Below are positions 1 to 20,000 of a DNA stretch of 20,000 nucleotides, in pieces (the stretch's first letter is position 1; each line of letters opens with the position of its first letter). The notes under the pieces are model-generated. The model was not told the DNA's origin, did no database searches, and was given only the letters and a program-made list of their open reading frames with translations. Location of the stretch: NCBI GenBank assembly GCA_964566535.1, contig CAZMIO010000002.1, forward strand, positions 116,905-136,904. The letters are read 5' to 3'. The position numbers were made by a program, and so were the translations under genes. The DNA comes from an uncultured Methanosarcinales archaeon. GTDB lineage: Archaea > Nanobdellota > Nanobdellia > Woesearchaeales > CAZOXR01.

Positions 1-987
1 CTGAATCACTGTAAAAAGCCTTTATTCTTCTTCCATGATGACCCAGACGGATTGTGCTCATTCCTCTTACTTTACAGATACATAAAAGAAGGAAAGGGCT
101 TCGTTCTAAAAAGCGCCCCTAAATTAGATGAAAAATTTGTAAGACAAGTAGATGAATATGAACCAGACAAAGTATTCATCTTAGACATAGCCATAGTTGA
201 ACAGTCATTCATCGACGCAGTCAAAGTTCCAATAGTATGGATAGACCACCACGGACCTTTCGAAAGAGAAAATATAAAACTATTCAACCCAAGAGTTGCA
301 AATAAAGACGACAACACTCCAGTAACGTACACCTGCTACCAAGTTGCTGAAAAGGACATGTGGATAGCTGCAGTCGGTTGTATTGGCGATTGGTTCATCC
401 CACCATTCTTAAAAAAGTTCAAAGACAAGTACCCAGATTTAATTAGAACAAACTCTAAAAACCAAGGGGACATCCTATTCAACACAGAGTTAGGAAGATT
501 AGTAAAAATATTCTCATTCATCCTAAAAGGTCAAACTAACGATGCCTTAAAATGCGTCAAAATACTAACTAGAATAAAAACCCCTAAAGAAATACTAAAC
601 CAAGAAACTTCCAAAGGGAAATTCATCTTCAAAAAATACGAAAAGATAAACAAAGTGTATGAAGAATTACTTAACAGTGTCCTAAAGGAAGATCCTAAAG
701 ACAAAATCCTTATGTTTACTTACACAGAAGACAAGATGAGCTTCACAGGAGACTTATCAAACGAACTCCTGCACAGATTCCCGGACAAACTAATAATAAT
801 CGCAAGACAAAAAAGCGGAGAAATGCGAATGTCATTAAGATCAAAACACAAACTACTCCCACCAATACTAAAAAAAGCATTGCATGGCTTAGAAGGCCAT
901 GGTGGTGGCCACGAACATGCTTGTGGTGCAAGTGTAAAAAAAGAAGACTTCAAAAAGTTCATAAGCAGACTAAAAAAAGAATTCTAG
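1..987 (+). CDS. DHH/DHHA1 family phosphoesterase (RecJ/NrnA-like), 5' end outside window
   Basis: Frame is open from base 1 (LNHCKKPLFFFHDDPDGLCS...), so the TTG at 52 is not the start. Motifs HDDPDG, ILDIA, WIDHH, IGD and C-terminal SLRS...GGGHEHACG (DHHA1). Confidence 0.9.
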   Translation: MNHCKKPLFFFHDDPDGLCSFLLLYRYIKEGKGFVLKSAPKLDEKFVRQVDEYEPDKVFILDIAIVEQSFIDAVKVPIVWIDHHGPFERENIKLFNPRVANKDDNTPVTYTCYQVAEKDMWIAAVGCIGDWFIPPFLKKFKDKYPDLIRTNSKNQGDILFNTELGRLVKIFSFILKGQTNDALKCVKILTRIKTPKEILNQETSKGKFIFKKYEKINKVYEELLNSVLKEDPKDKILMFTYTEDKMSFTGDLSNELLHRFPDKLIIIARQKSGEMRMSLRSKHKLLPPILKKALHGLEGHGGGHEHACGASVKKEDFKKFISRLKKEF

Positions 988-2207
988 TGAGAGCAGGAAA
1001 AAGTTACATCAACAAGCTCTTCATCGTCAATAAAAGAACTTATTTCATTAACCTTAATCTTACATGACTCATCCACCAAAAATGTATCTCCCTCAAATAC
1101 TCTGTCCATCACGTCCCCATCCAAAACAAACCGAGCAGAATTCTCACCAACCAGATCATCCTCAAAAAACTCATCAACAACGTCAATATCAACATTATAG
1201 TCCTTTCCAATCAAACTAACCTTATTATCATTATATTTATCATTCAATATCTTATTAACCTTATAATCCAAAGAAACCTCTATTAAATTACCTCCCCGCT
1301 CCCCAATTTCATTAATCACAATATCTTCTACTTTCAATACGGTATCATCACTTAAAGTAAATTTCTCCCCTCTAGCAAACGTCCATTCATCTTTGTTATT
1401 AACATTAAGTCTAACTTGAGCATCATTCCCGTTATCTCCAATAATCAAAACCTTAACTTCAAACACCCCTCCACTAATATCATACAACCTCTCCCCTCCT
1501 TCTTCCAAAGTCTCTTTTTTACCATTAATTGTAAATTCAACCATATCAGGAACATTATCTCTCCCCTTGTTCAGAACAATACTGTCAATCCCCAATTCCA
1601 GTCCCTTTTTAGTAAACTTCTCTCCAGCCCTCAAACTCCTTATAAAATCGTCATTAATCTCAAATTTTACAACCGCTTCAGGATTATGCTTGTCTGCAAT
1701 TATCAAATTCTTCACATAATAGTCGTCCCCATCCACAACCAAATTATGAAGTTCTCCTTCTCCAAGAACCTTAGTCCTGTTATCAATTTCATAAACTAAT
1801 TTGTCATTAGCCTTTCCTTTCCTGTTCACAATCAAATCCTTAATAAAAAAATCAGCTCCTTCTTTCTCAAATTTATCACCCACATTAAGCAAAGGAGTAA
1901 TCTCTTGGTTAATATTTAACTTAACTCCAACCGGGTCAACGACTTCATTAATCATCAATACATTTAGTTCGAACCTTTTTCCATTAAACCAATATAGCCC
2001 ACTCTGCCCTTCCTTTAACGTCTCTCTCACAATCTTAGAATTCTTAACCTTCCCTTCACAATCTACAGCACATGTCTCACCTTCACCAACATCACATCTA
2101 TTATCCCCACATACCACAAATTGAAGTGAATTACATCCGACTACCACTAACACCATCACAACTACAGCAAGAAACAGATTATTATGCTCCCAGATTCCAT
2201 TGCCCAT
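984..2207 (-). CDS. Putative surface/lipoprotein with Cys-rich motif and four tandem beta-rich repeats (S-layer-like)
   Basis: 407 aa ORF. Hydrophobic N-terminus ending in VVGC (lipobox-like), then CGDNRCDVGEGETCAVDC, then ~80 aa units ending in LNVGDKF / LRAGEKF / FARGEKF / VFEGDTF. Confidence 0.65.
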   Translation of the reverse strand: MGNGIWEHNNLFLAVVVMVLVVVGCNSLQFVVCGDNRCDVGEGETCAVDCEGKVKNSKIVRETLKEGQSGLYWFNGKRFELNVLMINEVVDPVGVKLNINQEITPLLNVGDKFEKEGADFFIKDLIVNRKGKANDKLVYEIDNRTKVLGEGELHNLVVDGDDYYVKNLIIADKHNPEAVVKFEINDDFIRSLRAGEKFTKKGLELGIDSIVLNKGRDNVPDMVEFTINGKKETLEEGGERLYDISGGVFEVKVLIIGDNGNDAQVRLNVNNKDEWTFARGEKFTLSDDTVLKVEDIVINEIGERGGNLIEVSLDYKVNKILNDKYNDNKVSLIGKDYNVDIDVVDEFFEDDLVGENSARFVLDGDVMDRVFEGDTFLVDESCKIKVNEISSFIDDEELVDVTFSCSH

Positions 2208-2268
2208 ACCTACTACAATTAGCGGGCCATTATATATTACTTGCCATTTTTTAGCAAAAACAGTTAAA

Positions 2269-2276
2269 TTTATAAC
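2269..2276 (+). promoter_or_regulatory. Archaeal TATA box for tRNA-Gly
   Basis: TTTATAAC 25-32 nt upstream of tRNA base 1. Confidence 0.55.
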
Positions 2277-2300
2277 TGATTTCTATTTACTTTTACTTAT

Positions 2301-2372
2301 GCGCTGGTGGTCTAATGGCTATGACAATGGCCTTCCAAGCCATTTATCCGGGTTCAAATCCCGGCCGGCGCA
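2301..2372 (+). tRNA. tRNA-Gly(TCC), intron-less, CCA not encoded
   Basis: Acceptor GCGCTGG/CCGGCGC, anticodon arm ATGGC-CTTCCAA-GCCAT, T arm CCGGG-TTCAAAT-CCCGG, discriminator A. Confidence 0.97.
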
Positions 2373-2483
2373 TTCATATTTCAATATTTCTTACAAGGGT
2401 GCCTTTTTAAAAGTCCAGACCGGCACATTTTTCCCTTTACCTTTTCCATTACTTTTATAAACCAATATTGCCTCCTATTTCCT

Positions 2484-3206
2484 ATGATAAGTATAATAAT
2501 TCCAACATTAAACGAGGAAGAATTATTGCCAAACTTGCTTGAATCAATAGATAAGCAAACCTTCAAAGACTATGAGATAATCATAGCTGATGCTGGATCA
2601 AAAGACAACACAATTAGTATAGCAAAAAAACACAATGCACGTGTAGTCAAAGGAGGGGTTCCAGCAGTAGGTAGAAATAATGGGGCAAAGGCCGCAAAAG
2701 GAGACATCCTTCTTTTCCTAGATTCAGATTCAAGAATACCAACCGATTTTCTAGAAAAAGCAATAAAAGAATTCAAGGGAAGAAATTTGGGTTCTGCTAC
2801 AGTTTCATTAATCCCTATTTCAACAAAATTTAGGGATAAACTAATGTACGATAGCTATAACGCATGGCAAAAGATGGTTCAATATGTTGACCCTCATGCA
2901 GCAGGAATCTGCATTTTCTCAAGAAAAGATATTTTTGATAAAACCAATGGTTTTGATGAAGGTATAACCTTCTGTGAAGACCATGCTTTTGTAAGAAAAA
3001 CAAAAAGACATGGAAAATTCAGAGTGATAAACAATACAAAACTCTATAATTCTGTCAGAAGGCTTGATAGTGAAGGAAGAGCCAATATGGCATTAAAGAT
3101 GATTTATACATCATTCTACAGGACATTCATCGGAGAAATAAAACAGAATAACTTCACATGGATACCTGGTTCTACTTCAGAAGATAAATCTAAACCTTCA
3201 AACTAA
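2484..3206 (+). CDS. Glycosyltransferase family 2 (GT-A fold)
   Basis: ISIIIPTLNEE, IIADAGSKDNT, GRNNGA, LFLDSD (DxD), GFDE..CED motifs. Confidence 0.93.
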   Translation: MISIIIPTLNEEELLPNLLESIDKQTFKDYEIIIADAGSKDNTISIAKKHNARVVKGGVPAVGRNNGAKAAKGDILLFLDSDSRIPTDFLEKAIKEFKGRNLGSATVSLIPISTKFRDKLMYDSYNAWQKMVQYVDPHAAGICIFSRKDIFDKTNGFDEGITFCEDHAFVRKTKRHGKFRVINNTKLYNSVRRLDSEGRANMALKMIYTSFYRTFIGEIKQNNFTWIPGSTSEDKSKPSN

Positions 3207-6200
3207 CAACCTGACTGATATTATGCTCATTCATACTTACACCATACAAATTCTCAGCCTGAGAAATAACTCCATCATTATGTGAAATTACTATATACTG
3301 AGCTTTCTCAGCATACTGTCCAACCAATTTAGCAAATCTTTCTGAATTATGCTTATCCAATGCGGCATCAACCTCATCGAGTATATAGAATGAAGCTGGT
3401 TCATGTTCCTGTATCGCAAAAATAAAAGCAAGCGCAGTCATTGTCTTCTCTCCGCCAGACAAAGACCTCATATCCATAAATTTGTTTCCAGTAATCTTTA
3501 CCTTAACACTCAACCCACCATCAAAAGGGTTATCAGGAGTTTCAAGCTCTAGATGCGCACTTCCTTTTGTGGATAAAGTCTCAAATATCTTTCCAAAATT
3601 CCCATTTACCACATCAAAATGTTTCATAAATAAACTTGTTTTCTTATCCTCAATCTCATCCATCATTCCAGTTACATCATCTTTCTCGCTTACTAGCGTA
3701 TCTTTCCTCTCAACCAAACTATTAAACTCTTTCTCAACGTCCTCATAAATCTCTAAAGCCCTCATATTAACTGAGCCAATATCATTCTTAAGCTTCTCAA
3801 ACTTACTTACCTCTCCCTTAAGCTGTTCCTCTGTCTTTTCAGTATCGATTTTAACTCCCTCATATTGTTCAAATTCCTGATTCAATCCAGCTAATATAGC
3901 ACTCAACTCTGCATGCTTGATAGACAAAGTATTATTTCTAATCTCAATCTCCCTACTAACACCTAACTTTTCATTTATAACAGTTTCATTCTTTTGTATC
4001 TCATCACCAATCTCGCCCCTCTTTCCAAATAAACCCTTAAACTTAAGATAAAATTCCTTAACCATTTCTTCTTTACCAGCCAAACTAGTCTGTTGTTCTT
4101 CGGCAGATTTAACCAGTCCCGCCAATTCCTCCTTGAACTGTACTGCTTCCTTATCAATCAACTTTAATATCTCATTTGTCTTCTCTTTCTCAGGATTATA
4201 GATAGTATCAATCTGATTATCAATATTCTTAAGCTCAGAATCAACCTTAATTACCTCTTCATTTATCAGATTCAGCTTCTCATTATAAGTATTCAACTCA
4301 GCAACTAAAGTAGGACTCCTCAGTTGATTAATAACCACCTTAAGCTTCTCCCTCTCAACCTTAACCGCAGCCAATTCTTTATTTTTCTCACTTATCTTAT
4401 CTTGTTCTTCATTTATCTGTCCTTCTAACTTAGTCTCCTTATCCTTCAATTCATCTTTCTGTTTAATAGAAATATTAACATCTCCTGCCTCAAGATGTAA
4501 ACTCTTCTCAGTCTTGATAATCTCCCCTTCTAAATTCGCCTTTTGTGCCCTAAGCTCTACAATCTTATCTTCGTTCTCTTTCCTTGTTTTCTCAAGTGTA
4601 CTAATCACCCCCTCTTGCTCACCAACAATACCATCGTACTCATTAATATTATTCGTAACCTCTTTCTGATTAAAACCCATTCCCTGTTTCCGTTTACCCC
4701 TAAATCCACCTTGCATCACTCCACTAAATTCAGTAACATCCCCATCAACAGTAACCATCTTTGCTTTCCCAATCCCCAACCTTCTAGCAACATCAATATT
4801 ATCCACAATCAGCGTATTTGCAAAAACATGAGAAAAAATCTTTTTGAATTTAGAATCATACTCAATCAAATCAGTAGCCAAACCATGACACCCTTTCGAA
4901 TCAGAAAGACCCTTCACCTCAGAAAACGTCTCCTTCGCCTTAATCTTATTTATAGGTAAAAAAGTAGCCGTTCCAAGCTTATTTTGTTTTAGATATTTAA
5001 TGCAACTCGAAGCAACCTTATCATCCTCAACCACTATACTCCTTATCCTAGGACCAGCAGCAACCTCTAAAGCAAGAGCATATTTAGAATTTACATCTCC
5101 AAGCTCAGAAACAGTTCCATGAATTCCAGCCATCTCTCCCTTCCTAGCAAGAATTTTCTGGACAGCAACATTGCCAGAAGCCATCTCCCTAATACTAATC
5201 TGTCTAGCACTTAATTTTGCAAGCTCTTCCGAAGCATTTTGTAATTTACCCCTCGCACTACCAAGCTGCACAGCTAACGAAGAATCCTCATTTAATCTCT
5301 TGTTCAACTCTAATGTAGAACTCTTAAACTCTTCCCTCTTCTTCTTAAGTCCATCTAATTCATCCTTATACTCCTCTTCAATCTGGGAAACCTTATTTAT
5401 CTTCTCATCAATTGTATTTATCTGATGTAATATCCCATCTTTCTCCCTTATCAGATTATGTTGATTTTCCCTTAAACTATGAATCTCTTTTTGAAGTTCC
5501 TCACCTTGTTTATCTAACTCCTCAGTCTTCTTCTCAATTTCACCAATATTATCTAACTTATTCTTTTCTTTAAACTGCTTAACCTTCCCCTCAATAATTC
5601 CCTTCTCATTCAACTGCTCTGTCTTCTGTGAGCCAATCTCTTCTTTCTTCTTGCCTAATTCATTTAATTTCTCATCAATTTCTTCAACTGCCTTCCCAAT
5701 ATCCTTCTTCCGTTGGTCTATCTTAATAAGCTCATTCTTAAGAGTCTCAATCCTAGAATTCTTCTTAGTAATCTCAATCTTTAGATCTTCAACTTCTTTA
5801 TTGAGTTTAACCTGCTCTACTTCCCCTTTCTCTTCTATCTCTTTAGTTATTTCTTCTATCTTATTCCGTTTCTCTTCATTCCCCTTCTTAAACTCATTAA
5901 TCTTTCCATTTATCTCCCCTAACTCATTATTTCCTTGATCAAGTTTTTCCTTAAATCCTTTTCTATCAACTTCTTTTTTATCTATCTGTAATTTTAACAA
6001 AGATGCCTTATTAATATTAATTTGGTCCCCCATATCCTTAAACTTCAATGCCTGGTCCCTATCCTTCTTAAGCTCCCTCAAGTAAGTATTTTTCTCAGTC
6101 AGTACAATCTCAGCTTCTTTCAGCTTCCCATCAACCCTCTCAAGTTCCCTCACTGCTTTTTGTTTCTTCTCCTCATAGACTGATATTCCAGAAATCTCTT

Positions 6201-6687
6201 CAATAAGGCCCCTCCTATCCTCTGGCCTCATCTCAACAAATCTTACAATATCTCCCTGCAATATAATATTATACCCGTCTGGGTCTATCTTAGCAACTGA
6301 AAGTAAGTCAATAATCTGTTGTCTTGTTCTTACCTTGTCATTTATCTTATAGATACTCTGACCATTCTGCCTTACAACACGAGTCAACTTTACTTCAGAA
6401 TCTTCAGTTGGAAACCTTTTGTTAGAATTATCAAAATAGATGCTAACTTCTCCTTGCTTTGACTGCTTTTTATTTTTACCACCATTATAGATCAGATTAG
6501 CTGATTTCTCAGCCCTCATAGACTTAGCAGAACTCTTACCCAAAACAAAGCATAAAGCATCTAAAACATTACTCTTACCAGAACCATTAGGACCAAGTAC
6601 GCAATTATAATTAGTATTGAACAAGATTTCAGTATGTTTGGCAAAACTCTTAAAGCCATTCATCACCATCTTATTGATTCTTGTCAT
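3190..6687 (-). CDS. smc: Chromosome segregation protein SMC
   Basis: GFKSF, Walker A GPNGSGKSN, Q-loop IILQGD, hinge (GTVSELG, GTATFLP, VTVDGD...GVMQGG), signature LSGGEK, Walker B LDEVDAALD, ISH, long coiled coils. The ATG at 6687 (MTRINKM...) is preferred over the TTG at 6705. Confidence 0.98.
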   Translation of the reverse strand: MTRINKMVMNGFKSFAKHTEILFNTNYNCVLGPNGSGKSNVLDALCFVLGKSSAKSMRAEKSANLIYNGGKNKKQSKQGEVSIYFDNSNKRFPTEDSEVKLTRVVRQNGQSIYKINDKVRTRQQIIDLLSVAKIDPDGYNIILQGDIVRFVEMRPEDRRGLIEEISGISVYEEKKQKAVRELERVDGKLKEAEIVLTEKNTYLRELKKDRDQALKFKDMGDQININKASLLKLQIDKKEVDRKGFKEKLDQGNNELGEINGKINEFKKGNEEKRNKIEEITKEIEEKGEVEQVKLNKEVEDLKIEITKKNSRIETLKNELIKIDQRKKDIGKAVEEIDEKLNELGKKKEEIGSQKTEQLNEKGIIEGKVKQFKEKNKLDNIGEIEKKTEELDKQGEELQKEIHSLRENQHNLIREKDGILHQINTIDEKINKVSQIEEEYKDELDGLKKKREEFKSSTLELNKRLNEDSSLAVQLGSARGKLQNASEELAKLSARQISIREMASGNVAVQKILARKGEMAGIHGTVSELGDVNSKYALALEVAAGPRIRSIVVEDDKVASSCIKYLKQNKLGTATFLPINKIKAKETFSEVKGLSDSKGCHGLATDLIEYDSKFKKIFSHVFANTLIVDNIDVARRLGIGKAKMVTVDGDVTEFSGVMQGGFRGKRKQGMGFNQKEVTNNINEYDGIVGEQEGVISTLEKTRKENEDKIVELRAQKANLEGEIIKTEKSLHLEAGDVNISIKQKDELKDKETKLEGQINEEQDKISEKNKELAAVKVEREKLKVVINQLRSPTLVAELNTYNEKLNLINEEVIKVDSELKNIDNQIDTIYNPEKEKTNEILKLIDKEAVQFKEELAGLVKSAEEQQTSLAGKEEMVKEFYLKFKGLFGKRGEIGDEIQKNETVINEKLGVSREIEIRNNTLSIKHAELSAILAGLNQEFEQYEGVKIDTEKTEEQLKGEVSKFEKLKNDIGSVNMRALEIYEDVEKEFNSLVERKDTLVSEKDDVTGMMDEIEDKKTSLFMKHFDVVNGNFGKIFETLSTKGSAHLELETPDNPFDGGLSVKVKITGNKFMDMRSLSGGEKTMTALAFIFAIQEHEPASFYILDEVDAALDKHNSERFAKLVGQYAEKAQYIVISHNDGVISQAENLYGVSMNEHNISQVVSLKV

Positions 6688-6736
6688 ATTTTTAAACCTA
6701 AACAATGAAATTTATAAGTTTTTTGTTCAATTTCCC

Positions 6737-7609
6737 TCATTTCTTGCCCAGAATACTCTCAATTACTTTTTTATCCTTTTCTTTCCCCTGAACCAATAAC
6801 TTCCCACTTTTATACAAAGTTATCGTACAAGCCCCTTTTAACCTAACAGATTCATAAGGGGTCTTCACAGGTATAGATTCATATCCCAAATGCTCCAATT
6901 TCTTAAGTTTATCAAGCAGGCCTTTGTCTTTATTCTCAACTTTCTCAATAGACTTTGAAAATGAACCTAATTTCATCTGATTCTTCCTATCTGCCATCTT
7001 TCTGTAAGGCATCCAACTCTTCCTAAACAACTCCTTGTGAACTTCAAAGTTCTTCTCCAAAAAGTCAGCAGTCTTAGGATCAGACATATATCCAGAACCA
7101 AAATCCTTCTTAATCTTCTTCTTAATCTTCTCAATCTCATTATCCCTAGTTACTTTAGCAAGAATAGAAGCAGCACTTACAGATGGATAGTTTAAGTCTG
7201 CCTTATGCTCCAATACTAGTTCAACCCCCTTAACATTAATATATTTTAACAAATAAGCCTTAAAAGCAGGAATATTATTACTCGGAGCATCAATTATTGC
7301 CTTATCTGGTTTAAGAAAATTAATTATCTCAGCAATTTTCCTTCCTTCCAACCAATTCAAGTTCAAACCATCGTGGCCCTCCACAGCATTATCAACTTCT
7401 TTAGGCCCCACAGAAATAATTTTATACTTTTTAGCTACCTTGACTATTTCCTTATACAAACTTTCCCTTCTGTCTTTTGTCAATAATTTAGAATCCTTCA
7501 CACCAAGTTTTTTCATATCTGCTTCATCTTCTACTAAAACTCCAGCCATAACTAAAGGACCCAAAAGTGGTCCACGACCTGCCTCATCAATACCGCACAT
7601 TGTTACCAT
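6737..7609 (-). CDS. rnhB: Ribonuclease HII with C-terminal extension (RNase HIII-type TBP-like domain suspected)
   Basis: GIDEAGRGP, GVKDSK, IIDA, EHKAD..YPSVSAASILAKVTRD, GSGY.SDP.T, RKSW. GGTG SD-like site upstream. About 80 extra residues containing TITLYKSGKLLVQG. Confidence 0.95.
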   Translation of the reverse strand: MVTMCGIDEAGRGPLLGPLVMAGVLVEDEADMKKLGVKDSKLLTKDRRESLYKEIVKVAKKYKIISVGPKEVDNAVEGHDGLNLNWLEGRKIAEIINFLKPDKAIIDAPSNNIPAFKAYLLKYINVKGVELVLEHKADLNYPSVSAASILAKVTRDNEIEKIKKKIKKDFGSGYMSDPKTADFLEKNFEVHKELFRKSWMPYRKMADRKNQMKLGSFSKSIEKVENKDKGLLDKLKKLEHLGYESIPVKTPYESVRLKGACTITLYKSGKLLVQGKEKDKKVIESILGKK

Positions 7610-7642
7610 CTAAACACCAACGTTCATTACAAAACTTATATT

Positions 7643-7793
7643 ATGTCAAAAACCACCATGCTAAAACATGGTGGCATGTTTCACATGCCACTAACATGTT
7701 AGATGGTTTTTGAGCATACTCAGAATACCACCTATGTAAGTCGTGATTTACGTAGTAAATCACCTTTCTTTAATAACAGTGGTATTCTGATAT
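7643..7793. repeat. Structured intergenic repeat, copy 1 (MITE/REP-like element or ncRNA)
   Basis: Homologous to 12999-13150: 47 of the first 54 nt identical, and the central TGGTTTTTGAGCATRCTCAGAATACCA matches at 26/27. Stems: TCAAAAACCA/TGGTTTTTGA, CCACCATG/CATGGTGG, GTGGCATG/CATGCCAC, TCAGAATACCAC/GTGGTATTCTGA, GTGATTTAC/GTAAATCAC. Confidence 0.9.
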
Positions 7794-7846
7794 ATAAATA
7801 TTGCCAAACAAAAAATATTTAAAGTTAATACATAATAAAAAACTCC

Positions 7847-8161
7847 ATGGAACCAATCCAAGTAATAGGAATAAACGTATTAGATGATAAAGAGCAGGAA
7901 GCTGCAAATACCCTAATAAATGGATACTATGAGAAAATTGCAAGAGAACTTAAGAACGTAACTTCCGTATCAGTCCATCTAAAAGCTCATTCAAAAGGCG
8001 GCAAAAAGAAATACGACATCAGGATTAAAGCATTAGCTCCAACAAGAGTCTTTGAATCACAAGAAAGCGACTGGGACTTAGCAAGAACCCTACATAAAGT
8101 TTTCAAGAACGTTGAAAGACAGATTCAGCATAAATTACACACTGATGAACAAAAGCTTTGA
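7847..8161 (+). CDS. Small protein, probable HPF/RaiA-like ribosome hibernation factor fold
   Basis: 104 aa. The pattern (short strand, helix ...YYEKIAR, VSVHLK, KYDIRIK, FESQESDWDLARTLHKVFKNVERQI) fits the beta-alpha-beta-beta-beta-alpha HPF layout. TTTAAA lies ~25 nt upstream. Family call is by eye. Confidence 0.6.
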   Translation: MEPIQVIGINVLDDKEQEAANTLINGYYEKIARELKNVTSVSVHLKAHSKGGKKKYDIRIKALAPTRVFESQESDWDLARTLHKVFKNVERQIQHKLHTDEQKL

Positions 8162-8184
8162 TTAGAATTCTAAAAAAGAAAAAA

Positions 8185-8301
8185 TAGCGGAGAGTGGATT
8201 TGAACCACTGACCTTTACCCTTAGCATACGCCAATATGGGTGTCTAAGGCTCTAACAAACCGTATGAGCCCATCGGGCACTCCTGACTGCCCTACTCCGC
8301 T
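8185..8301 (-). tRNA. Initiator tRNA-Met(CAT) with two 21-nt introns (37/38 and 43/44)
   Basis: Minus strand reads AGCGGAG TA GGGC AGTCAGGAGT GCCC G ATGGG CTCATA [intron 8262-8242] A CCCAT [intron 8235-8215] AGGTC AGTGG TTCAAAT CCACT CTCCGCT A. The A1-U72 pair and GGG/CCC anticodon stem are initiator hallmarks. The spliced product is 75 nt. Confidence 0.93.
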
Positions 8302-8325
8302 ATACCTTAAGAGAACTTTATTTCA

Positions 8326-8333
8326 TTTATAAA
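8326..8333 (-). promoter_or_regulatory. Archaeal TATA box for tRNA-iMet
   Basis: TTTATAAA 25-32 nt upstream of the tRNA, preceded on the minus strand by purine-rich AAAAGG (BRE-like). Confidence 0.6.
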
Positions 8334-8519
8334 CCTTTTGTCACCCTTATTAAACTACTTAGTCAGCAATAACTTTATTTTAAATCTCACAGTTTAAATC
8401 ATTTAGACATGCTTCAACTATTAAATTATGATTTCTTACTACAACCCACTGGACATGGACCCTCGGAAGATATATAAATCATTTAAATAGTCTCAACAGA
8501 GAGGGAATGGTGATTTAAA

Positions 8520-9200
8520 ATGTTAGAAAAATTAAATTCAAAGATTGCAGAACTGATTGGTATGCATACTGGAGATGGAACATTGTACCGAACCAATACT
8601 GGCACTGTTTGGGAATTAAGAGGGGCCCTTAATGAAAAAGACTACTATTATGACAACGTCATACCTCTTCTGAGTTCAATATTTAACAAAGAATTTAAAC
8701 CAAAATTCAGAAGTGGAGGGAAAAATGGTTGTTTTGGGGTTCAAATATGTAAAAGAGAGGTTACTTCATTTTTTATCGATTATGGATTTAAACCCGGAAG
8801 AAAAACACATACTGTGAGGATTCCTGATTATATAAAAAAATCAAATAAACAAGTAAAATTAAATTTTATCAAAGGATTATTTGATACAGACGGATGTTTA
8901 AGATTTGACAAAAACGGGACAAATAGAAATTGTTATCCCAAAATAGAATTTGGATCTGCCTCTGAAAAGTTAATTGAAGACTTATCTTTATTATTAAAAG
9001 AACTTAAATTCAATAATTATACATGGAAAAGTAGAAATATCTCGAAACTATGTATCGCTGGGAAAATTATGCTTAAAAAATGGATAAAAGAAATAAAGCC
9101 CAAAAACCCAAAACATTTAAATAAATATGAAACGTTCCAAAAACTAGGTTATGTATTACCAAATGCCGAGGTGGCACAACCTGGTACTGCGCAGACATAA
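8520..9200 (+). CDS. Free-standing two-motif LAGLIDADG homing endonuclease-like protein
   Basis: Motif 1 IAELIGMHTGDG and motif 2 FIKGLFDTDG, both with the catalytic Asp. GGTGAT SD at 8509-8514 and TATATAAA at 8471-8478. No intein splicing blocks or flanking host exons visible. Confidence 0.9.
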   Translation: MLEKLNSKIAELIGMHTGDGTLYRTNTGTVWELRGALNEKDYYYDNVIPLLSSIFNKEFKPKFRSGGKNGCFGVQICKREVTSFFIDYGFKPGRKTHTVRIPDYIKKSNKQVKLNFIKGLFDTDGCLRFDKNGTNRNCYPKIEFGSASEKLIEDLSLLLKELKFNNYTWKSRNISKLCIAGKIMLKKWIKEIKPKNPKHLNKYETFQKLGYVLPNAEVAQPGTAQT

Positions 9201-9281
9201 TGATATGGCGTAAGATTGCTACATAGGTTGTAAAAATCCTGTTTCCTTACGGATTTGGGGGTTCAAATCCTCCCCTCGGCG
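9165..9281 (+). tRNA. tRNA-Ser(GCT) with two introns (19 nt at 29/30, 14 nt at 37/38)
   Basis: GCCGAGG/CCTCGGC acceptor, G discriminator, long variable arm (TCC-TTAC-GGA), T arm GGGGG-TTCAAAT-CCTCC. Removing 9195-9213 and 9222-9235 gives a perfect anticodon arm CAGGA-TTGCTAA-TCCTG and an 84-nt tRNA. Confidence 0.92.
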
Positions 9282-9300
9282 TTTTATTTTCTTCTTACTT

Positions 9301-9408
9301 CCGCAACAATAACTAGTTCATAAAGTTGCGGCAGGGAACTTTACGTTCCCTACAGAGGTCTATCGGACGAAGTCCTTAGGTTGCAAATCAACCCCTCGGC
9401 GTTTTTTT
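9301..9408 (+). repeat. Hairpin cluster ending in a duplicate of the tRNA-Ser 3' end
   Basis: Hairpins CCGCAAC/GTTGCGG, AGGGAAC/GTTCCCT, GGAC/GTCC, GGTTG/CAACC. 14-bp perfect direct repeat CCCCTCGGCGTTTT at 9272-9285 and 9392-9405. Confidence 0.75.
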
Positions 9409-9523
9409 CATTTCAATTCAGTATAAAACTCTTTATTTCAGATTTTCTTTCATTATCTTTATGAAAGTTCATGTTAAAAGATTCTAAAAGAATAGATATA
9501 AGTTTAATCAAGAGGAGGTAATT

Positions 9524-10891
9524 TCATTTTCCAGATTGAGGTAAGTCAGGTTTAATAAACTCCCAATGATTACCTTCAAATTGCATTGGATACTTTGGAG
9601 TAAGCTCTTCATCTTTGTATCCATCTCCTTTAACCCTATGATATCCGCCACCTTGCCTAACGAAAATAAGATTAGTTACCTGCTTAGTATAAGGCGGTCG
9701 CCCGGACGTTTCAGCATATTGTTCTAAATGTGCCAATCCACTTTTTAATTTATTAATAACATGACTTGCTTTATTATAAAAATGTCCAAGAGATTTATCT
9801 TTATCCTCCGGAGTCGCCATACTATAAACAATGATCCTATCATGATTGTCCCAAGGTCCTTTTCTATTACTCCTCATAGGGATATGTGCAGGTGAACTTT
9901 GAGACATTATTTTACCCTCAAAATGGTCAAAGTGTCTGTCTAATATTTGCAATACAGTAACCAAAACCTCAAAAAATCCTTCCTTATTTGGATGGATGAA
10001 AATTTTAAAACATCTCTGACAAAATCTATCAATATGCCAAGAAGGTTGCGCTTGCTCACTGCAAATATTCATAGGATGGCCCTTCCCATAATGAACCCAT
10101 CTTGGTTGTTTCTCAAAATCTCTCCACTTTTCTCCTCCCCTTACAAATCCAATTTTATCTAAAAGAGCAATAACTGTTTGATTAAAATCCGAAAATGCCT
10201 GTTCACCTAAAGCTTCAATTTCAGCTCTAATATCAGGTTGGTGAGATAAGCCTTTTACTTTTATCTCTTTATCACCTTCATAATGTAAGTACCTAAACGT
10301 TAATCCAGATGGGAGTTCATCCCCTGGTATTCTAAACATGATATTGTCATTATCTTCCAAAACCTTACTTTTGACTCGTTTTTGATTAATGAATGTTCCA
10401 TTTGTACTATTATCCTGAATTACGTATCTTCTCCCCTTTTTGTCATACTTGATCATTGCATGGATTCTTGAAACACCTTTAAAGTGTGAAGGAGTCTTAA
10501 TATCTCCTGCTCTTCCAATGGTAATTGGTCTATTTCTTGGTAGAACGTGATGTTTTCCATCAAAACCCACAATTATAGCAAGTATTGGGTGAAATGTAAA
10601 TTCTATTCCGCCAATGCAAATCTTCTCAGTATCGCTAATAATATATCGTCCTTGATGTTGTATTTTGCCTAAATATATTATTTCACAATCAGGCTCAACT
10701 TCAATATAAAAAACATTATGTCTGATATCATAATAGATTTTTGCATGTTTTAGAGAAACATTAGGAGATGGCAATACAATATCATTTGATTTTGATCTTC
10801 CAATTGTAGTAACTCGTTTTGTTAACTCAAAGTCTCCACTATGGCATGTGAGAATTGCTATTGGTTCTTCTTCTTCGTGTTTAAAGAACAT
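9524..10891 (-). CDS. Tandem FHA-domain protein with uncharacterised C-terminal domain
   Basis: FHA1: TIGRSKSNDIVL...VSLKHAKI. FHA2: TIGRAGD...VSRIHAMI...DNSTNGTFIN. A ~200 aa C-terminal domain follows. Confidence 0.85.
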   Translation of the reverse strand: MFFKHEEEEPIAILTCHSGDFELTKRVTTIGRSKSNDIVLPSPNVSLKHAKIYYDIRHNVFYIEVEPDCEIIYLGKIQHQGRYIISDTEKICIGGIEFTFHPILAIIVGFDGKHHVLPRNRPITIGRAGDIKTPSHFKGVSRIHAMIKYDKKGRRYVIQDNSTNGTFINQKRVKSKVLEDNDNIMFRIPGDELPSGLTFRYLHYEGDKEIKVKGLSHQPDIRAEIEALGEQAFSDFNQTVIALLDKIGFVRGGEKWRDFEKQPRWVHYGKGHPMNICSEQAQPSWHIDRFCQRCFKIFIHPNKEGFFEVLVTVLQILDRHFDHFEGKIMSQSSPAHIPMRSNRKGPWDNHDRIIVYSMATPEDKDKSLGHFYNKASHVINKLKSGLAHLEQYAETSGRPPYTKQVTNLIFVRQGGGYHRVKGDGYKDEELTPKYPMQFEGNHWEFIKPDLPQSGK

Positions 10892-10991
10892 ACTATGTTT
10901 TAGAAACCAAGAGTTATAAATAACTACCGTTTTTTACTTTCCCTTAATTTAAATAACAAAGCTTTTAAACAAATAACTTCTAATTTATTAT

Positions 10992-12983
10992 ATGAAAAAG
11001 AGAATCTCATTACTAATCCTATTGCTATTATCCCCATTCATCCTAGCAAACGAATACTACAATTCAAACATCCTACTAATAGAATTAAACATCTCATCAG
11101 ACATGGAAATAGTACCAAAATACCCCAATTACAACATAGAATATGTTTCAGCAAACCTTTCATTCTACCCTTACGAAAACTACAGACAAAAGATACTACA
11201 AATAACAACAACACCCAAATCAAGAGTAAAGCAAAACACAGCAGAATTCAAATGGACAAATCCTTCTGAAAAAAAGCTACAATTTAGTGTAAACTCAGAC
11301 ATAAAAACATATAACAAGTATAAAGAAATAAAAGAAAAAGTACAATTTCCAATAGCAAATATTCCAGATGAACTAATAGAATTCATATCGCCATCAGAAA
11401 CAATCGACTCTGACAAAAGAGAAATAATCAAATTAGCATCCCAGTTAGCGCAGGGTGAAGACGACTTATTTATTGTAGAATTCAAGATAGGAGAATGGGT
11501 TAAAACTAATATTGATTATGATTTAAGCACATTAACTGCTGAAGTTTCCCAAAATGCTTCGTGGGTCCTAAAATCAGGATATGGTGTTTGTGACGAACTA
11601 ACTAACCTTTTCATAGCAATGAACAGAGCATTAGGAATTCCTGCAAAATTCATCTCAGGAGTTGCATACACTAATTCATCAGATGCTCCAACAAACTGGG
11701 GACTGCATGGATGGGCTGAAGTCTATTTCCCGGGGCACGGGTGGATTCCTTTTGATGTAACATATGGAGAACTTGGCTACATAGACCCATCACATATCAA
11801 ACTAAAAGAAGCATTAGATACAAATACTCCATCCACAAAGTACCAATGGTTAGGGAGTAATGTTGGACTTGACACCCAAAAGTTAAATGTTGATGCCTCA
11901 TTAAAAGAACACACTGGGAAAACACCAGACACTTATTCCATAAATGTAATCTCAACTAAGGATTCAGTAAGCTTCGATTCATTTAATCTTATTGAAGTTC
12001 AAATTGAAAATTTAAAAGACTATTACACATCAACCGAACTTTCAATTTCAAAACCTAAAGAAGTCAGCCTAGCAGACGATGAGAATAAAATAGTCTATCT
12101 AAAACCAAAAGAGAAGAAAAGTATTTTTTGGCCAATCAAGGTCAGCAGCAAACTAAATGACAACTACATCTATACATTACCAATAGAAATACTAACTTCA
12201 TCAGACAATCAATACTCCACCTCATTTACATCTACTGCAAGTAGCACATCATATTCCCTTGAAGATATGAATCTAATAATCGAACAAAAACGAGAAGAAA
12301 CAGAAAAAGTCTATTCCACTAATGTAGATTTAAACTGTTCAGTTGATAAAGAAGAACTATACATGTACGAAAGTACAGAGTTACATTGTTCAATTAAAAA
12401 CATTGGAAATGTCCTGCTAGAAAACATCAAAATTTGCTTAAAAGAAAACTGTACTACACTAGATCTTGGAATCTCTCAAAGAGAAAACATTGATTTCAAC
12501 ATAATACCAAAACAAACCAACAAACAAGATTTAGTAGTCACCGCAATAAATGAGGACATATCAAAAACTTCATACACAAAAGTCAATATATTAGACGAAC
12601 CTTCAATTGAAATAAACAACCTAACTTATCCTCACATAGTAACTTACAAAGATGAATTCCCAGTTTCGTTTTTAATAAAAAAGATATCGCACTCAACCCC
12701 AGTAGATATCAAGATTATACTTGACCATGGAGGAATCAGAAAAGAGTGGGAGATTAACCAATTAACTAGTGATAAACGATTTATCATAAACCTCTTAGGA
12801 AACAATATGGATATAGACCAAAACAATTATCTTATCTTATTATCTTACAAAGATAAAAACGGAAAGATATATGAAAAAGAAAAAGAGTTCTCAATTGAAC
12901 TTGTAGATGTATCATTCCTCCAAAAAATTGAAATATTCATTAAAAATATAGGTAAATTTTTTATTATGCTAACTCAAGGATAA
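10992..12983 (+). CDS. Secreted/surface transglutaminase-like (papain-fold) protein
   Basis: Signal peptide MKKRISLLILLLLSPFILA. Catalytic triad motifs GVCDE, ALGIPAKFISG, HGWAEVY, WIPFDVT. Beta-rich Ig/CARDB-like C-terminal half. Confidence 0.9.
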   Translation: MKKRISLLILLLLSPFILANEYYNSNILLIELNISSDMEIVPKYPNYNIEYVSANLSFYPYENYRQKILQITTTPKSRVKQNTAEFKWTNPSEKKLQFSVNSDIKTYNKYKEIKEKVQFPIANIPDELIEFISPSETIDSDKREIIKLASQLAQGEDDLFIVEFKIGEWVKTNIDYDLSTLTAEVSQNASWVLKSGYGVCDELTNLFIAMNRALGIPAKFISGVAYTNSSDAPTNWGLHGWAEVYFPGHGWIPFDVTYGELGYIDPSHIKLKEALDTNTPSTKYQWLGSNVGLDTQKLNVDASLKEHTGKTPDTYSINVISTKDSVSFDSFNLIEVQIENLKDYYTSTELSISKPKEVSLADDENKIVYLKPKEKKSIFWPIKVSSKLNDNYIYTLPIEILTSSDNQYSTSFTSTASSTSYSLEDMNLIIEQKREETEKVYSTNVDLNCSVDKEELYMYESTELHCSIKNIGNVLLENIKICLKENCTTLDLGISQRENIDFNIIPKQTNKQDLVVTAINEDISKTSYTKVNILDEPSIEINNLTYPHIVTYKDEFPVSFLIKKISHSTPVDIKIILDHGGIRKEWEINQLTSDKRFIINLLGNNMDIDQNNYLILLSYKDKNGKIYEKEKEFSIELVDVSFLQKIEIFIKNIGKFFIMLTQG

Positions 12984-12998
12984 AGAATAACTATATAA

Positions 12999-13150
12999 AT
13001 GTCAAAAACCATCATGCTAAAACATAGAGGCATGTGGAATATGCCACTAACAATATTAATGTGGTTTTTGAGCATGCTCAGAATACCATTCAGTATATTG
13101 GAGGTTTACACAGTAAACCACCCTCCTTAAAAATAGTGGTATTCCGACAT
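12999..13150. repeat. Structured intergenic repeat, copy 2
   Basis: Same orientation as and homologous to 7643-7793. Ends ATGTC...GACAT, central palindrome TGAGCATGCTCA (13069-13080), inner hairpin GGTTTAC-ACA-GTAAACC. Confidence 0.9.
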
Positions 13151-13173
13151 GTAAGAAACAAATGTAAAACAAA

Positions 13174-15000
13174 ATGCAAAGAATAGAAAAGTTAATCCCA
13201 GACACATCTGTTATAATTGAAGGGATCATCTCAGAGAAAATAAAAAACAACGAATATGATATAAAAGAAATTGTCATTCATGAAGCAGTTCTGGCAGAGC
13301 TTGAACACCAAGCTAATTTAAACAAGGCAATAGGATTTCTAGGACTCGATGAAATAAAAAGAGTTAAAGATTTAGCAAAAGACTTTGAATTAAAGTTCGA
13401 AGGCGCAAGACCTAATGCAGTAGATATAAAACACGCTTCATTAGGTGAAATTGACGCCCTGATTAGACAATTAGCATGGGAATCAGGCGGAACCCTACTC
13501 ACATCAGACAAAATCCAGGCAAGAGTTGCAGATGCAAAAGGGATGAATGTAATCTATATAGAACCTGAGCAAGCCATAAAGAAGATTCAGCTTGAAGGAT
13601 TTTTCGACGACAAAACAATGTCAGTTCATCTAAGAGAAAATGTCTTACCTTACGCAAAAAAAGGTTTTCCAGGAAAATGGGAATTCGTCCCACTAAGAAA
13701 AGAGGTCCTAAAAGAAGATGAAGTTCAAAACATCTCAAGAGAGATTATCGAGGAAGCTAAACTAAGAAGAGATAGTTTTATCGAAATAGAAAGACCTGGC
13801 TCAACAATAGTTCAATTAGGCCCGTACAGGATTGTCATAACAAAACCTCCTTTCTCGGATGGTTGGGAAATTACAGCAGTTAAGCCAGTTAGAAGATTAA
13901 GTATAGAAGATTATGAACTCAGTGAAAAACTGATGACAAGAGTGGCCAAACAAGCAGAAGGAATTTTAATTGCCGGTGCTCCTGGAATGGGCAAATCAAC
14001 TTTTGCACAAGCATTAGCAGAGTATTATTCCACCCAAGATAAAGTAGTAAAAACAGTAGAAGCTCCAAGAGACCTAGTATTATCAGATAAAGTAACTCAA
14101 TATGCAATCTCCCATGGAGATGCACAAGAAATCCACGACATCCTCCTCCTGTCAAGACCAGACTATACTATCTTCGATGAAATGAGAAACACTTCAGATT
14201 TCCAGCTTTTCGGGGACATGCGTCTAGCTGGTGTTGGGATGGTAGGAGTTGTTCATGCTACAAATCCGATTGATGCAATCCAAAGATTTATCGGAAGAGT
14301 TGAGATGGGAGTTATTCCCCAAATTATTGACACAGTAGTCTTCATAAAAGACGGAGTTATAAACAAAGTACTTAGCCTAAAGATGACCGTAAAAGTTCCA
14401 AACGGAATGACGGAAGCAGACTTAGCCCGTCCAGTAGTAGTAGTTAATGAATTTGAAACAGGGCAATTAAGTTACGAAATTTATTCCTACGGTGAACAAA
14501 CAGTGGTAATACCAGTAGAAAGCGGCCAAGAAACCAAACCAGGAATTCATAAGTTAGCAGCATCCCCAATAGTAGAAGAATTTCAAAAATATTGCGACAA
14601 TCCAGAAGTAGATGTCATCTCAAACAACAAAGCAGTTGTAAAAGTCCCAGAAGACTGCATCTCAAGAATCATAGGTAAACAAGGACAGCACATTAACAAA
14701 ATCGAAGAAAAATTAGGTATCAGTATAGATATCCAATCACAGGAAGGAACAAGTAGCAGCACCCCAAGAGAAAAAGGGGAAGAACTTCCCTACAACCTTG
14801 AATTAAAAAGCAAATTCATTGTCTTCGACATAGGTGTTGAGAATGAACACAAAGATATTGACATTTATGTAAACGAAGAATATCTTTTAACAGCAAAATC
14901 AGGAGCAACTGGTTTAATAAAAATAAAAAAGAACAACAACATAGGAAAAATCCTCCTCAAAGAAAGAAGCAAAGGAAATGATATCTTACTATACGGATAA
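13174..15000 (+). CDS. PIN domain-ATPase-KH domain protein (archaeal PINA / PINc-VapC family ATPase)
   Basis: PIN domain (PDTSVII, VLAELEHQAN, EIDALIR, LLTSD), Walker A GAPGMGKST, KTVEAPRDL, IFDEMR, VGVVHA, EADLARPV, KH loop IIGKQG. Confidence 0.93.
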   Translation: MQRIEKLIPDTSVIIEGIISEKIKNNEYDIKEIVIHEAVLAELEHQANLNKAIGFLGLDEIKRVKDLAKDFELKFEGARPNAVDIKHASLGEIDALIRQLAWESGGTLLTSDKIQARVADAKGMNVIYIEPEQAIKKIQLEGFFDDKTMSVHLRENVLPYAKKGFPGKWEFVPLRKEVLKEDEVQNISREIIEEAKLRRDSFIEIERPGSTIVQLGPYRIVITKPPFSDGWEITAVKPVRRLSIEDYELSEKLMTRVAKQAEGILIAGAPGMGKSTFAQALAEYYSTQDKVVKTVEAPRDLVLSDKVTQYAISHGDAQEIHDILLLSRPDYTIFDEMRNTSDFQLFGDMRLAGVGMVGVVHATNPIDAIQRFIGRVEMGVIPQIIDTVVFIKDGVINKVLSLKMTVKVPNGMTEADLARPVVVVNEFETGQLSYEIYSYGEQTVVIPVESGQETKPGIHKLAASPIVEEFQKYCDNPEVDVISNNKAVVKVPEDCISRIIGKQGQHINKIEEKLGISIDIQSQEGTSSSTPREKGEELPYNLELKSKFIVFDIGVENEHKDIDIYVNEEYLLTAKSGATGLIKIKKNNNIGKILLKERSKGNDILLYG

Positions 15001-15018
15001 GAACAAATAATCCACACA

Positions 15019-15339
15019 TTATTTCTGTTTTTTAATTTCAAACCTCATAAACTTCTTACAGTCCAAACAAGAAATAACAACTTTACTCTTCTGTAACCTC
15101 ACTCTACTATTCTTACCTTGAACCAAATAACTATAGCAATGCTTGCAAAACCGACGTTTAAACTTCGAAGGAATCCTAACCTTATATTTCATAGCTATTT
15201 TACGGGCTAAATGAACGTATCTATTAGCCAGCTTAGCATCCTTACTAAAAACTCCCTTAGCCTCCAAAAATAGCTTAGAAATCCTCTCTTTAGCTATATC
15301 TTGTTGATACTTCGGCTTCCCTTTATACTTTCTTTTCAT
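15019..15339 (-). CDS. rnp4: Ribonuclease P protein component 4 (Rpp21)
   Basis: IAKERI..LF..A, LANRYVHLARKIAMK, KRRFCKHC...SRVR...CLDC...RF zinc ribbon. Confidence 0.95.
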   Translation of the reverse strand: MKRKYKGKPKYQQDIAKERISKLFLEAKGVFSKDAKLANRYVHLARKIAMKYKVRIPSKFKRRFCKHCYSYLVQGKNSRVRLQKSKVVISCLDCKKFMRFEIKKQK

Positions 15340-15389
15340 AAGCTATATTAAAAACAACCTTTATAAATATTTTAGCATTATTCAGTCAA

Positions 15390-16643
15390 ATGTTCGAGTT
15401 TATTAAGAAATTATTTGCAAAAGAAGAAGAAGTTCCTAAAGAAGAGCTAAAAACAGACCAGTTACAAGAATGGTTTAGCTCAAAAACTAAAGAAATATTC
15501 AAAGAATTAGACACTGAAATAAGCAACACTAAAGACAAAATAAGCGAAATAAAAGAAAAAACGTTAACTAACTTAGAAACCCTAAAAACTGCCCAACTAC
15601 AAAACCCAAAAATTCCTTTCAGAGCTATACAAATGATGGAAGGAAACAGAGATGCGTACATAAGAAAAATAGAGATTTTTCTAAAACAGATAGTCATAGA
15701 CAACGAATACAATAAAGTTCTAGAATTCTGTAATTCATTCGGAAATACCCTAAACAATTTAGGAAGTAACACAATAAAACAATATCAAATAATGCAGGAA
15801 TTCTTTTCAAATGAATCAAGAGCAGTTGCAGAAAACATAAAAGAGTTTGACAACCAAATAAAAGAATTAAGGAAAAACATAGAAGAAAAAAACATAAGCA
15901 AAATTAACGAAATCAGTGAACGTGTCATCTCACTAAATAACCAAATAAAACAAAAGAGTACATTAAGCCAGGATATGACTGATTTAGAAAATTCAAGCAG
16001 CAAGCTAAATAACTTAAAAGAAACATTCACCAAAAATATCCAAAATCTAAAAAACTCAGAAGATTATTCAAAATTCAATAAACTTAAAGAAGAAAAAGAA
16101 GAAACCCAAAAAGAGTTTAGCAATAACAATTCAAGACTATCTCAATCATTCTCAGTACTAGAAACAGCATTAAAAAAATATCAGAGACTAGCTTTCGAAA
16201 ACCAAAAATTAATAGAAGATTACCTCAAAGATCCAATAACTACAATTCTCAACGACAAAGAACTAAAAATAATATCCATCCTAGAAAAATTAAGTAGCTC
16301 AGCAGCAAATAATGAAATCGAATTAAAAGATAGAAAAAAAGAAAAGACAATAGAAGAAATAAAAACCCTAACTAAAGACTTCTTCGAAAGTTTCATAGCC
16401 AAACATAACAACTTAAAAAACAAACTTTTAGAAATCAAAGAAAAAATTGAAAATAACCAAACAAACAAAGACATTGAAAAATCTCAAACCGACCTAAACA
16501 AAACAAATGAAGACATAATCAATTGCAATACAAAAATATCAAAAACAAAAGAAGAATTAAGTAAAATAAACATAGAAGAAATAAAAAAACAACTAGAAAA
16601 AGAATTAAACGAATTGCTAAAAGTTAACCTCTCTTTGGATTAA
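15390..16643 (+). CDS. Hypothetical coiled-coil protein
   Basis: 417 aa, K/E/N/I-rich heptad-like sequence with no Walker motifs. TTTATAAA ~25 nt upstream. Confidence 0.75.
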   Translation: MFEFIKKLFAKEEEVPKEELKTDQLQEWFSSKTKEIFKELDTEISNTKDKISEIKEKTLTNLETLKTAQLQNPKIPFRAIQMMEGNRDAYIRKIEIFLKQIVIDNEYNKVLEFCNSFGNTLNNLGSNTIKQYQIMQEFFSNESRAVAENIKEFDNQIKELRKNIEEKNISKINEISERVISLNNQIKQKSTLSQDMTDLENSSSKLNNLKETFTKNIQNLKNSEDYSKFNKLKEEKEETQKEFSNNNSRLSQSFSVLETALKKYQRLAFENQKLIEDYLKDPITTILNDKELKIISILEKLSSSAANNEIELKDRKKEKTIEEIKTLTKDFFESFIAKHNNLKNKLLEIKEKIENNQTNKDIEKSQTDLNKTNEDIINCNTKISKTKEELSKINIEEIKKQLEKELNELLKVNLSLD

Positions 16644-17871
16644 AATAAATAGGTAGAAATGGCCCATGGTGTTTATCTGGAACTATTGTTAAAGTGATAA
16701 TGGCATTCCTCATTAAGACTTTACCATTCTCTAGCATCCTATACCTTCGAACTATTTCAAAACTCAAAAAACCTTCTCTAGTAATATTCACCCCAATAAT
16801 ATTTGTACTCCTTTCAAGTCTTCGTTGGGTAACATTCTGAAATTTTACTTTCCCTTTGGATTGTACTGCAACTCCACCAAATCTATCGTATTTCTCTATA
16901 AATGCATCTACAATTTGTACTACGTTCCTAATTGGCTCAAATTGTTGAGTGCCTTTTGAAACTTCCCTATCCCATTCTTCACTTACATCAATATTATTAG
17001 TAATACTAGAATAAACAATAATACGATATTCATTAGATAATCTTCCCCTTATTAGTCTCTTTAAACACAACGCAGCCTTATCAGGCGGAGCACCCATAAA
17101 TTCCCTCCATAGACCCTCATCAAAAAACCCATTAGCTTCAAGCCAATGTTTTATACTATCATTATAAGCATTAGCCAAAGCCTTATCATATCTACCCATC
17201 TCATTTCTGGCTCCACCCCTACTAACTAAACCACCCATTGTAACTCCTACGCCTTCAGAATACGCTCGATTTGACATGACTATACGTACAATATTATCAA
17301 TACTTCTCTGAATATGGGCAATTTTTGCAAAATTCGTAACATAAGGTATTTTTGCCCCTTCAATAACTAATGTTGCCATAGCATTTATACTAGAAAGAAG
17401 AAAAATCAAAGAAACAAACCTAAAACAAAAATGCCCCTGGCGGAATACCATTAATGAGGTAATACGTTCTAAACTACTTCTAAATATCATCCCCACTTCT
17501 TGCCTAATTGCAAGTTTGATAAACTTTCTAAAGTTAAAACGTAACAGTTTCTTAATTAGCCCCCTAAAAACCATTTTCTCAAACTTAGAAATCTCGCTTA
17601 AATTACCTTCCCTTAACATTTCAAAATATAGTGATCCATATATTTCAGAGTATAGCTCCCTATAAACTTCTTGCATTGGAACATATTTCCCAGGTAAATT
17701 CCTCTTAATCACAGCAGATCTATCAAGAACAGGTTTTAATCTTTCAAATAACTTAATTTTAATTAATGGTTCATCTGAATTAAGCTGTGAAGAATAAGTT
17801 TGAAAATATTTTTGCAATGCCGTTTCCAACATTCGATTATATCTTTTATACACTTCCCTTTTATCAACCAT
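16624..17871 (-). CDS. Hypothetical protein with a central hydrophobic segment
   Basis: 415 aa ORF with ATG start and an upstream TATA-like sequence. Hydrophobic run FCFRFVSLIFLLSSINAMATLVI. No family recognised. Confidence 0.65.
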   Translation of the reverse strand: MVDKREVYKRYNRMLETALQKYFQTYSSQLNSDEPLIKIKLFERLKPVLDRSAVIKRNLPGKYVPMQEVYRELYSEIYGSLYFEMLREGNLSEISKFEKMVFRGLIKKLLRFNFRKFIKLAIRQEVGMIFRSSLERITSLMVFRQGHFCFRFVSLIFLLSSINAMATLVIEGAKIPYVTNFAKIAHIQRSIDNIVRIVMSNRAYSEGVGVTMGGLVSRGGARNEMGRYDKALANAYNDSIKHWLEANGFFDEGLWREFMGAPPDKAALCLKRLIRGRLSNEYRIIVYSSITNNIDVSEEWDREVSKGTQQFEPIRNVVQIVDAFIEKYDRFGGVAVQSKGKVKFQNVTQRRLERSTNIIGVNITREGFLSFEIVRRYRMLENGKVLMRNAIITLTIVPDKHHGPFLPIYFNPKRG

Positions 17872-17925
17872 AAAATAAAAATTATAAAAATTAGTATATA
17901 AACTTTATTATCCCATTATCAACTA

Positions 17926-19152
17926 TCAGTTAAAATAATCCTTATTACCTTTCAAAGCTTCTAAAGCATCTAACGTACCTGTCGTATAAAGTGCAATAGC
18001 AGCTCCTCCTCCAGTTGAAATAACACTATTAGCTAATCCTTCAGAAGCAGTAATCGAATCCCCACCACCCACAATAACATAAGCATTTTTACTAACTGTT
18101 TTCTTAAAATCTTCAGTCCCCTTAGCAAAAGGATGTGCCCCATTAACTTCAGCATCACTTATCCCAATATTACCAAACCAGATTACTACTTGCGCCTTTT
18201 CAATCTCTGCCTTAATATCATCATCAATAACAATATCCGTTATCATATATCCATTAGGAACCCCATCATCAACAGAGATTTCCCTATAATCAGAAAAATC
18301 CCCTTTCTTTGCAATAACAACTCTCTTTGCAAGCAATAAATTCCCTACCTCTCCAGACAATTCCTTTCCTTTTCCAGTATAGTCTTTGCCCTTCTCTTCT
18401 ATTAGCGAATCACCAACAGCAATTCCTTTTCCAGCAATTATGATATTATAAACAGCGCCACCAACCAAAACAGAATCAACAGCCTTATAGAGATTACCAA
18501 CCGCTTTTACTTTCTCATTTAACTTTTTTCCACCAATAACTAAAAGCCTATGCCCTTCCTTTTTCCTAGCCTCTTCCCACAGCCTAAGTTCCTTATCCAT
18601 AAGTAACCCTGCTGCAACTTCCTTACCCTGGGCAATCATCTCAAGAGGAACACCAACTGGTGAAGCCTGAACCCTATGCGCAACACCAAACCCATCAAAG
18701 ACAAAAATATCTCCATAACTAGCAAGAGTCTTAGCAAACTCACAATCATTATCAAGCTCTTCTTTATACAACCTTAAATTTTCAAGTAATAAAACCCCTC
18801 CATCCTTCAACTCATTTACCATTGTTCTCACTTCATCTCCTACACTATCAGGAGCCATCTTAACATCCATCCCCAATAATCCAGAAAGATGTTTTGCAAC
18901 AGGTGCAAGTGAATTATCCTTCTTTACATCTTCAACACTTTTCCCCCCACTCAGTTCGTCCTGTGGTCTTCCTAAATGCGCGAGAAGTATTAATCTAGCA
19001 TTTTTCTCAAGAAGATATTTTAAAGTGGGTAGTGATTCTTTAATCCTAGTATCATCGCCTACCTCTCCTTTGTTTAATTTAACATTAAATTCCACCCTTA
19101 CTAAAACCCTTTTACCAGAAACATCTAAATCTTTAATAGTTTTATATTCCAT
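17926..19152 (-). CDS. pgk: Phosphoglycerate kinase (divergent)
   Basis: GKRVLVRVEFNV, DDTRI, LAHLGRP, LLENLR, DGFGVAHR, AGLLMDKEL, GGGDS, ISTGGGA. GGTGG SD upstream. Confidence 0.95.
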   Translation of the reverse strand: MEYKTIKDLDVSGKRVLVRVEFNVKLNKGEVGDDTRIKESLPTLKYLLEKNARLILLAHLGRPQDELSGGKSVEDVKKDNSLAPVAKHLSGLLGMDVKMAPDSVGDEVRTMVNELKDGGVLLLENLRLYKEELDNDCEFAKTLASYGDIFVFDGFGVAHRVQASPVGVPLEMIAQGKEVAAGLLMDKELRLWEEARKKEGHRLLVIGGKKLNEKVKAVGNLYKAVDSVLVGGAVYNIIIAGKGIAVGDSLIEEKGKDYTGKGKELSGEVGNLLLAKRVVIAKKGDFSDYREISVDDGVPNGYMITDIVIDDDIKAEIEKAQVVIWFGNIGISDAEVNGAHPFAKGTEDFKKTVSKNAYVIVGGGDSITASEGLANSVISTGGGAAIALYTTGTLDALEALKGNKDYFN

Positions 19153-19196
19153 CTAAACCACCTACAATACCTAATATTAACACCAATATATAAATT

Positions 19197-20000
19197 TTAT
19201 TTACTTTTCTTTAATTTACTCCTAGCCTTCCTCAACAACTCAATAAACCATGAGCTCTTCAGGTCAATTGCCTTATAGGGACACATTTCATGACAGCAGT
19301 AACAATGTATACATTCTTTCTTCTTAACAAAAACAACCTTATCCTCTCCATCACCTTTAACCTCAATAGTCTTCACAGGACATACCCTAACACAAATCAT
19401 ACATTTCTTGCACTTATCAACATCAATAAATGGGTAAACCATTGCATTCCTAAAAACAAGATCATGGAAAAACTTAGGAACTTTAGTTGCAGCTCTTGTT
19501 GGCTTCACATAATCAATCTTAACAAACTCCCCCACAATCTCAACATCATCAAAACTACTAAATATTCCCCTCTCAACAGCATACTTAGTTGTAGCTACTT
19601 CCTCAGGCTTAAAACCAATTATCTGTTCCGCAACAATATCAAGAGCAATAGCATTCTTAGAAGCAAGTAGCAACCCGGTCTTCTTAGGGGTCCCTCCAGA
19701 GCCAGGACCTTCCCCCTCTAATCCAAGAATGCCGTCCATGATAGTCAGTCCAGGTTTAATATGCTGATAAATATCCAACAACAAATTACCAAATTTATCT
19801 TCATCTTTAGCTATCAAGTGACATTGCTGCTTCAGCCCACCAGGTAATGTCCCTAACAAATTTTTTACCCCGCCAGTGTACCTCATTAATTCATGTGTCT
19901 TTAATTTAGGCATATTAATTACCAAATCAGCCTCAAAAATAGGCATCGCAATATTAATCTCTTTCAAAACCTTCGCATCAGTATCATTAATCTTTTTAAT
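19197..20000 (-). CDS. DUF362 domain protein with C-terminal 2x[4Fe-4S] ferredoxin domain, 5' end outside window
   Basis: Frame is open to base 20000. DUF362 motifs INMPKLKTH, TGGVKNLLG, DGILGLEGEGP. Fe-S motifs CKKCMICVRVCP and CIHCYCCHEMCP. Confidence 0.9.
   Translation of the reverse strand: MKKINDTDAKVLKEINIAMPIFEADLVINMPKLKTHELMRYTGGVKNLLGTLPGGLKQQCHLIAKDEDKFGNLLLDIYQHIKPGLTIMDGILGLEGEGPGSGGTPKKTGLLLASKNAIALDIVAEQIIGFKPEEVATTKYAVERGIFSSFDDVEIVGEFVKIDYVKPTRAATKVPKFFHDLVFRNAMVYPFIDVDKCKKCMICVRVCPVKTIEVKGDGEDKVVFVKKKECIHCYCCHEMCPYKAIDLKSSWFIELLRKARSKLKKSK

Follow-up and report, generated by a model that had tools for sequence, protein, structure and literature searches.

We predict that a free-standing LAGLIDADG endonuclease gene in the genome of a small marine archaeon acts as a selfish homing element. 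Its likely target is the adjoining gene for tRNA-Ser(GCU), and a noncanonical mini-intron at position 29/30 of that tRNA gene putatively shields the carrier allele. We give this reading a probability of about 0.55. The nuclease gene lies within a stretch of 20,000 nucleotides (nt), hereafter the window, whose relevant features are listed in Table 1. Genomes and loci that have to be told apart below are designated by G and L numbers, respectively.

Table 1. Positions of the tRNA genes, their introns, the nuclease gene, and neighboring elements in the window
Feature	Positions	Strand	Description
tRNA-Gly(UCC) gene	2300-2373	+	Uninterrupted; called by ARAGORN and by Infernal (67.8 bits)
tRNA-iMet(CAU) gene	8185-8301	-	117 nt; exons 8263-8301, 8236-8241, and 8185-8214
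iMet intron 1	8242-8262	-	21 nt, canonical (37/38); central helix 3/4 bp, inner helix 5 bp, outer helix 5 bp
iMet intron 2	8215-8235	-	21 nt, noncanonical (43/44); central helix 4/4 bp, inner helix 5 bp
Leader/promoter module	8413-8497	+	Repeated, ~85 nt; 5' of the nuclease ORF
LAGLIDADG endonuclease gene	8520-9200	+	226 aa, free-standing, two-motif, intact; last 36 nt overlap tRNA-Ser
tRNA-Ser(GCU) gene	9165-9281	+	117 nt; exons 9165-9194, 9214-9221, and 9236-9281
Ser intron 1	9195-9213	+	19 nt, noncanonical (29/30, anticodon stem); central helix 4/4 bp, inner helix 4 bp
Ser intron 2	9222-9235	+	14 nt, canonical (37/38); BHB central helix 4/4 bp
Two hairpins, then tRNA 3'-half-like relic	9301-9401 (relic about 9359-9401)	+	Fold -31 kcal/mol

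The protein encoded by the ORF matches the Pfam family LAGLIDADG_3 (PF14528) with an E value of 7e-12 and a score of 45.8 bits against a cutoff of 22.5. Both LAGLIDADG motifs (GMHTGDG and GLFDTDG) are intact in all six orthologues, and the catalytic residues D19 and D124 are invariant in an alignment of six homologues. Searching the PDB with the amino acid sequence gave only weak matches (best E value, 0.012). The AF2 model of the protein (pLDDT 86.4, pTM 0.86) has a predicted pseudo-dimeric, two-domain alpha/beta fold, as in monomeric LAGLIDADG enzymes. Its best Foldseek match was I-Tsp061I (2dch; E = 7.7e-11), followed by 1dq3 and entries for I-DmoI. The top matches are LAGLIDADG enzymes of archaeal introns and inteins, and the maturases bI3 and I-AniI are also among the matches.

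Because the ORF has a separate start behind a shared leader and is located between two tRNA genes, it belongs to no intron or intein, as an earlier note on this DNA had recognized. That note also described the ORF as flanked by the tRNA genes. It is indeed free-standing, but its last 36 nt lie within tRNA-Ser, running over exon 1 and 6 nt into intron 1, where its stop codon lies. The protein is likely to be, as predicted from these features, an active free-standing LAGLIDADG nuclease linked to a tRNA gene.

In a bulge-helix-bulge (BHB) motif, a helix of 4 bp at the splice sites lies between two bulges of 3 nt each. Introns were placed with a solver that combines the BHB with the cloverleaf; the coded BHB geometry agrees with every solved case. 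In the four introns of tRNA-iMet and tRNA-Ser, 3, 4, 4, and 4 of the 4 positions of the central helix are paired, and the flanking helices have 1 to 5 bp. The tRNA-Ser gene as it stands was missed by Infernal and miscalled as Cys by ARAGORN; after both introns had been spliced out computationally, ARAGORN returned Ser(gct). For tRNA-iMet, the Infernal score with RF00005 was 42 bits, with insertions at the site of intron 1 and before the T arm, and ARAGORN called the computationally spliced gene Met(cat). Intron-less iMet orthologues in relatives are continuous over the same junctions, and the intron-less Ser alleles at L056, L063, and L076 likewise run uninterrupted across both junctions. The solver, ARAGORN on the spliced forms, and the intron-less relatives thus agree on the two short BHB introns that the earlier note had seen in each flanking tRNA, and the tRNA-Gly gene about 6 kb away lacks an intron, as the note had also stated. 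The host encodes the splicing endonuclease EndA (PF01974 match, 95.5 bits; G000:C4:26678-26938). Heavily interrupted tRNAs explain the many genes missed by standard tRNA finders in these genomes. A Ser(UGA) gene with two introns was found at C1 32538, and an ARAGORN "tRNA-Stop(tta)" suppressor pair on C11 consists of miscalled, intron-bearing genes for Arg(UCU) and Gly(GCC).

Five further intact orthologues of the nuclease, with identities of 45 to 66%, bring the number of loci to six with that of the window. These five occur in different genomic contexts, but tRNA-Ser(GCU) lies 3' of the nuclease at all six loci, and the ORF reads into the tRNA at five of the six. Three loci (L083, L088, and L089) carry a stranded copy of the tRNA 5' end, 21 to 24 nt long, upstream of the nuclease leader. 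These copies are about 790 to 880 nt upstream of the working tRNA, with identities of 20/21 (L083), 21/21 (L088), and 23/24 (L089). They form a footprint of insertion into the tRNA gene. Divergence at the 45 to 66% level at one site could also fit a long vertical residence.

No 5' duplicate of tRNA-Ser was found in the window at ≤4 mismatches in 20 nt, and a degenerate stranded 5' end seen by eye near 8350-8370 gained no support from a MAFFT alignment. Nor was a stranded front end found for the tRNA-Pro of this genome (20-nt search, up to 4 mismatches). In L023, L038, and G159, where a nuclease is docked on iMet, a search behind it for stranded 3' exons likewise gave none. A "duplicate" of the tRNA-Gln 3' end in G002 was dropped because a 100-N scaffold gap lies in front of it.

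Among the free-standing LAGLIDADG ORFs of this genome, 4 of 11 abut a tRNA gene; if ORFs are assumed to fall at random, the binomial probability of this many lying no more than 50 nt from a tRNA is about 2e-7. In relatives, a tRNA gene is ≤1.5 kb away at 10 of the 13 homologue loci.

Since the orthologues are all at the 5' end of Ser(GCU), and stranded 5' ends accompany three of them, the target of the nuclease is most likely tRNA-Ser(GCU), and iMet would here be a bystander. The earlier note had left the choice between the two tRNAs open; its tRNA-Ser is favored by all six orthologue loci and by the footprints at three of them, but its tRNA-iMet is not, given that at those same three loci the nuclease-Ser unit occurs in other contexts without iMet. 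The last observation also weighs against the idea that the mini-introns in both flanking tRNAs owe their collaborative homing to this one enzyme, which we regard as improbable. That idea would account for the two introns in each neighbor, for the recurrence of the iMet-nuclease-Ser order at L084 and L090/L091, and for the joint change in the intron state of iMet and Ser(GCU) between G159 and G045. However, iMet and Ser(GCU) adjoin each other even without the nuclease (in G001, G045, and G088), and the iMet introns at nuclease-bearing loci vary, being at 37/38 and 43/44 in the window, in the D loop and at 37/38 at L091, and absent at L084. Furthermore, in other genomes iMet is docked at its 3' end by other LAGLIDADG lineages, along with T-loop introns. 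Because of these other lineages, the introns of iMet more likely arose in events of their own, and tRNA-iMet appears to be a conserved neighbor of Ser(GCU), not a target of this enzyme. The ORFs beside iMet in G038 (L025) and G001 (L027) are not LAGLIDADG genes (BLASTP E value, 1.0; hhalign probability, 0.1).

The leader in front of the nuclease ORF is common to the window and L083. By blastn, copies with 87 to 96% identity occur at at least six other sites in the genome, two of them directly 5' of paralogous LAGLIDADG ORFs. On the other side of the element, the relic downstream of tRNA-Ser ends with the same 8-nt acceptor 3' strand and discriminator as tRNA-Ser, followed by a T run, and positions 9382-9401 match the tRNA-Ser 3' end at 17 of 20 nt. 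Infernal made no tRNA call in the piece from 9301 to 9401 even at E values up to 10. We considered and rejected two roles for this piece: as part of a split or trans-spliced tRNA, since the assembly holds no other 5' half with a matching acceptor strand and the otherwise missing Ser(UGA) gene is the one at C1 32538, and as an alternative 3' exon, since the splice geometry, judged by eye, does not fit.

The contigs of four runs from four studies carry the nuclease-bearing allele with 0 differences. They contain neither a joint that skips the nuclease gene nor a nuclease-less variant of this organism; the single joint seen, from 9194 to 9239, came from another organism's intron-less Ser(GCU). 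Bridging from iMet to the ORF is nearly absent in these contigs because they break at the repeated leader, and only a 193-nt record spans it.

We compared the presence of introns with the presence of nucleases. Of the Ser(GCU) genes with a nuclease abutting their 5' end, 5 of 7 carry the 29/30 intron, versus 3 of 34 without a nuclease (Fisher P = 0.0014). Where the nuclease is 5'-docked, the D arm or the anticodon-stem 5' strand holds an intron at 9 of 13 loci versus 9 of 29 background tRNAs (P = 0.024), and 3'-docked nucleases are accompanied by introns in the T arm or variable region at 4 of 9 loci versus 1 of 29 (P = 0.008). These Fisher tests overstate independence because the nuclease-bearing loci were found via the nuclease and are mutually related. 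Position 29/30 is also interrupted in L083, L088, L089, L107, and G159. Two pairs of related genomes, this one (G000) and G001 from one family and G159 and G045 from one genus, contrast nuclease plus introns with neither; in G001, the equivalent neighborhood is without the nuclease, and iMet and Ser(GCU) are both intron-less. Across 41 genomes, the number of free-standing LAGLIDADG ORFs was negatively correlated with the number of Infernal-detectable tRNAs (Spearman's rho = -0.40, P = 0.009).

The covariation of introns and ORF among relatives that the earlier note had proposed as a check is suggested in part by the 29/30 counts and the two genome pairs, but it has exceptions. A 49% orthologue with intact motifs (L084) sits between an intron-less iMet and an intron-less Ser(GCU). 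L090 is without the 29/30 intron, despite a 5' half close to that of the 29/30-interrupted gene of L083 (positions 1-39 compared with the exons by eye). Orphan introns are frequent: G159, L102, and L120 have the 29/30 intron but no nuclease that could be detected, as do other Ser isoacceptors (L071, L077, and L078). Within this genome, multi-intron tRNAs are not significantly enriched beside nucleases (2 of 5 versus 4 of 29; P = 0.21).

An alternative is that the nuclease simply uses the conserved tRNA-Ser(GCU) gene, or the flank of that gene, as a landing pad for homing and that introns accumulate independently in these intron-rich archaea, the association then reflecting shared descent and ascertainment. 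L084 has the nuclease without introns. Introns interrupt 25 of the 34 tRNAs of this genome, and of the six tRNAs with two or more, four are far from any LAGLIDADG gene; among multi-intron Ser tRNAs, 11 of 12 have no LAGLIDADG ORF within 600 nt. Of 28 solved type-B Ser(GCU) genes, 16 have T-loop introns at 59/60, and nucleases, sought in that set by tblastn with 8 queries only, are almost absent from their vicinity. Against independent accumulation stand an excess that is specific to position and side, as was found for the 29/30 intron beside abutting nucleases and for T-arm introns with 3'-docked ones, and the joint differences in nuclease and introns in both genome pairs. We consider the landing-pad explanation unlikely, although it keeps an appreciable share of the probability.

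Six orthologues that are intact at 45 to 66% identity imply purifying selection. Together with the invariant allele in the four studies and the maturases among the fold matches, this could mean that a LAGLIDADG-fold protein has been domesticated, serving the host at tRNA loci as a regulator or a maturase-like helper, and has lost its mobility. We find this very improbable. Both catalytic aspartates are invariant, and BHB introns require no maturase. In addition, the stranded 5' ends and the differing genomic contexts point to insertion, G001, a genome of the same family, lacks the gene, and pseudogenized homologues are present in the relatives G016, G006, and G035.

If the nuclease is a homing element of tRNA-Ser(GCU), as we favor, its cycle may be pictured as follows. 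The enzyme would cut tRNA-Ser(GCU) genes that lack a nuclease, at a point lying between D arm and anticodon arm, and repair would then bring in the leader and the ORF together with a new 5' part for the tRNA, in place of the old one. In the carrier allele, the 29/30 mini-intron would split the target, so that it would not be cut again, and the host splicing endonuclease would remove this intron from the RNA. After decay of the nuclease, the intron would persist.

Besides the phage system considered next, the cyanophage psbA intron is reportedly another case of collaborative, or trans, homing. The arrangement closest to the model proposed here is that of mobE with the nrdB intron and I-TevIII, in which a free-standing nuclease gene lies beside a gene whose ORF-less intron interrupts the target, and the intron travels with the nuclease (PMC2790892). 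That system involves self-splicing group I introns and phage protein genes, whereas here there are protein-spliced BHB mini-introns and an archaeal tRNA gene; in addition, cleavage and immunity are reported as demonstrated there, whereas here they are predicted. SegB of phage T4 is likewise encoded by a free-standing gene among tRNA genes and is reported to promote the inheritance of its own tRNA region (PMC2330249). It differs in being a GIY-YIG enzyme of a phage, without introns and without overlap between ORF and tRNA, whereas ours is a LAGLIDADG enzyme of a cellular archaeon.

The WHO elements of Torulaspora and Lachancea yeasts (PMC7282813) enter a conserved gene by homing, with neither an intron nor an intein involved, replace one of its ends, and strand the old ends; the stranded tRNA 5' ends would be the analogue of these stranded gene ends. 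A stranded 5' end is seen in L083, L088, and L089, whereas the window has only the 3'-half-like relic downstream. The WHO nucleases are intein-like zinc-finger proteins acting at the 3' end of the eukaryotic FBA1 gene, in contrast to the tRNA 5' end and BHB intron found here. A stranded 5' tRNA fragment upstream of an insert, with an extra intron in the working copy, also characterizes the tRNA-Thr(GGU) locus of Caldiarchaeum subterraneum in the tRNA gene disruption model of Sugahara et al. (2012, PMC3293823). That element, however, is 1.8 kb long and has a DNA recombinase and plasmid-like integration, whereas ours has a LAGLIDADG nuclease in a layout that recurs in several genomes. The closest structures are those of I-Tsp061I and I-DmoI (PDB 2dch, 2vs7, and others; TM 0.68/0.74 to 2dch), which are monomeric two-domain archaeal enzymes of BHB-spliced host introns. 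Their ORFs lie inside the mobilized intron, in contrast to the window ORF, which is outside the tRNA except for the 36 nt that reach into it, and the sequence identity is 16 to 18%.

In our literature search, no paper connected LAGLIDADG genes with introns of archaeal tRNAs. The sole paper found with both "Woesearchaeota" and "LAGLIDADG" deals, in the portion available, with group I introns. A 2026 preprint on Asgard tRNA introns examines several arrival routes and finds none to be general; the terms "homing" and "LAGLIDADG" do not occur in the passages available from it.

The locus and its relatives provide a testable candidate route by which noncanonical and multiple introns may arrive in archaeal tRNA genes, a candidate that rests on the attachment of a nuclease lineage to a single tRNA gene, on insertion footprints, and on a 29/30 intron that tracks the nuclease. 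The lineage could also yield new long-site nucleases that recognize tRNA gene sequences. Only tentatively, and with doubt, do we extend the proposal to free-standing LAGLIDADG nucleases as agents that plant noncanonical BHB introns in the tRNA genes of archaea: every lineage would dock on one end of a particular tRNA gene and cut naive alleles, the surviving alleles would be those with a mini-intron that splits the target, and decay of the nuclease would leave an orphan intron. If this is true, round after round of the process would give Woesearchaeota-type archaea their heavily interrupted tRNA sets and would strand tRNA fragments in their genomes.

The G000 assembly, the archaeal genome that holds the window at C2:116905-136904, is 1.45 Mb long with a GC content of 35.5%. 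Because the LAGLIDADG ORF lies between genes and has its own start, preceded by a GGTGAT box, it is free-standing, as the earlier note had stated. Its closest named relative comes from a Candidatus Woesearchaeota MAG. Exon 1 of tRNA-Ser(GCU) and the first 6 nt of intron 1 make up its 3'-terminal 36 nt, so that its stop codon lies in the intron. That the flanking tRNA-iMet and tRNA-Ser genes have two introns each, and tRNA-Gly none, was confirmed with Infernal, a custom intron solver, ARAGORN, and the alleles of relatives. The solver enumerates segments compatible with a bulge-helix-bulge (BHB) and then scores the cloverleaf remaining once they are removed; in each of the four introns, 3 to 4 of the 4 central-helix positions are paired. 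Infernal did not detect tRNA-Ser(GCU) even at E 10. ARAGORN mislabelled the uncut gene as Cys and called Met(CAU) and Ser(GCU) on sequences from which the introns had been removed in-script. Relatives' intron-less alleles are continuous across all four junctions.

Features in the window and, where a contig is named, elsewhere (intron positions in tRNA numbering)
Feature	Position	Strand	Details
tRNA-Gly	2300-2373		uninterrupted
tRNA-iMet	8185-8301	-	Infernal, 42 bits, two insertions
iMet intron, 43/44	8215-8235	-	21 nt; solver
iMet intron, 37/38	8242-8262	-	21 nt; solver
Leader module	8413-8497		~85 nt
Leader copies, G000	C1:195843-195898, C1:203878-203965, C1:206269-206355, C2:115434-115512, C3:45938-46017
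LAGLIDADG ORF	8520-9200	+	226 aa; Pfam LAGLIDADG_3, E 7e-12
tRNA-Ser(GCU)	9165-9281	+	solver; ARAGORN after intron removal
Ser intron 1, 29/30	9195-9213	+	19 nt; solver
Ser intron 2, 37/38	9222-9235	+	14 nt; solver
Hairpins and tRNA-like piece	9301-9401		piece at ~9359-9401
EndA gene, G000	C4:26678-26938	+
LAGLIDADG ORF beside EndA	C4:27223-27456	-	238-aa frame
tRNA-Ser(UGA), G000	C1:32538 onward	+	154 nt; 15-nt canonical and 55-nt T-arm introns
ARAGORN "tRNA-Stop(tta)", G000	C11:3953-4046, C11:13556-13659
Elongator tRNA-Met and tRNA-Trp, G000	C1:194834-194955, C2:147628-147743		long introns
tRNA-Met and stranded 3' end, L007	G006:C4 1379-1528, 2305-2381
Nested inverted repeats, L081	G159:C21 ~3660-3810		~150 nt

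From its motifs and modelled fold, the ORF product is predicted to be, most likely, a catalytically active LAGLIDADG nuclease of the monomeric type. The motif aspartates D19 and D124 are invariant among six homologues (33-60% identity). The AlphaFold model (pLDDT 86.4, pTM 0.86) has as its top Foldseek match the archaeal rRNA-intron enzyme I-Tsp061I (E 7.7e-11, TM 0.68/0.74), followed by PI-PfuI, I-AniI, bI3, and I-DmoI.

Scanning species-representative genomes and metagenome contigs gave five orthologous loci besides the window; contigs L086 and L087 are from the window's organism and are not among the five. The six ORFs, of 217-235 aa, are all intact, retain both motifs, and are 45-66% identical in pairwise comparison. 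tRNA-Ser(GCU) is directly 3' of each, and five of the six run into it. In L083, L088, and L089 the nuclease-Ser unit stands in genomic contexts other than the window's, and the first 21-24 nt of the tRNA recur, as a stranded copy, immediately before the shared leader. A double match 830 nt apart in genome G196 was counted once with L083, since G196 is probably L083's genome. Read from the sequences, this footprint appears to show that a tRNA-Ser(GCU) gene took up the leader, the ORF, and a substitute 5' part, with the break in its D arm. There is no clear stranded 5' end in the window. The leader module also stands before several LAGLIDADG ORFs of G000, and metagenome contigs end at it.

Orthologues of the window ORF at tRNA-Ser(GCU)
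Locus	Identity to window ORF	tRNA-Ser(GCU) introns	Stranded 5' end
L083	60%	29/30, T-loop	20/21 nt
L084	49%	none	none
L088	61%	29/30, by eye; contig stops within tRNA	21/21 nt
L089	58%	29/30, 37/38, T-loop; middle intron by eye, solver borders wrong there	23/24 nt
L090/L091	59%	38/39 only	none

We favor, at a probability of about 55%, the reading that the window ORF encodes a selfish homing nuclease with tRNA-Ser(GCU) as its specific target; the carrier allele would escape cutting through its 29/30 intron. Domestication of the gene seems very improbable.

Among Ser(GCU) genes of related genomes, the 29/30 intron occurs in 5 of 7 with a nuclease abutting the 5' end versus 3 of 34 others (one-sided Fisher 0.0014), the nuclease-bearing loci having been located via the nuclease itself. 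In this comparison and in all the others below, the genomes are related and non-independent. The seven are the window, L083, L084, L088, L089, L090, and L107, whose nuclease is a LAGLIDADG of another lineage. The 34 comprise 7 from the Ser survey, L009, and 26 from the Ser(GCU) survey, from which L099 was dropped because its genome is unpublished, L113 for its poor solution, and L121 for want of any. Two related pairs agree with the association. In G001, from the window's family, the corresponding neighborhood holds iMet, an ORF of 216 aa that is not LAGLIDADG, Ser(GCU), and the transglutaminase-like gene, with no intron in either tRNA. The locus is syntenic in G159 and G045, of one genus: G045 lacks the nuclease and its iMet and Ser(GCU) are intron-less, and G159 has Ser(GCU) introns at 29/30 and 37/38, two iMet introns by eye (solver fit poor, score 31.6), and a LAGLIDADG gene converging on the iMet 3' end. 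The tRNA-Ser(GCU) of G159 (L081), which is inverted and has introns, is immediately preceded by nested inverted repeats, possibly a structured RNA, in a stretch missing from G045.

Co-variation of introns and nuclease among relatives was seen at position 29/30 and in the two pairs but not throughout. L084, which like the window lies beside RNase HII and iMet (in L084 without introns), has the nuclease without introns; L090, where the iMet before the nuclease has, by eye, two insertions, lacks the 29/30 intron; and in G008 a LAGLIDADG gene lies 500 nt from an intron-less Ser(GCU). Because such nuclease-without-intron cases exist, the intron is not always needed. A rival model in which the tRNA is purely a landing pad, against which the 29/30 association counts, is less probable than the homing reading. 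Conversely, at least two introns occur in 12 of 30 Ser tRNA loci (all isoacceptors), and of the 30 only the window (L065) and L057, whose single intron is canonical, have a LAGLIDADG ORF within 600 nt; many type-B Ser(GCU) genes that lack nucleases have T-loop 59/60 introns; and G088 has the window's gene order and multi-intron tRNAs without the nuclease. Contigs from four runs in four studies match the nuclease-bearing allele with 0 differences, and none shows an empty site. Under the homing reading, orphan introns would be the expected leftovers of nuclease invasion, decay, and loss.

The earlier note proposed a possible collaborative homing system with both flanking tRNAs, in which the nuclease may target tRNA-Ser or tRNA-iMet. 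We consider a two-tRNA model unlikely: iMet is a conserved neighbor of Ser(GCU) (G045, G001, G088) and did not stand up as a second partner. Its two introns would have arisen in other ways, and LAGLIDADG lineages that dock on iMet elsewhere are a plausible source. The 201 genomes gave 36 iMet matches, and 30 of these loci were compared: there is no intron in 17, an anticodon-loop intron alone in 8, a T-loop intron, much alike in each, in 3, and a pair of introns in 2. LAGLIDADG ORFs (Pfam) lie within 700 nt at 4 of the 30; in two cases the ORF is convergent with an iMet that carries the T-loop intron, and the third T-loop allele (L039) has a short stretch like that nuclease gene's end (by eye). 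Non-canonical introns occur in 3 of 4 nuclease-near iMets versus 1 of 25 others (P = 0.004, unpublished genome excluded); in G027 a nuclease lies 248 nt from an intron-less iMet. The iMet exons of G000 are identical to those of G038 (L025, G038:C98), of a different family, and G001, of the same family, differs at several stem positions; on this sequence comparison, tRNA gene transfer could have occurred.

The side of docking mattered for intron position. D-arm or anticodon-stem-5'-strand introns were found at 9 of 13 loci with 5'-docked nucleases versus 9 of 29 background tRNAs (P = 0.024), and T-arm or variable-region introns at 4 of 9 with 3'-docked nucleases versus 1 of 29 (P = 0.008). At L007, a tRNA-Met with a convergent LAGLIDADG gene, the stranded 3' end beyond the gene is an exact copy of the tRNA's last 37 nt, with a 40-nt insert in the T loop. 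Across 41 genomes, Infernal-detectable tRNAs decreased as free-standing LAGLIDADG ORFs increased (ρ = -0.40, P = 0.009).

G000 has 15 LAGLIDADG_3 matches (Pfam), 11 of them in free-standing ORFs of <450 aa (as judged from open-frame lengths). Four of these 11 abut tRNA genes (the window ORF and those at tRNA-Pro, tRNA-His, and tRNA-Ile(GAU)), with a chance probability of ~2e-7. Of 34 tRNA genes found, 9 have no intron, 19 one, 5 two, and 1 three, the poorly scored Ser(CGA) being entered by eye as one. Two introns occur in 2 of 5 nuclease-adjacent tRNAs, versus at least two in 4 of 29 others (P = 0.21), so within G000 alone we could not reject the earlier note's refuting condition that tRNAs are multi-intron regardless of neighbors, and multi-intron status did not emerge as special to nuclease neighbors.

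The tRNA-Ser(UGA) gene was undetected by ARAGORN, Infernal, and the T-loop scan. ARAGORN's two "tRNA-Stop(tta)" calls turned out to be Arg(UCU) and Gly(GCC) genes with introns and give no sign of a suppressor tRNA or altered genetic code. Box C/D-like motifs, known in some archaeal tRNA introns, were seen by eye in those of elongator tRNA-Met and tRNA-Trp. A convergent free-standing LAGLIDADG ORF directly follows the genome's only gene for EndA, the tRNA-splicing endonuclease; a homing nuclease thus seems to have docked at the gene of the very enzyme that removes the introns. In the window, 20 nt downstream of tRNA-Ser, two strong hairpins precede a piece resembling a Ser tRNA 3' half (17/20 positions equal to the real 3' end) with its own T-run terminator. 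No partner 5' half was found in the G000 assembly; the piece may be an old 3' half left stranded, or what remains of an attachment site.

The closest known systems are T4 SegB, a nuclease in a tRNA cluster; phage collaborative homing (mobE); yeast WHO elements, which replace a gene end; the recombinase-based tRNA disruption model (Sugahara et al. 2012); and the archaeal rRNA-intron LAGLIDADG enzymes. None of the five brings a free-standing LAGLIDADG gene together with an archaeal tRNA gene and a protein-spliced mini-intron, and literature searches found no published description of this combination. The new findings are that the nuclease lineage as a whole is tied to tRNA-Ser(GCU), that three relatives carry stranded 5' ends, and that the association with introns is specific to position.

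Follow-up and report, generated by a model that had tools for sequence, protein, structure and literature searches.

In the window, by which the whole 20,000-nt stretch of DNA that was analysed is meant, a gene for a LAGLIDADG endonuclease runs into the 5' end of a tRNA-Ser(GCU) gene with two introns, and a tRNA-Met(CAU) gene lies upstream on the opposite strand. The features are listed in Table 1. The positions given for the ORF, the tRNA, the intron sites, and the TATA-like word in a preliminary description of this DNA were all correct, as was its reading of exon 1 as codons of the ORF frame. The initiator identity of the tRNA-Met is suggested by its A1-U72 pair and the CAU anticodon. Two further genes were noted near the locus, one for a 104-aa ribosomal S30AE/HPF-like protein (7847-8161, + strand), which is unusual in a DPANN archaeon, and one right after the tRNA locus for a 455-aa protein that has two FHA domains and no annotation in its C-terminal half (9524-10891, - strand). 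The window stretch was present in marine and vent DNA sequencing runs; none of the RNA runs among the sequencing runs listed carried it.

Table 1. Features of the nuclease and tRNA-Ser(GCU) locus, in window positions.
Feature	Position	Strand	Description
tRNA-Met(CAU), probably initiator	8185-8301	-	Two inserts (anticodon loop; variable/T region); Rfam RF00005, 42 bits
Non-coding left module of the putative cassette	8393-8519	+	blastn matches at 11 other places (E < 1e-3)
CACTGGACA box	8447-8455	+	Upstream of the BRE/TATA of the nuclease gene
Putative TATA box of the nuclease gene, TATATAAA	8471-8478	+	Function suggested by sequence
SD-like GGTGA of the nuclease gene	8509-8513	+	Function suggested by sequence
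Nuclease ORF (P0001)	8520-9200	+	226 aa, predicted monomeric double-motif LAGLIDADG endonuclease; last 36 bases within the tRNA gene
BRE-like element and TATA (TTTAAATA, 9116-9123)	9110-9123	+	Encoded by Lys198-His199-Leu200-Asn201; 49 nt before the tRNA
tRNA-Ser(GCU)	9165-9281	+	Two BHB introns, at 29/30 and 37/38
Exon 1	9165-9194	+	Doubles as codons AEVAQPGTAQ in the ORF frame
BHB intron 1, at 29/30	9195-9213	+	19 nt; contains the genomic stop TAA, 9198-9200
Exon 2	9214-9221	+	Anticodon GCT
BHB-type intron 2, canonical 37/38 site	9222-9235	+	14 nt
Exon 3	9236-9281	+	Long variable arm, T-arm, acceptor 3' strand, discriminator G
T-rich tract	9282-9296	+	Function suggested by sequence
Degenerate second copy of the tRNA 3' end	9379-9401	+	T-arm-like hairpin and acceptor strand; 87% over 30 nt to 9260-9288

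The tRNA-Ser gene was missed by ARAGORN and Rfam in the unspliced locus, and ARAGORN called tRNA-Ser(gct) once both introns had been removed in silico; a low-threshold ARAGORN search over the genome returned noise. The only Ser(GCU) pattern match in the genome of the window (G000, 91% complete) was this gene. Each intron has a 4/4 central BHB helix with two 3-nt bulges, removal of the introns in silico restores the cloverleaf, and an EndA gene is present in the genome, so that splicing is predicted. The inner helix of intron 1 has 4 bp. The outer helix of intron 2 has 2 bp in the unspliced gene and 6 bp after removal of intron 1, and intron 1 is therefore probably spliced before intron 2. An identity as tRNA-Cys(GCA) was rejected because the long variable arm, the G discriminator, and the BHB geometry favour Ser(GCU). 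It was also considered whether the ORF is part of a large tRNA intron, encoded in the manner of I-DmoI, and this was rejected because the introns are 19 and 14 nt and the window holds no upstream exon. The T-rich tract after the gene is a probable terminator for the tRNA and for any read-through mRNA. From 9300 to 9401, the degenerate copy of the 3' end of tRNA-Ser comes after three small hairpins and is itself followed by a T tract. Downstream 3' duplicates resembling that of the window were seen at L044 and L252, and a 29-nt piece matches L263. L256 (G079, ~1300-1600, reverse strand) has, in tandem, a short leader resembling tRNA, a Ser(GCU) copy with two introns and no T-arm, and a complete intron-less Ser(GCU) gene.

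Intron 1 starts on a codon boundary and supplies Thr-TAA to the ORF. When intron 1 alone is removed, the frame gains 32 residues and stops at TAA 9310-9312, and when both introns are removed it ends in Asp-Cys-TAA; these three isoform stops are as previously proposed. The claim that the stop comes from intron 1 holds for the unspliced frame, but the frame would end even without the intron, since a stop in the spliced anticodon loop follows one codon later.

The LAGLIDADG_3 domain (PF14528, E 7e-12) was the only Pfam match of P0001. In the predicted model (pLDDT 92.4), the two LAGLIDADG helices lie at residues 7-18 and 110-124, each with an acidic end residue, and the last helix reaches residue 209; the tRNA gene encodes residues 216-226, and this tRNA-derived tail is modelled with low confidence. 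The acidic residues D19 and D124 are invariant in 47/47 aligned proteins, which are a selection from the best 120 of 226 matches. Foldseek gave I-Tsp061I as the best match (E 9e-11, TM 0.68/0.75), this enzyme was also the best profile match, and its N-x-x-H-L motif sits at the place of NPKHL in P0001. P0001 is thus, by fold and by its two motifs, a predicted LAGLIDADG homing endonuclease that would cleave site-specifically. It is free-standing, with its own putative promoter and start, outside any intron or intein, and with a complete tRNA downstream. The nearest labelled relatives are from Woesearchaeota; a viral origin was rejected, as no viral relative does better than E 2e-13 or 37% identity. 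Very unlikely is a domesticated protein, such as a regulator resembling WhiA or a factor that helps to splice the adjacent intron-rich tRNAs. WhiA does occur among the fold matches (rank 38), the tRNA neighbourhood is constant, and most tRNAs of the clade have introns, but the best matches are endonucleases, the catalytic residues are kept, the P0001 model has no C-terminal HTH, and most relatives that splice the same introns lack the nuclease.

Peptides resembling translated tRNA were found at the C-termini of 83 of the best 120 proteins (out of 226 matches at E 0.001, query included), a count made at the peptide level only. Among these, 35 have their stop at tRNA nt 13-15, 25 continue past the end of exon 1 in the frame of the window, 22 use the second frame, and 1 the third; the other 37 proteins have no tRNA peptide. 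Judged by the sequences, the overlap is not a chance stop loss, since most of the best-matching proteins end in such tRNA-derived peptides, and LAGLIDADG homologues do recurrently end in tRNA 5' halves, as the preliminary description had suggested checking. At the DNA level, the 5' end of tRNA-Ser(GCU) lies at most 70 nt from the nuclease stop in 23/23 loci examined in the clade, a set that omits duplicates (L019, L100), an interrupted locus (L103), and truncated ones (L031, L035, L036, L046, L052). The ORF overlaps the tRNA in 12 of the 23 and stops 6-70 nt upstream in 11, so it is not the case that all homologues stop upstream of the tRNA. The overlapping stops are in the D-arm at four loci, in the second codon of the 29/30 intron at three, including the window, and further on at five. 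The same frame meets a stop at nt 13-15 in 68 of 99 nuclease-free Ser(GCU) gene copies, and in 20 it meets one at nt 37-39. TAG or TAA is usual in the D-stem at nt 13-15; the window has CAA there and so reads on, and an empty allele (G250) reads exactly as the tail of the window does, intron stop included. By this comparison, the stop position inside the intron is incidental, since the stops of relatives are spread over D-arm, intron, and anticodon loop in three frames or lie upstream, and a nuclease-free gene has the same stop.

These counts bear on the proposal that the overlap is a selected brake, in which a cut of the read-through RNA by RNase P or EndA leaves a non-stop mRNA and limits a toxic nuclease. 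With the stop inside the tRNA, any complete mRNA is also a pre-tRNA, and overlaps are seen in clades docked on other tRNAs as well. RNase P RNA, EndA, pelota, and an NFACT/Rqc2-like gene are all in the genome, so that a non-stop mRNA from a cut at 9164/9165 or 9194/9195 could be handled; HARP was not found in G000 (91% complete). A brake was already proposed for T4 segB, by cleavage between the last and the stop codons during maturation of tRNA-Arg (PMC2330249). Against the brake, 11/23 loci stop before the tRNA, stop positions and frames vary, and nuclease-free tRNA genes have natural stops in that frame. Cleavage of the transcript at 9164/9165 would leave residues 1-215 encoded, and with them the whole predicted fold, and the nuclease gene has its own candidate regulon box. 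For segB and segG, RNase E processing does not prevent mobility (PMC2988022). A selected brake is thus improbable; the non-stop mRNA put forward in the preliminary description is a plausible consequence of RNase P processing, but its use, or that of the intron stop, as a selected control is not borne out by the varied stops and frames.

The nuclease genes of more distant clades are docked on other tRNAs, with overlap of the 5' end in some and, in others, of the 3' end on the opposite strand, and a crude regular expression found a T-arm word near 51/72 of their genes. In G000 itself, the ends of two further LAGLIDADG genes lie within tRNA genes, and another begins just after a tRNA gene. At G000:C1:55817-56650 (L007), a LAGLIDADG ORF stops in a tRNA-Pro-like 5' end, with a stranded tRNA 5' fragment upstream. 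At G000:C3:46029-46700 (L006), the ORF ends in a tRNA-Ile-like 3' end on the opposite strand; this locus has the left module of the window, and its protein is only 24% identical to that of the window. Stand-alone LAGLIDADG ORFs also lie against or overlap the tRNA splicing endonuclease gene (G000:C4:26962-27678) and two genes that we take, from their N-termini, to be MetRS-like (C6:18826-20046) and taw1-like (C1:204973-206250).

The BRE/TATA inside the coding tail probably drives the tRNA, as had been suggested. His199 is CAT and Leu200 is TTA in 16/16 loci that keep the KHL motif near the tRNA; for comparison, the top codon accounts for 27-83% in 13 other conserved Leu columns, and TTA makes up 42% of all Leu codons. 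The codon test only suggests selection at the DNA level, because the 16 loci were chosen after the motif had been noticed, with the other 7 of the 23 left out, and are related. At L017, L105, L106, and L109, the TATA overlaps the stop codon of the nuclease instead, and L032 has a separate promoter after the nuclease ORF. The strongest evidence for promoter capture is the tail in G115, where the nuclease gene has been replaced by another ORF and its last 30 codons are kept before the tRNA, 26/30 identical to the G196 protein. This also fits the earlier expectation that the ORF would be hard to delete cleanly. The spacing argues against the promoter reading, as the captured TATA lies 42-56 nt upstream of the tRNA, beyond the usual 31-34 nt found in 46/73 empty loci with a TATA-like word; a leader of ~20 nt is therefore implied. 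The replacing ORF in G115 is presumably Fic-like, by motif, and at L349 (~450-1400) it has short terminal inverted repeats and lies where the nuclease gene was. At L103 (G287), a ~1 kb insert with a transposase-like ORF (by eye) lies between the nuclease gene and the tRNA, and the near-identical L032 is without it. A CCAGAC word, complementary to the D-loop, was seen in the tRNA leaders of L032, L033, L103, L271, and G000:C1:49878-50021, and a GGTCGC hairpin word is common to the leaders of L256, L277, L294, L308, L309, and L324.

The nuclease is optional at a fixed locus beside a conserved gene, and empty cognate alleles exist. A nuclease score >155 bits was obtained in 8/301 genomes of the order, and the Ser(GCU) clade nuclease occurs in 1/3, 1/5, 1/26, and 1/2 genomes of four families, several of the genomes being incomplete; repeated loss or incomplete genomes could also give this patchy distribution. 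The back-to-back iMet/Ser layout was found by eye without the nuclease in 14/99 nuclease-free Ser(GCU) copies, and the tRNA-Met(CAU) of the window would be the partner of tRNA-Ser(GCU) at such an empty locus. In 5/22 loci with upstream DNA, a stranded promoter and 21-35 nt of a tRNA 5' end precede the cassette; the fragment at L020 is intron-less to nt 35. The filled allele of G102 and the empty one of its genus mate G250 have the same promoter and first 28 tRNA nt, after which the G102 cassette begins, and the downstream tRNA of G102 differs at three D-stem sites and therefore came from elsewhere. G059 has both the gene and the 29/30 intron, and its genus mates G323 and G324 have neither. The window holds no stranded tRNA 5' fragment. 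An integrase-type element (SSV/pNOB8-like) was rejected, since the ORF is LAGLIDADG, the flanking ORFs are S30AE-like and FHA, and the left junctions vary from nt 21 to 35.

It was also weighed whether a once-mobile gene is now a passenger, its stop lost by drift and its tail kept as the promoter of an essential tRNA. G115 shows that the tail alone is needed, relatives are interrupted by a long insert (L103) or truncated (L036), and an empty allele was not seen in the species of the window: among contigs from 4 DNA runs, of which X2 and X3 appear to be a single data set, none has a junction that bypasses the ORF, and the Ser(GCU) gene without introns in these contigs probably belongs to another organism. 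Both motif aspartates are nevertheless invariant and the ORF is intact, and the stranded fragments are still nearly perfect, which implies recent insertions. The passenger reading is accordingly given little credence, even less than the brake.

An intron between the D-arm and the anticodon was found in 5/6 nuclease-bearing and 14/89 nuclease-free genes (Fisher p 0.001, which is overstated by kinship), and the 37/38 intron, in 5/6 and 56/89, showed no link. The counts are from one order-wide pattern search, from which three non-GCU matches, one tandem partial copy, and nine short-upstream loci were dropped; G209, G182, G291, and three off-target second matches are left out as well, and G273, among the 89, is marked unpublished. 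By eye, 20/23 clade loci have the 29/30 intron and L017, L105, and L106 are without it; the empty alleles of G250 and G189 carry it, and the relic allele of G115 does not. For a target in the neighbouring tRNA gene and a resistant own allele, the breakpoints at nt 21-35 and the intron enrichment fit, but the intron-bearing empty alleles and the intron-less filled ones do not. The 29/30 intron may still protect the cassette's own copy from cutting.

The left module is common to other nuclease and repair genes of G000 and aligns with the upstream modules of L020 and L101. The CACTGGACA box within it has 21 copies in the genome against 3.8 expected, with a TATA-like word at fixed spacing in 17/21. 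It precedes several LAGLIDADG genes and Bro-N, Cas4-like, integrase, and RNase H-like genes, and one copy precedes a short ORF just upstream of radA. The box is a candidate repair/recombination regulon element, and since the nuclease gene has one, transcriptional control would be a real alternative for its regulation.

Taken together, the locus is probably a homing endonuclease cassette of the free-standing LAGLIDADG kind, which in this Woesearchaeota-type archaeon is docked on the tRNA-Ser(GCU) 5' end. The nuclease gene, intact and with two motifs, adjoins tRNA-Ser(GCU) in relatives too, where loci that otherwise match may have it or lack it, and some genomes have the host's promoter and tRNA 5' fragment stranded upstream and a different, intron-bearing 5' half after the gene. 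The predicted targets of the enzyme are tRNA-Ser(GCU) alleles without the nuclease, which it would cut within the anticodon arm or 5' of it; their repair would then copy in the module, the ORF, and a replacement tRNA 5' half. Such a cassette must supply a tRNA promoter, for which the old N-x-x-H-L protein motif may have been recoded as BRE/TATA. Where that promoter lies within the coding sequence, the reading frame would often continue into the tRNA and end at the first stop met, which would be the D-arm TAG/TAA where the D-stem is GCATA, and the intron or anticodon loop where it is GCACA, as in the window. The 29/30 intron might shield the cassette's copy, and RNase P/EndA processing of read-through RNA would remove the stop as a side effect. 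A broader proposal, which is possible but speculative, is a large DPANN family of chromosomal homing endonucleases with one clade per tRNA isoacceptor, as cassettes that replace the tRNA promoter and 5' half, protect themselves by a BHB intron across the cut site, make the host dependent on their coding tail for tRNA transcription, are switched on via a radA-type promoter box, and are damped by tRNA processing. The origin of non-canonical archaeal tRNA introns and tRNA fragments is usually credited to integrating viruses and plasmids; if the broader proposal is true, such cassettes would be a main driver of the gain of non-canonical tRNA introns in these archaea. To that question the locus brings a named enzyme with a predicted target gene, along with alleles that are naturally filled, empty, or relics. 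One stretch of its DNA is both a protein motif and a putative TATA box, and another is both protein tail and tRNA exon. The layout of a nuclease gene with a tRNA promoter in its last codons, running into the tRNA, is common to many relatives, and the family is a pool of putative meganucleases with tRNA genes that standard finders miss.

No description of free-standing LAGLIDADG genes overlapping archaeal tRNA genes was found in the literature searched, where supplements of genome papers could mention one; the relevant part of PMC6125680 covers group I rRNA introns only. By analogy, the window enzyme would be of the I-Tsp061I type and work like T4 SegB, by intronless homing at tRNA genes. It has the archaeal monomeric fold and two acidic motifs of I-Tsp061I and I-DmoI, and shares N-x-x-H-L with I-Tsp061I. 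Those enzymes are encoded inside rRNA BHB introns, whereas the window ORF lies outside the intron and enters the exon from upstream; the I-DmoI frame also crosses a splice junction. Homing endonuclease genes of fungal mitochondria carry a replacement piece of rps3 or atp6, and in-frame rps3-LAGLIDADG fusions have been described there (PMC7902536). Like the window cassette, these elements supply the displaced part of a host gene, but theirs are the 3' ends of organelle protein genes and in the window it is a tRNA 5' end with its promoter. In tRNA-Thr(GGU) of Caldiarchaeum subterraneum, an insertion extends between a stranded 5' fragment and nt 27 of a rebuilt tRNA with a gained intron, and holds one ORF (813 bp) and a multi-copy non-coding region (PMC3293823). 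This architecture of stranded fragment, ORF, and non-coding module resembles the window cassette. The authors read it as integrase-type recombination, the sections of that paper on the insertion do not identify the ORF as LAGLIDADG, and, unlike in the window, they describe no overlap of ORF and tRNA and no promoter capture. T4 SegB is a free-standing GIY-YIG homing endonuclease in a phage tRNA cluster that cuts in tRNA genes and spreads with the flanking tRNAs (PMC2330249). The window gene is likewise free-standing beside tRNA genes and missing from related genomes. It differs from phage-borne SegB, with its T-arm targets, in being a chromosomal archaeal LAGLIDADG gene with a single isoacceptor as its predicted target, and in that its ORF codes through the tRNA 5' end and holds the probable tRNA promoter.
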